Positions 1 through 64,000 of a DNA stretch of 64,000 bases are shown here, one piece after another (within the stretch, counting starts at the first letter, position 1; each line of letters starts with the position of its first letter). This stretch comes from a virus, in the IMG/VR virus record IMGVR_UViG_3300045988_095842. The stretch is one strand, 5' to 3'. Below the pieces are notes generated by a model. That model had not been told where the DNA came from and ran no database searches. It saw only the letters and a list, made by a program, of their open reading frames with translations. The position numbers and the translations under genes were made by a program.

Positions 1-385
1 TTATCTTTTCCTTATGGCAGTTCCAGTATCCATTGCAAAATATGCAGTCGACACACGGCGTTTGTATACACAGACCCACATCCCCGTTTTCCATTACTGC
101 AATGCGATGTGCAATTGTAAAGTCTGAAGAATCTCCAAGCCCAAGTTCATCAAATCTTTCCTTGTTTTTCTCCTTATTTGTCATCCCTTTCTTCTCCGTC
201 TCCACTTCTGAGTTGAGCCACTCTCTCACCTTCCGAACACAGGTAATATTTTCTGTTGAGTAAAAAATACAATCGGCGCAATTATCACAGAAACCGCGGC
301 ACATTCTCAGCGTCCCATCTTTTCCAACTGCAATAAGGTTCGCCGCCTGATTTATGTCTTTTGGTTTCTTTCCATTCCATTCCAC
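1..385 (-). CDS. Cys-rich hypothetical protein, 3' end runs off the window; start uncertain (possibly GTG at 385)
   Basis: Open minus-strand frame from about 385 to position 1 with CRGFCDNCADC and CVDCIFCNGYWNC motifs; no stop before window edge. Confidence 0.4.
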   Translation of the reverse strand, partial: MEWNGKKPKDINQAANLIAVGKDGTLRMCRGFCDNCADCIFYSTENITCVRKVREWLNSEVETEKKGMTNKEKNKERFDELGLGDSSDFTIAHRIAVMENGDVGLCIQTPCVDCIFCNGYWNCHKEKI

Positions 386-468
386 ACCGATATTTTCAAT
401 TTCTACTCACCATTTTTCCCAATATGTCATTCCTTCTCCTTTTTCCCATCATTTCCTCGACATACTCT

Positions 469-1035
469 TCAATCTATGCGCTGTCTGCTTCTTAACATGC
501 AGAACAGCAATTCTGTAGTTGACCTGTTCCTTGGGCCTAATCTACAATTTTTAACAACTCTTAATTCCCAATCATCAAACTCTCCTTCGAATGGTGTTGG
601 CTGAATAAATTCATCATCCATAGTCCTTCCGCAAGGGACTGCAACCAAAAACCCGTAATATTGTGAGGATTCCGGATGATGCTCAAACAAATATTTGCTG
701 ATTTTCCCGTTAAGTTGATCATCGAGAATACTCTTGTAACATTCCATAGTTGTCACAATGTAGTTTTTTTCTCCAAAGAAGTTAAGTCCATGTCCACTGT
801 ATAGATCTTCTTTGCAACTTTTCACTTCGTAGCAGACAAAGATTCCTTTTTCAATTCCGGATATGGACATCTGATTTTCAGGAATGAACTGCATAAAATC
901 GACACGTTTTCCATGATCTGTCCATGGATCAATACTGACTTCGCGTGCATAATACTTCCCTGCCCCGGAAAGTCTATTTGCAACAAGGATATCGCCCAAT
1001 AACTTTGTGGTATCTGCTCTGTTCATTCCTCCCAT
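469..1035 (-). CDS. PD-(D/E)XK-type nuclease-like protein (possibly MmcB-like)
   Basis: 188-aa ORF; VDFMQF ... CYEVKSCKED fits a D-x(n)-ExK nuclease core; by-eye call. Confidence 0.5.
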   Translation of the reverse strand: MGGMNRADTTKLLGDILVANRLSGAGKYYAREVSIDPWTDHGKRVDFMQFIPENQMSISGIEKGIFVCYEVKSCKEDLYSGHGLNFFGEKNYIVTTMECYKSILDDQLNGKISKYLFEHHPESSQYYGFLVAVPCGRTMDDEFIQPTPFEGEFDDWELRVVKNCRLGPRNRSTTELLFCMLRSRQRID

Positions 1036-1040
1036 TTCAT

Positions 1041-1307
1041 CTATATCCTCTCATACACTTGTTCTTCTCCTCCATCCTGGAAAAGTTCATTGACAATGCT
1101 ATCCACCTTGATCGCTGCGAGGAACGTTATCGCTGAGTGAGGCTTTTCTCCAGACGTAATATGAATTATTTCTGACGCAAGATCTCCCATGGCGCAAAGT
1201 ACTTCTTCCTTGCTGAGTAACTTCTTCGTGGATTCATTTTTCTTGCACCACTCCTTATATTCTTCAGACTCCTCAATTGCATCGAACATTTCATCAAGCT
1301 TACTCAT
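1041..1307 (-). CDS. hypothetical protein (same family as 63497..63751)
   Basis: Tightly packed ORF; YKEWCKKN...LSKEEVLCAMGDLASEII parallels YEKWYEKN...ISKLEFLDAFSSAMAIV in 63497..63751. Confidence 0.6.
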   Translation of the reverse strand: MSKLDEMFDAIEESEEYKEWCKKNESTKKLLSKEEVLCAMGDLASEIIHITSGEKPHSAITFLAAIKVDSIVNELFQDGGEEQVYERI

Positions 1308-1334
1308 TTAAATTTTCTCCTTTTTGCGCTGTGC

Positions 1335-1781
1335 TTATTCATAGCCTTTTTCCCTCAGCCAGTCGTGATACTCCTCAGACAGTCCTGCGTCTGAAATCAG
1401 TAAAAGAAGTGCCGTATATTTCGCGGATCGTCTTATTTCCGCTGCGCGGATGCTCTCTACTGTTGGTGCTATTGGAGACATGTAGTCAGCAGCGTGATTG
1501 AAAATCTGATTTTTCAAATCATCGAACTTCGCATCTTTCTCCGTATCTGGAACATCCTCCGTTTTCTTCTCCGTTTCCCCTGCGAGGAAGAAATCATCAA
1601 GAACTCTCTTTGTTTCCGCAGCCGCAATTGCGCAAGCTTGGATTGATGTCCCGATGGGTACGGTTGCAACCAACGTCGTAGTAACTACGTCGGAAATTGC
1701 GCTTGCAAGCTGCGCTTTAGAGATCATCGTCTTTTCATTTCCGAGCTTCTCCTCTAATTTTTCAAAACTGTGTTTATTCAT
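1335..1781 (-). CDS. hypothetical protein, tandem paralogue of 1774..2196
   Basis: Shares VLDDFF acidic linker and C-terminal W..KGYE with neighbour (VLDEFF ... W..NGYE); 8-nt overlap with upstream gene. Confidence 0.6.
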   Translation of the reverse strand: MNKHSFEKLEEKLGNEKTMISKAQLASAISDVVTTTLVATVPIGTSIQACAIAAAETKRVLDDFFLAGETEKKTEDVPDTEKDAKFDDLKNQIFNHAADYMSPIAPTVESIRAAEIRRSAKYTALLLLISDAGLSEEYHDWLREKGYE

Positions 1782-2196
1782 ATCCGTTCACCGCCTTCCA
1801 AAAGTTGTATTTTTCTTTCAGATCCGCATCTATAATCAAATTGTATAGACTGGAATACCGGCCAAACAATACACGTGAATAGGTTCTGTGGTACTGCACA
1901 TCTCGCAGATGTGTCCGCTCAAAGAGCAGCTCCTCCAGCGCACTCAGCTCTGTCTTTTCTGCAGGCTTCTCAGCATCCTTCTCCTCTTTCTTTTCCTCTT
2001 CTTCCGGGAAGAATTCATCAAGGACCTTTAACATCTCCATTGACGCATTAAGTATTCCTGTGGTCTCGTCTTCCAGCTCCGCAGCAGCGTTTGCGATTCT
2101 GCAGCAGACCTTGATGAGGTCCGTTTTGGAAATCTCTGCCTTCTCCTTGTGGGCCTTCTTCTTCAACTTCTCATAGCCTTTCATGTTAATTTTCAT
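1774..2196 (-). CDS. hypothetical protein, tandem paralogue of 1335..1781
   Basis: See 1335..1781; ATGA-type overlap with 2193..2777. Confidence 0.6.
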   Translation of the reverse strand: MKINMKGYEKLKKKAHKEKAEISKTDLIKVCCRIANAAAELEDETTGILNASMEMLKVLDEFFPEEEEKKEEKDAEKPAEKTELSALEELLFERTHLRDVQYHRTYSRVLFGRYSSLYNLIIDADLKEKYNFWKAVNGYE

Positions 2197-2777
2197 TTCT
2201 GCTCCTCCTTGTCCGGGTGACCGTCTGCATAGCCACTACAGACCTTTTCTGGCTCTTGTGGCACTTGGTAATCTGCCATTGCATTGAGCTTTACATACTC
2301 TTCATCAGTCAGTTTAATCATCTTCGCTTTCCTCATTCCTTTTTCTCCCCAGTGCATCGGAGTTTTGCTCTCAATGCAATCCTGGACGATCTGCTTAAAG
2401 TCCGACCACCTCATACAGTCCGATCGCCCCGCGTAGCCGTAGCAATAATTATCGTCATAGTCCTTAATCACTTCCCAGATTGCGCGGCACGTCCATACGC
2501 CAACTTTCCCTTCACAGTCCGACTGGTACAGGAAATCAAGAATGCGGAGCTTTTTCGGCTCCTTTTTTAATTTGTTATTGAGAACGAGAAAATCCTTGTC
2601 GTATTGCACGAAAAACTTTGTACTTTCCGGTTCGGATAGCGGTTCATCGTCGAAAAGTTTGCGGTAAAAAGCTCCGATTTCCGGCGATGTAAGATCTGCG
2701 ACTTTCTGCCGAAGACGCATGAACCCACCATAGCCACAGTCCGCCTCACAGTTCTTACTCCAAATTGTTATTCCCAT
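2193..2777 (-). CDS. hypothetical protein
   Basis: 194-aa ORF in operon-like packing; no recognisable motif. Confidence 0.6.
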   Translation of the reverse strand: MGITIWSKNCEADCGYGGFMRLRQKVADLTSPEIGAFYRKLFDDEPLSEPESTKFFVQYDKDFLVLNNKLKKEPKKLRILDFLYQSDCEGKVGVWTCRAIWEVIKDYDDNYCYGYAGRSDCMRWSDFKQIVQDCIESKTPMHWGEKGMRKAKMIKLTDEEYVKLNAMADYQVPQEPEKVCSGYADGHPDKEEQK

Positions 2778-2815
2778 TTTTCCCCTTTCTGCTAAGCATT
2801 TCCCTTACGTACTCC

Positions 2816-3043
2816 TCAATCGTCTGCCTTTTCATCTTCACTTTCCTCCTTGTACGGATCCGGAAACGGCATCCACGCGGTTACCACTGCCTTAAAACAA
2901 CGTTCTGTGACTTCAAGGTATCTCCATTTTTGATCATCATTCATAAATGCAGTCGTCACCGCATTCGCGGATGTAGTGACGATGACTGTTTCATACAGTT
3001 TTGGTAATCTCACCTCTACCGGAATCCATCTAAAATCACTCAT
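2816..3043 (-). CDS. DUF551-like phage protein
   Basis: W-IPVEVRLP near N-terminus and AWMPFPDPY near C-terminus, the usual DUF551 signature. Confidence 0.6.
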   Translation of the reverse strand: MSDFRWIPVEVRLPKLYETVIVTTSANAVTTAFMNDDQKWRYLEVTERCFKAVVTAWMPFPDPYKEESEDEKADD

Positions 3044-3205
3044 TGTTTTCCTCCTTGTACGGCTCTGGTAAAGGCATCCACGCGGTGATTTCTATCCCTC
3101 TTATACGTTCTCCTTCGCATTCTCCGTATTCTGCTAGGATGTCTTGTGTAGTGCTTGAGTACCAATACCAATCTTCGTTATAAAAAACAGCCGCTCCAGT
3201 AAACT
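3036..3205 (-). pseudogene. Start-less C-terminal DUF551-like fragment (..EITAWMPLPEPYKEENNE)
   Basis: Open frame without ATG/GTG/TTG before its last few codons; DNA 3047-3095 nearly repeats 2840-2890; frame is +1 relative to 3178..3447 across a T6 run. Confidence 0.4.
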
Positions 3206-3447
3206 GCTAACCTCCTGGCAGCTTCACGCATAAGATTCTCGAAGTTAGTGACGGGCATACCCATCACGCTATCCCCAATTCGATAGTCATAAGCAATCAG
3301 ACTTAAACGATCTAATTCTTTTGCGATGTCCTTATTTGATGATTCAGAATAATCCTTGATGTGAGTTTCTTCGTGCTCCTTGCAGTCAGCTTCATTATCA
3401 AATTCAAGCCCACAATACTCGCAGGCAAATACCGTTTTCTTATTCAT
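3178..3447 (-). CDS. small zinc-finger-like protein
   Basis: FACEYCGLEF..DCKEHEETH resembles a C2H2-type finger; 89 aa. Confidence 0.55.
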   Translation of the reverse strand: MNKKTVFACEYCGLEFDNEADCKEHEETHIKDYSESSNKDIAKELDRLSLIAYDYRIGDSVMGMPVTNFENLMREAARRLAVYWSGCFL

Positions 3448-3470
3448 CTTCTACCTCCGGTTTGATCCCC

Positions 3471-3860
3471 CTATTCATCCTTTACCTGTTCCATCTCTAC
3501 AGCATCTTCAACGGTAGTAATGATGGTCTCAGACAGCTTTACATCAACTGTGCCGCTTTTCGAAACCTTCAGAATCGCTTTTGCCCCGTTCTGAAGGGTG
3601 ATCCTGAGCCCGGTAATCATTTCCCTTGCCGCAAAAGGAACAGCTTCGGTCATAATCGCTGCAGCCTGTGGAAATCCCGGCTGAATCAATTTGCCAACTG
3701 CCGTTCGGGCTTTGCTCTCTTCGTACAGGGCATTCCGTTCCCTCTGTGCCCCATCGCAGTCACACTCACTGGTCGCGATCCGGTCAAGGTCTTCCTGTGT
3801 CTTCCCCTCTGCGTACCGTACCATCCGTACCTGCCCGCAGTACTTACATGTTCCCGTCAT
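3471..3860 (-). CDS. hypothetical protein (CxxC ... CDCD motifs)
   Basis: 129-aa ORF, 4-nt overlap with upstream gene. Confidence 0.6.
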   Translation of the reverse strand: MTGTCKYCGQVRMVRYAEGKTQEDLDRIATSECDCDGAQRERNALYEESKARTAVGKLIQPGFPQAAAIMTEAVPFAAREMITGLRITLQNGAKAILKVSKSGTVDVKLSETIITTVEDAVEMEQVKDE

Positions 3861-4294
3861 TTCTCCGCCTCCTTTTTTCTGTACTTTTCTACGTCTTCCG
3901 GACGGTATAGTTTACAGTGAGTCCAAAAGCAAATATTACCAGTAGTCGAGCTCCATGATGTGCGACCGTCTGCATACGCACCAAAACATCCATTCTTTAT
4001 TCCAGAAAAATATCTATTATACGAGCAATTGTCTGAGCAATTGTCTGAATTCCAGACTATAACTGGCGTATCTACCGGAACCTTCTCCCAGTCGATATCT
4101 TTGTCCCAATCAAACGCAAGCTGATCAAGCCACTTCTTTTTTGCTATTTCACAAGAACCCTGACCATAGAACAAACATTGTGCACAAGATACCTTTCTAC
4201 AAGTATTGATTTCATTTGTGTTTTTATTAACCGAAAAATATTCTTCAAATACTGTTCTTATATCCTTCGGATCAATTGATTCGTAATTTATCAT
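3857..4294 (-). CDS. hypothetical Cys-rich protein
   Basis: 145-aa ORF in operon packing. Confidence 0.6.
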   Translation of the reverse strand: MINYESIDPKDIRTVFEEYFSVNKNTNEINTCRKVSCAQCLFYGQGSCEIAKKKWLDQLAFDWDKDIDWEKVPVDTPVIVWNSDNCSDNCSYNRYFSGIKNGCFGAYADGRTSWSSTTGNICFWTHCKLYRPEDVEKYRKKEAEK

Positions 4295-4563
4295 TTCTCC
4301 TCCTCATGAAGCTTTCCAATTTTCTCGTACATGATCTTAAAAACAATTGCACTGTCTTCTATGAGTTTCTCTACCGGGATTCCGGTTGAAACAGCAACGT
4401 TCACTACAGCAAACAACGAAATCGTAAGCAAGTTACCGGCATCTCCTACAGTAACCAGGTTGCTAGGCGTTCCTGAAATGAATGGAATGTTTTTTTCCTT
4501 GGCAATTTCTGCTATCCTTTCAATAAGACGCCAAATTTCTTCTTCAACGCTCTGCTTTTTCAT
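4291..4563 (-). CDS. hypothetical protein (paralogue of 62493..62786)
   Basis: IAKEKNIPFISGT / IPVEKLIEDSAIVFKIMYEKI parallels IANENSIPYIAAT / LPIEDLIRNVTRGIEIAYRAF. Confidence 0.6.
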   Translation of the reverse strand: MKKQSVEEEIWRLIERIAEIAKEKNIPFISGTPSNLVTVGDAGNLLTISLFAVVNVAVSTGIPVEKLIEDSAIVFKIMYEKIGKLHEEEK

Positions 4564-4784
4564 ATCCGGTCTCCTTCCTTCAACCTGATTCCAACACTTG
4601 AAAAATATCCGATTTCTTTTAACTCCTGCTGAATCTTTAAAAGTGTTTTTACGGTGTAGTTTCTCTTTGAAACGCTCACCATTACAACGCCTTTTTCAGC
4701 GAATGCGTTCTCTCCTTTATCTTTTAAAAATTCAACCGCTTTATCTGCTCCTACTTTCATCTTTTCCTCCAGGTTTCCGCCCAC
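4560..4784 (-). CDS. hypothetical protein
   Basis: 74-aa ORF, overlapping stop/start with neighbours. Confidence 0.55.
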   Translation of the reverse strand: MGGNLEEKMKVGADKAVEFLKDKGENAFAEKGVVMVSVSKRNYTVKTLLKIQQELKEIGYFSSVGIRLKEGDRI

Positions 4785-4808
4785 ACAATGCAGACGGAGA
4801 CCATTTGT

Positions 4809-5456
4809 TTAAATCACAATTTCCAGCCGGCCATCTTTTGCCGTATAGATGTGATTACTGAGAATATCCTCCTCATCCATCACCTCTCTATTTCCATTGA
4901 TTTCACACAATGCGTCAGAGAGGTATTCTACATCTATGCTGTTAGGAACAATGATCACCTCATGTGTTGATGATGGAATCACGTAATATCCACCCTTGAA
5001 CTGCTTGATTTCACGGATTCTATGATCAATTTCCTTATCCAGAAGAAGCGCAGGCGTATCGATATCCTCCGAATACAGGACGTATGCGCCAATCGTTTCT
5101 GTCGAAGAATCAGATATTCCAAACACTTTTAGAACCATTTCATCAAGTGGGACAATCTCAAAATTTTTGGCTTTCATATTCCAGAAGGCAATAGCCCGTA
5201 AAAGCATTTTTGCAGTGAAGTCAAACTGCTCAAAGTCAAACTGCTCAAAAAGCATTTCCACGAGTGCTTCTGTCACGGGAGCCTTTCCGCAATCCAGATC
5301 TGTGAGATCCAGCATGTAAACCAGTTCCAGATCTGCTACCTTTGTAGACACCTCAGCATTAGTCCCCTCTGGCTTTAAAACGGCGATTACCCGTGACAGC
5401 AGATCATTTTTCGATAATTCAAACGACTTTTTCTCCACTTTGAACGTCTTGTCCAT
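4809..5456 (-). CDS. hypothetical protein with in-frame 15-nt tandem duplication (FEQFD x2)
   Basis: 215-aa ORF; perfect tandem copies of GTCAAACTGCTCAAA at 5220-5234 and 5235-5249. Confidence 0.6.
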   Translation of the reverse strand: MDKTFKVEKKSFELSKNDLLSRVIAVLKPEGTNAEVSTKVADLELVYMLDLTDLDCGKAPVTEALVEMLFEQFDFEQFDFTAKMLLRAIAFWNMKAKNFEIVPLDEMVLKVFGISDSSTETIGAYVLYSEDIDTPALLLDKEIDHRIREIKQFKGGYYVIPSSTHEVIIVPNSIDVEYLSDALCEINGNREVMDEEDILSNHIYTAKDGRLEIVI

Positions 5457-5532
5457 TTTGATTCCTCCATAAAAGTTAATATATTTACAACTACTATCAC
5501 CGTAGTGATCATTTCCGGTATTAAAAATACGC

Positions 5533-5883
5533 CTACGTAGTTTCTGACGGATGTAGAATCAGCTCTTTCCGGTTTTCCGCGTTGTGCAGCTCATACGAAC
5601 CTTCGTATTCCTCTGCAACAAAAACGCCAGTCGGTTTTTTATGCCTCATCAAATAATCGATATACTCTTTGCTCACCTTAATAGATAAGGTGTCTTCAAA
5701 TATGATGCGATATCCAAGAGCCTCCATGATCTTTGACACTTTTTCAAATTTCATGTCAGATCCTTTTTTGTGTCCCAGGAGTCTTGTGTAATTTTGCCTT
5801 GACTCTCCCATGATCCGAGAAAGCTGATAAACGGACATTCCTCGCGTTTTGAGTGCAGACCTTACCAAATCCTCACCAGTCAT
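5533..5883 (-). CDS. HTH DNA-binding protein (XRE-like)
   Basis: MSVYQLSRIMGESRQNYTRLL helix-turn-helix pattern near N-terminus. Confidence 0.6.
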   Translation of the reverse strand: MTGEDLVRSALKTRGMSVYQLSRIMGESRQNYTRLLGHKKGSDMKFEKVSKIMEALGYRIIFEDTLSIKVSKEYIDYLMRHKKPTGVFVAEEYEGSYELHNAENRKELILHPSETT

Positions 5884-5895
5884 CTTCCACCTCCT

Positions 5896-6900
5896 TTACG
5901 CCAATCTCAGGCCGTCTGACGGGTCATTTCTGAACACAAACCCATGTACAAACCTGGAATAATAACCTCCAATGTCTTTCATCTTCTGCTTTTTGTTTAA
6001 ATACTCATCTCTGGACAGCTTTTCCGTGAACTTGACAACATAGATGGTCTCTCCGGTCTTTGTATGCTTTGTCTTCTCGACCGTATAACCCGTATCCTCG
6101 ATCTCAACAGAGGCATCCTTTGTTTCAGCCTCCGCAACCTCATTCTTCTGCTGAGGAATTCTTGCTTTCTTCTCTACAACCTTAAATTTTCTGTGATCAA
6201 CAGAGACACCGAAATAGTAGAAATTATTATCGGAGTAATCGATCATCCCGTCAGAATCATCGTAGTTGTAGGATTCAACAATACTGTCAATGTCATCAAA
6301 CATCGCCTGCACATCCTCTCTCAGGATCACGTAAAGCTTTCCGTTTGCATAAGCATCGGCAATTTCCCGGTTTGTGGGATCCGACGGATCATTAGGCATT
6401 CTTGAATTAATATTCGTAAAGCTCCACTTTACTCCGTATCTCGCGATGTATCTCCAAAGATCATGAAGATCATCATCACTCAGCTCACTCGCCTTCTTTT
6501 CAACTTCGAACGGTGCCTGTGTCAAGCTGATCGTAAGCTCCCGGCACATGGACGCATAATGCGTCCGAATTGAAAAGCGGAAGGTCGGATACTTTTCCTT
6601 TACATACTCACGGATGATTGCAGCGATCTCTTTAAGAGACAAAGAGGAATCATAATTGCTTCCTTCCCAACCGTTCTGCGTATAGAAATGCCTGCGTGTA
6701 CTGCTTGCCGTCTCGGAAACCTTATCTCCAGTTTTCTTTTCCTGACGATCCTTCCAGATAGGGAACAATGCGTCATACTCAACATTGATCTCTTTCATTG
6801 TTTCCGGATCTCCTCCGACATCAGGATGATTGGCCATTGCAAGAGCCCTGAACTGGGCTTTAAGATCTGCAAAAGACTTGATGTTTCTGAAGTACTTCAT
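5896..6900 (-). CDS. J-domain (DnaJ-like) protein with large uncharacterised C-terminal region
   Basis: FRALAMANHPDVGGDPETMKEINVEYDAL contains the HPD tripeptide; start moved to ATG 6900 (RBS AAAGGAGG); ORF track start was 6945. Confidence 0.65.
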   Translation of the reverse strand: MKYFRNIKSFADLKAQFRALAMANHPDVGGDPETMKEINVEYDALFPIWKDRQEKKTGDKVSETASSTRRHFYTQNGWEGSNYDSSLSLKEIAAIIREYVKEKYPTFRFSIRTHYASMCRELTISLTQAPFEVEKKASELSDDDLHDLWRYIARYGVKWSFTNINSRMPNDPSDPTNREIADAYANGKLYVILREDVQAMFDDIDSIVESYNYDDSDGMIDYSDNNFYYFGVSVDHRKFKVVEKKARIPQQKNEVAEAETKDASVEIEDTGYTVEKTKHTKTGETIYVVKFTEKLSRDEYLNKKQKMKDIGGYYSRFVHGFVFRNDPSDGLRLA

Positions 6901-6978
6901 GAGCTCCTCCTTTAATAAAATGCCTTTTTCTCTCCCCACAAACAATATACCGCAGTGACAATTATATGTCAGCTATTT

Positions 6979-7263
6979 TTACGCTATTAAACCTTTTTTC
7001 TTCAAAAAATCCAGGTCAACATCGCAGAACTCCTCGCCCTCTGATCCACAGACGAACACAGTCCCAGCAAAATACATTCCAAATACCGAATGGAAAGGAA
7101 GACCGCGTATCATACCTTCTTCATTGCAGATAAGGCACTGGTTCCCAGGAAGCTCAACCACCTCAATATATCCACCAACTACTTCCTGCAACGACTTTAA
7201 GGAGCCGTCAATTTCTTTCAACTCCCAATAATTGTTCTCCGGACGCTTTACAATAATTACCAT
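6979..7263 (-). CDS. DUF3846-like protein
   Basis: IDGSLKSLQEVVGGYIEVVEL pattern as in DUF3846 proteins of phages and conjugative elements; by-eye. Confidence 0.5.
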   Translation of the reverse strand: MVIIVKRPENNYWELKEIDGSLKSLQEVVGGYIEVVELPGNQCLICNEEGMIRGLPFHSVFGMYFAGTVFVCGSEGEEFCDVDLDFLKKKGLIA

Positions 7264-7442
7264 TTTTTATTCTCCTTTTTGCAGTTAAGGCATCTTGACG
7301 GGATATTGGTCCAATCTTCTGACACCATGTAATTTCCAGGGAATGCATACATGCATGTTCCACAGGAAGCCCCAATGCATTTTCCGCTTTCCTTAGCCTC
7401 TGCGGTAGTTGCATATCTTTCTGTGGCTGTTTTCATGTTCAT
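7257..7442 (-). CDS. small Cys-containing hypothetical protein
   Basis: 61-aa ORF, first gene of the 7442->1 minus-strand series; CGTC ... CLNC. Confidence 0.5.
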   Translation of the reverse strand: MNMKTATERYATTAEAKESGKCIGASCGTCMYAFPGNYMVSEDWTNIPSRCLNCKKENKKW

Positions 7443-7582
7443 AATCTTAATTCCTCCTTTATGTAAGCACCTCTTACATCATCTATATTGCCGCAGTTGC
7501 ACAAATATGTCAGCGCTTTTGCACCAAAATAATTAAACAGATATGGCCACAAATCTGTTTAATTTCCTGTGCGCTTTTAAAT

Positions 7583-7612
7583 AAAAAAAGAACGGATGCA
7601 TTTCATCCGTTC
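7583..7612 (-). terminator. Rho-independent terminator ending the 10012->7603 operon
   Basis: GAACGGATG-n5-CATCCGTTC stem followed on the minus strand by T7. Confidence 0.75.
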
Positions 7613-7779
7613 CGTGCCTCATTAACAATATCGGAATATTGACCATCTATTATTCCCTGGAGAAATCCTTCTATCATAGGATAGTATTTGGTAGGGATTT
7701 TTCTGAGAAGAACTTTTACTCTCATCTCATCAATTTGACTCTTCCCAACACCCTTTGAAAAATTCATAACCACGCACAT
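7603..7779 (-). CDS. small hypothetical protein (58 aa, below ORF-track cutoff)
   Basis: Hand-translated: MCVVMNFSKGVGKSQIDEMRVKVLLRKIPTKYYPMIEGFLQGIIDGQYSDIVNEARNG; stop lies inside terminator stem. Confidence 0.4.
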   Translation of the reverse strand: MCVVMNFSKGVGKSQIDEMRVKVLLRKIPTKYYPMIEGFLQGIIDGQYSDIVNEARNG

Positions 7780-7795
7780 ATCTGCCCCTCTCGAA

Positions 7796-8116
7796 TCACA
7801 TCTCTTTATACATGTCCTGCCATTCTTTCGCCTTGGAGTACTTATCCATCTCGCGATCTCTCAGGAACTCATAGATGGACTGCTCCTCGGCAGTCATGCC
7901 GGTGCCGTCATCGGCTGCATACTTGATCAGCTTCACAACCATATCGTGCAGGGATTGATAATGCGATGCCTCCTGCTTGCTCAGGTTTGCAAAGCCTTCT
8001 GCGATATCGGACCGGACATCCTTCCATTTGATCGCCTGCTTGGCATACTTCTCTATGTCCTCCAGCTCATCTTCGATAAAGCCGGAAAAATTCTTCAGCA
8101 TTTCTAAGTTGTCCAC
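7796..8116 (-). CDS. hypothetical helical protein
   Basis: 106-aa ORF, GTG start with RBS AAGGAGG; no firm motif. Confidence 0.6.
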   Translation of the reverse strand: MDNLEMLKNFSGFIEDELEDIEKYAKQAIKWKDVRSDIAEGFANLSKQEASHYQSLHDMVVKLIKYAADDGTGMTAEEQSIYEFLRDREMDKYSKAKEWQDMYKEM

Positions 8117-8117
8117 T

Positions 8118-8570
8118 TCATGCCTCCTTCAGTGCATTTCCGGATACAAAGGTCACGCTTCCTGCCGCCGTTCCGTCCGTCATGATCATGAACTGGATTC
8201 TCTGCGGATTCTGTCCACAACTTGTCCGGAAGCCGCGAATTGTCTCCAGCTCAATCAGGTTATTTCCTACTGCGACTGTCTTGATGCGCAGCGTTTCTGG
8301 AAGCGGCAGGCCGTTAAGATACATCTGGACTGTCACTGCTCCGGCAGTGGTAGCATTAAAACTGATCGTTCCACGGATCCTGTACAATCCGGAATGCTGA
8401 ATCACAATGCTGTTCTGCTCCAGATCCAGGGAAACGCCAGTATCTGTGATCTCTGTCCCCTGCAGGTTCATCGGTGCCATCGCAGTCCCGACGGCCTGCG
8501 TTGCGTTGTTGTAAAACTCCGTCGAACTCTTATAGTGACGGTCTTTCAGGTTGCAATTACAATTTCCCAT
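8118..8570 (-). CDS. BclA C-terminal / C1q-TNF-like jelly-roll domain protein (no collagen repeats)
   Basis: VSLDLEQNSIVIQHSGLYRIRGTISFNATTAGAVTVQMYLNGLPLPET parallels BclA CTD ISLDLG..FVISETGFYKITV..LTIQVNGVPVPGT; ATG 8570 has RBS GAGGTGG. Confidence 0.55.
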   Translation of the reverse strand: MGNCNCNLKDRHYKSSTEFYNNATQAVGTAMAPMNLQGTEITDTGVSLDLEQNSIVIQHSGLYRIRGTISFNATTAGAVTVQMYLNGLPLPETLRIKTVAVGNNLIELETIRGFRTSCGQNPQRIQFMIMTDGTAAGSVTFVSGNALKEA

Positions 8571-8647
8571 TACTTCCACCTCTTGAAATCAAAATACCCC
8601 TGCAGCAACACACCGCAGGGGCAAAAACTCACTGTTACAGTGTGACA

Positions 8648-9274
8648 CTATGCATAGTAACCGCCGTTACATCCGGAAGGCATTGCATAAGGGTATGTCC
8701 CCCATGCAGCCATGTTCACCTTCGGAATGCCGCAGAGCTGCTGACTGGTGTAAAGCTCATTTACACGGGCCTGCAGAGCATCGATTTTATTCTGCTGCAT
8801 CATGGCTCTGGTCTTCTCGCCTTCCTCATGAACAGCCGTCTGCGTTGCATTGGCGAAGTTCGCCATGTCGTAGCGAACCGCGTCGATGTTGCGGTTTGTG
8901 TCGCAGCAGCATTTCTGCATTCCAGCGAAACCGTTGTTCGTAGCTGCTTCGAGATCACGAATTTCACCAAGTACGTTGTAATTCGCATCCTTGACAGCTC
9001 CGGTTGTGTCGTAAGCGCTCTGTCTTACTGCATCAACGATTTCATTGTTCTGGCGCTCAAGTGCCGCAAAGTCTGTAGACCTCTGGATGTCTCCAACTGT
9101 TGCCTGGCGGTCAGCTCCGCCATTTCCAAACAGTCCACCGCCTCTTCCCATAAACATGAGTACAAGCAGTGCAAAGATCCACATCCCACCGCCACAATCG
9201 CCGAACATGCCGTTTTTGCTGCCGGTTACTGCGGAGATATCCGCAAGACTAGGAATATAAGCATTTCCGTCCAT
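8648..9274 (-). CDS. membrane-anchored coiled-coil protein with CCC motif
   Basis: N-terminal hydrophobic segment MWIFALLVLMFMG, Gly-rich flank, helical core, QKCCCD, C-terminal CNGGYYA. Confidence 0.6.
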   Translation of the reverse strand: MDGNAYIPSLADISAVTGSKNGMFGDCGGGMWIFALLVLMFMGRGGGLFGNGGADRQATVGDIQRSTDFAALERQNNEIVDAVRQSAYDTTGAVKDANYNVLGEIRDLEAATNNGFAGMQKCCCDTNRNIDAVRYDMANFANATQTAVHEEGEKTRAMMQQNKIDALQARVNELYTSQQLCGIPKVNMAAWGTYPYAMPSGCNGGYYA

Positions 9275-9357
9275 TTTTAATACCTCTCATCAGGTATAGT
9301 GGGTGGGGACGATTGTCCCCTATCTGTATCTATGATCTGCGCAAAATCATATCTTTT

Positions 9358-9594
9358 TCAGCGGCGGAAAAGTCCGCCGAACTGTGCCATCATCTGAGCC
9401 TGCTGCATAGCCGCATCAGGATCTATTCCCTTAATCTGGCATACCCTCCGGAATACTTTTTCCGGATTTGTTTTCTGCATAAGTGATCCAAGCCGGAACA
9501 AATCCTGCGGACTACTGATCCCCTGCATCGCTGCCTGCACTGCCTGATCCAGCTTTACGCTTTCCTGATCCGGCTGTTGAAACACGTTCGCCAT
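9358..9594 (-). CDS. hypothetical protein (start set to ATG 9594)
   Basis: RBS AAGGAG 4 nt upstream of ATG (MANVFQQ..); overlaps 3' end of 9512..10012 by 83 nt. Confidence 0.5.
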   Translation of the reverse strand: MANVFQQPDQESVKLDQAVQAAMQGISSPQDLFRLGSLMQKTNPEKVFRRVCQIKGIDPDAAMQQAQMMAQFGGLFRR

Positions 9595-10012
9595 ACTGCT
9601 CCTTTTTCCAGGCTTCAAATTCTGCCCTGGTTAAATACTCCTGGGGCTGAGCGACATCCGTGTTTTGTGCCGGAATAGCTGGAACACTGTCCACAATTTC
9701 GGTATAATCAAAAACACGGATGGACCCATATCCACCTCCATCTGTTGTCTTCAAGTAAAATCTCTGCCTGTTTTTATCAAACAGCGGAACAACCTTATTT
9801 GGAGGCAGCGGATAGGCTCTTGCCCCTTCCTCTCCGTTCACCATGATCAGTGGCTGCTGATCTGGTGGTGGAAGCTGAGGAGACGGCTGAGCATACGGGG
9901 AATATGGATTCATCCCATTCCCATAGCTATTCATTCCATTCATTCCAAATCCACCGTAGTAGCCCATATCGTCAGTCCTCCTTGCTTCTGAGTAAATGGT
10001 ACTATCTGACAT
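9512..10012 (-). CDS. hypothetical protein with G/N/Y/P-rich low-complexity N-terminus
   Basis: GYYGGFGMNGMNSYGNGMNPYSPYAQPSPQLPPPDQQP then conserved-looking core IMVNGEEGARAYPLPPN..FYLKTTDGGGYGSIRVFDY. Confidence 0.6.
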   Translation of the reverse strand: MSDSTIYSEARRTDDMGYYGGFGMNGMNSYGNGMNPYSPYAQPSPQLPPPDQQPLIMVNGEEGARAYPLPPNKVVPLFDKNRQRFYLKTTDGGGYGSIRVFDYTEIVDSVPAIPAQNTDVAQPQEYLTRAEFEAWKKEQYGERVSTAGSGKRKAGSGSAGSDAGDQ

Positions 10013-10088
10013 CTAAAATTTCTTGTGTAATTTTAGCGGATTTTTACCTAATTTTTTGGGTATACTCAGAAACATCGAGGAAAAACTA

Positions 10089-10670
10089 ATGGAATATCGA
10101 CTAGAAAAGCTAACTTCTGACATGCTCGCCGACTCGCGAATTTGCAAGCAGAAAAGCCAACAATATATGGCTAAAGAGCTTGGAAAATCGCTTTCGACAA
10201 TCCAAAACTGGGAGACTGGCGCGACTGTGCCAAAAATGACTGACATGCTCAGGTGGTTTAATGTGCTCGGAATCAATCCACTTCGGGCTTGTCTGGAATA
10301 TGTCCATCCAGTCATCTACAAAGGAATCCATGACGGCGATGACATTGAAAAAATCGATAAAGCCCTCCTACACTATATCCAGAATGTCGCTCCGGAACGA
10401 GAACGCCGTGAACTTGCTTTCTGCATTTTCGGAGAGACAGGATCTTCATGGTCTGCACAGCTTGATGAGCTGACCGCACGGAATCATCTGCCAATCCAAG
10501 ACAGAATCAGCATATCTAAGATGACTGTCGATACCTATGAACTGGACTCTGCGATAGGAAAGCTGCGATGCGATGACAAAATTCTTCCAGATATCCAGAA
10601 TGTGAAGGGCGCAATTTCAAAGTGCACAGAGTGTGCAAAAGACGGAAAAGATGCCTACCAAAACACATGA
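10089..10670 (+). CDS. XRE-family HTH regulator with uncharacterised C-terminal domain
   Basis: SQQYMAKELGKSLSTIQNWETGATVP HTH; ATG 10089 preceded by GAGGA; divergent from the 10012->7603 operon. Confidence 0.7.
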   Translation: MEYRLEKLTSDMLADSRICKQKSQQYMAKELGKSLSTIQNWETGATVPKMTDMLRWFNVLGINPLRACLEYVHPVIYKGIHDGDDIEKIDKALLHYIQNVAPERERRELAFCIFGETGSSWSAQLDELTARNHLPIQDRISISKMTVDTYELDSAIGKLRCDDKILPDIQNVKGAISKCTECAKDGKDAYQNT

Positions 10671-10787
10671 CATAAGAAAAGGCAGCCTCATCCGAGAGGC
10701 CGCCAAACAGGAAAAGAAATGACGAAGAAACGATACTGATATTATACGATTCTCCCTTCGTCTTTTCAATTTTGTGCAGGAAGAGCC

Positions 10788-10816
10788 TTGACTGATTGAA
10801 AAGTGCGGTGTATATA
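10788..10816 (+). promoter_or_regulatory. Sigma-A-type promoter driving the mini-CRISPR array
   Basis: TTGACT (10788-10793), 17-nt spacer, TATATA (10811-10816); AT-rich leader ends at first repeat. Confidence 0.6.
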
Positions 10817-10823
10817 TATAAAT

Positions 10824-10960
10824 ATGTTCCCTGCGTTAGCGCGGGTGACCCGTCCGGTTAGGTTGCAGCCTCCGGACTTTTTTAATGTTTCCCGCGTTAG
10901 CGGGGGTGACCCTTTAAAAATGATGGGCCAAGTGTTTCCTGCGTTAGCGGGGTATAAGAA
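10824..10960 (+). CRISPR. Orphan mini-CRISPR array, 3 type I-E-like repeats, 2 spacers (33 nt and 19 nt)
   Basis: R1 ATGTTCCCTGCGTTAGCGCGGGTGACCC (10824-10851), R2 ATGTTTCCCGCGTTAGCGGGGGTGACCC (10885-10912), R3 GTGTTTCCTGCGTTAGCGGGGTATAAGAA (10932-10960); CCCGC-GTTA-GCGGG hairpin as in I-E repeats; no cas genes in window. Confidence 0.7.
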
Positions 10961-10990
10961 AAGGAACCGGATTTTTCCGGTTCCTTTTTT
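10961..10990. terminator. Bidirectional rho-independent terminator between array (+) and 11001..11219 (-)
   Basis: GGAACCGG-n6-CCGGTTCC stem flanked by an A-rich stretch upstream and T6 downstream. Confidence 0.75.
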
Positions 10991-11000
10991 CTCTTTTCTG

Positions 11001-11219
11001 TCATTCCGGTCGCCACCATGCGGCCAGATCCGTTTCTTTTTCATGTGATCTTGCGAAATCTACCAGGTCATCCCACATCTTGTCCGGATCATCATATTTA
11101 TGGTAATCCAGCCCTGCGAACTCACAAAGGCCTTCATAAACCTCTGTGTCGAAGTCGTTCCAGCACTCTGCTTTTTCGATTGCTTTCATCGTTTCTTTAA
11201 ATTCTTTCAAAGTTGTCAT
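11001..11219 (-). CDS. small strongly acidic protein (anti-defence candidate)
   Basis: 72 aa with 20 D/E versus 9 K/R; downstream of RHH gene and operator-like repeats; convergent on the array. Confidence 0.6.
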   Translation of the reverse strand: MTTLKEFKETMKAIEKAECWNDFDTEVYEGLCEFAGLDYHKYDDPDKMWDDLVDFARSHEKETDLAAWWRPE

Positions 11220-11252
11220 ATCGTTCCATCCCTTCCGGCCTGTCGGCCTTGT

Positions 11253-11296
11253 TTGACTAAATCTTTGACTAAATCTTGGACTATCTTGAACTAAAT
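11253..11296. repeat. Four tandem 10-12-bp direct repeats (operator-like)
   Basis: TTGACTAAATCT, TTGACTAAATCT, TGGACTATCT, TGAACTAAAT head-to-tail between RHH gene and acidic-protein gene. Confidence 0.7.
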
Positions 11297-11560
11297 TTTT
11301 CTTCCCATCTTCTCAGATACCGCAGCCAAAATGTACTCACTCATACTTACCCCTTCCTTCCTGGCAGCTTCCCTGATGGCAGCTTTCTCTCCTTTTGGAA
11401 AGGCAAGGCTTATCCGATCATAATTTTCTCTTATATAGTCATTCTTGTACTTGACCTGATCAAACGGTTCTCCTTTTTTCTTCACGCTTCCTCCTTGATC
11501 TTGCCATGAAAACCTCTTATACTGCTGATAAGAGATTTGGGCGGCTTCTGGCAAGTCCAC
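11291..11560 (-). CDS. Ribbon-helix-helix (Arc/CopG-like) DNA-binding protein; likely true start GTG 11485
   Basis: KKKGEPFDQVKYKNDYIRENYDRISLAFPKGEKAAIREAARKEGVSMSEYILAAV fits RHH pattern; AAGGAGG precedes GTG at 11485. Confidence 0.6.
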   Translation of the reverse strand: MDLPEAAQISYQQYKRFSWQDQGGSVKKKGEPFDQVKYKNDYIRENYDRISLAFPKGEKAAIREAARKEGVSMSEYILAAVSEKMGRKI

Positions 11561-11584
11561 CGCCCTTTTCTCTGCCCGTTGTCC

Positions 11585-11722
11585 TTACTTATCCAGTAAG
11601 GACTTTACTTTTGCCTTGGCTTCTTCCAGATCCTTGCTCTCATTGAGCAGTTCCAAAATCTTTCTGGTCTGGTTTTCCTCAGCTACTTCCTTCAGGATTT
11701 CTCCCAGGTTCATATCGTCCAT
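11585..11722 (-). CDS. small hypothetical protein (45 aa, hand-called)
   Basis: MDDMNLGEILKEVAEENQTRKILELLNESKDLEEAKAKVKSLLDK; below ORF-track cutoff. Confidence 0.35.
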   Translation of the reverse strand: MDDMNLGEILKEVAEENQTRKILELLNESKDLEEAKAKVKSLLDK

Positions 11723-11816
11723 AAAGACTCCTTTCTTCGCTTGCCCGATACTAGGTAAAAGGCCTATCCCTTACCCGCAACTATATAATAGCATATCTTA
11801 CGTAATATGTAAATAG

Positions 11817-11865
11817 TAAAATAAAAATAGGGACAGGTAGCTGTACGCACTACTCTGCCCCTATT
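11817..11865 (-). terminator. Rho-independent terminator at end of late/lysis transcription unit
   Basis: AATAGGG(A)CAG ... CTG(C)CCCTATT stem followed on minus strand by TTTTTATTT. Confidence 0.65.
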
Positions 11866-11992
11866 GCCGGCCTTATGCTACCCACCTCTGCATAAGATAT
11901 GCATCCGGACTAACGCACAGACGCCCCCAGTGGTCGCGATCCACTTCTCTATTTTTTCGCTACTGCTATTATAGCATTCTCTCAATACTTAA

Positions 11993-12103
11993 TCACTCAT
12001 CCCACCACATCATTATTCCAGCAGCCGTGACAGCCGCAAGTGCAGCCAGATAAGCAGCTCCAAGACCAACGCCGACGCACGCCAGCAATATCAGTGCTCC
12101 CAT
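11993..12103 (-). CDS. 36-aa hydrophobic membrane peptide coupled to endolysin gene
   Basis: MGALILLACVGVGLGAAYLAALAAVTAAGIMMWWDE; RBS GGAGGG 6 nt upstream, 13 nt after endolysin stop. Confidence 0.45.
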   Translation of the reverse strand: MGALILLACVGVGLGAAYLAALAAVTAAGIMMWWDE

Positions 12104-12116
12104 TTGACCCTCCGCA

Positions 12117-12887
12117 TTACTTTTGCAAATACTGGAGTGAGATCCAGTACCCGGTTCCTGTCAGTCTGCCCCATCCTTCTGTTTCTTTGTCGATACTGAC
12201 TACCATGTTGGGAGGCAGGCGCATCTCCTGCCCTCCAAGCTTGACCGTGCCAAATCGCGTGCCAGGTCCAAGTCTGACATTAAGATACGATGATACTTTG
12301 ACGATTCCTGCATATTGCCGCACTGCGTCTCCCCTCCCGTTTCCGTTCGCCGTGGTCACTTTTGATCCGGTCGAAATATTGATAACTACATGATGTGCTT
12401 CAGCCAGGACAATATCTCCAGGAATCAGATATGCATCCGAGGTCAGATACTTGCTTTCCGTCATGCACTCAAAACCCACTGCGATCAAAGCCTGCTTCAA
12501 TGTCCATGTGGTATTGGACGGCGATACCTGTTGAAGTCTTGTCAGCCCAAGCTGATGACCAGCCGCGATGACTGCCGCTGCTGTGCTTGCTGAGCAATCC
12601 GACTCGCAAGCTGAAGTGATCCGCTCCGGATGCCAGCCGGAAAGCTTCAATTGATTGTAGTAGGTCAGTCTTTCGTTCTGGTCATATCCAATCTTGCTGT
12701 TTTTTGCAGCCTGTGTGGCGATTTCAGCAATCTTTTTGCCAACCTTGATATCTGGATGCCTCAGCACGCAATCCCACCCGTAAGACGGACGGTAGAAGGA
12801 TCTCAGATAGTACTCTGTGCCGGTCTGATCTCCGGCCTTGCCGCCTCGGTACCGTCCATTTTCATCATGACCGCAAGAACTAACCAT
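12117..12887 (-). CDS. Endolysin: N-terminal Cys-type peptidoglycan hydrolase-like domain plus C-terminal SH3b
   Basis: Position after holins; SSYLNVRLGPGTRFG...GWGRLTGTGYWISLQYL is SH3_3-like; start ATG 12887 overlaps holin stop. Confidence 0.75.
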   Translation of the reverse strand: MVSSCGHDENGRYRGGKAGDQTGTEYYLRSFYRPSYGWDCVLRHPDIKVGKKIAEIATQAAKNSKIGYDQNERLTYYNQLKLSGWHPERITSACESDCSASTAAAVIAAGHQLGLTRLQQVSPSNTTWTLKQALIAVGFECMTESKYLTSDAYLIPGDIVLAEAHHVVINISTGSKVTTANGNGRGDAVRQYAGIVKVSSYLNVRLGPGTRFGTVKLGGQEMRLPPNMVVSIDKETEGWGRLTGTGYWISLQYLQK

Positions 12888-13239
12888 TTGCTTTTGCCTC
12901 CGCGCTCTTCTGCGAGTTTTCTTTTTTACTCTTTGTATTTGTACTCGCACTATGGAGCTGATATACTGCCGCCTCAATAAGGTTTGATAATTGGTCATCG
13001 CTCATGCTGATATGGAGATCATCAAGTGCCTCTCGTGCCACAGTCATAGCAAGTTCTTTCCGCTCAGCACCAGATTTCTGCCAGAGCGTCTGCTGTGCCG
13101 CAAGGACCGCCTTGCCAACCTCATTCTGCGCAAGCTTCTGCTTCAGGGCTCTCGAAATCACCGGTACCACATACACAGCCAAAAGGCCGAAAATAAGCTT
13201 TACTGCAAGCTCTACAAGCTCATACGTCTGATTATTCAT
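12880..13239 (-). CDS. Holin, LL-H-like family
   Basis: N-terminal TM (LIFGLLAVYVVPVI) then AVLAAQQ...G..RKELA...LDDLHISMSDDQLSNLIEAAV pattern typical of LL-H holins. Confidence 0.65.
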   Translation of the reverse strand: MNNQTYELVELAVKLIFGLLAVYVVPVISRALKQKLAQNEVGKAVLAAQQTLWQKSGAERKELAMTVAREALDDLHISMSDDQLSNLIEAAVYQLHSASTNTKSKKENSQKSAEAKANG

Positions 13240-13523
13240 CCTTCACCTCCAATTGAATCTTCCGCCTCGTTCGGGTCTGCCTCAATATCAAGATCCGCCT
13301 CGTCCGGCATTGTCTCTTCTTTTCTTTTTCTCTTATGCTTGCTCTCGTAAATCCTCCAGAGGATGCCGGCTTCCGCAGTCGCAAATGCAAAGTATCCTGT
13401 GACCAGGGCAGACGGTTCCGCGCCGACAAGAGCAAAAACTTTGAACGTCTCTACTACAAAAAGAATCGTCCCGATCCCCAGGAGGATCAGGACGACATCC
13501 GTAAACTTTATTCTGTTTTTCAT
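13236..13523 (-). CDS. Two-TM holin-like membrane protein with charged C-terminus
   Basis: VVLILLGIGTILFVV and LVTGYFAFATAEAGILW segments, then KHKRKRKEE and an acidic tail. Confidence 0.6.
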   Translation of the reverse strand: MKNRIKFTDVVLILLGIGTILFVVETFKVFALVGAEPSALVTGYFAFATAEAGILWRIYESKHKRKRKEETMPDEADLDIEADPNEAEDSIGGEG

Positions 13524-13924
13524 TACACCACTCCAAGCTCCTTGCGCTTCCGTTCCCTGTCAAGATGCTTGGCCTCTTCGTCCGTTACTACCTCGAGCTT
13601 TCCACACTCGTTGTAACCTGTTTCGCAGTCGCCGTTTCCTCCAAGCTCTCTATACGGGGCATACAGGTAATTCAGGTTGGTCTTTTCTCTCGTGGTGATT
13701 GCTCCGCGCTCAAGGATCTTGTCCGTAAGATACAGGATCTTGTCGTGCTCAAGGCCAAGGATCGCACGGCTCTGCGCACTCTGATTGGCCTCTTTCTTTT
13801 CATTTTTCTTGTCATGCCGCTGGATCAGGTATACGATCAGCCCGGTTCCACCGGAACCGACTATTCCTGTTACTACGGCTGTTGCTAGTGCTAGCACTTC
13901 TGGAGTCATCGTCCCTCCCCCCAT
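13523..13924 (-). CDS. Single-TM lysis-cassette membrane protein
   Basis: N-terminal TM ALATAVVTGIVGSGGTGLIVYLI; TAATG coupling with upstream small ORF. Confidence 0.6.
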   Translation of the reverse strand: MGGGTMTPEVLALATAVVTGIVGSGGTGLIVYLIQRHDKKNEKKEANQSAQSRAILGLEHDKILYLTDKILERGAITTREKTNLNYLYAPYRELGGNGDCETGYNECGKLEVVTDEEAKHLDRERKRKELGVV

Positions 13925-14100
13925 TACTTTTCAAGTACAAAAAAGAGCGATGCAGGATCTGCAATTCTTTCCTGTAACGCTCCAACTGTCATCGTTTTGC
14001 AATCATAGTATGCTTCTATTCCAAAATCTACACATACTATTTTCTTTCCATTTTGGACGTTCGTAAGAACGTCCGTTGATTTAATCTGTGTGACTTTCAA
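13924..14100 (-). CDS. small hypothetical protein (58 aa, TTG start, hand-called)
   Basis: RBS AAAGGAGG before TTG; KVTQIKSTDVLTNVQNGKKIVCVDFGIEAYYDCKTMTVGALQERIADPASLFFVLEK. Confidence 0.45.
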   Translation of the reverse strand: MKVTQIKSTDVLTNVQNGKKIVCVDFGIEAYYDCKTMTVGALQERIADPASLFFVLEK

Positions 14101-14145
14101 AGTACTGCCTCCTTTCTGGTCACAACTTTATAGTTTACAGTAATG

Positions 14146-14991
14146 TCATGCCGCATAGTAGCAGTAGAACGTGCCAGTGACGGAGCCTTCCCCTCCAGAT
14201 TCGCCAATGTTATTGGTGCACCTCAGATTCGTGACAGTCAATACTCCATTTGAGGAGTTATATGACATTGAGCATTCCACAGAGCTGTCTACTTTTGTAC
14301 CTTTCATATATGTTTCCTGGTTCCCCCAATGGTTATCTGTTCTTTTGACGGATGTTGGAACAAAAGCAAAGTTTTCAATTGTGAAATCATGGAATCCAGG
14401 AATAGCTGCAGCTGAATATGTACCGTCCCCACCAGTTCCGATAGCAACTCTGTACAGCTTTTTGCTCGCATACCCAGACTTATACGAAGCACTCTCTTCA
14501 TTTACTCTTGCGTCCGCATCAGACATGCCTGCGTTATATGCCCCGTCTCCGGACACGTAGCCCTGCCCGCTGTGATAACCGGCCGGAATTGTGACATTTC
14601 CTTTTCCAGTCGTCTTGCCGGTCCACGCTCCATTATTCGGCATACTGCCAGCCACATTTTCAGCCGTCGCGGACGAAAACGTCTTCCCACTCAGGACGTC
14701 CGCTTCTGCTGCGTTCCCGGTGGGATTTCTAAAAGGGGTTACTGCTCCATTCTTGCCGTTCTTGTATCCCCATCTGCCGGAAGAATCCGTATCAAAGTAC
14801 AGATCTCCAACCTTGAGCTCCAGCTTCTCCGCACGGTCTCCGAGAGTCTTCCCCATACGTGCATCAAGCACATACCCGGCATCCGTTGTGGTTGCGTCAT
14901 TCCGGACTCCATTTGCATCAAGCTTGCGCTTGAGTGCTGCCGCAATCGAATCATTGATCTTACTCAGCATTGATATCGGTACTAAAGCCAT
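14146..14991 (-). CDS. Tail fibre / receptor-binding protein
   Basis: Position after baseplate genes; AEADVLSGKTFSSATAENVAGSMPNNG motif common in Firmicutes phage fibres. Confidence 0.65.
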   Translation of the reverse strand: MALVPISMLSKINDSIAAALKRKLDANGVRNDATTTDAGYVLDARMGKTLGDRAEKLELKVGDLYFDTDSSGRWGYKNGKNGAVTPFRNPTGNAAEADVLSGKTFSSATAENVAGSMPNNGAWTGKTTGKGNVTIPAGYHSGQGYVSGDGAYNAGMSDADARVNEESASYKSGYASKKLYRVAIGTGGDGTYSAAAIPGFHDFTIENFAFVPTSVKRTDNHWGNQETYMKGTKVDSSVECSMSYNSSNGVLTVTNLRCTNNIGESGGEGSVTGTFYCYYAA

Positions 14992-14994
14992 TGA

Positions 14995-15252
14995 TTACAC
15001 CTTCCCTTCTGCAAATTTCGCAATCTCTGCATTCATTTCCGCCTCTGTCATCTCTACCGGCTTTGCGTTCTTAATCTTTTCATCTGTAGACTTTTCCAGA
15101 TCCTGTACCTGGTTCAGCAGGTACCGGTCATTCTGGAGAAACGTCTGATAGTACCCATTTACAAAAGATGCCTCAACGTAGTCAGACTGCTTTACCTGTT
15201 CCACATGCGATACATTAAAATCCGGTTCTGCCGGGACACTAAATGCCGCCAT
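14995..15252 (-). CDS. hypothetical tail-associated protein
   Basis: 85-aa ORF between baseplate and fibre genes. Confidence 0.55.
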   Translation of the reverse strand: MAAFSVPAEPDFNVSHVEQVKQSDYVEASFVNGYYQTFLQNDRYLLNQVQDLEKSTDEKIKNAKPVEMTEAEMNAEIAKFAEGKV

Positions 15253-15266
15253 GCTTGCCCTCCTTT

Positions 15267-16472
15267 TCAGTAAACAATGTCAACAATGTCATCAATCTTG
15301 AACACCATCGGTGTTCCTGTTCTCTTCAGCTTTTTATCAAAGGTCTTAATGCAGACCAGATCACCATCACTGTCCGCAAGGCCCATTTCTGTGATGTACA
15401 GGCCATTTGCAGTATCTTCCGGAATTTCTCCAAGATACTGATAGGTTTGCTCATCCAGCTTTGTTGCTGAAATTACTTCCGTGCGTGCTACTTCTTTTTT
15501 CAAAGCTGTCTCTTTCCCAGTCGGAATGTACTTCTTCCCATCATCTCCAAGCCCTGTGCCAAACACAAAGTACTTGATCTGCCAGGAATCGCTGCCAATC
15601 GCACGCATCTTCAGCATCTTCAGTTTTGCCTGATTCAGTAATACTGCATCCACTTCGTCCGGTGCCTCCGTTCCTTCTATCGGTCCCCACTGTATCGTGC
15701 CGTCAAATTTATACTTGCCGTCCCAAATGTTGTAGTGCTTATCCAGCGCGTCAAACCGATACCTTCCGTTGTACTGGATCCGCCCATTATGAAGGATATA
15801 AACATCCTTCTCCTGCGCCGCATACCGGATCGTTCCGTCATACTTGAAAAGGCCAGTGTACCGGTTATAGATGTCATAAGAAATTTGCAGATTCCGGAAG
15901 TGCTCCCAGGGCTTTAACTCAATCCGGTCTCTGTAATTTGTCTCAAAAAACATCTTTACGCCACCAGGACGGATTACCATTGGTTTGATCACGGTCGGAT
16001 CAGGTATATCCGAAGGGATATCCTTGATATCAATCCGGAGAGATGCAGGACCGGCCTTCCCCCATGGCTCGCCGTTGTATATGGCTGTGATAGGATTTTC
16101 CTCGTAAGTGATGATTGACTCATCACCCCACAGAAGATGAAGACCCTTCATGATGTCCTCATACGTCCCGTATGCATTATTTTTCAGGATTTGAAAATAA
16201 AGGACATTCCGATAGGCCTCATCATCCAGCGCATCAATGTCCGTAATCTCAAGAAGCTTATAAGCCTCCAGACGAGTGATCCCTACGATATCGCCGATCA
16301 TGTCCAGATTCTTTCCGGCTGCATACCGGATATCTGTTTTCTCCTTCAGATCAGCAAACACCGTTTCAAGGCCGGTAATCTGTTTTCCAACCGCATCTAT
16401 GATCGCTGAAAGATTCGCCTTTCCCTGAAACTGGCACGGGAGCTCTTTTTTCCACTCTTCTACCAGCTTCAT
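15267..16472 (-). CDS. Baseplate protein (Mu gp48 / P2 gpI-like position) with C-terminal Y-G repeat region
   Basis: Follows J-like gene with 4-nt overlap; AAGKNLDMIGDIVGITR; repeats YDGTIRY / YNGRYRF / WDGKYKF / FDGTIQW. Confidence 0.6.
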   Translation of the reverse strand: MKLVEEWKKELPCQFQGKANLSAIIDAVGKQITGLETVFADLKEKTDIRYAAGKNLDMIGDIVGITRLEAYKLLEITDIDALDDEAYRNVLYFQILKNNAYGTYEDIMKGLHLLWGDESIITYEENPITAIYNGEPWGKAGPASLRIDIKDIPSDIPDPTVIKPMVIRPGGVKMFFETNYRDRIELKPWEHFRNLQISYDIYNRYTGLFKYDGTIRYAAQEKDVYILHNGRIQYNGRYRFDALDKHYNIWDGKYKFDGTIQWGPIEGTEAPDEVDAVLLNQAKLKMLKMRAIGSDSWQIKYFVFGTGLGDDGKKYIPTGKETALKKEVARTEVISATKLDEQTYQYLGEIPEDTANGLYITEMGLADSDGDLVCIKTFDKKLKRTGTPMVFKIDDIVDIVY

Positions 16473-17917
16473 TTCAGACTCACCTCAATCCTTGCTGCGC
16501 TCAGGTCGATAACCTGTCTCTGAGAAATATCAACATTTCCCGCCGTGTAAGTGCCAGTCTTCTGCGTCTCCGTACCAGTCGCTACTTTGATATCGCAGAA
16601 TTTGATTCCAGGAAGGGCTGCATATATCGGCTGAATATAGCTTTGACTGAGGAAACTGTCTCCAATCGTCAGCTCTTTGGTGTTCAGGATGATACTTTTG
16701 ATAATCTCCTCGTACTCGGCCTCGACCGATACACCGCCTTGCGTGATCTCGACTTTCACCCAGACATACACCTTTTCCGGCCGGTTGAATCCTATGCTGA
16801 TCGTGTCTCCATACTTCCCAAGGACGCTTGTGCGGATCTCTCCGAAGGTGTAAATCCCTCCGCTCTTTTTCTGCAGGATTGCTTTGGCAATCTCATCGGT
16901 ATTCCCGCCGTCCACCACGACTTCTATGCTGTGCGGAGGTCTTCCCTCGGAGTCTTCTACGTCGGTCGCGTTCTCGTAGACCCTGACCGCCTTCGTATTC
17001 TCCACATCGCTCAGAATATAGGATTCGATTGCTTCGGCCTGCGCAGACGCGGAATTGTACTTTTTTCCGACATACGAGAGCCTGAGCTGTGCATCCGACT
17101 CCTGCGTCTGACCAAGCGTTGGCTCCACTGCATTGATAATTGACTTCAGACCGGTCACGTTCGAGACAACCTCCGTGATACTGCCTTCCGGAAGCACGAT
17201 TTCTCCATAGTCGTTTGTCAGGTATGGCACGCATCCAGTCACAAAAACGGTAGTCAAATTCGCGGACAATACAACTTCGTTTTCACGGGTCTGCAATGAG
17301 TCCGTAATGACCAGATTTTCGTTTTTGCTGTCATAGGTAACCGTATATCCACTGACATCTTTAAGTGCGTTTCCCAGCCCACGCAGGACTGTTTCCGCGG
17401 TATCTGTCGTCTTCGAGGTATATTCATACATCTTGCCGTTCAACTGTATCTGGTAAGCTCCCTCCCTGACTGTCACAGCGCGAATCTGGATTGCATGGCA
17501 CTTCAGTCTTGTGATCTGCGTTGTTGCAGCACACTGCAGGCTGACCGTGGGATTGGTATTGGATGCAATCAAAGATCCCTTCGGAATTTCCGTTCCGTCC
17601 ACTGCGGTTACATGGATGATATACTCAGATTTCCGGTTTCCTTCCCGGTAAACATTCCCGTACTGACATGCATTATCAAGGCTAATTCCGGATGCCGTTG
17701 ACGGATACTTTGCATAGTACTCATCCTGTGCAGTCTCCCAGAGCGAAGCAATCTTGTCCGCAAAGGGAACCAGAAGTGCTGCATTGATAAGGCTCTGCGG
17801 ATTCTGCGATACATCGAAACCGACCACATCAGACACGTCATTCTGGATCTCTTCCAGAATCTCGTCATACCGCTTCAGCACAAATCCCTTGTCTGTAACT
17901 CCATATGCTTCAGCCAT
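16469..17917 (-). CDS. Baseplate J-like protein
   Basis: 482 aa; ASGISLDNACQYGNVYREGNRKSEYIIHVTAVDGTEIPKGSLIAS matches the Baseplate_J pattern. Confidence 0.75.
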   Translation of the reverse strand: MAEAYGVTDKGFVLKRYDEILEEIQNDVSDVVGFDVSQNPQSLINAALLVPFADKIASLWETAQDEYYAKYPSTASGISLDNACQYGNVYREGNRKSEYIIHVTAVDGTEIPKGSLIASNTNPTVSLQCAATTQITRLKCHAIQIRAVTVREGAYQIQLNGKMYEYTSKTTDTAETVLRGLGNALKDVSGYTVTYDSKNENLVITDSLQTRENEVVLSANLTTVFVTGCVPYLTNDYGEIVLPEGSITEVVSNVTGLKSIINAVEPTLGQTQESDAQLRLSYVGKKYNSASAQAEAIESYILSDVENTKAVRVYENATDVEDSEGRPPHSIEVVVDGGNTDEIAKAILQKKSGGIYTFGEIRTSVLGKYGDTISIGFNRPEKVYVWVKVEITQGGVSVEAEYEEIIKSIILNTKELTIGDSFLSQSYIQPIYAALPGIKFCDIKVATGTETQKTGTYTAGNVDISQRQVIDLSAARIEVSLK

Positions 17918-17938
17918 CTTCCCTCCTTTCTTTCCATC

Positions 17939-17964
17939 AAAAAAGAGGCCCTTGTGAGGCCTCT
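17939..17964 (-). terminator. Rho-independent terminator directly after the DUF4041 gene, just upstream of the J gene start
   Basis: AGAGGCC-n7-GGCCTCT followed on minus strand by T6. Confidence 0.7.
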
Positions 17965-17975
17965 GGTTACCTGTT

Positions 17976-19262
17976 TCAATTTTTTTGTTGCTCTCGCATT
18001 TTCAGCGATTGCCGGTACTGCTCAGCCGGTGCAATGTACGTAAAATCTGGTGTACCATCAAAATTCTCGTGCACCACCTTCTCGATCTCTTTAAGAGATA
18101 CCCGGAAAAACTCTCGTCGCTGATTCACGAGATTCAGCTTTCTGTCCGCAAATGCATTGTGCAGCGCCGCCTCCAGCTTCGGTGCGTCCTTCGAAAAAAT
18201 CATTGCATGGATATCGAAATCGAACGGAACAGATGCATCTCCGAGCTCATCCACACGATCTTCCGGAACAAGGCGTCTCGTCATACCAATCTTATAGACA
18301 TTCTCACCGAACGCCCCAATATTGGAAATCACATATACATACCCGGCTTTCTGATTCGCCTCGCGGTAGTCCACATCCTTGAACTCCTTGTCAATCTTTT
18401 TAAGCTGATTTTCAAGTTCTTCCTTCTTTGCTGCCAAGGCTGCCTGTTCTTCCTGCGGTGCTTCTTTGATTTGCATCTTGAGTTGCTTCAGAGCGTTTTG
18501 ATAATGCTTCTGTTCTTTCTCCAGTTTCTTACGCTCTTCCTCAATTTCCCTGGCAAGCTTCTGCTCTTCACGCAGTCTCGCTCTGGCCTCTTTCTGCTCT
18601 TCCTTCTCTTCTTGCTTCTTTTCCTGGTACTCAAAAGCAAGATACAGCTCTTCAAGCTTTAGCTGATAGTAATCGGAAGTAATGCGAATCGACATGATTT
18701 CTCCAAGCTTCGAGATAGCATCTCTGGATCTCTCAATTTTCTTTTCGCTTGCTTCCAGATTACTGTACCGCACATGCTCTATAGCATCGTCACACTCTGC
18801 ATTGAAGGCACGAAGAAGCAACTTTTGCGTGTCGGCGACCATCTTCTTTCCTTTTCGCACATCACCATTGACCGACCACGAAGCGATCCCGGTAACAGCA
18901 GACCCATCTCGTATCATGTCTTTCTGCTCAGCACGTATGCCAAGGAGTTTTGCTTTATACTCTTCAGAATGCATAAACGGATAGTGCGGAGTATACAAGC
19001 CAAAACTCTGGAGAAGTACTTCGTCACGAGTTTCTACAAGCTCATCCTTGACTCCTTCCAGTTCTGCATTTTTAGCATCAATTTCGCTTTGTATTGCATT
19101 GCATGCATCCTTGAGCTTGTTGTACTGCGCAGTAGCCTTTTCAACTTCGCCATTTACTCTGGCAAGCTCTTCCTCAAGAGCAATAACCTTTTTGCCATCA
19201 TCTGGCAAAAGCTCGCGCAAACGCTCAATTTCCTTCTTTTCTTTAAATCCGAACAGTGACAT
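17976..19262 (-). CDS. DUF4041 + T5orf172/MUG113 (GIY-YIG-like) domain protein; moron
   Basis: LQSFGLYTPHYPFMHSEEYKAKLLGIRAEQKDMI..LLLRAFNAECD (DUF4041-like), coiled coil, GYVYVISN..VYKIGMTRRLVPEDRVDELG...EFFRV (T5orf172-like). Confidence 0.75.
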   Translation of the reverse strand: MSLFGFKEKKEIERLRELLPDDGKKVIALEEELARVNGEVEKATAQYNKLKDACNAIQSEIDAKNAELEGVKDELVETRDEVLLQSFGLYTPHYPFMHSEEYKAKLLGIRAEQKDMIRDGSAVTGIASWSVNGDVRKGKKMVADTQKLLLRAFNAECDDAIEHVRYSNLEASEKKIERSRDAISKLGEIMSIRITSDYYQLKLEELYLAFEYQEKKQEEKEEQKEARARLREEQKLAREIEEERKKLEKEQKHYQNALKQLKMQIKEAPQEEQAALAAKKEELENQLKKIDKEFKDVDYREANQKAGYVYVISNIGAFGENVYKIGMTRRLVPEDRVDELGDASVPFDFDIHAMIFSKDAPKLEAALHNAFADRKLNLVNQRREFFRVSLKEIEKVVHENFDGTPDFTYIAPAEQYRQSLKMREQQKN

Positions 19263-19373
19263 GATTTTATCTCCCCCATAGTGATGTCATATATCAATGT
19301 ACAATATAATATCACCACTTGGCAGATTTATCAGAGCTATTGCCGGGAATCTTATTAGTAGCAAATTATATAC

Positions 19374-19667
19374 TTATACCGGATGCGGATTCTGATAGTA
19401 AACTCTTACAATAATGTGGTATTTCTGTGAGCATGACGTGTTGAGATGAATATGATTATTCTGAGTTCTATTAATAATGCACACCATAGCATTTTCCCAT
19501 GTAGTTACTGGATAAGCTAAGACAAGTTCTATCCCAGTAGCTTGAATAAAAACATTATTGTCATAACTTAGTGCAATATCATTATCCTTATCTTTGGTCA
19601 AATATACTTGACCAAGATCTAGATCAATGTGCTTTACCCCCCCCGGTTGGCAATTATAAAATGGCAT
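19374..19667 (-). CDS. Small cassette C (MPFYNCQPGGVK..), in frame through a G8 tract
   Basis: RBS AAGGAG inside end of cassette B; N-terminus paralogous to cassettes A and B. Confidence 0.55.
   Translation of the reverse strand: MPFYNCQPGGVKHIDLDLGQVYLTKDKDNDIALSYDNNVFIQATGIELVLAYPVTTWENAMVCIINRTQNNHIHLNTSCSQKYHIIVRVYYQNPHPV
19637..19644 (-). repeat. G8 homopolymer (minus strand) in codons 8-11 of cassette C
   Basis: CCG GGG GGG GTA read directly. Confidence 0.9.
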
Positions 19668-19670
19668 AAT

Positions 19671-19979
19671 TTACTCCTTCGGAAAACAAACAAAGTTTCC
19701 CTTACTGTCATATAAAAAGTCATTGCTTGTTGATACATAAAGATACGTATTATCATGAGAAACGCTCAAGTTTGATGTCTTAACATTTCCGTTCGGCCAT
19801 CCCATTCCACAGTGTGACCCGTTGGCCATGTTAATTCCCCACGTAGCTTTCTTTGCAAATTCCTCGTATTAATCTTTATAGTTGAATTTGCCACTATGAC
19901 CATTGTTGTACATGCTAAAACTTTTAACAATTATTTCTGTTTCTTTCTTTCCTCCACCATTTGCTGAAAAGAACGGCAT
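19671..19979 (-). pseudogene. Small cassette B (MPFFSANGGGKK..) with in-frame TAA at 19869-19871
   Basis: RBS AAGGAGG, ATG 19979; 36 codons, TAA, then 65 more in-frame codons to TAA 19671-19673. Confidence 0.5.
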
Positions 19980-19989
19980 AATACCTCCT

Positions 19990-20282
19990 TTAAGAAGGAA
20001 TATATGCAACACAAAAGCTCACTGTATAGAATGGGGCTGAGTTCGTCCAAGATCCTCCGCAGGAAATAGTGACACTGTTGCCACTGAGAGAACAAGAACA
20101 ATTCATCTGTTGCCCGTTTCCAGTATTGTCTTGCTTAAAACTCGTAATGCCCGCTGCGATTGGCGTATATCCTTCAAGTGATACATCTATCTGTTTTGTA
20201 TATGGCTTATAGGTGCGACCAATATCAAAGGTCTTTGTTACATGCTTTATTTTACCCCCCCACGGCACGGATAGAAGCTCAT
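19990..20282 (-). CDS. Small cassette A; coupled ATG (20282) is out of frame with the long ORF because of a G7 tract
   Basis: TAATG coupling with XkdX-like gene; ATG AGC TTC TAT CCG TGC CGT GGG GGG GTA AAA TAA; one extra G joins it to ORF 19990..20268. Confidence 0.5.
20255..20261 (-). repeat. G7 homopolymer (minus strand) near 5' end of cassette A
   Basis: Seven C on plus strand, read directly. Confidence 0.9.
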
Positions 20283-20416
20283 TATGCCAGCTCCTCTCCG
20301 AACAGCAGAAGGTACTGCTCTCTCACAGCATTACGATACTGCTCATCTACATCCTCGATAGTCTTGCTTCCTCTGTAAATACACCTTACTAAAATCCTTG
20401 CTTTTGCTTTGGTCAT
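20282..20416 (-). CDS. XkdX-like small tail-fibre-associated protein (44 aa, hand-called)
   Basis: MTKAKARILVRCIYRGSKTIEDVDEQYRNAVREQYLLLFGEELA; RBS AAGGAGGG; size, position and ..T.EDV....Y..L.GEE pattern as XkdX. Confidence 0.5.
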   Translation of the reverse strand: MTKAKARILVRCIYRGSKTIEDVDEQYRNAVREQYLLLFGEELA

Positions 20417-20429
20417 TTCGATACCCTCC

Positions 20430-20747
20430 TTATGCGATCAGATCAGCCACAGCGTCCTCAAGGTCGCTTACTCTCTGCTCCAGAACTTCCTTCTCTGTCA
20501 GGTTTCTGACTGTAAAGCGCGCCACGATCTTACCGTCCGTACCAAGCTCTACCTGCGCTCCGGTATATACAGCTTCGGTGATGGGCTCACCATCAAATGT
20601 GCCACCGATGAGGTTGTCTGCTACTTCGAACTGGGCTTTGATCGCGTCCAGTGCCGCAAATGTGGTTGCATCAAAAACCAAAGTGTTGATGGTGGACGTG
20701 TCTCTGAAATCGAATGTCTTCCCGTTCTTGAACTTGAGTGTCTTCAT
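20430..20747 (-). CDS. hypothetical fibre-module protein
   Basis: 105-aa ORF after fibre genes (XkdW-like position). Confidence 0.55.
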   Translation of the reverse strand: MKTLKFKNGKTFDFRDTSTINTLVFDATTFAALDAIKAQFEVADNLIGGTFDGEPITEAVYTGAQVELGTDGKIVARFTVRNLTEKEVLEQRVSDLEDAVADLIA

Positions 20748-20760
20748 GTTTTTTCTCCTT

Positions 20761-21126
20761 TTAATTTCTTACTGTGATGCACGCATCAAATGCACTTTTC
20801 TGCGCATCAAATGTCACTGTGCAAGTTCCTGCTGTTGCTGTTACGTTTGTTGGCGAAATTCCGTAAACCGTCGTCCACGGAGTTATCAGGGAATTTTCCG
20901 TAATGCTCGCATCTTTGAAAGTCAGTGTCCCGCCGGCCGCGGTGAGAGACTGCGCAGGAAGAAGTTTTTCCGTTTTTGCGTCTACACTCTTTAGTGCATC
21001 CGCGCTTGGCAGCTTTCTCACGAGACTCGTTGCACTTTTGATCTGGTCTAATGCAAGCACATTTTTAAATACGCAGTCCAAGATATTGCCGATTTTTACT
21101 TTTGCCAAGGTTACCTCCTTTCTCAA
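20761..21126 (-). CDS. hypothetical fibre-module protein (beta-rich)
   Basis: 121-aa ORF; 4-nt overlap with upstream gene. Confidence 0.55.
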   Translation of the reverse strand: MRKEVTLAKVKIGNILDCVFKNVLALDQIKSATSLVRKLPSADALKSVDAKTEKLLPAQSLTAAGGTLTFKDASITENSLITPWTTVYGISPTNVTATAGTCTVTFDAQKSAFDACITVRN

Positions 21127-21311
21127 AAAGTAATGTTTATGTCTCCATCATCTGTCAACTCAAAAGAAAAAGTTCTTCCATCCGGAGTTTCTGCATATAG
21201 ATTTCCGTCATCATCTGCCGTCAGCGTAAATACTCCGTATGGGATCTCTGCCCGAATTTTATCTATTGCATGTTGCAGACCTTGTTTGTTGGTATATCTG
21301 TTTTCAGCCAT
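21123..21311 (-). CDS. hypothetical protein
   Basis: 62-aa ORF in fibre module. Confidence 0.5.
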   Translation of the reverse strand: MAENRYTNKQGLQHAIDKIRAEIPYGVFTLTADDDGNLYAETPDGRTFSFELTDDGDINITF

Positions 21312-21326
21312 AACGGAGTACCTCCG

Positions 21327-21980
21327 TTACGTAAACATTGCATCGATTTCTTCGTTGCTGATGGGAACAAGCTCAGACTTTTTTACGTATCCGGACATAT
21401 CCACATCGGTACTACCGATCTTCTCAAAAGTCTTTAGTTCTTTAAGCCAGATGTACTCATCGTGAGAGTCTCCAGCTCCATGAGCGTGAGGAATGAGATA
21501 AATCACGCCCTCTTTTCCGGTTTCCGGGAGGCTTTCCACTAGCGAGAAAGAGATCCCTGTGAATCCCGCAATAGCAGCCGCAATTGCAGCCGCCATTTCT
21601 GTTTTTGTCGGCGCGTCAGTGATTCCGTAGCCAGACAAGGTGTTTGACTTGTTAGCTTTTCCAGCGATGGCAGAAGCGACCGCCTTTCCATTTACCGGAG
21701 CCGTCCCGTCTGCTGCGTATGAGCTTGTAGTATTCGAGGCAGGGAGGGAAGTCGGCTTATTCTTTATCACGGCCCCGCCGCTCGTAGCATTCCAGTCCGC
21801 TTGTACATTGACCTGTGCACCGGCAGCAATTCCAGACAGCTTTGTTTTCTCGGCTGTTGTGTAGTCATTGGTGGAAAGTCCTTTTCCATCAGCCTTGTCC
21901 ACCTTTCCGCCAAGGAACTCCTTGATCTTTCCTACCACATAAGTTATGCCTGCCTTATCAACAAAGTTTGTATTTGCCAT
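21327..21980 (-). CDS. Tail fibre-like protein
   Basis: KGLSTNDYTTAEKTKLSGIAAGAQVN and LSGYGITDA motifs typical of phage fibre repeats. Confidence 0.65.
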   Translation of the reverse strand: MANTNFVDKAGITYVVGKIKEFLGGKVDKADGKGLSTNDYTTAEKTKLSGIAAGAQVNVQADWNATSGGAVIKNKPTSLPASNTTSSYAADGTAPVNGKAVASAIAGKANKSNTLSGYGITDAPTKTEMAAAIAAAIAGFTGISFSLVESLPETGKEGVIYLIPHAHGAGDSHDEYIWLKELKTFEKIGSTDVDMSGYVKKSELVPISNEEIDAMFT

Positions 21981-21993
21981 TCTTTATCCTTTC

Positions 21994-22296
21994 TTAAAAA
22001 AGCTGAGCCAGCCACTCTATCGGTATGGCATCATCTTTACTTACAGCGTCAACCTCATCTGGTGTGTACGTGGGCTTCTTGGCCTCTTTCGCCCAGTCGC
22101 TTACGGTCGGATCCGTTTCCTGCATGTCTCCCTGGATGATTTTTCCATTAAGAGTCGGTTTATTGGACAATGCATTATAGTCGCTTGTTCCTCCTGCATC
22201 GTCTACGTCCATCGTAAATCCAGGAGTAGGAGACACATCTCCGTATAGCTCTATATGCTGTGTGTCTCCACGAATTTCAAAATCAAATTTATCCAT
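21994..22296 (-). CDS. Fibre-associated protein
   Basis: YNALSNKPTLNG and ETDPTVSDWAKEAKKPTYTPDEV motifs recurrent in phage fibres. Confidence 0.55.
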   Translation of the reverse strand: MDKFDFEIRGDTQHIELYGDVSPTPGFTMDVDDAGGTSDYNALSNKPTLNGKIIQGDMQETDPTVSDWAKEAKKPTYTPDEVDAVSKDDAIPIEWLAQLF

Positions 22297-22615
22297 TTAA
22301 GCTTTCCTCATTAAGTATGTCTCCATTGACATAATCCCTTACAATGGATGTTCCTTTGACCTCTCCATGCTCCGTCCCATCATCAATCAGCACCTTGACT
22401 TGTACTCTCACCTCTCCCAGCGAAAGCTTCACTGTTTGTTCTGGCGTAAAAACCACCGTGCCGACACCGTTCTGATCGAACGTAATTTCCTGATCAATTT
22501 GTACTACTCGCGGATACTCCTGCTTGATCGTGATGACAGCCTTTTTGATCTTTGTCATGTCAAGACCGTCACTATGCAGCGTAACCGTCTTTTTTTCTGT
22601 CGTTCCTCTTCTCAT
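22289..22615 (-). CDS. hypothetical fibre-module protein
   Basis: 108-aa ORF, overlapping neighbours. Confidence 0.55.
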   Translation of the reverse strand: MRRGTTEKKTVTLHSDGLDMTKIKKAVITIKQEYPRVVQIDQEITFDQNGVGTVVFTPEQTVKLSLGEVRVQVKVLIDDGTEHGEVKGTSIVRDYVNGDILNEESLNG

Positions 22616-22621
22616 TACTTA

Positions 22622-23338
22622 TCAAAGCTCCGTGTACAGATCTCCGGTCACCTCGTCAAAAGTGACGGATGCAGCCTTTATAGTTCCATCTTCTGCTACC
22701 GAAATCGTGCTTCCGTCTGGCTTTACAATTCCGACCTTACTTCCCGTTGCAATGCCAACATCAGTGACATTCTCAACCTTTTTTACGGCATCTTCGGCCT
22801 TCTTATCGGTTGATGCCAGATTCTTCACAACCTCATTCACAGCCTTAACAAGATCCGTCTTTTCAGCGGTTGTCAGTTCCGTAAGCGTTCCGACGTTTTC
22901 CAAGCCTTTATCAGCCTTAGTCAGCACCCAGTTGATCGCAGTAACAAGGTTGTCTTTCGGAGTTGTCGCAAGCTGATCCAAATGGCCTTCTACATCTTTT
23001 GCACGCTGCACTTCCTCCGTAATTTTATGAGTATTATCACCAACAACTTTGGAGAGCGCATTGAACTTGCTTACAGCAGAATCAGCAGTCTCATTTGCTG
23101 TGGTTATTCTTCCATCATGTTCACTCAGCGTTTGATCTATTTCCGTATCCTTTTGGGAGATCTTTTTAATTGCTTCATGAATACTTACAATGTTTTCGTC
23201 CTGTGCTGCATCATTTTTAGCAAGGACAATAATCTTGGCAGTCGCATCTACAAGAGATTGCGCCGTCTCTTTGTCCATGATCAGAAATTCAGTTTTTACA
23301 CCATTTACTTCGATCTGGATGGTGTCAATTTTTGCCAT
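22622..23338 (-). CDS. Coiled-coil fibre protein
   Basis: Helical repeats; LTELTTAEKTDLVKAVNEV motif common near N-termini of Firmicutes phage fibres. Confidence 0.6.
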   Translation of the reverse strand: MAKIDTIQIEVNGVKTEFLIMDKETAQSLVDATAKIIVLAKNDAAQDENIVSIHEAIKKISQKDTEIDQTLSEHDGRITTANETADSAVSKFNALSKVVGDNTHKITEEVQRAKDVEGHLDQLATTPKDNLVTAINWVLTKADKGLENVGTLTELTTAEKTDLVKAVNEVVKNLASTDKKAEDAVKKVENVTDVGIATGSKVGIVKPDGSTISVAEDGTIKAASVTFDEVTGDLYTEL

Positions 23339-23849
23339 TCATGCCTCCTATTACCAATGTCGTTCCATTTACAGAAACCGGAGCTTTTTCCGTAAATATG
23401 AGCGAAGATCCCTGAACATAACAAAGAGTGTCATCCATTTTCAGAATGAGATTTCTTCCTCTGACGGTAGCGATAATGCCTGTTCCATCCGCATCCGCTC
23501 CGAGAGGCACAAACTCCATCATGTCGATCTTCCCCTGATTGGTGATCGCTTTAAAAGAGATCCGCGCCACTCTCTGCCTGCTATGGATGGATAGCGTCAT
23601 GTCCTGCACCGAGACCACACCATCGACCGACAGAATAGCGTCTTCCAGCATTCTTCTTACGATCAGCTTGCTCGGATTCTTAATCAGGACTTTCTCGAAC
23701 CACTTGACCCCGTAGGACCAGTTGTAAACCCATTCAGCAAAAAACCACCGGAGCTTGATCAGGATTGCCTGCTCAATGCTGTCGGTGGTATGCACATCAA
23801 AGCCGAAGATCGCAAGATCCCCGTTTTTTGTCATCTGTAAGTCATTCAA
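23325..23849 (-). CDS. Baseplate wedge protein (gp25 / P2 gpW-like) with C-terminal extension
   Basis: Position after V-like gene; SIEQAILIKLRWFFAEW..YG pattern as in gpW/gp25. Confidence 0.6.
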   Translation of the reverse strand: MNDLQMTKNGDLAIFGFDVHTTDSIEQAILIKLRWFFAEWVYNWSYGVKWFEKVLIKNPSKLIVRRMLEDAILSVDGVVSVQDMTLSIHSRQRVARISFKAITNQGKIDMMEFVPLGADADGTGIIATVRGRNLILKMDDTLCYVQGSSLIFTEKAPVSVNGTTLVIGGMNGKN

Positions 23850-24427
23850 GATCCGTTACCTCCTCCCGGAAAGCTTCCGGTGCATGTAATGTCTCCATTG
23901 ACATGCAGATTTCCGTGAATCGTTACGGAGTTCTCTTCGATCACAATCTTGCATCCGGACGTGACTTCAATTTTGTCCTTCCAGATTTTGACCTTTGCAT
24001 TGCTGTTCTTGACTACGATAGCATCATCCTTGTTGGCTTCCTTCTGTGCTTCCACAGCACCCTTCTGGAGCCCAGGAACAGCCATCGCGTTCTGCAATTC
24101 AAATCTTTCATCCATCTGGTCATTTGACGTATCTGTGAGCCACGAAGACACAGACTGCTCTGCACAGGTCATCATGACGGTATCACCCTTTTTGATCGGT
24201 GATACGCAAGCACATTCCTTGCCAGCATTCAGCACCAGCGGAACAGCCGGAACAATCGGATACTCAAGCTCAATACCACTCACGTAGTAAGATCCAAGCG
24301 GCTGCAGATCAACAAGCCCCTTCTTCTCATCAATGCTGACGATTTTGGCCGGCATCGAAGTATGCAGACTGGAATTCATAACATCCTTGATCGTATTTTC
24401 AATCTGCTCTACAAGCTCCTGTATCAT
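23846..24427 (-). CDS. Baseplate assembly/spike protein (P2 gpV / Mu gp45-like)
   Basis: MPAKIVSIDEKKGLVDLQPL...YPIVPAVPLV...GDTVMM; ATGA overlap with hub gene sets start at 24427. Confidence 0.65.
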   Translation of the reverse strand: MIQELVEQIENTIKDVMNSSLHTSMPAKIVSIDEKKGLVDLQPLGSYYVSGIELEYPIVPAVPLVLNAGKECACVSPIKKGDTVMMTCAEQSVSSWLTDTSNDQMDERFELQNAMAVPGLQKGAVEAQKEANKDDAIVVKNSNAKVKIWKDKIEVTSGCKIVIEENSVTIHGNLHVNGDITCTGSFPGGGNGS

Positions 24428-25347
24428 TTCTTCACCTCTATAAGCTGTGCGGTACATTTCCAGTCACCGCCGTAGTTATCTCCGTCCATAGACAGCTTAT
24501 GTACCCGGAAATATCCGCTCACCGTCTTGCTCTTTAAGGAAATCAGGTCATTGACGCCAATTGCAGGATTCAGCAGATAGCTGACCTCATACCCCGGAAT
24601 TCCCTTATCTGCCGTACTGGCAGTGCCTTCCTTCTTGGACTTCGAAGTGGATTTTGACTTCCCGCTGTTCACATTACTGTCACTGATCGTGATCTTCTTC
24701 GGAATACTGATCAGACCAGATTCTGCCGATAACTGATAAGCCTTCGGAACGATTGCTTCCCCGGACTCATAGACCTGCAGGATTCCGTTCTGGATCGAAA
24801 AGGTAAGGCCTGCCTTGCGTAAAACAGCCTGCAATGCTGCCCGGAACTTACCTACATAGCAATATCCGTTATCATATTTTGCAGATTGCAGCTTTTCTCT
24901 GGCCTTTTCCGTGATGATTGCCGAGTCAATCTCCATCTTCTTGACAATCTTGTCCAGCACTTCTGCGCACGTAACCACTCCGTTCATGGAGAGCCACCCT
25001 ACCAGATCGGTATTCGCAAAGCCATCCACCACATCAATTTCCAGATCTCGGTCTGCATTGGAAAGCGTCTCGGACGTGGTGGAAACTGTTCCGCAGAAAA
25101 TCATTCCCATTCCGCTTTCATAGCCTGCCGAAAGCTCCACGTAGCAATCCTTTTTATTGAGTATCGCCTTATGCTCATCACTCAGGTTGCTCAGTGTGAT
25201 CGTGCCTGTATTACTGGCCTGCGTATCTGCTTTTTCCAGCTTAAATGAAATGTGCAGAGGTCTTGAAACCCCTGCACTCTCAATCTTGAAGCCTTCCTTA
25301 CCTTTTGGCCCGGCAACAAATCGGTATTCTCTTATCCATTGTTTCAT
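24424..25347 (-). CDS. Baseplate hub protein (gpD / XkdQ-like)
   Basis: LHISFKLEKADTQASNTGTITLSNLSDEHKAIL..VELSAGYESGMGMIFCGTV pattern of hub proteins; start at ATG 25347. Confidence 0.6.
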   Translation of the reverse strand: MKQWIREYRFVAGPKGKEGFKIESAGVSRPLHISFKLEKADTQASNTGTITLSNLSDEHKAILNKKDCYVELSAGYESGMGMIFCGTVSTTSETLSNADRDLEIDVVDGFANTDLVGWLSMNGVVTCAEVLDKIVKKMEIDSAIITEKAREKLQSAKYDNGYCYVGKFRAALQAVLRKAGLTFSIQNGILQVYESGEAIVPKAYQLSAESGLISIPKKITISDSNVNSGKSKSTSKSKKEGTASTADKGIPGYEVSYLLNPAIGVNDLISLKSKTVSGYFRVHKLSMDGDNYGGDWKCTAQLIEVKK

Positions 25348-25348
25348 G

Positions 25349-25660
25349 TTACAGCTCCCCCGCCTCCGCATAGACCATATGAGCCGTTTTATCACGGAAG
25401 TCCGACTCTCCTACCGTATCTTTCCTGCAAGCACAGAAAAGAGATCCAGACGGAAGATCCGTCCCGGTATAAACCGAAAACAAATCAAAGTACGGAACAA
25501 TTTTCGTCATCGGGATAATCGGTTCCTTCATGCTGTCGTAGATCCCAACCGACCAGAAATCAAACCGGCTGTTATAGGTGAATCGGAGATAATATTCTGT
25601 CTCTCCAAGCGTAATGCTGCTCATGCTGTCATGCTCATCCGGAACAAATATTTCGAACAT
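25349..25660 (-). CDS. hypothetical baseplate-module protein
   Basis: 103-aa ORF between tail genes. Confidence 0.55.
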   Translation of the reverse strand: MFEIFVPDEHDSMSSITLGETEYYLRFTYNSRFDFWSVGIYDSMKEPIIPMTKIVPYFDLFSVYTGTDLPSGSLFCACRKDTVGESDFRDKTAHMVYAEAGEL

Positions 25661-25663
25661 TCA

Positions 25664-26305
25664 TCAACCTCCAAACGACAGGTTTTTCAGTCCAGATGCA
25701 AGCTCATGCAGAATTGATCCATTGCTTCCGGAACCAGAACTGCCAGAACCAGAATTGCCAGAACCAGTGTTCGACGATCCGGAAGATCCGGAACCACTGC
25801 TTCCGGACGATTGTGTGACGGATGCGCTTCCTGTCCCGGTTCTTCCGGTGTCCTTCTTTGTAGTACCGCCCTTTCCAAGTCCTGCAGGGATATCTACCTT
25901 TTCCGAGGATGTCGTAGTGACCTGTGTAAGAGTGATCGGGATTTCCATTGCCATCCCGATATCCTCTGACTTCTTGAACTGCATCTGTTTGATAACCATG
26001 TTTGAGTAAGTCCGGTTGCTCGTGACCACCTCAAGCGGTTCTCTGGATGCATACTGCTTTCTCAGCTTTTCACAGGTCGCGTCGATATGCTCCTCACCGG
26101 TCCCGTGTCTGCTCGCCCATGTGATAGGCGTGGCAGTGAGATAAAGCGTCATTGTGAGCTCCATGGCATCCAGGGCCACGTTGTCACTGATACTCACGCC
26201 GTTCTCCGTCGGATACTGAGGTACAGTTGCAGACATTTGCTCCTGTCTTTCGATTACCGCATCAAACTCTGCTCCATTGATGCTGACAGGCTCTCTTGCT
26301 TTCAT
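25664..26305 (-). CDS. Tail protein downstream of TMP with S/G-rich C-terminal linker
   Basis: Position (XkdP-like slot); GSSGSGSSGSSNTGSGNSGSGSSGSGS low-complexity tail. Confidence 0.55.
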   Translation of the reverse strand: MKAREPVSINGAEFDAVIERQEQMSATVPQYPTENGVSISDNVALDAMELTMTLYLTATPITWASRHGTGEEHIDATCEKLRKQYASREPLEVVTSNRTYSNMVIKQMQFKKSEDIGMAMEIPITLTQVTTTSSEKVDIPAGLGKGGTTKKDTGRTGTGSASVTQSSGSSGSGSSGSSNTGSGNSGSGSSGSGSNGSILHELASGLKNLSFGG

Positions 26306-26308
26306 ACT

Positions 26309-28528
26309 TTACCTCCCTGCCGCCAATCCTCCGGACATCTTTGCGGTTGCGTCCTTCGAATCCTTCGTAAGCTGTTTGCTTGCCGCAACCTGGTTATCTC
26401 TCGTATCGCCATAGAACGAGTTACTGAAGCTGTTTGTCTGATAAATAGTCGCTCCGCTCTTTCCGGCAGCACTCCGAACCGGCATGTTGGCTCCTACTCC
26501 GGAAAGTGCATATCCTGCCGCATTCAGACCGGAAAAGTCAATGTTTGACAGCCCGGCCATCGCTCCGGAAATGATATCCACGATTTTCATCATTGCACTT
26601 TGTGTCGCAGACAGCATCCCGTCCTGTGCTTTGAATGTGCTGTTTCTGGTGTCCTTGTTGGCATTCTTGGTATCTTCCGATGCCTCAGAAACAGGAGGAA
26701 ACAGCTCATCATGGAAGATATTCATTGTGCTGTCATCCACGAAATGCTTAAAGGAATTCCAGGACGCAGCCATCTTGTCACTGAATGTCGAATTGGATTG
26801 ATGCTCACCATTTCCAAATACTCGGTCAACGGAATTCCATGTACGGTTGTACCCGTTCGACATCATCTTCTGACCTGCAGTCGTTGTATCGGTTCCCTGG
26901 TACTTTGACTCAAGAGCATCAATCCGGCTTTGAATTTGGTCTCTTTTCTGCCCCTTTGTGCCCTTGATATCATGGGTAAGCTGCTTATACTCCTTTGCAT
27001 CCGCATTGGACATGCGCTCCGTTCCTTTTGACGTAGCTATATTCTTTTCTCCGGACAGAGCATCGTCCGCACCGGTGATGAAAGCAATAAATCCTGCAGC
27101 AGTCTCCGCAAGCCCTGCAATTGTTTTGAGGGCTTCTTTGATTCCAGTCAGAGTATCAAGAAGCATGTCTCCAGCATCTTTTTCTCCGAAGAACTCCGCA
27201 AGTCCGTCCGCAGCATCTCTGATATCATCGCCGAAATCAGCAAGCTTCTCCTTGGCTCCATCAAAAAATCCTTCAACAGAATCCTTGATCCCGTTCAGCG
27301 TATCCCTGACCTTCTGCTGATCACCTCCGGTAGAATCGATGATGTCTCCAAGAAGCGAATCTCTGCCTTGCATGAATGCTATAAGATCATCAAAGATAAG
27401 GAAAACCGCCGTGACCAGAAGCACCATGCCGGCAAGTTTCAGATTGACTCCTCCAAGAACCGCAGACAGACCTCCTATTTTCGAGATCAGGCCTCCCACT
27501 TTTCCAATCAGTCCATATCCTACGATTGTCCCAATGGCGACAGACAGAAGCTTTAAGGCGTTCTCATATCCTCCGACCATATCTACGGCGCGTTTTCCTG
27601 CATCGTAGACCTTTTTCAGAAGATCCCATCCTTTTTCAAGGCCCTTGTTGATCAGGTCGTAAACCTTGGCCAGCTTTCCACCATTCGTTGCAGAATCCAT
27701 CATTTTCTCTGTCAGAATTCTGATTTTGTCAGCGCCTCGCGCCAGATACGAGTTGAACGTGTAGTAAAGCGGTAGGAGTGCAGAACCGATATTCTCCTTG
27801 ATGTCCTTCTGAATCGCAGAAAGATTCCTCGCCTTGGACTCATATGTGCCCATGGACAGGGCCGCATCGCCGATGACTCCATTCTCTTCACGGAACGCAT
27901 CCGGAGACTGCATGACAATCGAGTGATACCTGACCTGCATCTTTGTGGCTTCGTCAAGATCCTTGAATTTCTGCTTGTATCCAAGATCCTCCATTGCCAT
28001 CGCAATGGTATTATCGTTCAGAACTGCTCCAAGCCTTTTCGCACACTCAGTCTCACCCATCATAGCTTTCGATAGTGCATTAACCGCTTCGTCGTCACTA
28101 ATGTTGTTGAACGATGCGATATTGATAGCCGCAGAGACCATTTCTTCCGACATACTGGCAGCCTGGTCTCTTGCCATTCCAAAACCGACCAAAAGGTTCT
28201 GCTGATCTGCAAGGTACGTTTTGATGGAATTCTTGGATCGTCCAATGGCCTCAGCAAGCTTTCCAGCCCACCGATCCGCTTCGTCACTCAGGTCAAGGAA
28301 AACTGCGTGGAACTTCTCTTCCATCTGCTCAACCGTGGACGCTGCATTCACGGCATCCTTGGCAAAATTCGCAACTCCTGCAATGGTCAGAGTGATCCCA
28401 ACTGCGCCAAGAGCCTTTTTCAATAATCCCTTTAGGGCGCTTGCTTCTGATGTGACTTTTTGTCTGGACGCTTCATCCGTCTGGAAGCCGACTGCTATCA
28501 TCAGCTTTTCGATTATGTTTTCGCTCAA
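26309..28528 (-). CDS. Tape measure protein
   Basis: 739 aa, largest ORF, directly after chaperone pair; TTG start; long helical and G/A-rich hydrophobic segments. Confidence 0.8.
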   Translation of the reverse strand: MSENIIEKLMIAVGFQTDEASRQKVTSEASALKGLLKKALGAVGITLTIAGVANFAKDAVNAASTVEQMEEKFHAVFLDLSDEADRWAGKLAEAIGRSKNSIKTYLADQQNLLVGFGMARDQAASMSEEMVSAAINIASFNNISDDEAVNALSKAMMGETECAKRLGAVLNDNTIAMAMEDLGYKQKFKDLDEATKMQVRYHSIVMQSPDAFREENGVIGDAALSMGTYESKARNLSAIQKDIKENIGSALLPLYYTFNSYLARGADKIRILTEKMMDSATNGGKLAKVYDLINKGLEKGWDLLKKVYDAGKRAVDMVGGYENALKLLSVAIGTIVGYGLIGKVGGLISKIGGLSAVLGGVNLKLAGMVLLVTAVFLIFDDLIAFMQGRDSLLGDIIDSTGGDQQKVRDTLNGIKDSVEGFFDGAKEKLADFGDDIRDAADGLAEFFGEKDAGDMLLDTLTGIKEALKTIAGLAETAAGFIAFITGADDALSGEKNIATSKGTERMSNADAKEYKQLTHDIKGTKGQKRDQIQSRIDALESKYQGTDTTTAGQKMMSNGYNRTWNSVDRVFGNGEHQSNSTFSDKMAASWNSFKHFVDDSTMNIFHDELFPPVSEASEDTKNANKDTRNSTFKAQDGMLSATQSAMMKIVDIISGAMAGLSNIDFSGLNAAGYALSGVGANMPVRSAAGKSGATIYQTNSFSNSFYGDTRDNQVAASKQLTKDSKDATAKMSGGLAAGR

Positions 28529-29249
28529 TGGCGTTCACTCCTTTCCCTGAACTTCGTTGCGTCAATTGCTTCGATGTCCTGCCTCATGGACATTAGCGCA
28601 TAAAGCTTCAACGCCTCGCTCAGCGTATAGTATTCCTTCAGTTCCTGCATGCTTGCATAGCCGTTCTGAATAAGCTGGTACATTCTAAGCTCTAAAGGAT
28701 AGAAACAGTCTCCTCGGAATCTCCCATACTGTTCGAGATCCGGTTCTTCGATGCGGCCTGTCGGCTCCCAAATTGGCTCAGAATTCCAGTAAAAAAATCT
28801 GCGAAATTCAGCTTCACCACATCGAGTGCAAGCATCAGCATGCTGTCAAGTCTTCCGATAAAAAGTTCATCCAGAAGGCTTCTTGTAAGCTTTTCCTGCT
28901 TGCGAACGCCGGTTACTTCGTCGCTGTATTCGCAATTTATATTTCCATACTTGATCAGGAGCTCCGTGAGGATCTTCTGTACATTCTCTCCGCTAAGGGT
29001 TGATAATGCCACATTCAAAGACGGAAGAAGCTCTTCATTTGACATGGACAGCATCCTGTCAATGGAATTCTCTCCGATCTCTTCTACGCTATCCCCTCCT
29101 CCGATAATCGGAATAACCCCGGCAATGATCGGCCCAACAAACTGGGCCAAATCGCCGGAAATCATTGCCGCTGTCATCGCAGGAAAAGGAAAGATTGCAA
29201 AATCAATACCGTCATATGTCACCGTTGTAGGTGTGATGGATTTCAGCAT
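28525..29249 (-). CDS. Tail assembly chaperone GT-like fusion via -1 frameshift at 28791-28797
   Basis: -1 frame is open from the slippery site to TGA 28525-28527 (..FYWNSEPIWEPTG...MYQLIQNGYASMQELKEYYTLSEALKLYALMSMRQDIEAIDATKFRERSERH). Confidence 0.6.
28692..29249 (-). CDS. Tail assembly chaperone (G-like, zero-frame product)
   Basis: Between tube gene and TMP; contains slippery T TTT TTT site near 3' end. Confidence 0.7.
   Translation of the reverse strand: MLKSITPTTVTYDGIDFAIFPFPAMTAAMISGDLAQFVGPIIAGVIPIIGGGDSVEEIGENSIDRMLSMSNEELLPSLNVALSTLSGENVQKILTELLIKYGNINCEYSDEVTGVRKQEKLTRSLLDELFIGRLDSMLMLALDVVKLNFADFFTGILSQFGSRQAASKNRISNSMGDSEETVSIL
28791..28797 (-). promoter_or_regulatory. Programmed -1 ribosomal frameshift heptamer U UUU UUU
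   Basis: Minus strand GA-T TTT TTT-ACT in the zero frame of the chaperone gene. Confidence 0.6.
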
Positions 29250-29272
29250 ATCTGCTCCTCTCTGTTATAGCT

Positions 29273-29692
29273 TTACTCGTTATCGAACTTCGCCTCTGCC
29301 ACAGAGAGCGTCCATTCGCGGTTAGTTGTCTCTTTTCCTCTTCCCCAGGTTCCCATTTTCTGTACCCAGCAGAAATCAGAGGAAAACTTCTCCTTTCCCA
29401 TCAGATCCTTGATAAGAATCGGAAAATGACCGGATCCGTCTTCCTTGTCTTTCTTCCGCATGGCTTCGAGGAACGCACTGGTCGGGGAATTCTGCAGAAG
29501 AGCAAGCGTGATGGTGTATCCATCATCGACGGAGATTGCACGATTAACCTCTCCATCACATCCGGTCTTCTTTGATACGTCATCTCCATCGGCATCAATC
29601 TTGATGAAAGAGTCATCCGCATATCCGGAAACAATGTGGTTCCCCAGCGCAATAATGCACTGCTTTGGATTATATGTATAAGGTGCAGCCAT
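29273..29692 (-). CDS. Tail tube protein
   Basis: 139 aa directly after sheath gene; IIALGNHIVSGYADDSFIKID..GCDGEVNRA..TITLALLQNSPTS pattern of contractile-tail tube proteins. Confidence 0.7.
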   Translation of the reverse strand: MAAPYTYNPKQCIIALGNHIVSGYADDSFIKIDADGDDVSKKTGCDGEVNRAISVDDGYTITLALLQNSPTSAFLEAMRKKDKEDGSGHFPILIKDLMGKEKFSSDFCWVQKMGTWGRGKETTNREWTLSVAEAKFDNE

Positions 29693-29704
29693 AATTCAAC
29701 CTCC

Positions 29705-30775
29705 TTAGTAAGTCAGTGTTCCCTTGATGTAGGCCAGGTTAATTGCTCCAGTAAGTCGCGCTGTAAATGTCACGTTGCGAAGTGTTCTTGACTTCTTTTC
29801 AGCTTTCGAGATTGAAGATGCTCTTGGGACAACAACTTCGTATCCTTTCGTTTTATTTCCGTTTTCATCGGTGATATCGTTGTCGATTGCCCCGTTTTTC
29901 TGTGCTGTTCTAAGCACTTCCTCAATCCTGTTCTGTATTCCGGTGATTCCCTTGTCCGTATACGGAACCTTTTTACTGGCCACCAGGTACGAAAAAACAT
30001 TGTCTCTGATTTCGGATACCAGCCAATCACGAAGTCGGATAATATCGATCCATTCACCGGTACCGACCTTTGCCCCCATTACAATGTCCTTCCCGCCAAC
30101 TGTTACGTAGTATCCGGAAGGTATCTTGTTAAGCTCTGCAATCTTTGCATTTGTCAGGTTGGACGCAGAGATGCCTGACAGAGTTCTGTAATACCAATTC
30201 ACAGATCCAGGATCATACCCGAAGCACTTTGCCATCAGAGCAAGAGCACTGTATTCGGCATCCGTATTCTCTTCCTTGCCTGTGTAATACATGGCGAAAG
30301 TGCGATTGTAGGATGTGATGTCCACCGGAATCTCCGAGCCGGTCCAGCTAAAGCCAAACAGCTTGTTGTTGGCTTCGGCCCATGTTGCTGCCGCCTTCGT
30401 GTCTGTTCCTTCATTGAACCCCACAAGAGCAAATCCGTACCATCCAGTTTCAGAAGTCGCTCTCTCCAGAGTTGTTGCAATCGGCTCATTCGTTGCATCA
30501 CTGTCACCAGCCTGCCGTACGGTCACATAGACCTTCTCCGGTCTTGGATCCTGTGCAAAGGCAATCAGCGCAGCCTTATATGCCTCAGACTCTTCCGTGT
30601 ATCCGTAGTCCGCAAGATCTGATGCACTGGAGATCTCTGCGACAGTCGGGATTGTTATACTTCCGGCATTTTCAGCCTTCGGCACAACAAGCAGAAGTGC
30701 AGAAAAAGAAGCACTCGGATTCATCGGCGCTTCAATCGAAATCTGCACATTTACAATGCTGTCAATATTGCTCAT
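29705..30775 (-). CDS. Tail sheath protein
   Basis: 356 aa immediately upstream of tube gene; N-terminus SIVNVQISIE.. as in DUF3383-type sheaths; synteny. Confidence 0.7.
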   Translation of the reverse strand: MSNIDSIVNVQISIEAPMNPSASFSALLLVVPKAENAGSITIPTVAEISSASDLADYGYTEESEAYKAALIAFAQDPRPEKVYVTVRQAGDSDATNEPIATTLERATSETGWYGFALVGFNEGTDTKAAATWAEANNKLFGFSWTGSEIPVDITSYNRTFAMYYTGKEENTDAEYSALALMAKCFGYDPGSVNWYYRTLSGISASNLTNAKIAELNKIPSGYYVTVGGKDIVMGAKVGTGEWIDIIRLRDWLVSEIRDNVFSYLVASKKVPYTDKGITGIQNRIEEVLRTAQKNGAIDNDITDENGNKTKGYEVVVPRASSISKAEKKSRTLRNVTFTARLTGAINLAYIKGTLTY

Positions 30776-30793
30776 TCAATTCCTCCTTATTTA

Positions 30794-31378
30794 TCATTCA
30801 GACCCCGCGTCTGTTACATCCACGTACTCAATCGTGTAGGGATCTGTGTACATGTCCTTATTTCCGCCCCCGCTTGCGTTAGGAAGCGTTTTGCCGTTCT
30901 GACCATAATCTCCATAGGCTGTGTCTGTAATGCGCACAGAGAGCCCTACCATGGCCCTGTACTGGTACTGTGCTTCACGGATCAGCGCAGACAGATCTCT
31001 TGGGGCCGAAGTGACGGTGATAGCCATTCTGTGCTCCATCTGATATCCCTGTCCTTCTTCCGAATCCAGATAGTCCAGGAAGTCCGTCAAATCGCTCAGC
31101 GAGGTATTCTCGCAGACAATCGCGCTTCCTCCGATGCTTCTTCCCTTCGTGTACAAATTCAGATCAACGCTCAGAACGATGTCTCTGTATGCCACGCAGT
31201 ACCCGTCATCATCCATCGTGATGTTTTCATTGGCCTGTCTGGTCATTCCGGTGAACTGGAGTGTCACATACGGCTCCGGAAGCTTTGCCATTTTTTGTCC
31301 GGCATAAAAAACGTGGCCCTTACCGAAGTAGAAGGCCACCATTTCTCTCAGCTTGTGCTGTGCATCTTCAATTTTCAT
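30794..31378 (-). CDS. Tail completion/terminator-like protein (start at ATG 31378)
   Basis: ATGA overlap with upstream gene and RBS GGAGGG; position before sheath. Confidence 0.55.
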   Translation of the reverse strand: MKIEDAQHKLREMVAFYFGKGHVFYAGQKMAKLPEPYVTLQFTGMTRQANENITMDDDGYCVAYRDIVLSVDLNLYTKGRSIGGSAIVCENTSLSDLTDFLDYLDSEEGQGYQMEHRMAITVTSAPRDLSALIREAQYQYRAMVGLSVRITDTAYGDYGQNGKTLPNASGGGNKDMYTDPYTIEYVDVTDAGSE

Positions 31379-31737
31379 ATTCCCTCCGGAGGATCGCCAG
31401 CATTCGTGCATTCCACGAACGTGCTTGTCCAATGCTTCAGGAAAGTATTTTCGCTCAGTCTGGACGATCTGCACTCGAACCACTTCCCCTGAAACCAGAT
31501 CCGGTCTCCAAGGTTTCCATTCTCTGATGCAACCTTCATCTCACAGTCTGTGAACACCTTGATCTTCTGCAGCCCAATATCACCATCCAGTCCGGTTGAC
31601 ACCGAATTGTCCATTGTCTGCACATCCGCAAGCATGTAAAGATCCTCAAAGGCCGGCACGTTGTAGCCATCCGCCTCTACGGTTCCTGTGCATCGCCTGA
31701 TCAGCCTTTTCTTTTTCCAAAGTGGTAAACCCATCAT
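31375..31737 (-). CDS. Head-tail joining protein-like
   Basis: 120 aa in connector block; DRIWFQGKWFEC pattern. Confidence 0.5.
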   Translation of the reverse strand: MMGLPLWKKKRLIRRCTGTVEADGYNVPAFEDLYMLADVQTMDNSVSTGLDGDIGLQKIKVFTDCEMKVASENGNLGDRIWFQGKWFECRSSRLSENTFLKHWTSTFVECTNAGDPPEGI

Positions 31738-32225
31738 TCCTCCTTCGGCGTGATCTCGTAAACGATGCTCTGTCTCATGTGTCCGGTATCAATCAGGGGC
31801 TTGCTTGATCCTTTATGTGCCACTGTAGACGGCGCATTCGGCTCAAATTCGCCATCTCGGATCTCTGCCTGCATTCTTCCCTTCACGTATGATCCGATGC
31901 CATTCAGGGCCATCTGAGCGCTCATGGAGCCAGTCACAACGCCTTTCGCCCGGTTCTGCACAAACTTTGTAATCTTTTCGCGCTGGTTTGTAAGTGTCTG
32001 CCGCATAAAAGGTCTGGACGGAGAATGCTCTGTACCGAACTCGTTCCATGCAGCAACCTGAGCAACCGATACGCCATCAACCTTCTTCCGCTTACCCTTC
32101 ACCTTGACTTTATATGGCTTAGAACTGTCATTAAAGCCAACATTGACCTGAAGTGCTGCAAGCTCTTCCAGGTTCCTTTTCAGTGCTGCGCCGGCAGCCG
32201 TTTCTTTCCCGCCAAACATTGTCAA
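31734..32225 (-). CDS. HK97 gp10-like head-tail connector protein
   Basis: WNEFGTEHSPSRPFMRQT motif. Confidence 0.6.
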   Translation of the reverse strand: MTMFGGKETAAGAALKRNLEELAALQVNVGFNDSSKPYKVKVKGKRKKVDGVSVAQVAAWNEFGTEHSPSRPFMRQTLTNQREKITKFVQNRAKGVVTGSMSAQMALNGIGSYVKGRMQAEIRDGEFEPNAPSTVAHKGSSKPLIDTGHMRQSIVYEITPKEE

Positions 32226-32230
32226 TCACC

Positions 32231-32668
32231 TCAATATCCAGGAATCGGTTCCCCTGCAGAAACAATCGGGATGATTGCATTCCGCTTCAGTGTCAGAAAC
32301 TCAATTCCGTAGATCGTAAGACCATACTCAGACTCGGCATCTGCGGTAGAAACCACACTTCCAAATGAAACAGAAGTCTCACCCTCTGATGCAGAAGAAA
32401 CGCGGAGGGCAGCTCCCATGGACCCAAAGCCATCATCCTCGCCCTTATCCATCATCTTCAGCTTGTGTGCTGTCAGATAGGCAAGAGCCTTCGTATAGGA
32501 CTTTCCGAAGCGTTTCTCAGATATCTGATCGTGGAATAAGTCGATGTAGGTCTTTACTCCGTACTCGGTTCTGTCATCCTGCGGAGTGTCTTCATCTGGG
32601 ATGTGAGCAAACTCACCGGCAACGATCCGAAAAATTTTAAGCGTTTCGTTCAAAGTCTTTTCGTCCAC
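32231..32668 (-). CDS. Head-tail connector (DUF4054-like)
   Basis: FGKSYTKALAYLTAHKLKM pattern; position after MCP. Confidence 0.5.
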   Translation of the reverse strand: MDEKTLNETLKIFRIVAGEFAHIPDEDTPQDDRTEYGVKTYIDLFHDQISEKRFGKSYTKALAYLTAHKLKMMDKGEDDGFGSMGAALRVSSASEGETSVSFGSVVSTADAESEYGLTIYGIEFLTLKRNAIIPIVSAGEPIPGY

Positions 32669-32728
32669 TGTTTCCTCCCATCAATACAAATGGGCCTGCC
32701 GGCATTCCAGCAGACCCTATCGTTTGTG

Positions 32729-32995
32729 TCAGAGAACTTCCTTCGGCTTTCTGCCGCGGGGCTTCTTAACCTCTTCGACGCTCTCCGCTGTCTCTACAGT
32801 GCTCTCCGCAGCCTCTTCAACACTATCAGTATCGGTCTCCTCGATCTCTGCCAGACCGCAGTCTTCAAGCGTCTTCACGACAGTCTTCATATCATTTTCA
32901 ACCATAACGGACTCATCAGGAAGGATGGAGACGTTCTCCCCATCCTCCCCTCTGAATCCAACCACCTTGTTACTTGTGTTCGTTACCTTCAGCAT
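32729..32995 (-). CDS. hypothetical acidic head-module protein
   Basis: 88-aa ORF downstream of MCP. Confidence 0.55.
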   Translation of the reverse strand: MLKVTNTSNKVVGFRGEDGENVSILPDESVMVENDMKTVVKTLEDCGLAEIEETDTDSVEEAAESTVETAESVEEVKKPRGRKPKEVL

Positions 32996-33017
32996 AGGGT
33001 CTACTCCTTTTCTGTAA

Positions 33018-34046
33018 TCAGATACCAGGGATGATCATCAGGGACATCGGATAGTAAATCACCGCTCCTGCATGTCTCTCCTCGCAGGGAACCTCGATCT
33101 CAAGTCCCTTCGGCTGTGCAGTGTACTGATAGAACTGCATCGGAACCTCGATTGTGAACTTCCTGGGATCCTTCTTGTACAGAAGACCAACGTTCTTCTT
33201 GTACGGATTCGTTGTAACCGATCCAGCTTCCAGCTCATTTGCCTTGTCGAAGGTAAGATCCGGGAAAGCATCCTTGATGTACTGCCAGAGCGTGGTAGCC
33301 GTGCCTTCAATTCTCTTCGAAGAGAGATTGATAATGACGGACGGAGGAAGGAGCAGTGTGTCCGGAACCTCAACATTCTGCGTGGTCGTTGCCATCAGGC
33401 TGAGTGCACCGCTGATATCTGCTACGATCTCGTCTGCGGTCTTCTTGTTCCATGCAGTCGAAGATCCATCTGCAGCAGCCTTTCCTGCGGTGAATACCGG
33501 AATGTTGTTCGTATCCGTAAGGACGCCCATCAGTCCAGCATCCTTATCTCCAGCCCATGCGATTTCGTTTGCCTTACGGTCAATCGCATACTTGGCAGCC
33601 TCGCCTCTTCTGGTATCCAGAGACTTGCCTGCCATTCTGGATGCTCGCATGTCCTGCATGGAGTAGCCGTAAGAGTCACCAATGGACTTGATATTCGAAG
33701 TGGTGGGCTTGCCCTTTACATCAGCTCTCGGAAGATCGGTTGCGTAGTTCGAAATAATCTTTGCAAAGCCGGTCTTCTCGAAGCTGTAGTAGGTGATCGA
33801 CTCTGCACCAGGATTAACCTCGTGAGAAATCGGGAAGTGCTTTTCAGCAGTGAACTCCGGATGCAGAACGTCATAGGTCTCTGCCTTTACAAAATCCAGT
33901 TCTCTTGCGAAGAAGATAGATGCGTCCTCCGCAGAATCAAAGCGGAGAGAATCACCGACAAGTCCTTTCGGGATGCTGGAATTCATAATTGCCTTTGCAT
34001 CAGCCTCATCGTAAGACTGAGACGGCATGTTCGGGTTATATTTCAT
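33018..34046 (-). CDS. Major capsid protein (DUF2184-type, HK97 fold)
   Basis: ELDFVKAETYDVLHPEF..ITYYSFEKTGFAKIISNYATDLPRADV..SYGYSMQDMRAS..LDTRRGEAAKYAID pattern; synteny. Confidence 0.8.
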   Translation of the reverse strand: MKYNPNMPSQSYDEADAKAIMNSSIPKGLVGDSLRFDSAEDASIFFARELDFVKAETYDVLHPEFTAEKHFPISHEVNPGAESITYYSFEKTGFAKIISNYATDLPRADVKGKPTTSNIKSIGDSYGYSMQDMRASRMAGKSLDTRRGEAAKYAIDRKANEIAWAGDKDAGLMGVLTDTNNIPVFTAGKAAADGSSTAWNKKTADEIVADISGALSLMATTTQNVEVPDTLLLPPSVIINLSSKRIEGTATTLWQYIKDAFPDLTFDKANELEAGSVTTNPYKKNVGLLYKKDPRKFTIEVPMQFYQYTAQPKGLEIEVPCEERHAGAVIYYPMSLMIIPGI

Positions 34047-34069
34047 TTCGTATTACCTCCTCTATTACC

Positions 34070-34579
34070 TTAGTTTTCTCCGGATGCCTTTGCCGCAGCC
34101 GCTGCCGCTTCTGCGTTGTACAGAAGGACAGGAGCAATGCCATCCTCGGAAACACCAATAAATCTTCCTGCAATGGCGATATTGCCCGATTCTGCGTTCG
34201 TGAGCAGTCCTGCCTTATCTCCCGTTGCAATGACGTAGGGCTTGTCGTTGACGGCAATGGTTACAGTATCATCTACTCTCGCCCATACCTTGCCGGTACG
34301 AAGAACAGAGAATGCCTCGCCCTTGTCAATCACAACGGCGCCCTTGTTGTCCATCTCGTGAGCCTTGCTTACTACAATGCCCTCGATGAAGTCGGATGCC
34401 GCCGCTGGAACCTTCACACCGGTTCCAGCAGAAGTGCCGGCCGCAACTGCCATGCCGAACTTGATCTTTCCAGACTCAGCCTCAGAGACCCTGGTGTTGC
34501 ACTCATAAGGGCTGATATCAAAAAGGCCGCCCGGAACTCCGGACGGCGTAGCGTAACCATATTTCATCTGTGCTGCCAT
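34070..34579 (-). CDS. Head decoration/cement-like protein (DUF2190-like)
   Basis: 169 aa between scaffold and MCP; beta-rich with Ala-rich tail. Confidence 0.55.
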   Translation of the reverse strand: MAAQMKYGYATPSGVPGGLFDISPYECNTRVSEAESGKIKFGMAVAAGTSAGTGVKVPAAASDFIEGIVVSKAHEMDNKGAVVIDKGEAFSVLRTGKVWARVDDTVTIAVNDKPYVIATGDKAGLLTNAESGNIAIAGRFIGVSEDGIAPVLLYNAEAAAAAAKASGEN

Positions 34580-35856
34580 TACTGATTACCTCCTTCTCTT
34601 GCAATCATTCTTTCTCTCGCTGCCTGTGCAGCAGTAAGTCCAATGGGGCGAGAATCTGCTGAATCGTGATTCAGCTTTCCAGCCATCTGCATGCGCTGGT
34701 AGTTCACGTCCTTCTTTCCAGGAACCGAGTTTTCAACTGCATACTGGAATGCATAGTTGATATATCCCTTGGACTTTCCATCAAGACGAACGTTCGGATT
34801 AACCTTTTTGATAACTCTCTTCTTGATCTCAAGGTTTGAAAGATTATCAACATCGTCCAGATTCAGACGATCCGCAATTCTGAGGATAGATACTCTCTCT
34901 CGGATTCTCTTATCTACAGAGTCCGCATTCATTGCCTCCTTGTCATCGGTGTCGTCATCTCCATCCTTGTTTTCCTTGGAAAGATCATTCTTTGCCTGGA
35001 TCTCATCAATGGAATCCAGAAGTGTCTGAATATCCTTATCCTGCTCGTCAAGCTTCTTGGTTGCCTCTTCCAGAGTCTTCGGATCTTCATCCGCATCTTT
35101 CCTGTCTCTGCGATCTCTGACCATCTTGATCTTGTCTTCCGGAGTCTCAGGATTATCTCCATCCTTGTTTTCCTTCTGATCATCAAGGCCAGTCTGATCA
35201 TCTCCGTCCTGCTCCTGCAGCCCCTTGATACCCTTTGCATACTCATCAGGGCTGATCGGCTCACCATCTTTTCGGGTGTGTCTCATTGCATGTCCTCCTT
35301 TTGCTAATGTGTTTGCGTCTCTATCTTTACCGTCGATGTTCAGACGGGCACTGTCTCCCGCCCTCGCTTCGGCGACTAAAGCCAAGTGATTGATGCGGAT
35401 ATTTCTCTGTATCGCATCGTAGTGTTCTCCCTGGTATTCTCCGGGCGTATTATCAATGTCGAGGTTGTATCCAAGTGACAGTTCTTTCAGGCCGCTTTCC
35501 TTCATGCTGTCGACATCATGGATAACAATCTTTGCCCTCACTGACTCACCATCCTGATATCCAGGTTCCAGGATGGTTCCGATTTCCTCGTCCGTTACAT
35601 TTTCCGTATTCACATATCCGGCATCGTGCGTCACAATCACAGGTTTTCCTGCATAGGAAGCCAGGGAATCCGGATTAAATACCTCATCCGGCGGTCTGAA
35701 CTCTCTTCTGACGGATCCATCTGGATTGTGATACTCAAATATGCCAATCCTGGTCACGATCGGATGATCAATCAGATATCCCTCTTTCGTGAAATAGGTC
35801 AGATCATTGGCATCCAACCGGATCACGTCCGTTCGGCGTAAATTCTTGATTTTCAT
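34579..35856 (-). CDS. Prohead protease/scaffold protein (DUF2213-like); start at ATG 35856
   Basis: GIFEYHNPDGSVRREFRPPDEVF..GKPVIVTHD..ELSLGYN..INHLALV pattern; acidic C-terminal half; RBS GGAGG. Confidence 0.7.
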   Translation of the reverse strand: MKIKNLRRTDVIRLDANDLTYFTKEGYLIDHPIVTRIGIFEYHNPDGSVRREFRPPDEVFNPDSLASYAGKPVIVTHDAGYVNTENVTDEEIGTILEPGYQDGESVRAKIVIHDVDSMKESGLKELSLGYNLDIDNTPGEYQGEHYDAIQRNIRINHLALVAEARAGDSARLNIDGKDRDANTLAKGGHAMRHTRKDGEPISPDEYAKGIKGLQEQDGDDQTGLDDQKENKDGDNPETPEDKIKMVRDRRDRKDADEDPKTLEEATKKLDEQDKDIQTLLDSIDEIQAKNDLSKENKDGDDDTDDKEAMNADSVDKRIRERVSILRIADRLNLDDVDNLSNLEIKKRVIKKVNPNVRLDGKSKGYINYAFQYAVENSVPGKKDVNYQRMQMAGKLNHDSADSRPIGLTAAQAARERMIAREGGNQ

Positions 35857-35880
35857 CTTTCCTCCATCAAAAATTGCAAC

Positions 35881-35918
35881 AAAAAAAGAGCCTGAACACA
35901 TTTCTGTGTCTAAGCTCT
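35881..35918 (-). terminator. Rho-independent terminator upstream of scaffold gene
   Basis: AGAGCTTAGACACA-GAAA-TGTGTTCAGGCTCT (2 mismatches) followed by T7 on minus strand. Confidence 0.6.
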
Positions 35919-36053
35919 TTTTCGAATGCCCTATGTACTCGTGGTACATGGGCGATAGCAGAAAACGCCACTGACCACAAAGATCAGTGACGTTCCAGAA
36001 CATCAACCTGCAACCTGGCAGGCGATTACCATATTAATTATCTCGGAATCTCG

Positions 36054-36368
36054 TTATTCGTCATCTTCGTCATCTTCATCTTCCATAGCTTCTCTTGCCG
36101 GCCAATTCGGATGCTCCTTCTCCAGCTTCTCCAGTTCTTCATCTGATGCTCGGAATTTCGCCCAGAAAGGATTCTCATCGTCAAAAATCCATTTCTGTTC
36201 AGGAGATAATTTTTCCGGATAATCCGGCCAGTAATTAAAAATGGTCTTTTTGTCAAAGCTGAACAACATCGGGCCTAATTCCCGGTTAATATTTCCATCT
36301 TCGTCAATTTCAAATTCGTCTACCCACCAAACTTTATCTCCGTCGTGCTCTTTATAAAAATCTAACAT
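36054..36368 (-). CDS. Acidic small protein, immunity-like position
   Basis: 104 aa ending EDEDDEDDE, immediately downstream of the polyvalent-type protein. Confidence 0.55.
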   Translation of the reverse strand: MLDFYKEHDGDKVWWVDEFEIDEDGNINRELGPMLFSFDKKTIFNYWPDYPEKLSPEQKWIFDDENPFWAKFRASDEELEKLEKEHPNWPAREAMEDEDDEDDE

Positions 36369-36428
36369 CTTCGTTCCCTCATCTCCCCTTGTCGCAGTAC
36401 CAAAATGACAGATCTTTTTAGAGAATAA

Positions 36429-37970
36429 CTAAGCAATATGACCTTCTCCACTCTTCCTTTCTTGCCCTTCGGCAGTATTCAAGTATCCAAGCAATTTCCG
36501 AAACTCATCGCTTTTCCCTAAAGACTCAATATCTACCATTCTTACAGTTTCTTTGTGGTCCATCACTTTATTTATTCTTTTGCTTTCACATTTGAAGCGC
36601 TCTCCTAATGTTTTCTTGATTGTGCCAAACTCTTTCATGGAATGCCATCCATTTTTATAAACTTTATGTTTATAAGTACCAGGTGACTGTAGCTCCAAAT
36701 ACATAGGCACTCCATTTTCTTTCTTAACGATCGCCGCATGTCTTCCTGCTGCTAATACATATTGCTTGCCTTCCTGCATTTTACCGAGCAATCGAATTGT
36801 TGCATCTTTTTCATTCCAATCCGACTCTTCTTGATACCCTTTTCCAAGTTTAAGGATAGCTTTGTTGTTATCCACCATTGCAAAAATATATCTGGATGTT
36901 CCACCTCTGAAATCTCGAACTTCAAATCCTGCTTTATTTCCAACATAGGCAAATGCTGTAGATGCGCAACTTCCTCCAGTTTTATCTCCTCCAGATATAA
37001 AATCTATGATTCCTTTCTCAGATATTGCGGACTCTCGCTTTTTTACCGGCCTGTTTTCAACCCCGTTCTCTTCCAGGTAGTGTCTAGCTATATTTTTCTG
37101 TTCCCAACCTTTACTCTCAGCATAACTGTTTGCAATCCCAAACGCCGCAGAATGATCGTTTCCGTGTGCCAGTTGTCCATCTTCATTTTTATATGCCCAA
37201 TATCCATTTTCAAGTTTGACATAAGCATGTCCTTTATCGTCTGTATAGATTGAACCAACGGGTAGACCGCCTATATTCTGGCTTGCACTTGCATGAACAT
37301 CATCAACATCTTTGCTTGAAGAAAACGCAGAATTCAGCTTTTCATTCTGATTGAGACCACTGTATTTACTTTCTGTAAAATCACTCTCGTGTCCGTTCTC
37401 GATTCGCGTCTGAACATCCTTGTTTGTGAACATGGACCCATTTTCAATACTCACCCATGTATCATCGTCCAATTTGATGAGATTCATCGGCTTGGCGCCA
37501 CCACTCCATGCTACTGTATCGCCTTTTTCTGCCTTTTCGACATCCTCCGGAGTAATTTTCCCGCTTTTCAGCGATTTTGTAAATGCAGATACCTTCGCTT
37601 CCTGCTTCTTTTCAGGCTCTTCCTTCTTTGCCGGTTCACTTCCGCCTACAACCGTCTTGTTCTTGTCTCTCTGTTTGTTCTCTTTATATGCACCAACAAG
37701 GCCTGTGTATCCACCAGTTGGAGTTGTAAGACGATAGGCAGCACCTCCGCCCGCTCCAGAACCTCCTTTGATCCCAGGTCTCCCAGAATACCCCCAGTTG
37801 CCGGATCCAGGGCCTCCGTCCAGACGTTCCATGTACCACTTCTGTGCAGCCACAAGATCAGATGAATCCCCTTTGAATTCATTTTCTGCATATACTGCAT
37901 TCAGATCCAACGGCCATCCGTTCCGGTCATACCATTGTTTCTGCGCATCGACTAAATTCATTTCCATCAT
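36429..37970 (-). CDS. Polyvalent/MuF-cargo-type protein with GSGNWG-GRPG linker and C-terminal Cys/His domain
   Basis: GGPGSGNWGYSGRPGIKGGSG linker; C-terminal GGSCASTAFAY ... GRHAAIV; ATGA overlap with MuF gene. Confidence 0.6.
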   Translation of the reverse strand: MMEMNLVDAQKQWYDRNGWPLDLNAVYAENEFKGDSSDLVAAQKWYMERLDGGPGSGNWGYSGRPGIKGGSGAGGGAAYRLTTPTGGYTGLVGAYKENKQRDKNKTVVGGSEPAKKEEPEKKQEAKVSAFTKSLKSGKITPEDVEKAEKGDTVAWSGGAKPMNLIKLDDDTWVSIENGSMFTNKDVQTRIENGHESDFTESKYSGLNQNEKLNSAFSSSKDVDDVHASASQNIGGLPVGSIYTDDKGHAYVKLENGYWAYKNEDGQLAHGNDHSAAFGIANSYAESKGWEQKNIARHYLEENGVENRPVKKRESAISEKGIIDFISGGDKTGGSCASTAFAYVGNKAGFEVRDFRGGTSRYIFAMVDNNKAILKLGKGYQEESDWNEKDATIRLLGKMQEGKQYVLAAGRHAAIVKKENGVPMYLELQSPGTYKHKVYKNGWHSMKEFGTIKKTLGERFKCESKRINKVMDHKETVRMVDIESLGKSDEFRKLLGYLNTAEGQERKSGEGHIA

Positions 37971-38911
37971 TTGCTCCTATCATCGTCCTCAAGCGGAAGA
38001 TTAAGCGTGTCTTTATCAAAAACAGGGATTCCCACACATCTGCAATTAAAGTCTTCCCCAGGATTGCATCGTCTTCCGGTATTTACCCAATACCCTCCGT
38101 GCTTACTCTGCCTCCACTCCATAATCTCCGGAGGATTGTTGTATTCAAAAATCTTTCCGTCTAAGATCGAGTGCCCAGGTCGAACTCTCTCATCATCAGA
38201 TGTGCTCCACTTATATCTTGAAACGCCGGCATCCTCATGTTCTTTTCTTGTTATGTTCGCGCTCAGCTTTGCCATCTGATCCCTTGCTATGAATTTGGCG
38301 TGCCGCTTGCTCATACTGTAGTTCTGCTGAATTAAAGAACCGATATCCGATGCTGAAAGTCCTTTGCTGTATCCGTATTCAATGGTTTCCTTCATCTTTC
38401 CCAGCATGTCGTTCGGCACAGTTTTTATCAGATCGACATTATCGGAAACCCATTGTCTAAGTTCTTCCTCAAAGAAATCTCCGTTGTAATAGTCCTTTGA
38501 GAGATCCACGTTCAGGGTTTTCCTGACCATCCTTCTCCACTCTGAGATTTCTGTTTTCTTGGTGATCGCACCAATTTTAAAAAGCTGAGTCAACAGGCGT
38601 TGTGTGGCGCCCATCGTGCTCAGCTTCTCATTGATTCTGTCAAAAAAATCCGTAATAAAGGCATGCAGATCAAAAATGCCATCCATCCGGATCTCGTCAT
38701 TTAACTGTCTCCGGTATTCCTCTTTCAGTCCAGGCATTTCTTTTTCAATCACAAGCTTCACGGCCTTCATGTACTGATTGACTGCTCTGATATATTCTCT
38801 TTCAGCCGATTCCGGAAACCTGTGAGTGCTTTTTCCTACGATGCTTGAATTTGTGCCAAATTTGGCCTCCAGTTGACTTTTAACGCTTTCAGAGTAGAAA
38901 TACTTCTGCAT
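37967..38911 (-). CDS. Minor head protein, Mu F / SPP1 gp7-like
   Basis: SDDERVRPGHSILDGKIFEYNNPP and NCRC motifs; start set to ATG 38911 (RBS GAGGGGG). Confidence 0.75.
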   Translation of the reverse strand: MQKYFYSESVKSQLEAKFGTNSSIVGKSTHRFPESAEREYIRAVNQYMKAVKLVIEKEMPGLKEEYRRQLNDEIRMDGIFDLHAFITDFFDRINEKLSTMGATQRLLTQLFKIGAITKKTEISEWRRMVRKTLNVDLSKDYYNGDFFEEELRQWVSDNVDLIKTVPNDMLGKMKETIEYGYSKGLSASDIGSLIQQNYSMSKRHAKFIARDQMAKLSANITRKEHEDAGVSRYKWSTSDDERVRPGHSILDGKIFEYNNPPEIMEWRQSKHGGYWVNTGRRCNPGEDFNCRCVGIPVFDKDTLNLPLEDDDRSK

Positions 38912-39002
38912 CAGCATACCCCCTCTAAATGAGCCAATTTGGAACAAAATAAAGGAGCCTTCATATCAAGGCTCCTGGACTCTATCTTTCAATAGCTGTT
39001 TT

Positions 39003-39440
39003 TTACTTGTTTTTGCAGCGGAGAAGTCTTGCTTCTACTCTTTTATACTTCTCCACTCGTGCCAGATCCTTATCTGTCGGATTCTGGATTCTGGAAAGAT
39101 CCATGTTGTTATGAAGATCAGCCAGCTTCACATCGATTGCCAAAGGATTTGTGCAAACACGATCAATGTAGGAATCGTAGCTCTCACCTTTCCTGTGAGT
39201 CAGGCAATCAAGTGCATCCGCAATAGTGTTCCCGAACTCATTTCTGATGTCGTCATTGGTTACATTCGTATCCTCAACCGTGTCGTGTAACAACGCAAGG
39301 ATTTTTTCCTTTTCGTCCGTCACTTGCTTTGCGACCGCAATGGGATGCAGAATATAAGGACTTCCACCCTTGTCGTACTGTCCATCATGTGCTCTAACTG
39401 CCAACTGAAGTGCTTCATACTCTTTGTCGCCCATGGACAC
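39003..39440 (-). CDS. HD-domain small alarmone hydrolase (SAH)-like protein
   Basis: AHDGQYDKGGSPYILHPIAVA ... LLHDTVEDT, RelA/SpoT-hydrolase-type HD motifs. Confidence 0.7.
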   Translation of the reverse strand: MSMGDKEYEALQLAVRAHDGQYDKGGSPYILHPIAVAKQVTDEKEKILALLHDTVEDTNVTNDDIRNEFGNTIADALDCLTHRKGESYDSYIDRVCTNPLAIDVKLADLHNNMDLSRIQNPTDKDLARVEKYKRVEARLLRCKNK

Positions 39441-39452
39441 CTCCCTAGAAGA

Positions 39453-39689
39453 TTAAGAATTTGACGCCCGCTTCTCATCCAGCTCTTTCATGATTTTCTT
39501 GGCTTCACTCTCAGAAATATCCTGTGATGTGCACCACCCATTCATAACATCCTCTGCAAACCGGCTTTTTTGCCATTTCCCATTTCTACAATAAACTTCG
39601 CACACATCTACAAAGTCAAATTCCGGATCAATAGATGCTCTGTACAGATCAAACCCACAATCATCACATGTCTTGTAAATGTATTTCAT
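39453..39689 (-). CDS. small hypothetical protein (CDDC .. C..YC)
   Basis: Start ATG 39689 with RBS GGGAGG; between synthetase-like and hydrolase-like genes. Confidence 0.5.
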   Translation of the reverse strand: MKYIYKTCDDCGFDLYRASIDPEFDFVDVCEVYCRNGKWQKSRFAEDVMNGWCTSQDISESEAKKIMKELDEKRASNS

Positions 39690-39748
39690 GCCATCACCTC
39701 CCTGCAGCACTATAATATCGCGCCATTTCTAACATGTCAGCTTATTTG

Positions 39749-40372
39749 TTACTTCTTCCATGTCTTTACAGAAGAAATATCTTTTGGCATATCAAGTGTT
39801 GCGGAGATATCCTTCATTTCCAATTTGAGTGCATTCTTCAGCCGTCCGCTACTTTCTCTTGACACATCATACATAGGATGGATCGTCTCCTTTACCTTCA
39901 TCGACTGTTTGGAATGAATCTGAAGCTCAATCTGCTGTCCGGAAGGCGATACAGCACCAATGTGAACTCCTTTGTAATCTGAGCTCGGATTATTGTACTT
40001 ATTATCAACCTCATTGACGGTGTATCCTTTCTTTTTAAGCTGATCCACCGTGCTTTTCGTTGCAGCCGCGATATTGTTATGATCTGTGAGCTGTGTGTAT
40101 CTGACCAGATCACCCATGCTCTTTACTATCTGTTCATCAGATTCATTCGCATGTTCAGGATCAGCTTTCTTTCTCGCAATCTTGCTTGCTATAGATTTTC
40201 CTGTCTTCACAGAAAAGTCAAGTCCATACATCTCTGAGCCGCTCTGTCCTGCAATTTCAATCATGTCCTTTGAAATCTGCGGTTCCTTTGCTCTGATTGC
40301 ATCATATGCCGCCTGTGCTTCTTTGGATGCTCCAGGAATTGTATGATCCTTGGCTGCTGCGGTTGCTGTCAC
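39749..40372 (-). CDS. RelA/SpoT-type nucleotide pyrophosphokinase domain protein (small alarmone synthetase / toxSAS-like)
   Basis: KTGKSIASKIARK, GDLVRYTQL, DYKGVHIGAV, IELQIHSKQS..HPMY correspond to the synthetase-domain motif order; GTG start overlapping NUDIX stop. Confidence 0.6.
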   Translation of the reverse strand: MTATAAAKDHTIPGASKEAQAAYDAIRAKEPQISKDMIEIAGQSGSEMYGLDFSVKTGKSIASKIARKKADPEHANESDEQIVKSMGDLVRYTQLTDHNNIAAATKSTVDQLKKKGYTVNEVDNKYNNPSSDYKGVHIGAVSPSGQQIELQIHSKQSMKVKETIHPMYDVSRESSGRLKNALKLEMKDISATLDMPKDISSVKTWKK

Positions 40373-40869
40373 CGGCTGTTTTCCTTCTGCAACTGCTTTA
40401 GAAGCCTTGTCCCAGGTCTCCCAGAATGCCCCCAGTTACCGGAACCGGCTCCTCCATCCGCTCTTCCTTTGATGCAATCTTCCAGAAGGGAAATCGAATC
40501 ATCAAATGCCGGATACAGAAGACCACCTCTCTGCTCCAGATCAGAAATATCGTTGAATCCGAAATACTCATCCACCATTTCAGTTCCGTCTGCCTTTGGC
40601 TCTCCCTCAAAATCTGTGCAGAGAAAGACCATGGTAGGAAGATATTCTCCCTCAGGACTCTTCAAACATCCGATCATCTTCAGATCTTTTGGAGTAACAC
40701 CAAATTCCTCTCTGGTCTCTCTGATCGCTGCATCCATTGGATCCTCATCTTTTTCAACATGTCCACCAGGACCGCAGATCTCTCCGGTATCTGAACGAAG
40801 TCCGCACAGAAACTTCCCGTCTTTAACCACTAAAACTCCAACTCCATACGGAATATCGTTTTTGTTCAT
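40369..40869 (-). CDS. NUDIX hydrolase with C-terminal GSGNWGHSGRPG linker motif
   Basis: Exact Nudix box GHVEKDEDPMDAAIRETREEFGV; start set to ATG 40869 (MNKNDIPYGVGVLV). Confidence 0.75.
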   Translation of the reverse strand: MNKNDIPYGVGVLVVKDGKFLCGLRSDTGEICGPGGHVEKDEDPMDAAIRETREEFGVTPKDLKMIGCLKSPEGEYLPTMVFLCTDFEGEPKADGTEMVDEYFGFNDISDLEQRGGLLYPAFDDSISLLEDCIKGRADGGAGSGNWGHSGRPGTRLLKQLQKENSR

Positions 40870-40942
40870 GCTCTGCCCTTTCTTTTTTGCATCAAAAAAG
40901 GACTCAGGCTTTCGCCCAAGTCCTCTCAAAATCTAAATATCT

Positions 40943-41179
40943 TTATACTCCCATCAATTCGGAGTACTTCATATCTGCAATGCTTTCTGCAATTTTGCAT
41001 TTCTCAGAAATATCATCGATAGCATTTCCGGATTCGTCCACCAGCTCATCAGCAGAAATCATGAAGCTTTCCTCACGAATATGGAACCAATCCACCTTAC
41101 TGACATCCTTCAGGTCTTCTTTTGTCTTGTGAAAATTGTCCCATATAAACTTTAACTGCTTTTCCGACAGGTCTTTCAT
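40943..41179 (-). CDS. hypothetical protein
   Basis: 78-aa ORF following portal gene. Confidence 0.55.
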   Translation of the reverse strand: MKDLSEKQLKFIWDNFHKTKEDLKDVSKVDWFHIREESFMISADELVDESGNAIDDISEKCKIAESIADMKYSELMGV

Positions 41180-43026
41180 TACTCATCCTCCGCCCATAAG
41201 TCAATCGTAGTCACGATATTTCCTGCATTGCTTAGAACAATGCGGTTTTTGCCTTTCTGGAAGCATGTAACATCTTTATGCTTACTATTTCCTGGATACA
41301 TGGAATCCGGATTTTCGAGTGAATCTTTCAGATCTTCCGGTGTTATATTCCTTGATTTCATCCGGTAGCCGGCATGTGCACTTACTTCCTTCACCGTAAC
41401 GCCATTCTGTGCTACCGTTCCCTTTACTGCTTTTGTGAACTCCCTTGCCGCTTTGTAATCTTTTTGTGATGACTGTCCGTTATGAGGGCCAGCAGCGTTC
41501 TGATTTCCATATGGCGCCCCGTCCACATTCATCATACCATCTTGCTGTAAATTGTCAGCGCTTTCCTGCGCATTTTCTTCACCCTGCAGATCACTGATCT
41601 TGTTCAGCTCAGCCTGTTGCTTGCGAAGATCAAAGGCTTCATCCGGAATTTCGAGATTATCATTTTCAACAATCCCCTGGATCTGATACTCGTTGGAATC
41701 AGCAAGACCCTTACGGACTTCGGACGGATCCAACGCCTGCATATCCACATAAATCTGTGCCGTAGAAGCCTTTGTCTGCTCTGTTCCAGCTTTAATGCTG
41801 TCCACATTCGCCTGTTCTTCCTCGGAAAGCTGTTTCAGCGGTTTGAATTTCACCTCATAATCAGGAATATCTACCTTCTTTTTGGCCTCTATCTCTTTTA
41901 AAACAGCCCTGATGACCTTTTCGGCTGCACCATGGTACGAATTCGCCTGAATTCTGTTCAATAACTGGAAATAATTATCTCTGTCATTGTCGCCGGTTGA
42001 ATCTTCTCCAGCCGGATCCTTTCCAAAGAGAATTGTCTGAGGAATGTCCGTGACAGCGGAAAGCATATTGCAAGTACGGTCGATCAGGTCGGATGCTCCG
42101 GACATCGATGCATTGATATACTGGTAATCCTCTCCATCATTATCAATCGCCATGGAATTGATGATATTCCGTGCCATATCGATTACCTGTAATCTCTGGA
42201 TTACCTTGTCTTCTCCTTCCTCAGTTGCGAGAAGCTGAGAAAGGTTTTTCATCTTATATACGCCGAGAACAGAACGCTCCAATAGTTTTGTGCCGTCATG
42301 ATGTGACGTAACGGTCTCTCTAAGGGCCTCTCTGATCTTCATATAGACAGGAATACCCCAATGCTTGTAAATCACGCTGTTGGCGCTCTCAGGCACTCTT
42401 CCGTTGCGGAATACAAGACACCTTGAGTAGTGAACGCGGAAAGATCCATACTGCGAATACACGTCATAAAACTCAGGATCTCCAAATTTCCGTTCTCTGT
42501 CTTCGCGGTCGATATCATGAAAGTAGCTAAAGTCCAATGTATCTGCCTGAACAATCGGTCTTTCGAACGTAATCAACTCTTCGATGCTTTTTACATTTTT
42601 CCAATTCAAAGGCTCATCAAGGCCTCTTCCATCATCCACAAGCATGACCACCAGAGCCCCGCCGTAAAGTCTGCTCCACTTTTCCGCAGTAGCCAGTGTA
42701 TCCGTAAAATCCAGCTTACTAAGCTTCTTCAGAACTTCTTTTTCAAGCTCATCACCCAGGTCAGAAAGATCCAGGCCTTTTGCGATAGCATCCTCTGCCG
42801 GCCGATCAATGATTTTTGCGAACAGACCATTTCCGATATACAGTGACGATAGCTTCGCATCCGAAGAAATTGCATCTGCACTATATTCCCATGCGGTAGA
42901 ATTATCCTTCATGGTTCCGACTTTGGTCAGCATGTTCATGTATCCGTCACTGCGATACTCGCTGACAGCCTGATTATATCGGCTGATTTCCTCTATCCGC
43001 TGAAGCGGATTGATTTGTACGCCCAT
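41179..43026 (-). CDS. Portal protein (DUF1073-type) with C-terminal BECR/DUF4258-like domain
   Basis: 615 aa after TerL; C-terminus SAHAGYRMKSRNITPEDLKDSLENPD...NRIVLSNAGNIVTTIDLW resembles DUF4258. Confidence 0.75.
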   Translation of the reverse strand: MGVQINPLQRIEEISRYNQAVSEYRSDGYMNMLTKVGTMKDNSTAWEYSADAISSDAKLSSLYIGNGLFAKIIDRPAEDAIAKGLDLSDLGDELEKEVLKKLSKLDFTDTLATAEKWSRLYGGALVVMLVDDGRGLDEPLNWKNVKSIEELITFERPIVQADTLDFSYFHDIDREDRERKFGDPEFYDVYSQYGSFRVHYSRCLVFRNGRVPESANSVIYKHWGIPVYMKIREALRETVTSHHDGTKLLERSVLGVYKMKNLSQLLATEEGEDKVIQRLQVIDMARNIINSMAIDNDGEDYQYINASMSGASDLIDRTCNMLSAVTDIPQTILFGKDPAGEDSTGDNDRDNYFQLLNRIQANSYHGAAEKVIRAVLKEIEAKKKVDIPDYEVKFKPLKQLSEEEQANVDSIKAGTEQTKASTAQIYVDMQALDPSEVRKGLADSNEYQIQGIVENDNLEIPDEAFDLRKQQAELNKISDLQGEENAQESADNLQQDGMMNVDGAPYGNQNAAGPHNGQSSQKDYKAAREFTKAVKGTVAQNGVTVKEVSAHAGYRMKSRNITPEDLKDSLENPDSMYPGNSKHKDVTCFQKGKNRIVLSNAGNIVTTIDLWAEDE

Positions 43027-43376
43027 TACAGATAACTCCTTCCATATCTTTTCATAAATGCTTCTCTGGCCGGATCTGAGTCTCCGTGTTCGCCTGATCT
43101 ATCTTTGTAATACTGCTTTTCCCAGGCGAGTTGCCCGATCATCTTTGACATTGCCTCAGCCATGCTGTTTCCGTGAATGATCAGTGTGCCGTTCTTTTTA
43201 TTTCCATTCTTTGGAATATAACCCATGTTGTGACAGGCATTTGTCACAGGGATCACCAGACCATCCTCATCTGCTTTCTCGCGATTGATTCCAAAAATTA
43301 AATGATGTACTGCCTCAGAAGGACGGCCCGTAAAAGCACACACGTCCATATAATCTGTCACTATGCTCTTTTTCAT
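43026..43376 (-). CDS. hypothetical protein, weak HNH-like pattern
   Basis: AVHHLIFG ... NACHN between TerL and portal; weak. Confidence 0.4.
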   Translation of the reverse strand: MKKSIVTDYMDVCAFTGRPSEAVHHLIFGINREKADEDGLVIPVTNACHNMGYIPKNGNKKNGTLIIHGNSMAEAMSKMIGQLAWEKQYYKDRSGEHGDSDPAREAFMKRYGRSYL

Positions 43377-43390
43377 TCCGTCCCTCTTTC

Positions 43391-44799
43391 CTATAGCATC
43401 GAATCTATGTTGAACATTCCATAGTTTGCCAGCTCATCAAATGCGGATGACGTAGCATCCACCATGTCCTTAAACTTTGAATCCGGAAAACTCTCAAGCT
43501 GTGAGAAGTAATCGTCATTCCATTCTCCCTGCACAACATCAAAGAACCCATGCTGCCATTGCGCAGCTACAGGCGTTGCCCGGAACGTCTTATCTCCTGT
43601 CTCTGTCCGTGCAGAAACATCAAATCCGGCAAGTTCAGACACAAAAAAAGCCGCCTGACTCTTTCCGGCTTGTCCGGGGTCCTGCGGAATTCTGACTTTC
43701 ACATATCCATATGATGCTCTATCCGAAATTGCTGTGTTTTTAATCAGCGATAATACTTCTCCTGCAGCAAGCCTCATGTTTATTACATCAAGGATTGCGT
43801 ATCTGTTATTTTTCAACACCGCCATGAGAACGCCTGCTGTATATGCAGGATCTCCGTTCTCATCCTCTGAAGTAGCCGCCAGATCCCATCCACGACACAT
43901 CGCAATAATGTCGTCCTTGCGGATCTGTTCCTTTTGAATCAGCTTGACCTGTCCCCTCTGGAACATTAACCCTGCATGGTTCCGGATCTTCCAGTTTCCA
44001 TTCAGAAGGCGTTCTCTCTCTACCATCGGAAGGTTGAGAAGGTTCGTCATATACTGAGGATTCGTCCTCAGCAGTTCTTTATTGTCCTGGACAGAAGAAG
44101 GTATGAATGTAACTGATTTTGCGACAAACGGAAGAAGATCCTCTGTCACTCCATCTTCCCTTGCATACAGGATTGCATCGTCTTTATTATCAAACCAGTG
44201 AATTACGCCCTTTAACCGGACCATCCACCGGATTACTCCAGCTCTTTCTTTAATCGGATATCCGGAATCCTGATCTATCCACCATGAAATAAATTTCGCC
44301 ACCCAGGAATCAGAATCCGGATTGCATGTTGCCCTGATATACGGCTGAACACCACATATAGAACGGTTTCTGGACAGCATATAGAAGAACTGATACTCGC
44401 TGAAGTGACATAACTCATCAAACTCGATCAGACATATCTGAGATCCCTGCCATTGCTCACAATCTTCATTCCTGGACAGATGAGCGAATGTAATCGATGC
44501 TCCAGACTGAAATGACCAATGCATCTTCGGTGTCTTTCCGGAATGCGCTCCCTTAACAAAGGGATATATTTCTCTTGCAGAGTCCCAAAGACCTCCAGGA
44601 GCCGTAATCTGTGTATAGGCGTGACGCAGGATCAGCACATTGAATTTTGGATTATCAATATGCCTTAACGGTTCAAGAAGCTCTGCGAACGTCTTCCCGC
44701 CGGTCAGCCGCCCGCGGCGCCGCCATATACCACAATGTCTGCACTGGAAGACAAAAACGCTTCCTGCGGACCTGGCTGCGGAGCAAATACCGTGGACAT
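43391..44799 (-). pseudogene. terL: Terminase large subunit, reading frame broken inside Walker A by an 8-nt insert carrying TGA
   Basis: N-part ..VVYGGAAGG-TGA (stop 44704-44706); GKTFAELLEPLRH.. continues in another frame from 44698; Walker B ICLIEFDE; removing 8 nt restores YGGAAGGGKT. Confidence 0.75.
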
Positions 44800-44827
44800 T
44801 TGATCACCCCCTTCCGTCACCACATAC

Positions 44828-45178
44828 TCATTCTGCGTCCGGTCTTCCGTTATCAGGGATATAGATCTGTACTCCCTGCTCTGCTGTAACGCCAAGCCTT
44901 ACATCGTCTTTCTGTCCCAGGTACTGCTTTCCGAGGAATATTGCCATGGATGCTGACTTGTCTGCCAGCTTCCACTGCTTTCTTCTCAGTGAGATTTTGC
45001 CAGCCGCCCGGTATTCCGCAAAAACATCCGCAAAACTCCTGTGATATGTTCTCTTGCACCATCGCTCAATTGTGTCTGTCGAACATTTGAACCAGCATGC
45101 TATTTCTTCCAATGTGCACTGTAAACTACATAGGTTTTCGAACACTCCTTTGTCTATTTTTGTTCTCGGTCTTGCCAT
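44828..45178 (-). CDS. terS: Terminase small subunit
   Basis: HTH-like N-terminus, ISLRRKQWKLADKSASMAIFLGKQYLGQKD pattern; directly upstream of terL. Confidence 0.7.
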   Translation of the reverse strand: MARPRTKIDKGVFENLCSLQCTLEEIACWFKCSTDTIERWCKRTYHRSFADVFAEYRAAGKISLRRKQWKLADKSASMAIFLGKQYLGQKDDVRLGVTAEQGVQIYIPDNGRPDAE

Positions 45179-45180
45179 AT

Positions 45181-45624
45181 CTACCACTCATATCCGCATT
45201 TTGGACACTTGTGTGTCTTGCGGAGCTCCTTTTCTATGTTCTCCTTCTCCGACTTGAACCCAAAATCAGCCATATTAAATATGTCTTTCAGTTCCATTAA
45301 CTCCTGATGGAGCTTGTCCTTATCCCAAACCGCAATTTCAGCAACCTTGTTATCTGCCAGTCGGAATGCTGTTACCTGTTCCTCTGTAAGGTCATCTGCA
45401 ATAATTGTCGGTACATTTTCAATCCCAAGCTGCTGTGCTGCAAGGAACCTCGTATGACCACAGATGATTACATTTTCCTTATCCAGGATGATGGGATTCA
45501 GGAATCCAAATTCCTTAATGGAATTGCGGACTGACTTCACCGCTTTTTCATTCCGTCTTGGGTTATTCTCGTAGTAATAAATACTATCCAGCGGTTTATA
45601 TACGATCTTTAATTCTTTAGCCAT
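45181..45624 (-). CDS. ParB-like nuclease domain protein with C-terminal zinc ribbon
   Basis: ENNPRRNEKAV..IICGHTRFLAA..RLADNK; C-terminal CPKCG. Confidence 0.7.
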   Translation of the reverse strand: MAKELKIVYKPLDSIYYYENNPRRNEKAVKSVRNSIKEFGFLNPIILDKENVIICGHTRFLAAQQLGIENVPTIIADDLTEEQVTAFRLADNKVAEIAVWDKDKLHQELMELKDIFNMADFGFKSEKENIEKELRKTHKCPKCGYEW

Positions 45625-46634
45625 TGCTCATACACCTCCACCGCTATATTTGCCTCCATATTCGGAGGAACGCTCATTCCGCATACATACTGAGGATCGT
45701 TCCCGCAGAAGTCATAATCCTGTGGGAAGGTCTGTACATTTCTAAAGTCATTTCCGCAGAACAACTCCTTGTCGCAAAACCTCCAGAAATCCCCACTTGA
45801 TGTAATTGCCTGGACGACTTCATTATCTCCGGTAATTCTCGTACTGAAATACTGGTTTTTCTTTCCGGTCAATCTCTTATAAACCTCTTCTCCAGAAGTT
45901 TCTCCGGGAAGTGCTCTATCCACCAATTGTTTTGTCACACTATTTGGAGTTCCCTTTATTCCGTGCTCTGCTCGCACCTCTTTGAATGGAATCCTGTCAT
46001 AATGGAAGTCCAGTTTCAGTTTCGGATATCCCATCCGGTTTGCTATGAAGAACACTCTGTGTCTTGCGGTCGGACAATCCATCCTTGCAGCATTCAGCTT
46101 AAATATCTGCACATCATATCCAAGTTCCTTGAACCGCTTCAGGATCTGATTGACATAGCCCTTTGCATTACCGGTCAGAAGACCAGGAACATTTTCTGCA
46201 ATTACAACCTTCGGCTTCAGTTTTTCAACTGTATCCAGAAAAAACAAAAAGAGGTCATCAAGCACTTGCGGTGCCTGACCCTCTCTGAATTTCTTTTTAA
46301 CGCCCCATCCTTCTTCTCGCTTTCCAACCATGGAAAATGTCGAACATGGAGGCGATCCGTCCAGAATATCCAGATGATAGAGTTCTTCCGGAATATCAGT
46401 CAGTTCATTGAACTTCCGCAGATCCATGTTGAAGTTGTACTTCGGATGGTGGTTTTGGACATACATAGCATTGATTTTAGGATCAATTTCAACATTTCCG
46501 ATCACATGGAAGCCGGCTCTTTTGTATCCCATGGAGGATCCACCGCCACAGCTAAAAGTGGTCAGAACTTTGACGTCCTTATCCGGATTCAAATCTTTCA
46601 GATTCCATTTCCAGTCAAATCTGTGCCCGCTCAT
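45609..46634 (-). CDS. dcm: DNA (cytosine-5)-methyltransferase
   Basis: FSCGGGSSMGY (motif I), GSPPCSTFS (motif IV), AENVPGL (VI), QTFPQDY (VIII), GMSVPP (X). Confidence 0.85.
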   Translation of the reverse strand: MSGHRFDWKWNLKDLNPDKDVKVLTTFSCGGGSSMGYKRAGFHVIGNVEIDPKINAMYVQNHHPKYNFNMDLRKFNELTDIPEELYHLDILDGSPPCSTFSMVGKREEGWGVKKKFREGQAPQVLDDLFLFFLDTVEKLKPKVVIAENVPGLLTGNAKGYVNQILKRFKELGYDVQIFKLNAARMDCPTARHRVFFIANRMGYPKLKLDFHYDRIPFKEVRAEHGIKGTPNSVTKQLVDRALPGETSGEEVYKRLTGKKNQYFSTRITGDNEVVQAITSSGDFWRFCDKELFCGNDFRNVQTFPQDYDFCGNDPQYVCGMSVPPNMEANIAVEVYEQWLKN

Positions 46635-47149
46635 TCCTCTTCCCCCTTTTTATCGTTGAATCGGAATCCGCAGATCGGACACTCGCAGTTAAACATTTCG
46701 TCCTCAAAGTCATCCAGACTGACTTCCTCAGAATCATCGATGTTCTGCTCTTTGACATTTTCATTTAAAGCTTCATCGAGGGAATCAAATCCAAACTGTC
46801 CCATGTCGATCTCTTCAATCTTGTCCAGTTCTTCGTCCAGTTTGTTGTATTCCCACTTGGCCTCTTCCTGCGTTTTATTATCAACAAGTCGATACGCCTG
46901 TACCTGCTCAGAAGACAGATCCTCCGTACAAATAGTCGGAACCTCATCCATGCCAAGCTCTTTTGCAGCAAGATATCTTGTGTGACCGGCAACGATCGTC
47001 CCTGCCAGATCTACGATAATAGGAACCTTGAATCCGAATTCTTTGATTGAAGCCGCCACTCTCGGAACCGCTGCTGCATTTTCTCTCGGGTTGTTTTCAT
47101 ACGGATGAAGGTCATCCAGCTTCATCATCGTAATTTTCAGCTCTTTCAT
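46631..47149 (-). CDS. ParB-like nuclease domain protein with C-terminal zinc ribbon
   Basis: ENNPRENAAAV..IVAGHTRYLAA..RLVDNK; CECPICG; start at second ATG 47149. Confidence 0.7.
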   Translation of the reverse strand: MKELKITMMKLDDLHPYENNPRENAAAVPRVAASIKEFGFKVPIIVDLAGTIVAGHTRYLAAKELGMDEVPTICTEDLSSEQVQAYRLVDNKTQEEAKWEYNKLDEELDKIEEIDMGQFGFDSLDEALNENVKEQNIDDSEEVSLDDFEDEMFNCECPICGFRFNDKKGEEE

Positions 47150-47180
47150 GCTTTCTCGTCCTTTCATCTTCGCCAGAAGG

Positions 47181-47215
47181 AAATAAAAAAAGGACTCATA
47201 CCGAAGTATGAATCC
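47181..47215 (-). terminator. Rho-independent terminator immediately upstream of the packaging operon
   Basis: GGATTCATAC-TTCG-GTATGAGTCC followed by TTTTTTTATTT on minus strand, 14-30 nt before ParB start. Confidence 0.7.
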
Positions 47216-47469
47216 TCGCGCTCTTTATTATGCCAGTGGAACAGGTGCTGTAGATTTGTCTTAACAGGGTGTTTGGGAGAAATCAAAATGGCACTCATTT
47301 TCTGGAAATAAGGCGGCTCGGACCCCAAGCCGCCTTATTGATCCGAAAGGAGCAGCGTATGCGTGGCCTCTTCCTACTGGCACTTTACATGATAGCATCG
47401 TCCAAACGACAACGTAAACGACATATTTACGACATTGATAATTTTCGTCCATTCCAGTTAATGCATTGA
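47216..47469 (-). promoter_or_regulatory. Non-coding structured leader between dUTPase and packaging genes
   Basis: No credible ORF; 12-bp perfect hairpin AATAAGGCGGCT..AGCCGCCTTATT at 47307-47340; promoter-like TTTACG-n18-TATCAT on minus strand. Confidence 0.45.
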
Positions 47470-47892
47470 TCATTTACCCGTCGAACCAAAGCCATTGCTT
47501 CCACGCTCAGAATCCTCAAGGTTTTTGACCTCTCTTACTCCATCGAGAAGCACCGGAATAATGACAATCTGGGAGATCTTATCCCCTCTCTTAACCTCAT
47601 AGTCCTGATCACTGTCGTTATATAATTTAACAACGATGCTCCCTGTATATCCGCTGTCAATAACGCCTTCTCCTCTAAGCCCATGATTAACGTTCAGCCC
47701 GCTCTTTGACTTCAGGAAGCCAACGTATCCTTCCGGAATAGCCATGTGCACGCCTGTATCAAATGTCGCTGAATTATGCTTGTATATGACCTTATCTTCC
47801 CTGGAGCGGAGATCCATGCCGGCATCCAGTATATGTGCTCTCTCCGGAAGATATGCTCCCTCATCCAACATTACATCAATCTTGTATTTCAT
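47470..47892 (-). CDS. dut: dUTP diphosphatase
   Basis: DAGMDLRS, GVIDSGYTGSIVVKLYN, RGSNGFGSTG motifs. Confidence 0.9.
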   Translation of the reverse strand: MKYKIDVMLDEGAYLPERAHILDAGMDLRSREDKVIYKHNSATFDTGVHMAIPEGYVGFLKSKSGLNVNHGLRGEGVIDSGYTGSIVVKLYNDSDQDYEVKRGDKISQIVIIPVLLDGVREVKNLEDSERGSNGFGSTGK

Positions 47893-47901
47893 CTGGTCTC
47901 C

Positions 47902-48438
47902 TTAGTCAAAATACTCTGAATCCGGCCTCAAAAAGTACGCTACGCTGTCCACAGCCATATACAGATCTCTCTGCGTCGTTCTTTCAACAACGCCTTCCTT
48001 CTCCGCAATCTGAGGAATCGTCCATTCCTGGTCATCAAGGAATCTCATTTTGAGCGACCGGCATTGCCGCTTCTTTTCATCGCTCGAAGATCTATTGCAA
48101 GACGCACAGTACATATCGATAGCATTATCAATATCTCGAAGCTGCACATAATTTCTGACACGTCTCGCCTGGTCTTCATCCAAAACTCTTTGAATGTTGT
48201 CCTCACGGTCTTCCATAAGCCCACGCAAATAGTCATCACGATACTGTTCCACCTCTTCCAGTGTTGGTGGCGTATTGTCATTCTCGACCACCATCTTGAG
48301 ATCCTTGTACTTTGTCAGAATCTTCAACATCTTGGCATGAATCGCTTTATGGGTCTTCTTGCTTGCTTTTTCTTCCTCTTCCTTGCAGATAGTCCGGAGC
48401 TTTCTGCAAATTTCGTCCAGCGTAAACTCTTCACTCAA
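47902..48438 (-). CDS. Putative late-gene transcriptional regulator (sigma-70 region-4-like HTH; ArpU/RinA-like position)
   Basis: WTIPQIAEKEGVVERTTQRDLYMAVDSV HTH at C-terminus; last regulator-like gene before packaging genes. Confidence 0.5.
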   Translation of the reverse strand: MSEEFTLDEICRKLRTICKEEEEKASKKTHKAIHAKMLKILTKYKDLKMVVENDNTPPTLEEVEQYRDDYLRGLMEDREDNIQRVLDEDQARRVRNYVQLRDIDNAIDMYCASCNRSSSDEKKRQCRSLKMRFLDDQEWTIPQIAEKEGVVERTTQRDLYMAVDSVAYFLRPDSEYFD

Positions 48439-48635
48439 AGTCCAGTCCCTCTCATCAAATCAAACCACTGATAGCACCTCCCATCTGCCGCTCTGACAAA
48501 ATGAGGATAAATCCCTACTACTGTGATTTCCTTCGGCTTGCAGTCCCCTTCTCTTACCATGACCTGATCTCCAATATGGATCTGAGCCATGGCATTCTGT
48601 ATTCTTTCGGGTGTAATAACATTAGTTCTGCGCAT
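48435..48635 (-). CDS. hypothetical protein (start ATG 48635)
   Basis: RBS GGAGG; 14-nt overlap with upstream gene. Confidence 0.5.
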   Translation of the reverse strand: MRRTNVITPERIQNAMAQIHIGDQVMVREGDCKPKEITVVGIYPHFVRAADGRCYQWFDLMRGTGL

Positions 48636-49668
48636 TCTTGGTACCTCCGATACGGATTCCTGCATCTTTCAAATTCTGCACAAGCTCCATAAGCTCTGCC
48701 TTTGTTCCAAGAAGCTGCATGTTTACCACACCTCTGAATGCAACATTGTTTTTTCTGATCAGGTCAAGAAGCATTCCTGCGGTTTCTCCGTTGATGACGA
48801 CGCTGATTGATGTCATCACCTTCGGATCATCACTCTCCGGAGTTTTTTCGTTCCGGCTTTCCGCACAGGCTGCTTCCAGTCTGTCTTTCTTTTCTTCCGG
48901 CTCTTCTTCGCTTCTCAACGGCTCTTCCTGCTGTTTTTCCTCCGCAGGCATGCCATTTACCACATCTTTGCCTTCCAGCTTGTTTATGAGCCGTTCTGCC
49001 GCCTTCTCGTGGCCTTCTCTTGCTTTTTCCTCTTCCAGTCTCTTCTGCACTGTGCGATGACGGTTCACTTCCGCAATCGCCATGCCGATGTCATAGGATT
49101 TTTCGTACTCGGCAATTGCAATCACCTTTTCGTCATCTGCCAAATTGGAGATGTACTCATACCCGGATCTGATCGTCTGCACCTTGGCATCGATTTCTTC
49201 CTTCACGCGTTTCATGGACACGGATGCATTCAACCAGGAAGCATTGAAAAGCTTTGTAGAATCAACTTTTTCACTCAGGTCTCCCAGTGCCTCGGAAAAC
49301 AGGCTCAGAATTTCGGCTTTTTTCCGCTCTTTCTCTTTTTCTTCAAATCCCTTGATCTGCTGATCAATACCGGAAATTGCTTCCGTCAACGCCGTAGATA
49401 CTTCAGCCACCTCTTTTTCAAAAAGGTCATACGGGAGGTTGACAATCTTCTTGACCTGCTTTCTCCGATCTTCGATCTCCTTCTTCAGCTTGTTCAACTT
49501 CGCACGGTCTTTCTTTGCTTCCTGAAGCTGATCTTCGCTATAAGCCAGGTTCTGATAGTCCGCAACAATCGCATTGATTCCCTCTGCGATCTGCTCCTTG
49601 TTCCAGTCGATGTGCTTGAGCCACTGTCCATCCACAGGATTGCTGATTACGAGTGCCAGTTCTTCCAT
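48622..49668 (-). CDS. DUF1351-like phage protein (start ATG 49668)
   Basis: NPVDGQWLKHIDWNKEQIAEGINAIVADYQNLAYSEDQLQEAKKDRAKLNKL pattern; RBS GGGAG. Confidence 0.6.
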   Translation of the reverse strand: MEELALVISNPVDGQWLKHIDWNKEQIAEGINAIVADYQNLAYSEDQLQEAKKDRAKLNKLKKEIEDRRKQVKKIVNLPYDLFEKEVAEVSTALTEAISGIDQQIKGFEEKEKERKKAEILSLFSEALGDLSEKVDSTKLFNASWLNASVSMKRVKEEIDAKVQTIRSGYEYISNLADDEKVIAIAEYEKSYDIGMAIAEVNRHRTVQKRLEEEKAREGHEKAAERLINKLEGKDVVNGMPAEEKQQEEPLRSEEEPEEKKDRLEAACAESRNEKTPESDDPKVMTSISVVINGETAGMLLDLIRKNNVAFRGVVNMQLLGTKAELMELVQNLKDAGIRIGGTKNAQN

Positions 49669-49681
49669 CTTTTCTCCCTTC

Positions 49682-50161
49682 TCAGTCCCAAAGGACCGAC
49701 AAATCATACCTGTTGTGTACCTGGAGCCGTCTGGAGGGGATCCTCCTTCCGTAATTCTCCGCATCATCCACGCTTATGCTTTTCTTCGTGGTGACTCTCT
49801 GAAATTCTTCAAACACCCCAATGTCCATCCAAAATGTCTTTTCGTGAGCCCTGAAATTTAATATCAACCCGGCAGTAGCTCCCCCGATCGCCGAAGCATT
49901 ATGCAGTGCAATAAGCTGCTCCGGTTTTATCATTGGGCTTACTCCATCGAAGGAAATCGATCTCTCCTTCGTGCTCTTGAGCTCCATGCAGATCATCTGA
50001 CCATTCCTGCAAAGGACCGCATCATAAGGACTCTTCAGCGCAAATCTCTGTGTGCTGTGCTCCTTGTCGAAACCGATTGCGCTGTCATGAAGCCTCAGGT
50101 AGTAAACGCTCTTCGGGACGGAATCCTTGATGTCTTTTTCAAACTGCTTTCCCGGATTCAC
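49682..50161 (-). CDS. RecU-like Holliday junction resolvase (probable GTG start 50161)
   Basis: GKQFEKDIKDSV..YYLRLHDS..SPYDAVLCRNGQMICMELKSTK..IKPEQLIALH..GLILNF follows RecU motif order. Confidence 0.55.
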   Translation of the reverse strand: MNPGKQFEKDIKDSVPKSVYYLRLHDSAIGFDKEHSTQRFALKSPYDAVLCRNGQMICMELKSTKERSISFDGVSPMIKPEQLIALHNASAIGGATAGLILNFRAHEKTFWMDIGVFEEFQRVTTKKSISVDDAENYGRRIPSRRLQVHNRYDLSVLWD

Positions 50162-50825
50162 GTTCGTCCCTCTCTTTCCACATGCTCTCAACACGCTGCT
50201 CAATCCTTGCGATATCTGCCGGTGTATGATGTTCCTTGCGTCCAACGCTATCTATCCCCTTCACCTTCTCCGCTTCAAGAAGCCTTGCCGCCTCCTGCTT
50301 TTTCCGCTCAATCGCCATGCGAATATCTGTCTGGCCGGCCTTTTCCTGTCGATCTACAACGGACCGGAAAATCTTCACAAAATGCGACTGCTCTACGCTT
50401 TCAACTGTCTCGGCATCCATCAGGGCAAGCTCTCTGAGATTGGCTGCACTTCCGACCGCCCTCTGACACGCTTCCGGAAGCTTTGCAAACTCTGTTTCCG
50501 CGTTATATCCGCTGTTACGGATCGCAACTCTTACGTGGCTCCACGCTTCCGTTTCCGTCATCTCATTCCCTGCAATGCGTCGGTACACCCTGCCTGTAAT
50601 ATCGGCAACCGTAGGCGGATAAGGAGAGGTCTTCAGGATTTCCATTACCGCCCTGTTGGCATCCGGATAAGGGATATCCTTGAGCAGCGCATACCAGACA
50701 TCCCTTGCATAGTCATCCGGTAAGAAATTTTGAGTCGGATACACAGCTTTCATTCCCTTGACCAAAATCGAAAATTCCTGCTTCGTCACTTTGCGCCTCA
50801 CTTCTTGCCAGCCAATCGTCAACAT
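50139..50825 (-). CDS. G39P-like helicase loader/inhibitor family protein (start uncertain)
   Basis: AVYPTQNFLPDDYARDVWYALLKDIPY..V..IL..SPYPPTVADI pattern; long overlap with upstream ORF suggests a later start (50789 or 50753). Confidence 0.5.
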   Translation of the reverse strand: MLTIGWQEVRRKVTKQEFSILVKGMKAVYPTQNFLPDDYARDVWYALLKDIPYPDANRAVMEILKTSPYPPTVADITGRVYRRIAGNEMTETEAWSHVRVAIRNSGYNAETEFAKLPEACQRAVGSAANLRELALMDAETVESVEQSHFVKIFRSVVDRQEKAGQTDIRMAIERKKQEAARLLEAEKVKGIDSVGRKEHHTPADIARIEQRVESMWKERDERESGKAV

Positions 50826-51627
50826 CGCTTATGCGATTATCAATCCGCTCCAGATACTCGCTCTTTCCTGTCGTACCTGACCTCGCCCTCTCAAGACGAT
50901 CCCAGGTAATGCCTTTGTATCCTGACGCCATACACTCCGTAATCAGCTTGACCACAGCATCCTCACCATGTTTGGCAGTCTTGTCTTTGGCGATGCTGAC
51001 AAGACTCTTTAAACCGGTTTCCGTAATCGGTGTTCCCTGCTCTCGCCTTGAAACAATCCAGTCAGCAAGCTTCTCAGCAACACTTTGAACCACTCCAAGC
51101 TCCTCAAGTCCTTCAGCCGGAAAATCGCAGATCGTAAGGGGGACTATAGGGGGATTATCCCCATTATTACTTTCTTTACCTTCTTCCCTTCTTTTACTTT
51201 CTTTACTTTCTTTTGCTTCTTTTCTTTCGTTTCTTTGAGATTGTGTCGGTATCGTGTCACCATCGTGTCGGTATCGTGTCACCATCGTGTCATCTTCTTG
51301 TCGTTCATCGTGTCGGTCTTGATACTTCTCATACTCACAAACCTTGTAAATACAGTGTTTTCCGACCTTTCTGATTGTGACGCTGTTCGTGTCGATTAAA
51401 TGCGAAATTGCTGTCCTTACCATGCGCACAGTTAATCCGTTGTTTTCTGCAATAGATGTCAGCGATTCCAACACCTCACCGCGCTTCAACTCGATTCCGT
51501 GCCAGCTTCCGTCTTGCCATCTCGCCGTAAAAAGAAGGTGGAGAAAAACAATCTTGGTGGCCGGATCGTCATACCACTCCCAGGACAGCATCTTCCTGTT
51601 CAACTTTATCCAGTTCCCTTCACACAT
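50713..51627 (-). CDS. Replisome organiser / replication initiator (winged-helix N-terminus, conserved phage C-terminus)
   Basis: NWIKLNRKMLSWEWYDDP..FLHLL N-terminus; TETGLKSLVSIAKD..VKLITECMASGYKGITWD C-terminus; internal iterons. Confidence 0.65.
   Translation of the reverse strand: MCEGNWIKLNRKMLSWEWYDDPATKIVFLHLLFTARWQDGSWHGIELKRGEVLESLTSIAENNGLTVRMVRTAISHLIDTNSVTIRKVGKHCIYKVCEYEKYQDRHDERQEDDTMVTRYRHDGDTIPTQSQRNERKEAKESKESKRREEGKESNNGDNPPIVPLTICDFPAEGLEELGVVQSVAEKLADWIVSRREQGTPITETGLKSLVSIAKDKTAKHGEDAVVKLITECMASGYKGITWDRLERARSGTTGKSEYLERIDNRISDVDDWLARSEAQSDEAGIFDFGQGNESCVSDSKFLTG
51240..51314. repeat. Iterons (putative origin) inside the replisome-organiser gene
   Basis: A(T/C)TGTGTC-type octamer ATCGTGTC at 51251, 51262, 51273, 51284 and 51307, degenerate ATTGTGTC at 51240; exact 11-bp phasing of the first five. 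Confidence 0.7.
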
Positions 51628-51880
51628 TTCTTTTCTCCACAAAAATGGAATGAATACGCCGTTTCAAGCGAAAATTTATGAAACTTTAATACACAAATTG
51701 AAACATTCATCCCATAATCACCCCGTTTGTCACTGCATTTATAGAGCAGAAACACTATTTATTAGCCTAATTTTATATCGTGTTTACCGCATTGTCAGCA
51801 TAAAACTATTATTATTTTTTATGTAAACCAAAATGTACCTAAACAATTTAGTACGCATTTGGTTTACATAAATAGAATAA

Positions 51881-52690
51881 TTAGAATGACAATACAAGTT
51901 CCTCAGAGTTAATAGGGTGATCAGGATTGAACAGATCCCTGCAGCAGTCACATCCTCCGCACCTTGAAGGAAGCTCCTCTCCGTTCTTCACGCGAACCAG
52001 ATGAGGCATGTTTGCCTCCACCTTGGCAAGTGCATCATCCAGGATGTACTGCTCCACCCATGTAGGAGGAGTAACTGTCGGATGCTTTTGCTTGTCCACT
52101 GCTACAATGCAGAAGGGAAGCTTTTCTCCGGTATTCTGCCGGACGATCTCCTGATAAATTGCCCCTTGAATGTCATAGCCCCAATACTGGATAAAATTAA
52201 CCGGATACCCAAGGTCTTTAATCCAGAACGCTTTATCAATCTGCCTCGTTGTCTTCAGATCGCAGATACACTTCCCAGGGAAATATGAATCCATTTTGAT
52301 CTTCCATTTCTGACCAAAAAGCTCACCGGTCATAATGGTCTGATGATCTCCGGATAAATACTTCACAAGAAGATCACACTTCTTTATCCGCTCAATCAGT
52401 ACATCTCCAACGGCATACTTTGCATATAACGTCCCGTCATTCCGGAACATTTCAGGGTGCCCGGCACGGAAAATATGGAATGCATTGATGCCTTCAAAAT
52501 AGGCGTCAACATAAGAGCCTATAAGAAGAGCATCTGTCGTGTCCTCTTTCCATCGTCCGCTCAGCTTCATCATGGCACGGAATTCACATCCAGGTCTTCC
52601 GTATGTCCCAACAAAATCCTTGTATTGAGACGCCGACCAGTATTCCATATCCGCTTCTGTAGAATAGTAGTTAGAATCATTCAATTTCAT
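51881..52690 (-). CDS. PD-(D/E)XK exonuclease, Cas4/RecB-like with Cys cluster
   Basis: IKMDSYF..ICDLKTT nuclease core; one N-terminal Cys plus C-terminal RCGGCDCC; adjacent to recT. Confidence 0.65.
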   Translation of the reverse strand: MKLNDSNYYSTEADMEYWSASQYKDFVGTYGRPGCEFRAMMKLSGRWKEDTTDALLIGSYVDAYFEGINAFHIFRAGHPEMFRNDGTLYAKYAVGDVLIERIKKCDLLVKYLSGDHQTIMTGELFGQKWKIKMDSYFPGKCICDLKTTRQIDKAFWIKDLGYPVNFIQYWGYDIQGAIYQEIVRQNTGEKLPFCIVAVDKQKHPTVTPPTWVEQYILDDALAKVEANMPHLVRVKNGEELPSRCGGCDCCRDLFNPDHPINSEELVLSF

Positions 52691-52925
52691 CAAAGACCAG
52701 CTCCGTTCCATCAGCCGTTGTATCGCTCGGCGTATTTGCTCTCATGAGATACTCTGCAAGAGAATCCTGATTTACATAAACCTTTTTTCTCCCTGCCCGC
52801 AGAAAGGCAATTTTCTTTTCCTTCACAAGCTGTCTGATCAGATAATCAGGAATGTGAAACAACTCTGCTGTTTCCTGCACCGATCCAACATGAGGAATCC
52901 AGTTGGGATTATTTATAGCATTCAT
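52677..52925 (-). CDS. Excisionase/MerR-type HTH protein
   Basis: TAELFHIPDYLIRQLVKEKKIAFLRAGRKKVYV pattern. Confidence 0.55.
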   Translation of the reverse strand: MNAINNPNWIPHVGSVQETAELFHIPDYLIRQLVKEKKIAFLRAGRKKVYVNQDSLAEYLMRANTPSDTTADGTELVFDEIE

Positions 52926-53659
52926 CTCAGATCCTCCAGTTCTACCTGTTCGTAATTATCAAACGGCTGCTCCTCAGGCTCCTTCTGCTCCAGAACGTGC
53001 TGCTCTTTCTTCTCAACGGCGTTAATCGGATCAATAACCTGTCTGGATGCCTCTTCCTGCTTCGCAGTAGCCTCAATATCAGCACTTTCCTCTTCAGAGT
53101 AGGTATTCCCAAAGTCATTCGGAAAAGCCTCTCTAAGGGCCCTTGCAAGCGCCGTCTTGCGGATCATCATCCCAGGTCTCTTCTGCCACTGAGAATTCGG
53201 ATTCCCATTCTTCGAAGTCACAACCGCATCCTCATAATCGACAACCGACTCATAAGGATGCGTCCGGTCATTTCTGTAGACCTCAGCCCATCCAGCCAAG
53301 AGCTTCTCTCCCTCGTAGACAGCAGATCCACGGCGCTTTTCTACTGCATTCGTTTCCTCGTTTCTGACAATCACGCCGGCAGAAAATCCGTCATAAGTCT
53401 CAAATGTATCCGCTCTCTTCATAAGGGCATTGATACTCATGACCATTGCCGCAGGGAAATCACCATACTTGATGAGATAGGCATCGTTCGCAAACGGATT
53501 AAGCTTATTCGCTTTGCAAAGTCCCATGAACATCATGACTTCCTGGTCAGATACCGCCCCGTTTCCTCTGACAAGATAGGACTTCACTGTTGCCGGCGTA
53601 AGACGCACCTCCTCAGATCCGGACATATAGCACAACTCACTTCTCTTTACTTCTGCCAT
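52922..53659 (-). CDS. recT: RecT-family single-strand annealing protein
   Basis: FMGLCKANKLNPFANDAYLIKYGDFPAAMVMSINALMKRA and downstream RecT-like pattern. Confidence 0.8.
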   Translation of the reverse strand: MAEVKRSELCYMSGSEEVRLTPATVKSYLVRGNGAVSDQEVMMFMGLCKANKLNPFANDAYLIKYGDFPAAMVMSINALMKRADTFETYDGFSAGVIVRNEETNAVEKRRGSAVYEGEKLLAGWAEVYRNDRTHPYESVVDYEDAVVTSKNGNPNSQWQKRPGMMIRKTALARALREAFPNDFGNTYSEEESADIEATAKQEEASRQVIDPINAVEKKEQHVLEQKEPEEQPFDNYEQVELEDLR

Positions 53660-53671
53660 TTCTTTTTCCTC

Positions 53672-53857
53672 CTATATCGCTTCTTTTCCCGCCGTTTCCA
53701 AGTGATCACCCTCCATGTAGATGAACTCCTCTACATCCATCTGGGAAAGACAATCCTTGTGATACTCATTGACTCCGGAATAGATCTCATCACCAGGAAG
53801 AATTTCTTCCTCGCAATACGCACAATATCTTTTCGGCGGATCATAACGCATTTTCAT
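53672..53857 (-). CDS. small zinc-binding-like protein (start ATG 53857)
   Basis: CAYCEEE ... HKDC; internal start avoids overlap with 53868..54104. Confidence 0.5.
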   Translation of the reverse strand: MKMRYDPPKRYCAYCEEEILPGDEIYSGVNEYHKDCLSQMDVEEFIYMEGDHLETAGKEAI

Positions 53858-53867
53858 TTCGCGCCTC

Positions 53868-54104
53868 TCAAGCAAGAACAATGTTGTACTTCTGACCAAA
53901 CTCAAAATCGCTGATTTTCTCATCAAACGTTTCAAGTGCTGCCTTGCGGATCTTCCGGTTTTTCCATTCCTTCGGGCTGAGGTCCATATAATCCGACACA
54001 ACCCATTCGCCCAAAATGTCCTTCTCAACATGCTCAAGGATCTGCTCTCTGCGGTTATAGCGATATACCCGCGTTCCGACACGTTTCTTAAAGCTGTATC
54101 TCAT
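53868..54104 (-). CDS. hypothetical protein (start ATG 54104)
   Basis: MRYSFKKRVGTRVYRYNRREQ..; early operon packing. Confidence 0.5.
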   Translation of the reverse strand: MRYSFKKRVGTRVYRYNRREQILEHVEKDILGEWVVSDYMDLSPKEWKNRKIRKAALETFDEKISDFEFGQKYNIVLA

Positions 54105-54130
54105 CTTTGTCCTCCTTCCGAAACATTGTT

Positions 54131-54625
54131 TCATTTCTTTGTTTTTGCTTTTTCCGCAAAAAGTTTCATCTCACTGATTACTTCCGAAAGATGATCAAGC
54201 TGAGCCAGAATTCCATCCAGACTTTCTTCCTCATCCGGAGAAACCTTTCCGTCTTCAGAAATCTGAATGATCTCTTTTTGCAGTTCTTCGACTCTTGCAA
54301 GACTGCTGACCAATCTGAGGGCGATTCCCTCCAACCCCTTCTGTTCTGTTGCAAGCGGAAGATTTTTTCCGATCGGGCATTCACTCTTGCAATACTGAGT
54401 CTTTAATTCGGGCGCATGATAGAAATCTGCCATCAGCACTACCTTGTCAACCGGAACAACTTTGGTATTGCCATTCTCGTAATCAGCAAGTGTATAAAGT
54501 GATACTCCTAAGATATCCGCCGCCATTTCACGGCTTGCAAAACGTTCATCACGCTTTGCCGCCTCTTTTCTAGCCCTGTAATACACATTTTCGTTCGATA
54601 ACACGGTTGATTTCCCACCTTCCAT
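54131..54625 (-). CDS. XRE-family HTH protein (early operon)
   Basis: SREMAADILGVSLYTLADYENGNT HTH; start set to ATG 54625. Confidence 0.65.
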   Translation of the reverse strand: MEGGKSTVLSNENVYYRARKEAAKRDERFASREMAADILGVSLYTLADYENGNTKVVPVDKVVLMADFYHAPELKTQYCKSECPIGKNLPLATEQKGLEGIALRLVSSLARVEELQKEIIQISEDGKVSPDEEESLDGILAQLDHLSEVISEMKLFAEKAKTKK

Positions 54626-54641
54626 ACTGCCAATACATGAT

Positions 54642-54836
54642 TTAATACTCATTGGAGATGCCAAGATGCTCAGAAATAGCATCAATAAGCGGCCTGGAAA
54701 TCCTTGTTCCGTTAATCACGGAAGAAACATTTGAACGGCTTCTCTTTACAGCTTTTGCAAGCTCTCCAACTGAGATTTCCTGGTCAGACATTGCTCTTTT
54801 GGCTCTGTAACACCAGTCAGACGCATTTTTTACCAT
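54642..54836 (-). CDS. Cro-like HTH repressor
   Basis: 64 aa, ISVGELAKAVKRSRSNVSSVINGT; first gene of leftward early operon, divergent from cI-like gene. Confidence 0.7.
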   Translation of the reverse strand: MVKNASDWCYRAKRAMSDQEISVGELAKAVKRSRSNVSSVINGTRISRPLIDAISEHLGISNEY

Positions 54837-54971
54837 AGTGCTCCTTTCACTGATTTTGTGTTAAAATCTGATAACATGAATACTTAATTGTGTACATCAA
54901 CTAGTACATAAATATATTACAACGCATTTGTATTTTTGTAAACCGATATGTTTTATTTTATGGAGGTTTTT
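54837..54971. promoter_or_regulatory. Divergent promoter/operator region of the lysis-lysogeny switch
   Basis: AT-rich 135-bp gap between Cro-like (-) and cI-like (+) genes with repeated GTACAT and inverted TTACAA..TTGTAA elements. Confidence 0.6.
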
Positions 54972-55346
54972 ATGACTGTAGGGCAACGTGTTCTTTATCT
55001 TATCGAAAAGCAAGGGCGCAAACGCATTGATTTAGCCGATCATCTCGGCACTTCCAGTAGCACAATCAATGGATGGAAAGAAGAAAACAGATCCCCATCT
55101 GCGACATATATTTTACCGATATGCGAATTTTTGGGTGTCACTCCTGAATTTCTACTGAGCGGAAAAGACGCAGTAAAATCAGATTTTCCATTATCTGCAC
55201 CAGAAAAGAAATTGATCAGTAGTTACAGACAGCTTCCAACCAACTTGCAAGAAAGACTATTTGGGTATGCCAACGGCATGCTGGAAGCTTATCTTACTTC
55301 TCAAGAAGAAAAAATGAACGCATCATCAATATCCAAGATATCTTAA
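54972..55346 (+). CDS. cI-like XRE-family repressor
   Basis: RIDLADHLGTSSSTINGWKEENRSP HTH; ATG 54972 with RBS GGAGG. Confidence 0.7.
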   Translation: MTVGQRVLYLIEKQGRKRIDLADHLGTSSSTINGWKEENRSPSATYILPICEFLGVTPEFLLSGKDAVKSDFPLSAPEKKLISSYRQLPTNLQERLFGYANGMLEAYLTSQEEKMNASSISKIS

Positions 55347-55360
55347 AGAGGAGGTAGGAA

Positions 55361-55729
55361 ATGGAATACAACCAGAAAGAATTTATGGAGCGCCTGCATG
55401 CCCTCATGTATGCTCATGGAATGAATAACAGAACACTCGCCAGAACGCTCGGAATGGCAGAAAGCATTGTATCCCATTGGGATGCAGGAACAGAACCCAA
55501 AATTACAACACTTGCAAAAATCTGCAAGCTGTTCCATGTCAACGCCGACTTCATGCTGTTCGGAAAAAGAAAAGAGCCGGCATCCACACTTATGATCGAA
55601 GACGTGAAGGAAAAAAATCTCGTTGAAGAATTCCGCCGGCTTACTCCAGATCAGCAGCTCATGGTTTACGGCTACACAAGTGCCTTGAATTACGGAAATC
55701 AAACTAAAAAGGCCAGAAAGGAATCATAA
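55361..55729 (+). CDS. Second XRE-family HTH protein of the lysogeny module
   Basis: NRTLARTLGMAESIVSHWDAGTEP HTH. Confidence 0.65.
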   Translation: MEYNQKEFMERLHALMYAHGMNNRTLARTLGMAESIVSHWDAGTEPKITTLAKICKLFHVNADFMLFGKRKEPASTLMIEDVKEKNLVEEFRRLTPDQQLMVYGYTSALNYGNQTKKARKES

Positions 55730-57087
55730 TGGCTTCCGTTGTTAAAAGGGGAGAGAACTACCGAATTGAAGTCTACTGCGGAATACAGGACGGAAAGAAA
55801 ATTCACAAGTACGCCACTTTCCGTCCGGACCCGGCAAAGTCAGAAAAGAAGAACCAGAAAGCTCTGGAAGAATTTATTTTCAAATTTGAGCAAAGGTGTA
55901 GAACCGGAGAAGTAGCATCCGACTCCACAACCTTTAAGGAGTATGCTCAGGAATGGATGAACAAATACCGTTCTGAACTTGAAAGCACAACGGTCTCCAC
56001 ATATATTGGTTGCCTGAACAAAGCCATTATCCCCTATATCGGATATATGAAGCTATCCTCCATTAAGCCGGCCACGATCCAAGACTTTGTAAACAGTCTC
56101 AGAAAGAAGACATACTCCTATAACAAGGGGCAGCGTAAGGGCCACTACTCGGAAGAATATATTCGGAATTGTAAAGCAGTCATCTCTTCCATCTTATCAA
56201 CTGCACAGGAAAACGGCCTTATAACATCTAATCCATGCTCCGTCAGAATCCGAAGAAATAAGAGTCAAAAAGAAATCGAAAGACAGGCGCACAAAATCCA
56301 GTGCTTTACTCCGGAAGAAGCTGCGCTCTTTTTGGATGTCATATCAAACCCGATCCCAATCACCGTACAAGAGCATACGCAAATACGAAAAGGTAAAAAG
56401 GTAATTATCAAAGCCCACGCACAAGGAACAATGAATGTGTCTCCTCAGCTCCAGACATTCTTTTGGCTTGCAATCTACTCAGGCTGCCGGCGCGGAGAAC
56501 TGATTGGCCTTACGTGGAAATATGTGAACTTTGAAAAAAACTGTATCACAATAGAAAGATCCCTTGCCTATACATCAAAATCTGGCGCCTATGTTAAAGC
56601 TCCAAAAACCAGCGCCGGATATAGGGACATTGATATGGTGCCATCAGTAATGGCAATGCTAAAGACTCAGAAAGAATCAGCAGAAGCATGGATGCAAAAC
56701 ATGGGAACAGCATGGAAGGGAAAACGGAATATTGAAGACTGCCCTGTGTTCATGCAGGAAGATGGAACGCCAATGTCCTTATGTACTCCAAGAAGAACCA
56801 TGCAGCGTGCAATTAACTGCTACAACGAATCCAGGAAGGAAGGTCAGCCAGAGCTCCCTTTAATCCGTCTACACGATTTGAGACACACTACAGCATCCAT
56901 CTTGATCTCCAGCAAGCTTGATCCTCCATCTGTGGCAAGCAGACTCGGCCACGCAGACCCGTCCGTGACCATGCGAATCTACAGCCACGCTTTTAAAAAC
57001 AGAGATCATCTAGCAAGCATGGCAATCCAGGAAAGTCTATCCAATGCCAGGAATGAAAATAATCAACCATCAGATCAGGGAAAATAA
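55729..57087 (+). CDS. int: Tyrosine recombinase (phage integrase)
   Basis: C-terminal HDLRHTTASILIS..VASRLGHADPSVTMRIYSH catalytic pattern; adjacent to att site. Confidence 0.9.
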   Translation: MASVVKRGENYRIEVYCGIQDGKKIHKYATFRPDPAKSEKKNQKALEEFIFKFEQRCRTGEVASDSTTFKEYAQEWMNKYRSELESTTVSTYIGCLNKAIIPYIGYMKLSSIKPATIQDFVNSLRKKTYSYNKGQRKGHYSEEYIRNCKAVISSILSTAQENGLITSNPCSVRIRRNKSQKEIERQAHKIQCFTPEEAALFLDVISNPIPITVQEHTQIRKGKKVIIKAHAQGTMNVSPQLQTFFWLAIYSGCRRGELIGLTWKYVNFEKNCITIERSLAYTSKSGAYVKAPKTSAGYRDIDMVPSVMAMLKTQKESAEAWMQNMGTAWKGKRNIEDCPVFMQEDGTPMSLCTPRRTMQRAINCYNESRKEGQPELPLIRLHDLRHTTASILISSKLDPPSVASRLGHADPSVTMRIYSHAFKNRDHLASMAIQESLSNARNENNQPSDQGK

Positions 57088-57096
57088 CACTGATTT

Positions 57097-57135
57097 TGTA
57101 TGCCAAAATGCCACATGGCATACAAATGACATACA
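57097..57135. repeat. Arm-type integrase-binding repeats, int-proximal arm
   Basis: GGCATACA inverted at 57097-57104, direct at 57117-57124, GACATACA at 57128-57135. Confidence 0.6.
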
Positions 57136-57180
57136 AACTCTATTTTTTCCGCACTTTTCGTGCAAATCAAAGACAAAACA

Positions 57181-57217
57181 AAAGCCGGAAAACCTTGTGT
57201 TTTCAAGGTTTCCGGCT
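57181..57217 (-). terminator. Hairpin terminator downstream of the tRNA fragment
   Basis: AGCCGGAAACCTTG-n6-CAAGGTTTTCCGGCT (one bulge) followed by TTTTGTTTTG on minus strand. Confidence 0.6.
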
Positions 57218-57219
57218 AA

Positions 57220-57266
57220 TGGAGATGACGGGGATCGAACCCGCGACCTCCAGATTGCGAATCTTA
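57220..57266 (-). tRNA. Partial tRNA-Ala(CGC): 3' portion only (anticodon loop to discriminator) = att core
   Basis: Minus strand GATTCGCAATCTGGAGGTCGCGGGTTCGATCCCCGTCATCTCCA: loop TTCGCAA, T-arm GCGGG-TTCGATC-CCCGT, acceptor CATCTCC with U70, A73; no 5' acceptor or D-arm upstream. Confidence 0.65.
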
Positions 57267-57368
57267 TATATATACATTACGCGCTTTCTCGCACGTCCAA
57301 AAAACGTTGATTTTAAAGCATTTCCTATGTTCTCTCTTTTTCTGTCTTTCTGTATCTTTCCCACAGGT

Positions 57369-57387
57369 GGCATACAAATGGCATACA
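57369..57387. repeat. Arm-type integrase-binding repeats, distal arm
   Basis: GGCATACA at 57369-57376 and 57380-57387; block CCACAGGTGGCATACAAATGGCATACA mirrors CCACATGGCATACAAATGACATACA at 57111-57135. Confidence 0.6.
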
Positions 57388-57465
57388 TTTTATATCAAAG
57401 ACATCATCCTCAGCTCACACGTTTATTATCTCCCTATAAAATACACTATCCGGAAAGACAGTAAA

Positions 57466-57491
57466 AGACCTGGACATTTCTGTCCAGGTCT
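57466..57491 (-). terminator. Rho-independent terminator ending the 64000->57496 gene series
   Basis: Perfect 11-bp stem AGACCTGGACA-TTTC-TGTCCAGGTCT followed by T-rich run on minus strand. Confidence 0.75.
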
Positions 57492-57495
57492 CTTA

Positions 57496-58038
57496 TTAGG
57501 AAGCTTTTCGTGTACTGTCGAATATACTGATACCAACCTCAGCTTCCGCAGTTTCAAGCAGCTTCACCGGATTCCAATTAAACTCACTTTCTATCTCATC
57601 TTTATACTGCAACAACCTGGCATCCCTCTCACCGCTCCATCCGTACTTCCGGTGCAATGCCAATAAAAGTGCTGCCGCAATCTGAGGATTAAGCCATGGC
57701 TTCTGACGCTTCCTCATATAGATTATTTCTGCCGAAGTCATAGGTCTGGCTTTTGCAGGATTACCATTGAGGAAATCAAACTCATGGTAGCTTCTCTCGA
57801 CTCCTCTTGCTCTAATTTCTATGCCAGTTTCATCCTCTAGCATCTTCAGCATGGAGGTGTTTGGATCCTTGGCGCATTCATTCCATGCATCCTGCGTCAT
57901 TTTCAATAGATCAAGAATACGTTTTCCTCTCCATCCATAGTATCTATATAATGCAATGGCTGCCGCACTATATACGATATTGACCTGTTTTTCCATTTCC
58001 CTTTGAAGTTCCATGCTAGCTCTTCTTACAGGATCCAT
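57496..58038 (-). CDS. hypothetical protein with internal duplication (start ATG 58038)
   Basis: AAAIALYRYYGWRGKRILDLL and AAALLLALHRKYGWSGERDARLL repeat units; RBS AAAGGAG. Confidence 0.55.
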   Translation of the reverse strand: MDPVRRASMELQREMEKQVNIVYSAAAIALYRYYGWRGKRILDLLKMTQDAWNECAKDPNTSMLKMLEDETGIEIRARGVERSYHEFDFLNGNPAKARPMTSAEIIYMRKRQKPWLNPQIAAALLLALHRKYGWSGERDARLLQYKDEIESEFNWNPVKLLETAEAEVGISIFDSTRKAS

Positions 58039-58051
58039 TCGCTTCTCCTTT

Positions 58052-58231
58052 TTATTTCTTATGCGCTTGTCTCTCCCGGAACTTTGCTTTGATCTTCTCC
58101 TTATGAAGCTGATAGTAATTGTCACTTCGTCCAAAGCTTCTTTTCTGATCCTGAATTCGGTCATATTCTTCAACCGGCAGAGGACAATCAAAGCAGGATA
58201 CCCGGCATCTAAAACAAGGATTATCGCTCAT
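58052..58231 (-). CDS. small zinc-ribbon-like protein (59 aa, hand-called)
   Basis: MSDNPCFRCRVSCFDCPLPVEEYDRIQDQKRSFGRSDNYYQLHKEKIKAKFRERQAHKK; RBS GGAGGA. Confidence 0.45.
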   Translation of the reverse strand: MSDNPCFRCRVSCFDCPLPVEEYDRIQDQKRSFGRSDNYYQLHKEKIKAKFRERQAHKK

Positions 58232-58246
58232 TTGTGTTCCTCCAGA

Positions 58247-58555
58247 TCAAAAAATATACCTCCATTCCTCCACATCATAAGGACCGATCATATAACCTTC
58301 CTTCGTAACCACAAAGTATCCAGGCCCAGCTACTTTAGAATCAACCCAATGCAGGATCGCAAAATAACAGCACTCTCCTGCAACTTTTGCAATAACAGGA
58401 TTTGCATCTGGGTGAATGTCGGCACGGATCCAGCCGTTTTTCTCCTGTTCCAGGGCTTTTATGCCTTTCTGGATTGCCTCGTACAGCCGTTTATTTGTGA
58501 TTGAAAATATTCTTCCTTCCTCTTTAAGGACAGAAATTGCTTCTTTCGTAGTCAT
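58247..58555 (-). CDS. hypothetical protein
   Basis: 102-aa ORF in operon packing. Confidence 0.55.
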   Translation of the reverse strand: MTTKEAISVLKEEGRIFSITNKRLYEAIQKGIKALEQEKNGWIRADIHPDANPVIAKVAGECCYFAILHWVDSKVAGPGYFVVTKEGYMIGPYDVEEWRYIF

Positions 58556-58562
58556 ACACGCC

Positions 58563-58652
58563 TCACTTTGTAGCTTCGTGAATCAAAAAGCAGAAAATCA
58601 CTGTCGCGCAAATAAGGCCAACAATCGTCACTACAGTATCTCCAGTGCTCAT
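58563..58652 (-). CDS. 29-aa hydrophobic peptide (hand-called)
   Basis: MSTGDTVVTIVGLICATVIFCFLIHEATK; RBS GGGAGGTG; coupled to flanking genes. Confidence 0.35.
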   Translation of the reverse strand: MSTGDTVVTIVGLICATVIFCFLIHEATK

Positions 58653-58655
58653 GAC

Positions 58656-59039
58656 TCACCTCCCAAAAAATACATTTCTCACATCAATAACTGTCATCTT
58701 CTTATATCCCTTTATATCGGCCGGCTTCTTGCAGCATAAAAAGGTTCTGCAAATCAGTGGTCTGGCAGGGTAGATCGTACACTTCTTGTCTTTCTTCGAG
58801 TAATCCAAAAACGGGCATGTGGCATCCAACCAGGAGTCTTCAGCAAGAACGTTGTCAACGTGTTTGCATTCGTGGATATCATTATCTGCCATATACTTTC
58901 TGATTCTGCCAATCTCTGCATCCGTCATCGGCAAGAAGTTTGAACAGCAGTTTCCACAGCCGGAACAATGACCATTTTTCGTAAAGTCATAATTTCCATG
59001 CTTTGCATCATCCATTATGTTCTGAAGCGTACTGATCAT
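58656..59039 (-). CDS. YkgJ-family Cys-cluster (zinc/iron-binding) protein
   Basis: CSGCGNCCSNFLP ... CPFL ... CTIY..RP..C motif series. Confidence 0.6.
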   Translation of the reverse strand: MISTLQNIMDDAKHGNYDFTKNGHCSGCGNCCSNFLPMTDAEIGRIRKYMADNDIHECKHVDNVLAEDSWLDATCPFLDYSKKDKKCTIYPARPLICRTFLCCKKPADIKGYKKMTVIDVRNVFFGR

Positions 59040-59401
59040 CTTTTTACTTCCTCAATGCAAGACTGGATTAGCCGATTGCGATCATCAATGTACTCGTTCG
59101 CAAAAATTTTTCGGCAATTATTTCCGAACGCCTCGATCATAAACGGGAGATTGTCATTTACAGCATCAAATACAAGTCCATGTTCCTTACACCATTCAAC
59201 TGCTTCTTCGACCTGTTTATCGCTCCGCGATGTCCAGAGAATCAACTTGTCTCCACCAGCCCGCTTTCTCTTCAAATAATTGATCAGGGCCACATTTGGT
59301 GCACCGATTCCAGGCCATGCATTTTCACACAGTGTTCCATCAAAATCTACTGCGATAATGTACGGATTCTTCTTCCTTTTCTCTTCAATCATTGTTCCCA
59401 T
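59036..59401 (-). CDS. HAD-superfamily phosphatase-like protein
   Basis: IIAVDFDGTL motif I; LILWTSR motif II-like. Confidence 0.55.
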   Translation of the reverse strand: MGTMIEEKRKKNPYIIAVDFDGTLCENAWPGIGAPNVALINYLKRKRAGGDKLILWTSRSDKQVEEAVEWCKEHGLVFDAVNDNLPFMIEAFGNNCRKIFANEYIDDRNRLIQSCIEEVKR

Positions 59402-59574
59402 TATTCCTTCTTTCTCCAGTTGCTACAGGCTTTCTCTCCAATGGGCTTCCATGTGGAATAATATTCGCACTCCACATGATTTACCGGACCGTAACTCGGC
59501 TGCATTGAACAGCGAAACCTCTTGGAATAATCACCATAGAAGCAATTCCCGCATACTTTTTCCGAATCACTCAT
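59401..59574 (-). CDS. small Cys-rich protein (57 aa, hand-called)
   Basis: MSDSEKVCGNCFYGDYSKRFRCSMQPSYGPVNHVECEYYSTWKPIGEKACSNWRKKE; TAATG coupling downstream. Confidence 0.45.
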   Translation of the reverse strand: MSDSEKVCGNCFYGDYSKRFRCSMQPSYGPVNHVECEYYSTWKPIGEKACSNWRKKE

Positions 59575-59935
59575 GACTTTCTTTATTCTCTTTCTTTACT
59601 CTCAAAATTGCCTCGTACATCATGGCCTTATAAACAACAAGCCCATAGACAATAGCAACGATTCCCTCCATTTCTTCCGGTCCATATTGGAGCCATTCAC
59701 GCAATAGATCGTCTAACCCCTCGTCTGGAATCCCTTCTACTTCACTTTCTAAGCCACACGTTTTACACAACCTTCTTACGAGGTCATAAGCTGACATATC
59801 GCTGTCATAATCGCGATATCTAGCCCAATTGTCTTTTACGTAGCAATTATTCGTAAGCAACTCATTCATATTCATTTCTTTTACATCTTTTTCAGTAAAA
59901 AGATCTTCAAAATATGTGTTCTTTTTCTCGCTCAT
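59567..59935 (-). CDS. hypothetical protein
   Basis: 122-aa ORF. Confidence 0.55.
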   Translation of the reverse strand: MSEKKNTYFEDLFTEKDVKEMNMNELLTNNCYVKDNWARYRDYDSDMSAYDLVRRLCKTCGLESEVEGIPDEGLDDLLREWLQYGPEEMEGIVAIVYGLVVYKAMMYEAILRVKKENKESHE

Positions 59936-59956
59936 AGCTTTCTCTCTTCATTTTCA

Positions 59957-60415
59957 TCAGTTGAACGGCAGCTCTTCGTCAATGCCATCAGGAATATTCA
60001 TAAACCCATCTAATGCTGCGCTTGTCCCTGAACTCTGCGGTGTAGCCTGCGGTGTGGGTGTACTGTAGTTCTGGGCCGTGTCATTCGCCGCCCTGCTCTC
60101 ACAGAACTCCTGCTCTTCCACCACTACGTCTGTCGTATAAACCTTGGTGCCATCCTGTTTGGTGTAGCTTCCAGTCTGGATCCGGCCGGCCACGCAGATC
60201 TTCATACCCTTATGCAAGTACTTCTCCACAAACTCTCCTGCCTTACCAAATGCAACACAGGAAATAAAATCTGCCGTCTGCTGGTCACTGTCGCTGCGTC
60301 CGCGTCTTCTGTCCACCGCGAGTGTATATCTTGCGATTGCCATAGGCTGACCGCCCTGCGAATAGCGCACATCGGGATCTCGTGTCAGCCTGCCCATCAG
60401 AGTTACTTTATTCAT
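59957..60415 (-). CDS. ssb: Single-stranded DNA-binding protein
   Basis: MNKVTLMGRLTRDPDVRYSQGG..ARYTLAVDRR OB-fold start and acidic tail DGIDEELPF; start ATG 60415. Confidence 0.9.
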   Translation of the reverse strand: MNKVTLMGRLTRDPDVRYSQGGQPMAIARYTLAVDRRRGRSDSDQQTADFISCVAFGKAGEFVEKYLHKGMKICVAGRIQTGSYTKQDGTKVYTTDVVVEEQEFCESRAANDTAQNYSTPTPQATPQSSGTSAALDGFMNIPDGIDEELPFN

Positions 60416-60776
60416 TCCCACTTCCCTCGCTTTCATATTCTTTCGGCCACATTTCCTTAAATGGAGCCCCCGGTTTTTCCATCCAAAATACTGTTTCTCT
60501 GTACTTATTCCTGGCCCATTTACTGCGCTCTCCTGGAGAAGCTTTCCCTCCGCGATAATGGTCGAGGCCAACCTCCATTTTGCTACGGTCAACAGCGCTC
60601 CAGAGTGCCGGATGATACGCCACCAGATATTCTCCGGCTTCCGGTGGTGCCTCTCTCATGTAATTGTGCCAATAAGCGCTTTCTTTCATTCTTCTCAGAT
60701 CTTCAGCAAGCATTACAGCCGCTCGCTTCTCGATCTTTTCTGTCAGCTCGTTAATATTAAGAAGCACTTTTCTCAT
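60408..60776 (-). CDS. hypothetical protein
   Basis: 122-aa ORF overlapping ssb start. Confidence 0.55.
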   Translation of the reverse strand: MRKVLLNINELTEKIEKRAAVMLAEDLRRMKESAYWHNYMREAPPEAGEYLVAYHPALWSAVDRSKMEVGLDHYRGGKASPGERSKWARNKYRETVFWMEKPGAPFKEMWPKEYESEGSGNE

Positions 60777-61130
60777 TTAATTTTCCTCAGAATCTGTGAT
60801 ATCTTCAAAATATCTGACCTTATATCCGTCAAGAAGGCTTATGCTGCGTCCATCTATGATCACAACGTTGTTCCCATCTTCATCCTGGATTTCGATCCGG
60901 CATACCCCGGGGAAACAAATCTCTTCTTTCATTCTTTCACTTTCCTCCATAAGTAACGTATCGAACCCTTCAGTTGCATAGATGCGTATTCCGTCCCGTT
61001 CCAACTTGCAGCCGCCGCACATCTTTGTTACTTCAAATACATCACCGGTTCTTAGTGTTATAGACCCTTGAACGCCAAGATAACTCTCACGAATTCCCAG
61101 TTCTACGTTTTCTTTCATCCGCATTTTCAT
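60777..61130 (-). CDS. hypothetical protein
   Basis: 117-aa ORF. Confidence 0.55.
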   Translation of the reverse strand: MKMRMKENVELGIRESYLGVQGSITLRTGDVFEVTKMCGGCKLERDGIRIYATEGFDTLLMEESERMKEEICFPGVCRIEIQDEDGNNVVIIDGRSISLLDGYKVRYFEDITDSEEN

Positions 61131-61840
61131 TTTGCCTTTTCCTCCTCATCAAAATCTGGGTACTTATACCCCTCTCCCATCAGCGCACCAAATCCCATCT
61201 TGATGTCTGATATACAGCTATCAAGATGCTCCATCTTAAGCCGCATCAGCCTTATGTCTGTATCGAAATGTGTTAGCCTCGACATTGCAATAAAGGCTCC
61301 GGTATGGAGGTCAAAAGTATCATTCTTGCTGCATACCGCGCTTGCTGTTTCTCCAGTCTCCAGATCCCTTGCTGTGACGGTATCTCCGTTCTGATAGATC
61401 ACAATACGGGGAGGCGTCTTCTTTGATTTAGCCTTTTTAATTTCACTTTCTAAAAATACCCAATAGGGACTGTCATCATCAAAGTGCACCCCGTAGACAT
61501 TCATTCCATTTTTTCTATCGTACTTACACCTCACGATTCCCGTTACGCCCTTTTTCTCGCATTTTTTTATAACCTTTACGATGTCACCAACCTTAATTTC
61601 GTCTTTCTCCATCTTTTCTTTCTCCTCTGGTGCTGTTTTATCTGGCTCAGCTTCGGATTTAAGCCAATCTCTATAGTAGGCTGAACAGCCGGCGTCTGAG
61701 TTCGGCTTGTGCAAATCGCATTTGTAGCAGTCTAAGCCAATGCACGACACCGGTTTTCCGTTGTATATAGCTGGATGATGCGTGTTATCCTTTTTCGCTA
61801 TCTTTTCGGCTTCATCTTTATACAGTTCTTCGTTTGTCAT
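61127..61840 (-). CDS. hypothetical protein
   Basis: 237-aa ORF, N-terminal Cys motifs. Confidence 0.55.
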   Translation of the reverse strand: MTNEELYKDEAEKIAKKDNTHHPAIYNGKPVSCIGLDCYKCDLHKPNSDAGCSAYYRDWLKSEAEPDKTAPEEKEKMEKDEIKVGDIVKVIKKCEKKGVTGIVRCKYDRKNGMNVYGVHFDDDSPYWVFLESEIKKAKSKKTPPRIVIYQNGDTVTARDLETGETASAVCSKNDTFDLHTGAFIAMSRLTHFDTDIRLMRLKMEHLDSCISDIKMGFGALMGEGYKYPDFDEEEKAK

Positions 61841-61855
61841 CAGTTCCCCTTTCCC

Positions 61856-62512
61856 TTATAAACATCCGCCGCAGCAGCCCTGTGGGACCTCACTGTTGAC
61901 AAGCTCTTCGATTTCTTGCCGATAAGGTTCAAGATCTTCCGGCAGATCCACAGACCACGGTCCGGATGTGACAAATTCGTTCCAGTTTCCATCGAAACCG
62001 GCACTGCCACCAGAGCAAAGCGCATGTGCAAGCTCCCGCTTCTTTCCGTCCACCTCCAGAACCAGTGTGCCGCTGCAAAGATTCGGATACCTTCCATCAT
62101 AAGAAACAAACTTGACCATTCTGACTGGCCCTTTCCATCCAGAAGAAAAGGAATAAACGTTCATCTTTCGTCGGTTCTTGTTTTTCTCCAAAACAGTTAT
62201 GAATCCGTTATCCTCAAGTTCATGGAACCATTTAACGGCGTTACTGCGATCTATGCCGTACTCTTTTAGGTGGGATGCAGGGAAAACAAAATCTCTTCCT
62301 TCCGTGTACATTGTCCCTGTTTCTTGTCCGTGCATATACAGGCAGCATTTGCCTTCGTCTGAATTGGCCTCTGCCCTGCAGCATAGATATAGCTGCTTTG
62401 CCCCAATGCTAAGGTTTTGGTATCTCTTCGATTTCAGCATAGATACATACATCATTCCGAACTTGTCATTTTTTCCGCTGCTTGCATACTCGTCAATCGC
62501 CTTCCGCTTCAT
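61856..62512 (-). CDS. hypothetical protein with winged-helix-like N-terminal half (start ATG 62512)
   Basis: LSIGAKQLYLCCRAEAN..; WFHELEDNGFITVLEKNK; C-terminal CCGGCL. Confidence 0.5.
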   Translation of the reverse strand: MKRKAIDEYASSGKNDKFGMMYVSMLKSKRYQNLSIGAKQLYLCCRAEANSDEGKCCLYMHGQETGTMYTEGRDFVFPASHLKEYGIDRSNAVKWFHELEDNGFITVLEKNKNRRKMNVYSFSSGWKGPVRMVKFVSYDGRYPNLCSGTLVLEVDGKKRELAHALCSGGSAGFDGNWNEFVTSGPWSVDLPEDLEPYRQEIEELVNSEVPQGCCGGCL

Positions 62513-62786
62513 TTCGCCTCCCCAATTCTTCAAATGCCCTATAAGCGATTTCTATACCACGCGTGACATTCCTTATCAGATCCTCGATTGGAAGCTTTAT
62601 TTCTTTGGCGATTTGAACTTCCTGGTATACAGAAAGGGCAAGCAGTTCCTTGGGTGTACCTCCTGTAAGAATCGAACGTCTTTTTGTGGCCGCAATGTAC
62701 GGAATGCTATTTTCATTTGCGATCTCCATTGCTTCAAGCATCAGACGATCAACTTTTTCTTCTGGTTTTTCTTCAGTTCTATTCAT
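62493..62786 (-). CDS. hypothetical protein (paralogue of 4291..4563)
   Basis: See 4291..4563. Confidence 0.6.
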   Translation of the reverse strand: MNRTEEKPEEKVDRLMLEAMEIANENSIPYIAATKRRSILTGGTPKELLALSVYQEVQIAKEIKLPIEDLIRNVTRGIEIAYRAFEELGRRNEAEGD

Positions 62787-62822
62787 CTTCCACCTCCAGT
62801 TTAATGCTGCTCGAATAACTCA

Positions 62823-63500
62823 TTAATTCTCCCCTCTGACAATTGCACCAAGAGCCTCACACCTTTCTTTCCACGCTTTCTTGAACTCCTCTGTTTCCTC
62901 CAGCTTCTTCGATGCTATGAATCCCGTGCGACAGTACGGATGTCCTTCTTTTGTCTCCCCTGCATCTTTGTAAGAGACGATCCACCCTTCCTCCAAGAGC
63001 TTATTAATCGCCCAGTCCATTTTCTTTCTTGTGAGGAGGCAGTCTCTTTTCACATCTCCTTTCGTTACCAAACACAAGCACCCATAGGAGTAATAAACTC
63101 TACGAAAAATAAAATAAGCCCTTACTTCTCTGAGGAGCTGGTCTCCTTCATTTGGGTTGTAGATGTATGCCCCTGTTTGCTGTTCTAAAAGATGAAGACC
63201 GCCGACCGTAAGGTGATACTCATTTTCCTTTTTCCATGCAAAACCTTTTTCTACAAGTGCTTCCCACATCGGTTCATCTACTGGTTCTGCCTCGTAGAAA
63301 TTTCTGTGCGGTTGGTGGAAGTACATCACAGCTCCCACGCATGTCCCTTTATAGTCCAGTCCGATGCAGTGTTTCATCTCTGAAAACAGCACGTCCGGAA
63401 GTTTTCCTTTTACCGGAATTTCTGTTGGAATTCCGGAATAAACTTTATACTTTATATCGTCAATCACATCCATCCACTGCTCTTTGGTAAGTCCCATCAC
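62823..63500 (-). CDS. hypothetical protein
   Basis: 225-aa ORF. Confidence 0.55.
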   Translation of the reverse strand: MMGLTKEQWMDVIDDIKYKVYSGIPTEIPVKGKLPDVLFSEMKHCIGLDYKGTCVGAVMYFHQPHRNFYEAEPVDEPMWEALVEKGFAWKKENEYHLTVGGLHLLEQQTGAYIYNPNEGDQLLREVRAYFIFRRVYYSYGCLCLVTKGDVKRDCLLTRKKMDWAINKLLEEGWIVSYKDAGETKEGHPYCRTGFIASKKLEETEEFKKAWKERCEALGAIVRGEN

Positions 63501-63751
63501 TTTTCCTCTTCTGATTTATCTGATTTCTGCTTGTCAAAGATTTCTCCAGCAACTATCGCTCCAACAACCGCAAGAAGATGCGTCGTCTCTTCCGGATTTG
63601 GCCCAACGATTGCCATTGCACTGGAAAAGGCATCCAGGAATTCAAGCTTTGAGATTGTTACATAATTTTCTTTCGCTTCTTTGAGATTCTTTTCGTACCA
63701 TTTTTCGTACGTAGAAGAATTTTTACTAAACAGTTTTTCGATGATTTTCAT
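63497..63751 (-). CDS. hypothetical protein (family shared with 1041..1307)
   Basis: See 1041..1307. Confidence 0.6.
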   Translation of the reverse strand: MKIIEKLFSKNSSTYEKWYEKNLKEAKENYVTISKLEFLDAFSSAMAIVGPNPEETTHLLAVVGAIVAGEIFDKQKSDKSEEEK

Positions 63752-63762
63752 GCTTATCTCCT

Positions 63763-63966
63763 TTATTCGTGATAATACGGATTCCGTATCATATTTTTTG
63801 ATTTTTCAATCACATCCGGTGCAGCGAACTCGGTCATTGCTAACATTCTTTTCACACCACATTCCCCGGCAATATTATTTTCTACGCCACACTCCGTATG
63901 CTCCCAAAACCTATCAACGGTAATAAAGTAGTCTGCATCTGCTATCAACTTTATGGAGTCACCCAT
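63763..63966 (-). CDS. hypothetical protein; frame stays open to the window edge so the true start may lie beyond 64000
   Basis: 67-aa ORF from first ATG; upstream in-frame codons have no stop up to 64000. Confidence 0.45.
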   Translation of the reverse strand: MGDSIKLIADADYFITVDRFWEHTECGVENNIAGECGVKRMLAMTEFAAPDVIEKSKNMIRNPYYHE

Positions 63967-64000
63967 ACTGCGGATGCGATCCGCATCGCTTTCAAAAGTC

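Follow-up and report, generated by a model that had tools for sequence, protein, structure and literature searches.

Host crRNA-like RNAs of the CreA/CreR kind are present in type I and type V-A systems, where they lie inside the CRISPR-cas loci and regulate the cas or toxin genes of their own system. Virus-borne mini-arrays that serve conflict between mobile elements are also known; those that Medvedeva et al. and Faure et al. reportedly described in 2019 are said to act in interviral conflicts with full-length spacers matching related viruses. Cracr arrays are viral crRNA-like regulatory RNAs that mimic CreR/CreA, and the published I-E arrays have an aberrant terminal repeat and two or three pseudo-spacers, each 21-24 nt long, with multiplexing of related targets reported (Liu et al., bioRxiv 10.1101/2024.10.29.618823). 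A target for such an RNA is recognized by at least 9 PAM-proximal nt shared with host CreR/CreA, or by a PAM-adjacent match to a cas or creT promoter, and the class is marked by Cas-dependent maturation and by repression of the promoter targeted. Racrs are solitary repeats that lie close to a promoter on mobile elements without cas genes; RacrIE1 and RacrIE2 were assayed against the P. aeruginosa type I-E system. They were defined as a single repeat unassociated with other repeats or partial repeats, on a virus or plasmid without cognate cas genes and with a promoter no more than 250 bp upstream (Camara-Wilpert et al., 2023, PMC10651486). Such RNAs draw Cas6 or Cas7 into aberrant complexes and inhibit interference, in hosts whose CRISPR-Cas system is of the matching subtype. 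This class of elements is already published and catalogued, the Racrs in 2023 and the Cracr arrays in a preprint of 2024-2026.

Here we describe a small repeat locus in a 64-kb stretch of phage DNA (hereafter, the window). It matches the published viral crRNA-like anti-CRISPR RNAs, with the features of a Cracr array and a Racr-like addition. With a probability of roughly 0.6, we regard it as a phage gene for crRNA-like RNAs that exploit the Cas6e/Cascade of a type I-E host, in other words an RNA anti-CRISPR of the Cracr/Racr class. A similarly hedged reading in the first-pass annotation (a cas-less, promoter-driven I-E mini-array acting as candidate RNA anti-CRISPR or binding-only guide) agrees with all testable data.

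Architecture of the Locus

The window represents a temperate phage of the gut, its integrase being encoded at 55729-57087, and the locus occupies a moron-type site after the lysis genes. Three 28-nt direct repeats lie on the plus strand within 136 nt (Table 1), where they had been noticed before, and occur nowhere else in the window: a 20-nt degenerate pattern of their core has three sites in the 64 kb, all in R1-R3, and none in 100 shuffles. Folded singly, each repeat gives a 6-7 bp hairpin with a tetraloop (-9.5 to -11.2 kcal/mol), as had been read from the letters apart from the shifted register of R1, and the substitutions among the copies leave the hairpin intact in all three. The 3' degeneration ascribed to R3 could be narrowed to its last 7 nt, R2 ending in GTGACCC and R3 in GGGGTATAAGA; genuine arrays have terminal repeats that degenerate in the same way. 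The 21 nt ahead of these 7 in R3 are intact and constitute the hairpin, or would-be 3' handle.

Table 1. Features of the repeat locus and its neighborhood in the 64-kb window.
Feature	Position	Strand	Remarks
Sigma-70-type promoter	10788-10816	+	-35 TTGACT 10788-10793, 17-nt spacer, -10 TATATA 10811-10816; read from sequence
Swappable cassette (-10 box, array, terminator)	10799-11008	+	Replaced in L157
R1, ATGTTCCCTGCGTTAGCGCGGGTGACCC	10824-10851	+	I-E-like; hairpin register shifted one base; GTGACCC 5'-handle part
Spacer slot 1, 33 nt	10852-10884	+	Intrinsic-terminator-like hairpin
R2, ATGTTTCCCGCGTTAGCGGGGGTGACCC	10885-10912	+	Most canonical copy; 25/28 identity to L009 array repeat
35-aa ORF (gene-caller annotation)	10897-11004	-	Overlaps terminator hairpin and repeats; absent from relatives
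Pseudo-spacer (spacer 2), 19 nt, TTTAAAAATGATGGGCCAA	10913-10931	+	Identical in L175
R3, terminal repeat, GTGTTTCCTGCGTTAGCGGGGTATAAGA	10932-10959	+	First 21 nt intact, last 7 nt degenerate
Bidirectional intrinsic terminator	10957-10990		15-bp stem, loop TTTT, T-runs on both strands
72-aa accessory gene	11001-11219	-	Acidic, three-helix protein; convergent with RNA gene

The near-consensus promoter that had been placed immediately upstream was also recovered, its -10 box ending 7 nt before R1, so that there is no leader; the predicted start lies about 7 nt downstream of the -10 box, at or just before R1. Our promoter scanner requires T at position 6 of the -10 hexamer and therefore does not list the window promoter; it lists the homologous promoters of two related phages, L175 and L174 (TTGACT/17/TATTAT, scanner 10/12). 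The terminator after R3, which had rightly been called bidirectional, closes both the RNA gene on the plus strand and the convergent operon of the 72-aa gene on the minus strand. The adjacent cas genes and leader of a canonical CRISPR-Cas locus are missing. In line with the earlier statement that the 64 kb hold no cas gene, no Cas family appeared among the 25 best families listed per library when 100 window ORFs were compared with PADLOC, Pfam, and NCBIfam.

The two spacer slots are of different kinds, and neither sequence has a second copy in the window. Slot 1 has the stem GTCCGG-TT-AGGT-TGCA-GCCT-CCGGAC at 10852-10877, then T6 at 10878-10883, and its supposed resemblance to a terminator is borne out by folding, which gives a 10-bp bulged stem, a tetraloop, and U6 (-14 kcal/mol, z -3.5; matched by one of 200 shuffles). 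The second has the length of about 19 nt first estimated for it.

Type I-E Identity of the Repeats

When genomes were scanned with the R2 core, a 58-repeat array of period 61 came up beside a type I-E Cas2(CT1978)-DnaQ gene (L009), and R2 is identical to its repeat GTGTTCCCCGCGTTAGCGGGGGTGATCC at 25 of 28 positions in the same orientation. In the SRUFinder table of the Racr paper (PMC10651486), CTTTTCCCCGCGTTAGCGGGGGTGAT, which has the same core as the window repeats, is labelled I-E; that a repeat of the same stem and loop, on an IMG/VR contig, bears this label is a point of likeness to the Racrs. The repeats have the make-up of the I-E family, whose units of 28-29 nt, in sense orientation, comprise GTGTTCCCCGC and GCGGGG around a 4-nt loop, followed by a 7-8-nt handle. 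Dozens of period-61 arrays of this family are present in gut metagenomes, and set against that regular period the start-to-start distance is 61 nt from R1 to R2, 47 nt from R2 to R3, and 44-49 nt in homologous loci. Judged by sequence, the repeats are genuine I-E repeats in sense orientation. This accords with the I-E architecture that the first-pass annotation had seen in them, and the repeat classification it had suggested as a check gave the same answer from both the table and the L009 array. The genome scan found no host array with the exact window repeat in a Bacillota genome, and the only full array with a GTTA loop that the scan found is in a Thiopseudomonas MAG.

It is extremely unlikely that the locus has nothing to do with CRISPR and that its hairpin repeats serve as protein-binding sites, as terminators or insulators where convergent genes meet, or as a piece of a small ORF. 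The region does lie between convergent genes and holds several hairpins, a gene caller annotated the 35-aa ORF there, and Rfam has no match to the locus under either threshold. Against this, R2 nearly equals a bona fide I-E repeat in the same orientation and one interval has the exact 61-nt period, and the ORF crosses the terminator hairpin and repeats and is absent from relatives. The silence of Rfam is uninformative, since Rfam also misses the genuine L009 array.

The ends of R2 and R3 have counterparts in host arrays. In real gut I-E arrays the terminal repeat closes with GGGGGTATTAT, and in the L049/L147 arrays the penultimate repeat ends in GTGACCC and the terminal one in GGGGGTATTAT, an order mirrored by R2 and R3. 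This resemblance would also be expected if the locus were a non-functional relic, that is, the trailer-end fragment of a host I-E array, gained by illegitimate recombination and now decaying. Irregular spacer lengths agree with such an origin, and the pseudo-spacer matches the 3' end of a genuine L064 array spacer at 16 of 19 positions, flush with the repeat, a statistically unusual match that could mark a truncated ancestral spacer. We think this origin improbable, however, given that a near-consensus promoter ending 7 nt ahead of R1 and a dedicated terminator frame the array and are retained in four diverged phages, that the hairpin is preserved in every repeat copy, and that in each of the three comparisons made below the RNA core has diverged less than the protein-coding gene next to it.

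Conservation among Related Phages

Among phages with an identical endolysin, five lack the cassette and a sixth, L157, has other DNA at the same hotspot, an unrelated insert of ~230 nt between the same flanks TTGAYTGATTG and GTCGCCACCATGCGG. From these comparisons of sequence, the locus is a separate accessory cassette that includes a promoter and a terminator of its own. A homologous locus is present behind the same promoter in three more distant phages, L174, L175, and L176, with the -35 box and its position invariant in the alignment, the terminator kept with a changed loop, and the R3 ending GGGGTATAA recurring in all three. L175 has only R2 (28/28 identical), the identical 19-nt pseudo-spacer, and R3; L176 is likewise a one-unit cassette, with a 16-nt pseudo-spacer and a 3-nt indel. 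L174, like the window, has a two-unit cassette, with three repeats and pseudo-spacers of 21 and 18 nt that resemble each other (TAGACAT[GA]A), the 18-nt one being homologous to the 19-nt pseudo-spacer of the window. Since the short-spacer unit recurs in all three phages, the conserved core consists of a repeat, a short pseudo-spacer, and a terminal repeat.

The core RNA is 98.5, 89.7, and 81.4% identical between the window and L175, L176, and L174, respectively, compared with 91.3, 79.1, and 73.2% for the adjacent gene and 83.3, 88.9, and 83.3% for the promoter; the core thus exceeds the gene in each pair and the promoter for L175 and L176 only. Window R1 aligns with R1' of L174 and is missing from L175 and L176, and the spacer 1 sequence is missing from all three, its place in L174 being taken by the 21-nt pseudo-spacer; R1 with the 33-nt terminator-like slot was found only in the window phage. 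Of the two parts that the first-pass annotation had told apart, R2, pseudo-spacer, and R3 form the conserved, CreA/Cracr-like one, and the Racr-like one was found in the window phage alone.

Other gut phages also have units of promoter, I-E repeat, and terminator. In L010, L150, L151, L153, and an ICE-borne family (L032 to L145), a promoter is followed by one to three I-E-like repeats, which often start with ATGTT and end in GTGACNC, and by a terminator; no cas genes occur in the fetched stretches, and the three-repeat ICE-borne family is present on >20 metagenome contigs. Loci for such promoter-driven I-E repeat RNAs are common among the mobile elements of human gut metagenomes. These share the layout of the window locus but differ from it in spacers, neighbor genes, and RNA end-structures, and the true homologs are only those in L174-L176.

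Searches for Targets and Host

No protospacer for spacer 1 was found in IMG/VR (exact 26-mer), the INPHARED phages, PLSDB, or the fetched loci, so the spacer-target check proposed with the first-pass annotation came out negative. This bears on whether the locus is a working viral mini-CRISPR array, in which spacer 1 would arm host Cascade-Cas3 against a competing phage or plasmid and protect the lysogen. R1, the 33-nt spacer, and R2 do have the exact canonical I-E geometry with a 61-nt period, and because the phage is temperate a lysogen would benefit. Nevertheless, we give this possibility a low probability: spacer 1 comes close to a perfect intrinsic terminator, an improbable form for an acquired spacer and a poor one for Cas7 loading, it has no match in the collections just named, and the unit of R1 and spacer 1 is missing from L175 and L176 and replaced by a 21-nt pseudo-spacer slot in L174. 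The conserved pseudo-spacers, for their part, are too short for Cas3 licensing, as type I Cascade with spacers of such length does not license Cas3.

The pseudo-spacers have no convincing target in the window, in fetched I-E loci totalling ~1 Mb, or in IMG/VR, where matches to the pattern of 16 specified bases are at chance level by a rough estimate. Approximate scanning of every fetched locus, also with each sixth base ignored, gave no spacer matches or matches at chance level, and a scan for the TAGACA-type pseudo-spacer motif gave no target or chance-level matches. Isolated repeats of the CreR kind were also sought upstream of the fetched host arrays, with no match or chance-level matches only. 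When followed as a target lead, the L064 spacer match pointed to nothing but a PAPS-reductase-like gene of unrelated phages. It is unlikely, in our view, that host Cascade serves the phage for programmable repression outside any action against CRISPR, such as silencing a host or prophage gene in lysogeny with the 19-nt guide. A short pseudo-spacer between intact handles is the architecture of binding-only crRNA-like RNAs, and a temperate phage with the cassette at a moron-type site after the lysis genes would suit such a use, but the 64-kb window has no site within 3 mismatches of the pseudo-spacer, no target is known, and in all characterized viral examples the RNA acts at a cas or creT promoter.

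Presumably the host belongs to the gut Bacillota and is not an enterobacterium. The best phage relative is Faecalibacterium phage FP_Brigit, whose portal shares 50% identity with that of the window phage, and F. prausnitzii clades other than A carry I-E systems (PMC12716062). A near-identity DNA search against phages gave nothing, and neither did PLSDB. Integrase, SSB, RecT, and three other phage proteins have matches on phage-sized contigs only; the endolysin, whose matches among phages are unannotated fecal phages only, is also found on contigs of 180 and 217 kb (ERZ27229849:k119_179085 and ERZ27269966:k141_285286). Comparing 832 spacers of fetched I-E arrays with the window gave only 13-18-nt matches, taken as chance, and as none of the 832 matches, the comparison gives no sign of I-E pressure on the phage. 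The L064 array targets the gut phages L177 and L178, which were considered as a link from an I-E host to the window phage and set aside because they have no protein in common with it. A tRNA-adjacent integration in L007, suspected from sequence, was not confirmed by ARAGORN.

Comparison with Described Systems

The closest known elements are Cracr arrays, especially the I-E Cracr array of a Salmonella prophage. Like these, the window locus lies on a phage, outside a cas locus, as a single transcription unit; it has two to three repeat-like units with short pseudo-spacers (19 nt in the window, 16-21 nt in its homologs, 21-24 nt as published) and a degenerate terminal repeat, and the two related pseudo-spacers of L174 recall the reported multiplexing. 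Repeat-like, short spacer-like, and repeat-like sequences follow one another on a mobile element outside CRISPR-cas loci, the architecture by which Cracr arrays are recognized. By contrast, no window pseudo-spacer matches CreR/CreA or a cas or creT promoter in the loci searched, among which the true host locus is not included, and because no pseudo-spacer target was found, the defining Cracr feature was not seen in these searches. The presumed host is also of another kind, gut Bacillota instead of enterobacteria, and one slot is a full-length 33-nt intrinsic terminator, which the accessible portion of the preprint does not describe for Cracr arrays.

As in Racrs, a CRISPR-repeat mimic directly follows a promoter on a cas-less prophage, and R1 with the terminator would give a single-repeat small RNA, if termination is efficient. 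The locus is not solitary as Racrs are, because its three repeats are associated; the single-repeat part was found in the window phage alone, and no known Acr adjoins it. With CreA/CreR, which bind without cleavage, the locus shares two repeat-like sequences around a short pseudo-spacer, although it resides on a phage without cas genes. It also resembles virus-borne mini-CRISPR arrays in being a cas-less viral mini-array that would rely on host Cas proteins, but its only full-length slot is a terminator without detectable protospacer.

The Adjoining 72-aa Gene

The 72-aa gene adjoins the array in the window, L174, L175, and L176, and both are missing from the five close relatives. Its protein family comprises 13 clusters with no named homolog, and the AF2 model (pLDDT 78) has no PDB fold match. 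As a known Acr the protein was rejected, since it has no Pfam or PHROG match, no named homolog, and no PDB fold. It is possible, although unproven, that the gene is an anti-defense partner of the RNA gene.

A Model for RNA Action

As neither a spacer target nor a host was found, the mechanism is one that we infer. If the locus is a gene for crRNA-like RNAs, as we prefer, transcription would start at about 10822-10824, and host Cas6e would cut each repeat after the hairpin (position 21). The conserved unit, with R2 as the source of a Cas6e hairpin and of the 7-nt 5' handle GUGACCC, would give a 47-nt RNA of that handle, the 19-nt pseudo-spacer, and a 21-nt hairpin. This RNA may assemble into a shortened Cascade that binds DNA and does not license Cas3, that would compete with immune crRNAs, and that would probably repress a host promoter (cas or a CRISPR-guarding toxin), in the manner of the Cracr mimics of CreR/CreA; competition alone and promoter targeting are about equally likely. 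R1 and the terminator-shaped 33-nt slot may yield an abundant, ~60-nt single-repeat RNA that soaks up Cas6e and handle-binding subunits in Racr-like fashion, and may also set the level of read-through into the conserved unit. Two counterpoints should be weighed: pseudo-spacer drift (16-21 nt, with the 3-nt indel of L176) would also fit unconstrained filler, and the conserved unit should be expressed less with a terminator standing between it and the promoter.

The spacer 1 terminator could also be a Cas-sensing attenuator in a composite Racr-Cracr operon with Cascade-dependent antitermination, which we consider very unlikely. Without host Cas6e/Cascade, transcription would then stop after R1 and leave a cheap single-repeat decoy; with them, Cas6e on R1 and Cas7 coating the nascent 33-nt slot would prevent the terminator hairpin, and read-through would reach the regulatory unit of R2, 19-nt pseudo-spacer, and R3. 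The locus would in that case switch from decoy to repressor only in hosts with active I-E systems.

Implications

The terminator in a spacer slot is a small, testable oddity and opens no long-standing question. The related phages form a natural series of no cassette (five), one-unit cassettes (L175, L176), two-unit cassettes (L174, window), and an alternative insert (L157), which helps dissect which parts matter. For phage therapy and CRISPR-based microbiome editing, such RNAs are relevant in that they could blunt I-E tools. If the locus is active, a lineage of temperate phages of gut Bacillota would join the elements that disarm or reprogram type I-E systems via RNA, not protein.

Architecture and Conservation of the Repeat Locus

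The RNA unit is located between the stops of an HTH_3 gene and a convergent gene for a 72-aa protein. The first-pass annotation had described a promoter-driven, cas-less type I-E mini-array in a phage, a candidate RNA anti-CRISPR (Racr), and its repeats, hairpins, 33-nt terminator-like and 19-nt spacers, promoter and bidirectional terminator were all recovered by sequence analysis and folding. The 20-nt repeat core occurs at only three sites in the 64 kb, R1-R3 (0 in 100 shuffles), and each repeat folds alone into a 6-7 bp tetraloop hairpin, in which pairing is kept despite substitutions between copies (C-G to U-G in R3; the R1 stem pairs one base out of register). The layout, the uniqueness of the repeat and the folds therefore bear out the initial observation in every detail, and no Cas family is present among the matches listed for 100 ORFs of the window, as had been claimed. 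The 33-nt slot forms a 10-bp bulged stem with a tetraloop and U6 (-14 kcal/mol, z -3.5), a fold that marks it as a predicted intrinsic terminator filling exactly one spacer length.

Features of the locus and of other regions of the window
Feature	Position	Strand	Remark
Polyvalent-protein domains	about 4.8-7.3 kb		LPD29, DUF3846, DUF5688
HTH_3 gene	10023-10670	+
Predicted terminator	10704 to 10681	-
Predicted promoter	10769 to 10741	-	TTGAAA/17/TATAAT, 11/12
Array promoter, -35	10788-10793	+	TTGACT, 17 nt to -10
Array promoter, -10	10811-10816	+	TATATA, 7 nt before R1
Swappable cassette	10799-11008
Repeat R1	10824-10851	+
33-nt slot (spacer 1)	10852-10884	+
Repeat R2	10885-10912	+
19-nt slot (pseudo-spacer)	10913-10931	+
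Repeat R3	10932-10959	+
Bidirectional terminator	10957-10990	both	15-bp stem
72-aa protein gene	11001-11219	-
Iteron-like direct repeats	11243-11300		TTTGACTAAATC and TTTGACTATC
DUF4041 + T5orf172 protein gene	17976-19262	-
Tyrosine integrase gene	55729-57087

Through homologues of the 72-aa protein, homologous loci were reached in three more distant phages (L174, L175, L176), where the RNA gene lies behind a TTGACT/17/TATTAT promoter and before the same terminator. The R2-R3 core exceeds the adjacent gene in identity in all three and the promoter in L175 and L176 only, and differences inside the core cluster in the pseudo-spacer.

Homologous loci, with identity to the window
Phage	Layout	R2-R3 core	Adjacent gene	Promoter
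L175	R2, identical 19-nt pseudo-spacer, R3	98.5%	91.3%	83.3%
L176	R2, 16-nt pseudo-spacer variant, R3	89.7%	79.1%	88.9%
L174	R1', 21-nt pseudo-spacer, R2', 18-nt pseudo-spacer, R3'	81.4%	73.2%	83.3%

These loci and their well-kept core indicate that what is conserved, presumably by selection, is a single crRNA-like RNA bearing a short guide. Of the Racr-like and binding-only parts distinguished at first pass, the short-spacer unit is thus the one retained in L174-L176, whereas the terminator-shaped slot was seen only in this window's lineage (R1 has a counterpart, R1', in L174). A decaying relic of the trailer end of a host array is an unlikely source, given the dedicated promoter and terminator and the conservation across four phages. 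In the window (10906-10931) and at the equivalent sites of L176 and L174, the pseudo-spacer 3' end (GGGCC or GGGTC) can pair with preceding 5'-handle bases (GACCC, GACCT or GATCC); both sides vary across the three, and a handle-occluding hairpin is possible.

Type I-E Identity and Related Repeat RNAs

A scan with the R2 core, using one genome per species, found five loci, including a genuine array (L009) of 58 repeats (GTGTTCCCCGCGTTAGCGGGGGTGATCC, period 61) that are 25/28 identical to R2 and adjoin a gene for Cas2(CT1978) fused to DnaQ, the form that Cas2 takes in type I-E. When the loop was unconstrained, a metagenome scan gave at least 120 loci, and those listed include at least about 35 period-61 arrays of the R2 repeat family, many from human gut assemblies. 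In real arrays of this family the terminal repeat ends in GGGGGTATTAT and the penultimate in GTGACCC, endings shared by R3 and R2, and R3 is intact over its initial 21 nt, which would become the 3' handle. The SRUFinder table of the Racr paper (PMC10651486) assigns CTTTTCCCCGCGTTAGCGGGGGTGAT, from a viral contig, to I-E. The L009 repeat and this assignment uphold the earlier I-E assignment, and a locus unrelated to CRISPR is extremely unlikely. Rfam yielded no match to the locus, a silence that is uninformative because the genuine L009 array is likewise without a match.

RNAs of this kind, with I-E repeats behind a promoter and no cas genes close by, are common in the gut habitat. A human faecal phage (L010) carries a single such repeat with a terminator, and gut phages from IMG/VR (L149-L153) have one or two repeats, often inside a stem pairing the 5' leader with the 3' tail. 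Similar cas-less RNAs are present in a Peptoniphilus genome (L006) and a Bacillota MAG (L007). In addition, a conserved promoter-driven three-repeat I-E mini-array was identified on more than 20 ICE-like metagenome contigs, several labelled human gut (L032, L034, L037, L039, L048, L067, L074, L088, L099, L115, L117, L125, L127, L129, L131, L137, L145; variants L047, L058, L098, L121), together with genes for an ECF sigma factor plus DUF4367, integrase-like and TIR-TPR proteins. Its layout is ATGTTCCCCGCATAAGCGGGGGTGACCC, 64 nt, ATTTTCCCCGCGTAAGCGGGGGTGATCC, 33 nt and a last, degenerate repeat. The 64-nt spacer ends in bases complementary to the central part of the 33-nt spacer, and pairing between them could enclose the middle repeat in a stem. 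An unrelated high-GC viral contig (L001, IMGVR_UViG_3300034159_000110) has two oppositely oriented two-repeat I-E-like mini-arrays (499-600 and 2921-3007), one with canonical 61-nt spacing.

An Accessory Cassette in a Gut Phage

The array and the 72-aa gene are both absent from five phages with an identical endolysin (L156, L158, L160, L161, L162), while in a sixth, L157 (ERZ27229849 k119_179085), a 75-aa homologue is kept and an unrelated ~230-nt insert replaces the array between the same flanks. This pattern shows that the cassette is exchangeable cargo at a hotspot that follows the lysis genes, with the -35 box belonging to the resident flank. The locus, with one SNP, is also found in an independent gut metagenome (L003).

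The L157 insert, equivalent to the cassette interval, has strong hairpins, a possible 20-aa ORF behind AAAGGAGG and no Rfam family match. In the five array-less phages the hotspot contains additional tandem copies of a 12-nt repeat, (CCAACTCTGGCC)n, and the array promoter's -35 box is one of the TTGACT motifs in those repeats. Every relative, whether or not it has the array, retains the minus-strand promoter and terminator (10681-10769), which would produce a very short transcript antisense to the HTH gene's 3' end. The iteron-like repeats lie upstream of a 64-aa NikA/Arc-like gene.

The window represents nearly all of a 64.7-kb gut-metagenome contig from a temperate, tailed phage, with portal, capsid, terminase, tail, holin, endolysin, RecT, SSB and integrase genes. 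The closest named phage is Faecalibacterium phage FP_Brigit (50% portal identity), and type I-E systems are reported from F. prausnitzii clades other than A (PMC12716062). The 72-aa protein, which adjoins the RNA gene in four phages, is strongly acidic and predicted to be three-helix (AF2 pLDDT 78), with no Pfam, PHROG or PDB fold match; its family (13 homologue clusters, all unnamed) also occurs without the RNA gene, and it is possibly an anti-defence partner of that gene. The DUF4041 + T5orf172 protein, encoded among tail-fibre genes, matches PD-Lambda-1 (E 1e-157), so that the phage itself bears an anti-phage defence gene. A C-5 cytosine methyltransferase between two ParB-like genes (arrangement mapped in L170), a RelA/SpoT-family match (2e-19) and the polyvalent-protein domains suggest a large counter-defence and early region adjoining the hotspot.

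Targets and Possible Mode of Action

The proposed comparison of the spacers with phage and plasmid databases and the phage's own genome gave no convincing target for either. Spacer 1 has no match in the window, IMG/VR, INPHARED, PLSDB or fetched loci; the pseudo-spacer matches nowhere else in the window, has no convincing site across about 1 Mb of fetched I-E loci, and its IMG/VR matches look like chance. An interference mini-array against competing elements is improbable, since its spacer is terminator-shaped, no protospacer was found, and the R1 + 33-nt unit is lost in homologues. We likewise doubt that the locus is a Cascade-guided regulator serving the phage's own purposes, for which no target was found.

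The pseudo-spacer agrees at 16 of its 19 positions with the 3' end of leader-proximal spacer 1 in L064, a real I-E array from the gut, abutting the repeat (0/500 shuffles as good). The likeness may be coincidental or may reflect ancestry in a real spacer. Spacers 1 and 3 of L064 match a PAPS-reductase-like gene in gut phages (L177, L178) unrelated to the window phage. The four leader-proximal spacers of L064 (positions 10192-10450 of that locus) overlap in pairs (1 and 3, 2 and 4), which suggests recent primed adaptation.

Overall, we consider that the locus probably (roughly 0.6) makes an anti-CRISPR RNA, Cracr- or Racr-like, acting on a host type I-E system. This reading combines the observed repeat identity and orientation, promoter and terminator signals, lack of cas genes, accessory status and short-guide unit conservation with processing steps drawn from what is established for I-E systems. 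Cas6e cleaves the repeat hairpin at its 3' base and remains bound; where repeats are 28 nt long, mature crRNAs carry handles of 7 nt (5') and 21 nt (3'). The transcript would be processed by host Cas6e, and the conserved unit would yield a 47-nt RNA and a shortened Cascade that would compete with immune crRNAs and bind but be unable to license cleavage. If the pseudo-spacer matched a host cas or toxin promoter, Cracr action would follow; if not, the RNA would only sequester, as a Racr, and we give repression of a target promoter and sequestration about even odds. R1 and the terminator would further supply an abundant decoy with a single repeat, and would limit read-through. The terminator in the spacer slot is the sole unusual feature of the locus; that it is a Cas-sensing attenuator is speculative and very unlikely.

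The locus behaves like published I-E Cracr arrays and Racrs and shares their architecture. It is not solitary, as a Racr is, and Cracrs are defined by a match to a host regulatory target. We therefore place it among the known mobile-element-borne CRISPR-repeat mimic RNAs, rather than calling it a proven Cracr or Racr. The finding itself is real and well supported, and its class has been described and catalogued before.

Follow-up and report, generated by a model that had tools for sequence, protein, structure and literature searches.

A family of small genes that share a short leader and lie in a tail-fibre-like module of a phage is probably switched by hypermutable poly-G contingency tracts. 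The window, by which we mean the whole 64-kb stretch of viral DNA that was analysed, carries a temperate phage with a contractile tail that encodes an integrase, a portal protein, a terminase, a sheath-like protein and a baseplate hub. Among cultured phages, Faecalibacterium phage FP_Brigit stands closest to it (the major capsid proteins share 57% identity), and the phage and its relatives appear to be temperate human-gut phages related to FP_Brigit. The gp25-like and J-like baseplate genes are direct neighbours in FP_Brigit; their orthologues in the window (37% and 40% identity) lie 5.4 kb apart, and comparison of the two genomes delimits a block that holds the fibre-like genes, a 44-amino-acid gene that we call X44, three cassettes (A, B and C) and a DUF4041/T5orf172 gene. 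In other relatives the fibre-plus-cassette module is found just before the lysis genes. Neither the leader motif nor a G run of at least seven was found in the tail half of FP_Brigit, a phage in which genes for Avd and a reverse transcriptase adjoin the fibre genes. The features of the window, all on the minus strand, are as follows.

17918..23324, minus strand: 5.4-kb block with fibre-like genes, X44, cassettes A to C and the DUF4041/T5orf172 gene, from the comparison with FP_Brigit
20282..20416, minus strand: X44, 44-amino-acid gene and anchor of the cassette array, from the open reading frame list
20291..20299, minus strand: Shine-Dalgarno-like GGAGAGGAG, 8 nt 5' of the cassette A ATG, read from the sequence
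20247..20282, minus strand: cassette A leader in the OFF state, MSFYPCRGGVK followed by a stop, from the sequence
20255..20261, minus strand: cassette A poly-G tract, G7, from the sequence; the frame is restored by G8
19990..20268, minus strand: cassette A body, a 92-codon open reading frame in the −1 frame, intact and under purifying selection
19671..19979, minus strand: cassette B, slot 3, tract-free leader MPFFSANGGGK, inactivated here, from the sequence and the open reading frame list
19869..19871, minus strand: TAA stop in the frame of cassette B (codon 37), the product of a 9-bp deletion (CTTTGATTC) when aligned with L001 to L005
19374..19667, minus strand: cassette C, slot 4, in frame, from the open reading frame list
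19637..19644, minus strand: cassette C poly-G tract, G8, ON state, from a scan of the window for runs

The positions and sequences that a first-pass annotation of this DNA had given for the three cassettes all proved correct. Cassette A spans 19990-20282 as a whole, and its ATG (20282-20280) overlaps the TAA of X44 (20284-20282) as TAATG at 20284-20280. Its 5' end reads ATG AGC TTC TAT CCG TGC CGT GGG GGG GTA AAA TAA, so that translation would stop at 20249-20247 after 11 codons; one additional G fuses the 92-codon frame at 19990-20268 to this ATG. Cassette B starts at 19979 and its Gly-Gly-Gly is written GGT GGA GGA. The poly-G tracts of A and C fall at codons 8 to 10. Each cassette has its own Shine-Dalgarno sequence, and the cassettes are tightly packed or overlapping, with gaps of 0 to 10 nt between them. 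The consensus of the window genome has A in the OFF state (G7), B inactivated and C in the ON state (G8); judged by reading frame, C would be the only cassette expressed from it.

The two tracts stand out against the rest of the genome. They are the only G or C runs of at least seven in the entire 64 kb, and C runs of at least six number 3 in the window, compared with approximately 18 expected from base composition. In 21 long genes of the window GGG is the rarest glycine codon (14.5%), and GGG-GGG encodes none of the 46 other Gly-Gly pairs in those genes. The A and C tracts exceed chance expectation, and the tract looks selected. The block was also described at first pass as AT-rich relative to its neighbours, and this is the case (34 to 36% G+C across 19200-19950 versus 45 to 50% on both sides).

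The inactivation of cassette B has a different origin. Both of its features described earlier, the in-frame TAA at codon 37 and the interrupted GGT GGA GGA tract, are present; the inclusion of the stop in a phase-variation scheme did not survive comparison with relatives. The window and L006, which is the same strain, carry a 9-bp deletion relative to L001 to L005 and the junction reads TAA, whereas cassette B is intact in all other orthologues (103 to 105 amino acids). Recoding of this TAA was considered and rejected, as neighbouring genes end in TAA and the relatives show the 9-bp deletion at that place. The deletion means that a constitutive slot has been lost in the window genome, leaving C as the only cassette in frame.

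Relatives were collected from contigs encoding related proteins and by scanning three collections for the leader DNA TTYTATCCGTGYCGTGSGGGG; this yielded ~140 family members in ~65 related metagenomic loci. The members are small genes of 85 to 150 codons that share a leader of ~10 residues, M-(P/S)-F-Y-P-(C/A)-(R/K)-G-G-G, in front of a body that differs between cassettes. The loci show a fixed order of slot 1, X44, slot 2, slot 3 and slot 4, of which the window holds slots 2, 3 and 4 as cassettes A, B and C. The slots that carry poly-G have the conserved leader M-(P/S)-F-Y-P-C-R-G-G-G. The individual slots are as follows.

Slot 1: leader MPFYPCRGG, with poly-G, located 5' of X44
Slot 2: leader MSFYPCRGGG, with poly-G, its start overlapping the upstream stop
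Slot 3: leader M(P/S)FYPAKGG, spelled GGT GGA GGA, without poly-G
Slot 4: leader MPFY(P/R)C(R)GG, with poly-G

The cassettes had been described as paralogous, and this description applies to the leader. Similarity among A, B and C is confined to the first 11 to 21 residues, and BLASTP and hhalign detected no similarity between the bodies; the idea of one full-length paralogous family was rejected, since the alignments reach residues 1 to 21 only. Single linkage joined 66 of the 92 unique members, including the A and B types, with the C type staying apart. Protein searches returned few clusters per cassette. An exhaustive phmmer search with A against 1.84 billion representatives recovered only six real relatives, which points to a family specific to one lineage; two long matches, P0052 and P0055, were discarded as spurious, being repeat proteins.

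X44 was found in 38 of 47 related loci, always directly before the slot-2 cassette. Small genes that follow the tail fibre gene are familiar from contractile-tail elements of the Firmicutes, namely XkdW and XkdX of PBSX and the CD1375 family, and X44 resembles them in its length of ~44 amino acids and in its place directly after the fibre-like genes. Its designation as XkdX-like at first pass could not be confirmed beyond this: Pfam, including XkdX (PF09693), gave no match at E values up to 10, and the NCBIfam model CD1375_fam scored 18.9 bits, below its cut-off of 22.5. We know of no cassette arrays described for the XkdW, XkdX or CD1375 families.

Frame state was counted in 92 unique sequences from the first 45 loci, comprising 63 poly-G members and 29 tract-free members. 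Among the poly-G members, 19 are in frame, 14 are in the +1 frame and 30 are in the −1 frame, so that 44 of 63 are out of frame, versus 29 of 29 tract-free members in frame (Fisher p = 1.7e-11). In every member there is exactly one long open frame 3' of the tract. The protein collection contains 39 distinct A orthologues: 23 begin with the leader and are ON, gene calls place 10 in the −1 frame, and the remaining 6 fall in the +1 frame. Tracts of G6, G7, G8, G9 and G10 all occur among A orthologues. Outside the C type of the window, slots 1 and 4 are in frame in 2 of 28 cases (first 92 unique sequences; binomial p = 0.002); in one well-sampled haplotype, though, 5 of 12 complete copies have slot 4 ON.

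Tract length varies on backgrounds that are otherwise the same. One identical A-type body occurs with G7 on 14 contigs, with G8 on 5 contigs and with G9 on 3 contigs, and the exact A body of the window is also found with G8, in P0017 and in L012, where the body DNA is identical. Cassette C occurs as G9, and hence OFF, in P0056, P0059 and L047. The last of these, 94.5% identical to the window, has the states of the window reversed, with A ON (G8) and C OFF (G9). L032 and L033 are 99.58% identical over 2.8 kb and differ by a single indel, of 2 nt, which lies in the tract. One haplotype was recovered from 14 independent samples at 99.65 to 100% identity over 1,200 bp (0 to 2 mismatches), with gaps only at the two tracts. 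Its slot-2/slot-4 states are G7/G8, G7/G7, G7/G10, G8/G7, G8/G8, G9/G9 and G9/G7; these seven pairs mean that all four on/off combinations occur, and at the level of sequence the two tracts of this haplotype switch independently. The sister runs SRR22034728 and SRR22034729 differ from one another in carrying G7 and G9; this difference, and three contigs whose ends fall within a tract, hint at switching inside a clonal population.

The first-pass annotation had proposed a slipped-strand switch and named related genomes, besides raw reads, as a place to look for heterogeneity in tract length. In related genomes the tracts are not invariant; they vary in length (G6 to G10 in A, G8 or G9 in C, and among near-identical haplotypes), and the reading frame changes on near-identical haplotypes. 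The A and C tracts combine a repeat within an open reading frame, length polymorphism among near-identical genomes and an intact, selected frame, and on this sequence evidence they are probable contingency loci.

Selection on the cassettes is apparent even where the consensus reads OFF. In family comparisons the bodies are under purifying selection, with dN/dS values of ~0.05 to 0.4. All 12 unique A bodies are 261 nt long and contain no indels or stops (dN/dS 0.1 to 0.4), and two A alleles that are both OFF in the consensus, that of the window (G7) and that of L001 (G9), give a dN/dS of 0.13. Two OFF slot-4 alleles gave a value of 0.05 at a dS of 1.4, at which synonymous sites are saturated. 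Values for cassette C against its relatives are 0.31 to 0.55. The codons that follow the tract are unusual as well: stops in both wrong frames lie a median of 2 codons past the tract versus 9.5 codons at control sites in the same genes (p = 2.5e-23), and in 41 of 63 cases a TAA or TAG stands directly 3' of the tract. These adjacent wrong-frame stops look like a selected "clean off" state.

The function of the cassettes was approached through protein searches and structure models. A blastn search with the region and a tblastn search with A found no match in the INPHARED phage collection (50,697 phage records), and searches of A, B, C and 41 diverse family members against Pfam, PHROGs and NCBIfam returned nothing credible; one Jacalin and one MS_channel match appeared, each at an E value of ~5e-3 and each in a single member. 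A PDB sequence search with the family profile and two long members gave nothing below E 0.1. The AlphaFold2 model of A (pLDDT 78.9) shows a disordered leader followed by six beta strands, and the A body, the one confident model, is predicted to have an all-beta fold; the model of C (pLDDT 57) was unreliable and was left out of the fold search. Foldseek with the A model produced weak matches to H-type lectins, the foot of the R-pyocin fibre, spore-appendage subunits and phage tail-fibre tips. The best PDB match was weak (3wmp, E 7.6e-3, TM 0.47), as was the best BFVD match (E 1.8e-3), and the R1 pyocin fibre aligned with the A model at a TM of 0.55. The position of the genes and these weak fold matches are the grounds for a putative role as small beta-sandwich tail-fibre adhesins. 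More generally, the position within a late fibre/baseplate operon, the coupling to X44 and the presence of one leader on unrelated beta-rich bodies suggest that the cassettes are interchangeable tail-associated binding modules that would use a single docking site.

A competing view of the proteins accepts the switch and places their function elsewhere. It is possible, at perhaps a quarter of the weight, that they are intracellular or lysogeny-related accessory proteins, involved in anti-defence, superinfection exclusion or something similar, and that the block is an accessory-gene hotspot. The AT-rich composition of the block relative to its flanks would fit this, as would its position next to the DUF4041/T5orf172 gene, which has its own promoter-like site and terminator, the hypervariable bodies that are shuffled between slots and the absence of any match to a structural-protein family in the searches described above. 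However, no convincing promoter or terminator belongs to the cassettes themselves; their translation is coupled to that of X44, and they lie within the late baseplate/fibre operon. Fibre-like genes accompany the module when it appears in different tail contexts. That unrelated bodies share one leader also fits a common docking site better than it fits diverse intracellular targets.

As to how the state of a cassette is set, the data best fit slipped-strand switching at the level of DNA. Tract lengths cluster around G8, which is in frame and flanked by G7 and G9, and the frame relation is not conserved. Three of the array's four slots encode the leader's Gly-Gly-Gly by a run of 7 to 9 G, and slippage of the polymerase would add or remove a G and so flip a cassette between an in-frame state (G8 or G5) and an out-of-frame state in which reading ends within ~2 codons. 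Slot 3, spelled GGT GGA GGA, is always in frame and would act as the constitutive slot. Switching is presumably frequent within one population. The proteins would be late tail-associated adhesins or tip modules that dock through the shared leader, and if they compete for one site, the progeny would differ in adsorption specificity, which would amount to a form of bet-hedging.

The same G runs could instead serve as programmed recoding sites at which RNA polymerase or the ribosome slips, so that alleles such as G7 would be the normal low-level form, perhaps setting stoichiometry, and length differences in the DNA would be noise. We regard this as unlikely, though it accounts for several observations. 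G7 is commoner than any other state (25 of 63 unique poly-G sequences), groups in which every allele is OFF keep a dN/dS of 0.05 to 0.3, a tRNA-Gly in the P site could, by sequence reasoning, re-pair perfectly within the run after a −1 or a +1 shift, and the TAA or TAG found right after 41 of 63 tracts would pause ribosomes at the run. Against it, the same gene needs a −1 shift, a +1 shift or no shift depending on the allele, and lengths are centred on G8 with G7 and G9 on either side rather than on a single recoding length. No stable RNA structure lies 3' of the A tract (z = −0.15), the downstream sequence differs between cassettes, and the canonical X XXY YYZ phasing is absent. A programmed ribosomal frameshift site in the strict sense was rejected on the variable frame relation and the fold z-score of −0.15. 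Slippage during transcription or translation could nevertheless contribute alongside DNA-level switching, adding leaky expression from the G run and maybe forming an important route. Slots 1 and 4 are rarely in frame yet strongly constrained, and this could reflect expression of their out-of-frame alleles by such slippage.

It is very improbable that the tracts are all truly in frame and that the shifts are errors of sequencing or assembly. Homopolymers are error-prone, and three contigs (L028, L057 and L068) end inside a tract. However, the same allele recurs at the same length in independent samples, as with the G9 of the A tract in L001, L004, L005 and L015 and the G7 of P0034 on 14 contigs; differences are confined to the tracts in 1.2 kb of otherwise identical sequence, and none of the 27 tract-free slot-3 genes is shifted. 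Stops directly after the tract in both wrong frames also indicate design. Equally remote is the idea that A and B are decaying pseudogenes, for which one could cite the frameshift in A and the premature stop in B in the window genome, and L008 with its single cassette: decay would be expected to bring dN/dS near 1 with scattered indels and stops, which the 12 A bodies do not show, identical A alleles exist in frame, and only the B of the window strain looks like a true loss.

The leader may do more than carry the slip site. The same body has been seen behind different leaders and in different slots; one body, for example, has a leader with poly-G in L018 but a tract-free one in L042. In L008 the single cassette joins an A-type start to a C body, with the tract broken up as CAACAAGGGTTGG. 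These cases suggest that the leader DNA also acts as a recombination patch. We tentatively propose, as a possibility well short of an even chance, a cassette-based tropism switch in which the leader serves at once as a docking peptide, a poly-G slip site and a homology patch for the shuffling of bodies between slots and phages. As a docking peptide it would let unrelated beta-fold heads compete for a single site on a fibre attached to the baseplate, and as a slip site it would turn each head on or off independently of the others. If this is true, a gut phage, with its one constitutive slot included, would have up to eight heritable adsorption states to sample stochastically, and its tropism switch would differ both from diversity-generating retroelements and from invertible segments.

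Those two are known tropism-switching systems of phages, the first being represented in FP_Brigit itself by its Avd and reverse-transcriptase genes and the second by the invertible G and C segments of Mu and P1. The cassette array would resemble them in producing heritable stochastic variation of distal tail proteins, and it has a similar location at the end of the tail module. It differs in mechanism, requiring neither a reverse transcriptase with its template repeat nor an invertase with its inverted repeats; switching of the inversion or shufflon type was rejected, as all cassettes are co-oriented.

The principle of poly-G switching has one described precedent among viruses, the Campylobacter Fletchervirus phages, in which hypermutable poly-G tracts lie in receptor-binding-protein genes, as summarized in PMC10877375 and PMC11959909, which cite Sorensen 2021. 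In that summary, as here, poly-G tracts occur in genes of the host-recognition region, length toggles the frame, and several tracts per genome would yield mixed progeny. The proteins show no detectable sequence similarity (the tblastn search with A against 50,697 phage records finds nothing), and Fletchervirus comprises lytic Campylobacter phages, whereas the phages considered here are probably temperate gut phages related to FP_Brigit. In contrast to Fletchervirus, the tract here sits in a leader common to an array of short cassettes, one slot of which is tract-free and constitutive, and receptor binding is a putative role of the cassettes, whereas the Fletchervirus tracts are in receptor-binding genes. 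Contingency loci have also been described in T2 and T4, where agt and rIIA contain poly-A repeats (Gomez, Barrick and Waters, bioRxiv 10.1101/2025.10.21.683753). These share with the present case simple-sequence repeats in phage open reading frames and reversible frameshifts interpreted as bet-hedging. The A runs of T2 and T4 are scattered over ordinary genes of all classes, whereas the G runs here always fall at the same codons of one dedicated gene family, and the genome is otherwise poor in runs of G or C. Bacterial contingency loci with poly-G or poly-C near the 5' end, such as the capsule genes of Campylobacter and loci in Neisseria, Haemophilus and Bordetella (e.g., PMC1891110 and PMC3025981), are alike in having the tract near the start of a conserved open reading frame, ON and OFF alleles in near-clonal genomes and most loci OFF. 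They differ from the present case in its viral carrier, its arrayed cassettes with a shared leader and its stops right after the tract in both wrong frames. No description of a shuffled cassette array with a shared leader and one tract-free slot was found in the literature searched. The present case has the principle in common with the known phages and differs in its proteins and in its layout, with the tract in a shared leader, a shuffled array and a tract-free slot.

Phase variation encoded by phages has been regarded as exceptional, being known from Campylobacter phages and, very recently, from T-even coliphages, and with this case it would also be known from temperate phages whose hosts are abundant commensals of the human gut. 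The system is directly testable: the leader is defined, three slots are switchable and one is constitutive, and public data contain natural alleles of both states on identical backgrounds. If the cassettes are adhesins, the finding would matter when host range is predicted from a consensus genome, since most of these genes are currently truncated or overlooked by gene callers, and it would help to explain how gut phages persist against hosts with variable surfaces.

The fraction of in-frame sequences was not the same in the different tract-bearing slots of the cassette array. Slot 2 (cassette A) was in frame in 17 of 34 unique sequences from related loci, and among the 92 unique family sequences found in the first 45 loci the corresponding counts were 2/13 for slot 1 and 2/17 for slot 4 (cassette C). 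In one haplotype seen in 14 samples, 12 copies were complete, and slot 4 was ON in 5 of them. Candidate causes of the difference in rate among slots are selection, an equilibrium of tract lengths, and sampling. Three full-length contigs (L028, L057, and L068) end in a poly-G tract, and several more stop no more than about 40 nt from one; breaks in the assembly graph at a site that varies within a sample would be expected to leave ends of this kind.

The reading frame may also be held in another way. P0010, a database orthologue of cassette A that belongs to a cluster of 20 sequences, has the leader MSFYPCRGGVGK, which when read at the protein level keeps its frame by an inserted Val-Gly rather than by G8. 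This insertion suggests that there may be a path from a G7 allele back to ON which does not involve the tract. Two further sites in the window differ in length from those of some relatives:

13917-13922, minus strand: G6 run in the Shine-Dalgarno region (GGGGGGAGGGACGATG) of a gene for a 128-aa membrane protein, immediately upstream of the holin
about 19945-19960: purine repeat AAGAAAGAAA, immediately behind the leader of cassette B

The first is G6 in the window but G5 in the related locus L001 (around 11746-11750), and it may add a third G run of variable length to the two in the cassettes, this one situated in a ribosome-binding site and not in an open reading frame. The purine repeat has lost 3 bp in the loci L002 and L003 (54-100), and the database variant P0009 carries a frameshift at this point; the repeat may be another site prone to slippage, second to and weaker than the G tracts, within the slot otherwise regarded as "constitutive."

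In the window, 5.4 kb (17918-23324) lies between the baseplate genes of gp25-like and J-like type, which are neighbours in the Faecalibacterium phage FP_Brigit (L046, 11299-13082). The gp25-like protein is also longer in the window (174 aa versus 121 aa), with ~65 additional C-terminal residues. Unlike the window, FP_Brigit carries genes of a diversity-generating retroelement (Avd and reverse transcriptase) behind its fibre gene. Directly after cassette C, within the baseplate operon, the window has the following features:

17976-19262, minus strand: gene for a 428-aa protein with DUF4041 (SNIPE under newer Pfam naming) and T5orf172/MUG113 domains
19334-19306, minus strand: promoter-like site of this gene, with an extended -10 TG
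17964-17944, minus strand: intrinsic terminator of this gene

The gene is missing in the related locus L008 and in relatives that have their cassettes ahead of the lysis genes, and it has the look of an accessory or defence gene that forms a unit of its own. In the haplotype represented by contigs L048-L059, a BrnT/BrnA toxin-antitoxin pair lies on the opposite strand ~1.1 kb downstream of the cassettes. The pair occupies the position held by the DUF4041/T5orf172 gene in the window. Accessory genes seem to have a hotspot at this position behind the cassette array.

Follow-up and report, generated by a model that had tools for sequence, protein, structure and literature searches.

A probable Apk2-type toxin-immunity cassette in a temperate phage, with a NUDIX-headed toxin gene frameshifted by a 178-nt deletion

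The locus between the portal and MuF genes in the window (the whole stretch of 64,000 nt of viral DNA that was analysed) is probably a polymorphic toxin-immunity cassette of a temperate phage, of the Apk2 / IapK(Tis1) / Aph1 type, in which a NUDIX-headed polyvalent toxin gene has been frameshifted by a 178-nt deletion and the immunity genes have been kept. A preliminary description of the DNA had listed a NUDIX gene, a RelA/SpoT-like synthetase, a small ORF and an HD hydrolase as an arrangement not known to have been characterised. This was wrong, as the succession of synthetase, small ORF and HD hydrolase corresponds to the Apk2-IapK/Tis1-Aph1 cassette, which has been studied by experiment (PMC10083569, PMC12226406). 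Apk2 toxin domains are toxic and produce (p)ppApp, they are neutralised by IapK/Tis1 and Aph1, and Tis1-like genes are always present while Aph genes are variably so (PMC10083569, PMC12226406). Aph1 hydrolyses (p)ppApp and not (p)ppGpp (PMC10083569). The cassette itself, here in a prophage copy, has already been described, and the unusual point is that the toxin is normally fused to NUDIX instead of to MuF.

Genes in this part of the window are ordered terminase, portal, synthetase module, MuF, DUF2213 and capsid (Table 1). The module had been placed between portal and MuF, inside the head-morphogenesis block, which the PF06381 and PF04233 matches upheld, and the ORFs were found at the coordinates and on the minus strand as described. 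A tyrosine integrase and CI-like repressors are encoded in the window, and the phage carrying the cassette is temperate. The C-terminal extension of the portal had a weak match to DUF4258 (E 0.001-0.005). MuF is a separate 326-aa gene downstream of the cassette without any toxin fusion, and its stop is overlapped by the ATG of the 513-aa cargo protein, the C-terminal domain of which had no match in Pfam. A megablast of positions 36000-43100 against the GenBank phage collection gave no match and no tRNA genes were found in the window. The reading frame of the large terminase is interrupted within the P-loop (YGGAAGG/GKT), a feature seen in 3 lineages.

Table 1 Positions of the cassette features and neighbouring genes in the window
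Feature	Position	Strand	Evidence or remark
Portal	41179..43026	-	PF06381 3.4e-72; C-terminal cargo-like extension
78-aa ORF	40943-41179		comes after portal
NUDIX-linker ORF, 5' fragment of broken fusion gene	40369..40869	-	Pfam NUDIX; 90.9% nt identity to 5' part of the L017 fusion ORF
Deletion junction, 11-nt microhomology (GGGAGACCTGG region)	40410..40420	-	overlapping BLAST segments
Synthetase part, 3' fragment of fusion gene	39749..40420	-	spacer end (ETWDKASKAVAEGKQP) and complete Apk-type RelA/SpoT synthetase domain
Sigma-70-like promoter candidate, CTGACA-17-TATTAT	39712..39740	-	consensus scan, 10/12 matches
Small ORF, 78 aa, candidate IapK/Tis1-type protein immunity	39453..39689	-	GGAGG ribosome-binding site; likely start ATG 39689
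HD hydrolase, Aph1-type, predicted enzymatic immunity	39003..39434	-	7SMG; HD_4; phrog_990 4.7e-53
Terminator-like hairpin, 9-bp stem then TTATTTTGTT	38953..38976	-	between HD gene and MuF
Short MuF (SPP1 gp7-like) head protein	37967..38947	-	PF04233 1e-18; phrog_324 1.7e-53
513-aa cargo protein	36429..37970	-	phrog_7104; phrog_4728 at C-terminus

The RelA/SpoT synthetase proposed for 39749..40372 fell under the Pfam gathering cutoff (RelA_SpoT, 20.4 bits against 27) and was confirmed by profile, tblastn and structure model. PDB 8VX3 was matched at 9.7e-12 with phmmer and at 2.7e-26 with the family profile, and an AlphaFold model of the domain (pLDDT 93.7) had 8VX3 as its top Foldseek match (TM 0.76-0.81). 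In tblastn searches the protein was 30-33% identical, along 85-91% of its length (E 4e-15 to 6e-11), to the C-termini of MuF proteins in phages of S. pneumoniae, Mannheimia and Pasteurella, which are phage homologues of validated toxins, and it has all Syn motifs; phrog_7625 'head morphogenesis' was matched at positions 324-502 of 504 (E 3e-22). The Syn motif residues K56/S60/K64, D88-R91-Y92-T93, Y133-K134-G135, E149-Q151-H153 and H165 were invariant relative to the Apk2 domains of S. pneumoniae and Mannheimia phages. The domain is probably an adenosine 3'-pyrophosphokinase of the RelA/SpoT family, which would make (p)ppApp, (p)ppGpp or both.

The closest solved structure, 8VX3, is that of SaEAS from Streptomyces albidoflavus, whose products include (p)ppApp as well as (p)ppGpp (PMC12691689), and the Asp in GDLVRYT of the window protein aligns with the D121A position of the crystal construct. 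SaEAS differs in being a Sec-exported bacterial enzyme without phage context, NUDIX or an adjacent immunity pair. The T6SS (p)ppApp effector system Tas1/Apk1-Tis1 (PDB 6OX6) has the same enzyme superfamily, the same toxin logic of ATP depletion by (p)ppApp and a protein immunity, but its similarity to the window synthetase is distant only (profile E 0.13; Foldseek TM 0.54), and it relies on PAAR/T6SS delivery and is without hydrolase immunity.

The NUDIX assignment also held, with PF00293 matched at E 3.5e-14 (53.4 bits against a cutoff of 21.1) and an intact Nudix box (GHVEKDEDPMDAAIRETREEFGV; G-x5-E-x7-REtrEEfGV, fitting GX5EX7REUXEEXGU). None of the specific NUDIX subfamilies reached its own cutoff and the domain is generically MutT/NUDT1-like. 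It is followed by a linker found by motif scan (GGAGSGNWGHSGRPG, 40411-40446) and by a 13-aa out-of-frame tail (TRLLKQLQKENSR) that ends at the stop codon. The same linker (GGPGSGNWGYSGRPG) was found by motif scan near the N-terminus of the 513-aa cargo protein (37773-37808), as had been noted earlier, and the DNA of the two linkers has an 18-nt identical run in common. Many cargo domains of related phages are connected or preceded by the DGGPGSGNWGHxGRPGxxGGS linker. Most NUDIX homologues lack a synthetase and either stand alone with the linker or form fusions with portal, prohead protease or other domains. The proposal that NUDIX is a second alarmone degrader is unsupported, as this NUDIX family is a general head-associated module that is fused elsewhere without a synthetase (PMC9503650, section 3.5.2).

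Two viral contigs that are 96-98% identical to the window (L016 and L017) encode a single 456-aa ORF with the layout NUDIX, GSGNWGHSGRPG linker, spacer and synthetase. The locus had been read as four genes with NUDIX and synthetase separate, and the single fusion ORF of these near-identical relatives reduces it to three. The accompanying guess, that a polyvalent protein had been split and that this was no classic TA of two genes, was correct, as the relatives encode NUDIX-linker-synthetase as one polypeptide. ORFs of the same kind with 521 aa (L096) and 623 aa (L097) occurred in more distant prophages of Lachnospiraceae type, in two MAGs of which one is from Lachnospiraceae, and both were followed by the same order of small ORF, HD, MuF and linker-cargo; these loci were found by a profile scan of genome contigs and a single-protein scan found none. 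In the relatives L017, L096 and L097 at least two effector domains share a polypeptide that is encoded with portal/MuF, and the window copy is interrupted by a frameshift.

The window as assembled is without 178 nt that are present in L016, L017 and a further relative (L001), and the missing segment is flanked by 9-11-nt direct repeats, one at the linker's GRPG codons and the other at the K-ETWD codons within the spacer. In the BLAST comparison across the junction, L017 4661-5148 corresponded to window 40898-40410 and L017 5316-9973 to window 40420-35763. The deletion looks recent, with no other indel over the 4.6 kb that run from the junction across the genes downstream. The synthetase domain is 99-100% identical in amino acids to that of L016/L017. 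Its frame extends without a stop through the 21 codons before the GTG at 40372, and 15 of the 21 (ETWDKASKAVAEGKQP) have homologous coding sequence in the L001 and L017 fusion ORFs. As the deletion shifts the frame, this GTG, which had been taken for a start overlapping the NUDIX stop, aligns as an internal valine codon of the intact gene, and the GTG/TGA overlap is a by-product of the deletion and not operon design. An AAGGA is located 9 nt upstream of the GTG and residual synthetase expression from it may occur. A programmed -1 frameshift joining NUDIX and synthetase was considered and rejected, since there was no slippery heptamer and the near-identical relatives reveal a plain 178-nt deletion.

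The RelA/SpoT-type HD hydrolase of the preliminary description was verified by its matches to Pfam HD_4 (5.8e-10) and to PDB 7SMG, the (p)ppApp hydrolase Aph1 (2e-33, 48% identity over 128 columns). It is a compact domain of about 143-145 aa compared to the 149-aa Aph1 chain, and its HD motif LLHDTVEDT aligned to LLHDTIEDT of Aph1. The small ORF is likewise real and its position is conserved in relatives, with an ORF of 69-114 aa directly downstream of the synthetase in every related locus examined. Its similarity to IapK is marginal, as hhalign aligned only the C-terminal 31 columns, at a probability of 80% (E 1.3e-5), and the alignment used for comparison mixes validated IapKs (S. pneumoniae, Mannheimia) with gut-phage small ORFs. 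No match to the small ORF was found in Pfam, PHROGs, NCBIfam or PDB, nor by tblastn in phages; a profile of small ORFs did not find Tis1 in PDB, and Foldseek with an AlphaFold model (pLDDT 78.6) found no PDB fold match and no Tis1. A search of 5.8 billion proteins returned 3 close homologues only, to which an exhaustive profile search over 1.84 billion representatives added 2 small relatives plus repeat-protein noise.

The promoter candidate sits in the 59-nt gap upstream of the small ORF. Its -35 and -10 hexamers have been conserved in L001, L096 and L097 against a background of only about 66-86% identity in the flanking genes, which is consistent with a function for it. A terminator-like hairpin is located after the HD gene, and the two immunity genes probably have a promoter and a terminator of their own.

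The order of synthetase, 69-114-aa ORF and usually HD_4 was conserved in 5 further phage lineages, and the toxin was lost in relatives by independent events. In L008/L009 the synthetase is gone and the NUDIX-linker part is followed directly by small ORF, HD and MuF, while L006/L007 have a 122-aa in-frame synthetase remnant that is without Syn1/Syn2 and dead. The small ORF and HD gene were kept in one relative that lost the synthetase entirely. The locus offers a natural series of intact fusion, 178-nt frameshift, in-frame remnant and complete loss, with both immunity genes kept in the frameshifted copy and in the complete-loss relative. Such a pattern of kept immunity and lost toxin would be expected if selection for immunity against incoming related phages exceeds selection for the toxin.

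A mechanism can be proposed in which the intact form (L016, L017, L096, L097) is one late head-module gene for a polyvalent protein made up of an N-terminal NUDIX, at least one DGGPGSGNWGHxGRPGxxGGS junction, a helical spacer and a C-terminal adenosine 3'-pyrophosphokinase. The protein would be made alongside portal and MuF, enclosed in the capsid and set free in the next host; its packaging is suggested by the gene position and by analogy with the same modules fused to portal, MuF or protease elsewhere. In the new host, the synthetase would transfer pyrophosphate from ATP to ATP/ADP, so that (p)ppApp is formed and the adenylate pool is drained. In the producing lysogen, the small downstream protein would block the synthetase and the Aph1-type HD enzyme would hydrolyse (p)ppApp. 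The deletion has left the window copy with a NUDIX-linker ORF that ends in 13 aa of nonsense sequence, a synthetase domain that is intact but has no start of its own and could be translated only if re-initiation happened by chance at the internal GTG, and two intact immunity genes. The toxin is therefore probably crippled or uncoupled from its delivery module, with immunity kept.

The window copy could be imagined to be a functional four-gene operon, in which a NUDIX-linker protein and a free 207-aa synthetase are expressed through GTGA stop/start coupling, the deletion having created a new toxic cytoplasmic synthetase that is not packaged and is restrained by both immunity proteins as a TA-like addiction module. 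The complete catalytic domain, 99-100% identical to that of the intact relatives, the AAGGA ahead of the GTG that overlaps the TGA and the two intact immunity genes would agree with this. However, in all intact relatives the GTG falls inside the gene as a Val codon, the overlap exists only through out-of-frame reading after a deletion that looks recent for want of any other indel in 4.6 kb, and loss or destruction of the synthetase in other relatives indicates decay and not re-design, so that such an operon is unlikely. Certain Nudix enzymes hydrolyse alarmones, and together with a NUDIX-synthetase fusion that recurs in at least 3 lineages (456, 521 and 623 aa) this raises the question of whether the two domains work together, with NUDIX acting either as a third, in-cis alarmone-degrading safety device or as an enzyme converting (p)ppApp/ATP to another product. 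We consider this quite unlikely, as most synthetase homologues (P0002-P0016) are proteins that lack a NUDIX domain, the NUDIX homologues mostly have no synthetase partner, the junction motif that divides NUDIX and synthetase also divides unrelated cargo domains, and the match is to the generic MutT/NUDT1-like kind with no specific family.

Prophage anti-phage defence or a toxSAS TA of the CapRel/FaRel/PhRel kind, with tRNA pyrophosphorylation or alarmone synthesis on infection and an SAH as antitoxin, was judged highly improbable and rejected. The RelA/SpoT fold is shared, CapRel was among the distant Foldseek matches (TM 0.5, E 5e-4) and HD-type SAH antitoxins are known for FaRel (PMC7229694), but CapRel was far below SaEAS in Foldseek and the synthetase had no PADLOC match. 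Its nearest relatives are the Apk2 toxin domains and SaEAS, the hydrolase is nearest to the (p)ppApp-specific Aph1, and the gene belongs to the late head module, where it is fused with linkers and with modules of the cargo type.

Set against the Apk2-IapK-Aph1 cassettes of B. caccae, S. pneumoniae, M. haemolytica and P. multocida (PMC10083569, PMC12226406), the locus has the same 3 predicted functions in the same order, an ORF of roughly 70 aa followed by a compact HD hydrolase as in the known one, and the same portal/MuF head-block location in a temperate phage. It differs in that MuF, the defining architecture of Apk2, is not part of the same polypeptide, intact relatives having a NUDIX and linker N-terminus and a separate short MuF downstream, and in that the toxin gene is broken in the window. 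Several effector domains in one virion-module polypeptide, as here, are also a feature of the phage polyvalent proteins and head-packaged Nudix modules of Iyer et al. 2017 (PMC5512222) and 2022 (PMC9503650), where RelA/SpoT and Nudix domains had each been noted as cargo on MuF, portal or prohead protease. Term searches of these papers found no mention of the specific NUDIX-RelA/SpoT fusion or of the DGGPGSGNWGHxGRPGxxGGS junction. Compared to the polyvalent proteins, this phage group tends to have separate linker-headed cargo ORFs and not one giant protein.

Phage (p)ppApp toxins are probably not limited to MuF fusions and are also carried, with their immunity pair, on a NUDIX-headed polyvalent protein with a conserved modular linker. 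This widens the search space for Apk-type toxins, since published surveys relied on MuF or PAAR fusions. It is conceivable, if somewhat unlikely, that the junction with its short preceding segment is a MuF-independent capsid-loading or maturation-cleavage signal, by which this group of Lachnospiraceae phages would load exchangeable enzymes (NUDIX, (p)ppApp synthetase, ADP-ribosyltransferases) separately or concatenated, and that the recurrent NUDIX-synthetase fusion also acts as a genuine effector of two enzymes, with NUDIX altering the pool of nucleotide products or substrates and being no unrelated passenger. Gene callers will split the broken gene in two, and such loci are at risk of being over-read as an operon.

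The NUDIX and synthetase reading frames of the window are the separated parts of a single gene. In L016 and L017, two IMG/VR contigs with 96-98% identity to window 35763-45762, one ORF of 456 aa encoded a NUDIX domain followed by GGAGSGNWGHSGRPG, a Gly-rich stretch, a spacer and the synthetase. Relative to these contigs 178 nt were missing from the window (BLAST), with the alignments either side of the deletion overlapping by 11 nt at 40410-40420, and no further indel was present in the 4.6 kb that start at the junction and take in the downstream genes. The repeat at the deletion, GAGACCTGG(GA), encodes G-R-P-G within the linker and (K)-E-T-W-D within the spacer. As 178 nt do not make up a whole number of codons, the deletion sends the NUDIX frame into a 13-aa nonsense tail ending in a TGA that overlaps a GTG, which is an internal Val codon. 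Homologues of the synthetase were 280-358 aa in length versus 207 aa for the window ORF and consisted of an N-terminal segment, the linker motif DGGPGSGNWGHxGRPGxxGGS and a spacer of approximately 60-70 aa ahead of the synthetase domain. The window synthetase frame continued without a stop for 21 codons ahead of the GTG, including a 15-codon stretch (ETWDKASKAVAEGKQP) that matched the spacer of the closest homologue. Taken together, the homologue lengths, the open upstream frame, the 456-aa ORF and the 178-nt gap indicate that the four consecutive genes of the preliminary description are three ancestral genes, the first of which is broken, and that the overlap it described between a GTG start and the NUDIX stop is a chance product of the frameshift. 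The window cassette is a copy that was broken, apparently recently, and in which toxin expression has presumably been lost.

Profile searches bore out the NUDIX assignment of the preliminary description (Pfam E 3.5e-14, with the glutamates of the Nudix box present), while the synthetase was sub-threshold for Pfam RelA_SpoT (20.4 bits; cutoff 27) and its assignment was upheld by other comparisons. It matched 8VX3, the structure of the Streptomyces albidoflavus exported alarmone synthetase, at 9.7e-12 by phmmer and 2.7e-26 with a family profile, and its AlphaFold model (pLDDT 93.7) gave a TM of 0.76-0.81 on 8VX3, ahead of SAS1, Tas1 and RelP. By tblastn it was 30-33% identical over about 90% of its length to the C-termini of MuF "head morphogenesis" proteins from phages of S. 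pneumoniae, Mannheimia and Pasteurella, and (p)ppApp production has been demonstrated for prophage Apk2 toxins of these three (PMC12226406). All Syn-motif residues were invariant in a joint alignment with phage Apk2 domains, and the RelA/SpoT-type synthetase assignment is solid despite the Pfam score. The HD protein was 48% identical (2e-33) to Aph1 (7SMG), a (p)ppApp-specific hydrolase (PMC10083569).

Domains of the Apk type are toxic and convert ATP/ADP to (p)ppApp by pyrophosphorylation, with the enzyme blocked by IapK/Tis1 and its product hydrolysed by Aph1 (PMC10083569, PMC12226406). The window cassette resembles Apk2-IapK-Aph1 in its working, and the synthetase and hydrolase are homologous between the two; however, Apk2 is by definition a MuF fusion and the window synthetase is not fused to MuF, so that the most fitting class for the cassette is a new variant in architecture, a polyvalent Apk with NUDIX at its head. 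The same product specificity may be presumed for the window-type synthetase, and the NUDIX-synthetase protein would be packaged and then injected. A reading as a defence or toxSAS system was not supported, with no PADLOC hit for the synthetase and with CapRel far below 8VX3 among the structural matches.

Loss of the toxin was also seen in related loci. In L008 and L009 the NUDIX-linker region was followed directly by the small ORF, HD and MuF genes with the synthetase absent, and in L006 and L007 a 756-nt in-frame deletion left a 122-aa remnant lacking Syn1 and Syn2, within a prophage remnant adjoining a BREX system. This remnant (L006 1-9012; L007) contained part of a portal, the 78-aa ORF and the 122-aa NUDIX::synthetase product, and lay directly beside BrxA, BrxB and BrxC. 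The small ORF and HD gene were both retained in the window and in L008/L009; the L006/L007 contigs stop just past the remnant, at the small-ORF start. The small ORF had no match in Pfam, PHROGs, NCBIfam or by tblastn in phages, and a search for a fold match found none; hhalign gave 80% probability over 31 columns only. From its position it is a candidate IapK/Tis1-type immunity gene. The 59-nt gap preceding it contained CTGACA-17-TATTAT, of which both hexamers were kept in relatives with diverged coding sequences, and a terminator-like hairpin was located 3' of the HD gene, an arrangement that fits separate expression of the small ORF and HD gene as an immunity pair.

Two MAG contigs, one labelled Lachnospiraceae and the other binned as Succinivibrio, encoded NUDIX-(linker-module)n-spacer-synthetase ORFs of 521 and 623 aa, both with the small ORF, HD, MuF and a linker-headed cargo protein downstream. 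More distant phages kept the order of synthetase, a 69-114-aa ORF and usually HD_4, and differed in the gene preceding the synthetase and in MuF position; in one the NUDIX domain formed the end of a 1032-aa portal. NUDIX homologues elsewhere were fused to the portal or prohead protease (PF14550) or stood alone with the linker, in agreement with section 3.5.2 of a survey covering head-packaged Nudix modules (PMC9503650), and co-occurrence gave no support to the earlier suggestion that the NUDIX protein degrades alarmones. Polyvalent and MuF proteins with RelA/SpoT domains were already noted in 2017 (PMC5512222, PMC5576092). The linker occurred in one to three copies per protein, joining or heading NUDIX, synthetase and ADP-ribosyltransferase modules, either between unrelated cargo domains or close to the N-terminus where a cargo ORF stands alone, and recurred in related loci (L002, L012, L014, L015, L097). 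The two window copies (37773-37808 and 40411-40446) had an 18-nt identical DNA run in common. The motif may be a recombination, cleavage or loading signal.

The cassette is located in a minus-strand phage head module at approximately 33-45 kb. A lysogeny module at 54948-57087 on the plus strand included two CI/Cro-type HTH genes besides the tyrosine integrase, which indicates a temperate element. The likely host, judged from related MAG loci, is Lachnospiraceae. Beyond about 57.5 kb the window may consist of host sequence or of a further element.

Head-module features in gene order from the terminase, and the integrase
Feature	Position	Strand	Profile match
Terminase	43391-44638	minus	
116-aa ORF		minus	
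Portal	41179-43026	minus	PF06381, 3.4e-72
78-aa ORF	40943-41179	minus	
NUDIX	40369-40869	minus	
Synthetase	39749-40372	minus	
Small ORF	39453-39689	minus	
HD	39003-39434/39440	minus	
Short MuF	37967-38947	minus	PF04233, 1e-18
513-aa protein	36429-37970	minus	
DUF7675 ORF	36054-36368	minus	
DUF2213 protein		minus	
Major capsid protein		minus	
Tyrosine integrase	55729-57087	plus	

The large terminase (TerL) frame was broken within the Walker A coding region (window 44638-44720, minus strand), where YGGAAGG is followed by TGA and the frame picks up 8 nt on at GKTFAELL. The window insert was TGACCGGC, the 96%-identical phage L016/L017 had a different insert of 5 nt, TAGGA, after YGG (L016 ~1060-1100), and the distant relative L013 had 8 nt, TAGCGTCT, starting with TAG after AVY (~2470-2500). 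TerL was uninterrupted in 72 of 77 IMG/VR relatives. The three inserts lie at different codons, each begins with an in-frame stop directly after the last in-frame codon, a net -1/+2 shift would restore ...GGGKT in all three, and the window insert is bordered by GGC codons like a take-off/landing pair. Possible origins are programmed recoding, a homing-endonuclease target acting as a hot spot of repeated damage and error-prone repair, and plain decay in a defective prophage.

Two neighbours of the cassette were also cargo-like. The portal C-terminus (41179-41640) carried an extension of about 90 aa past the GAPYGNQNAAGPH motif with weak similarity to the toxin-like DUF4258, followed by the 78-aa ORF; in L017 this segment was replaced by the different tail of a 732-aa portal and a different 81-aa ORF, a pattern that resembles polymorphic exchange of cargo and immunity on the portal. 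The 513-aa protein, the ATG of which overlaps the MuF stop codon, consisted of a short N-terminal segment, a GGPGSGNWGYSGRPG linker and a C-terminal domain that had no Pfam match and carried the Cys/His motifs GGSCASTAF...GRHAAIV, and matched phrog_7104 and the C-terminus of the 'head morphogenesis' phrog_4728. It looks like MuF cargo that has split off from MuF, and a different C-terminal domain was found at the orthologous position in the related locus L096.
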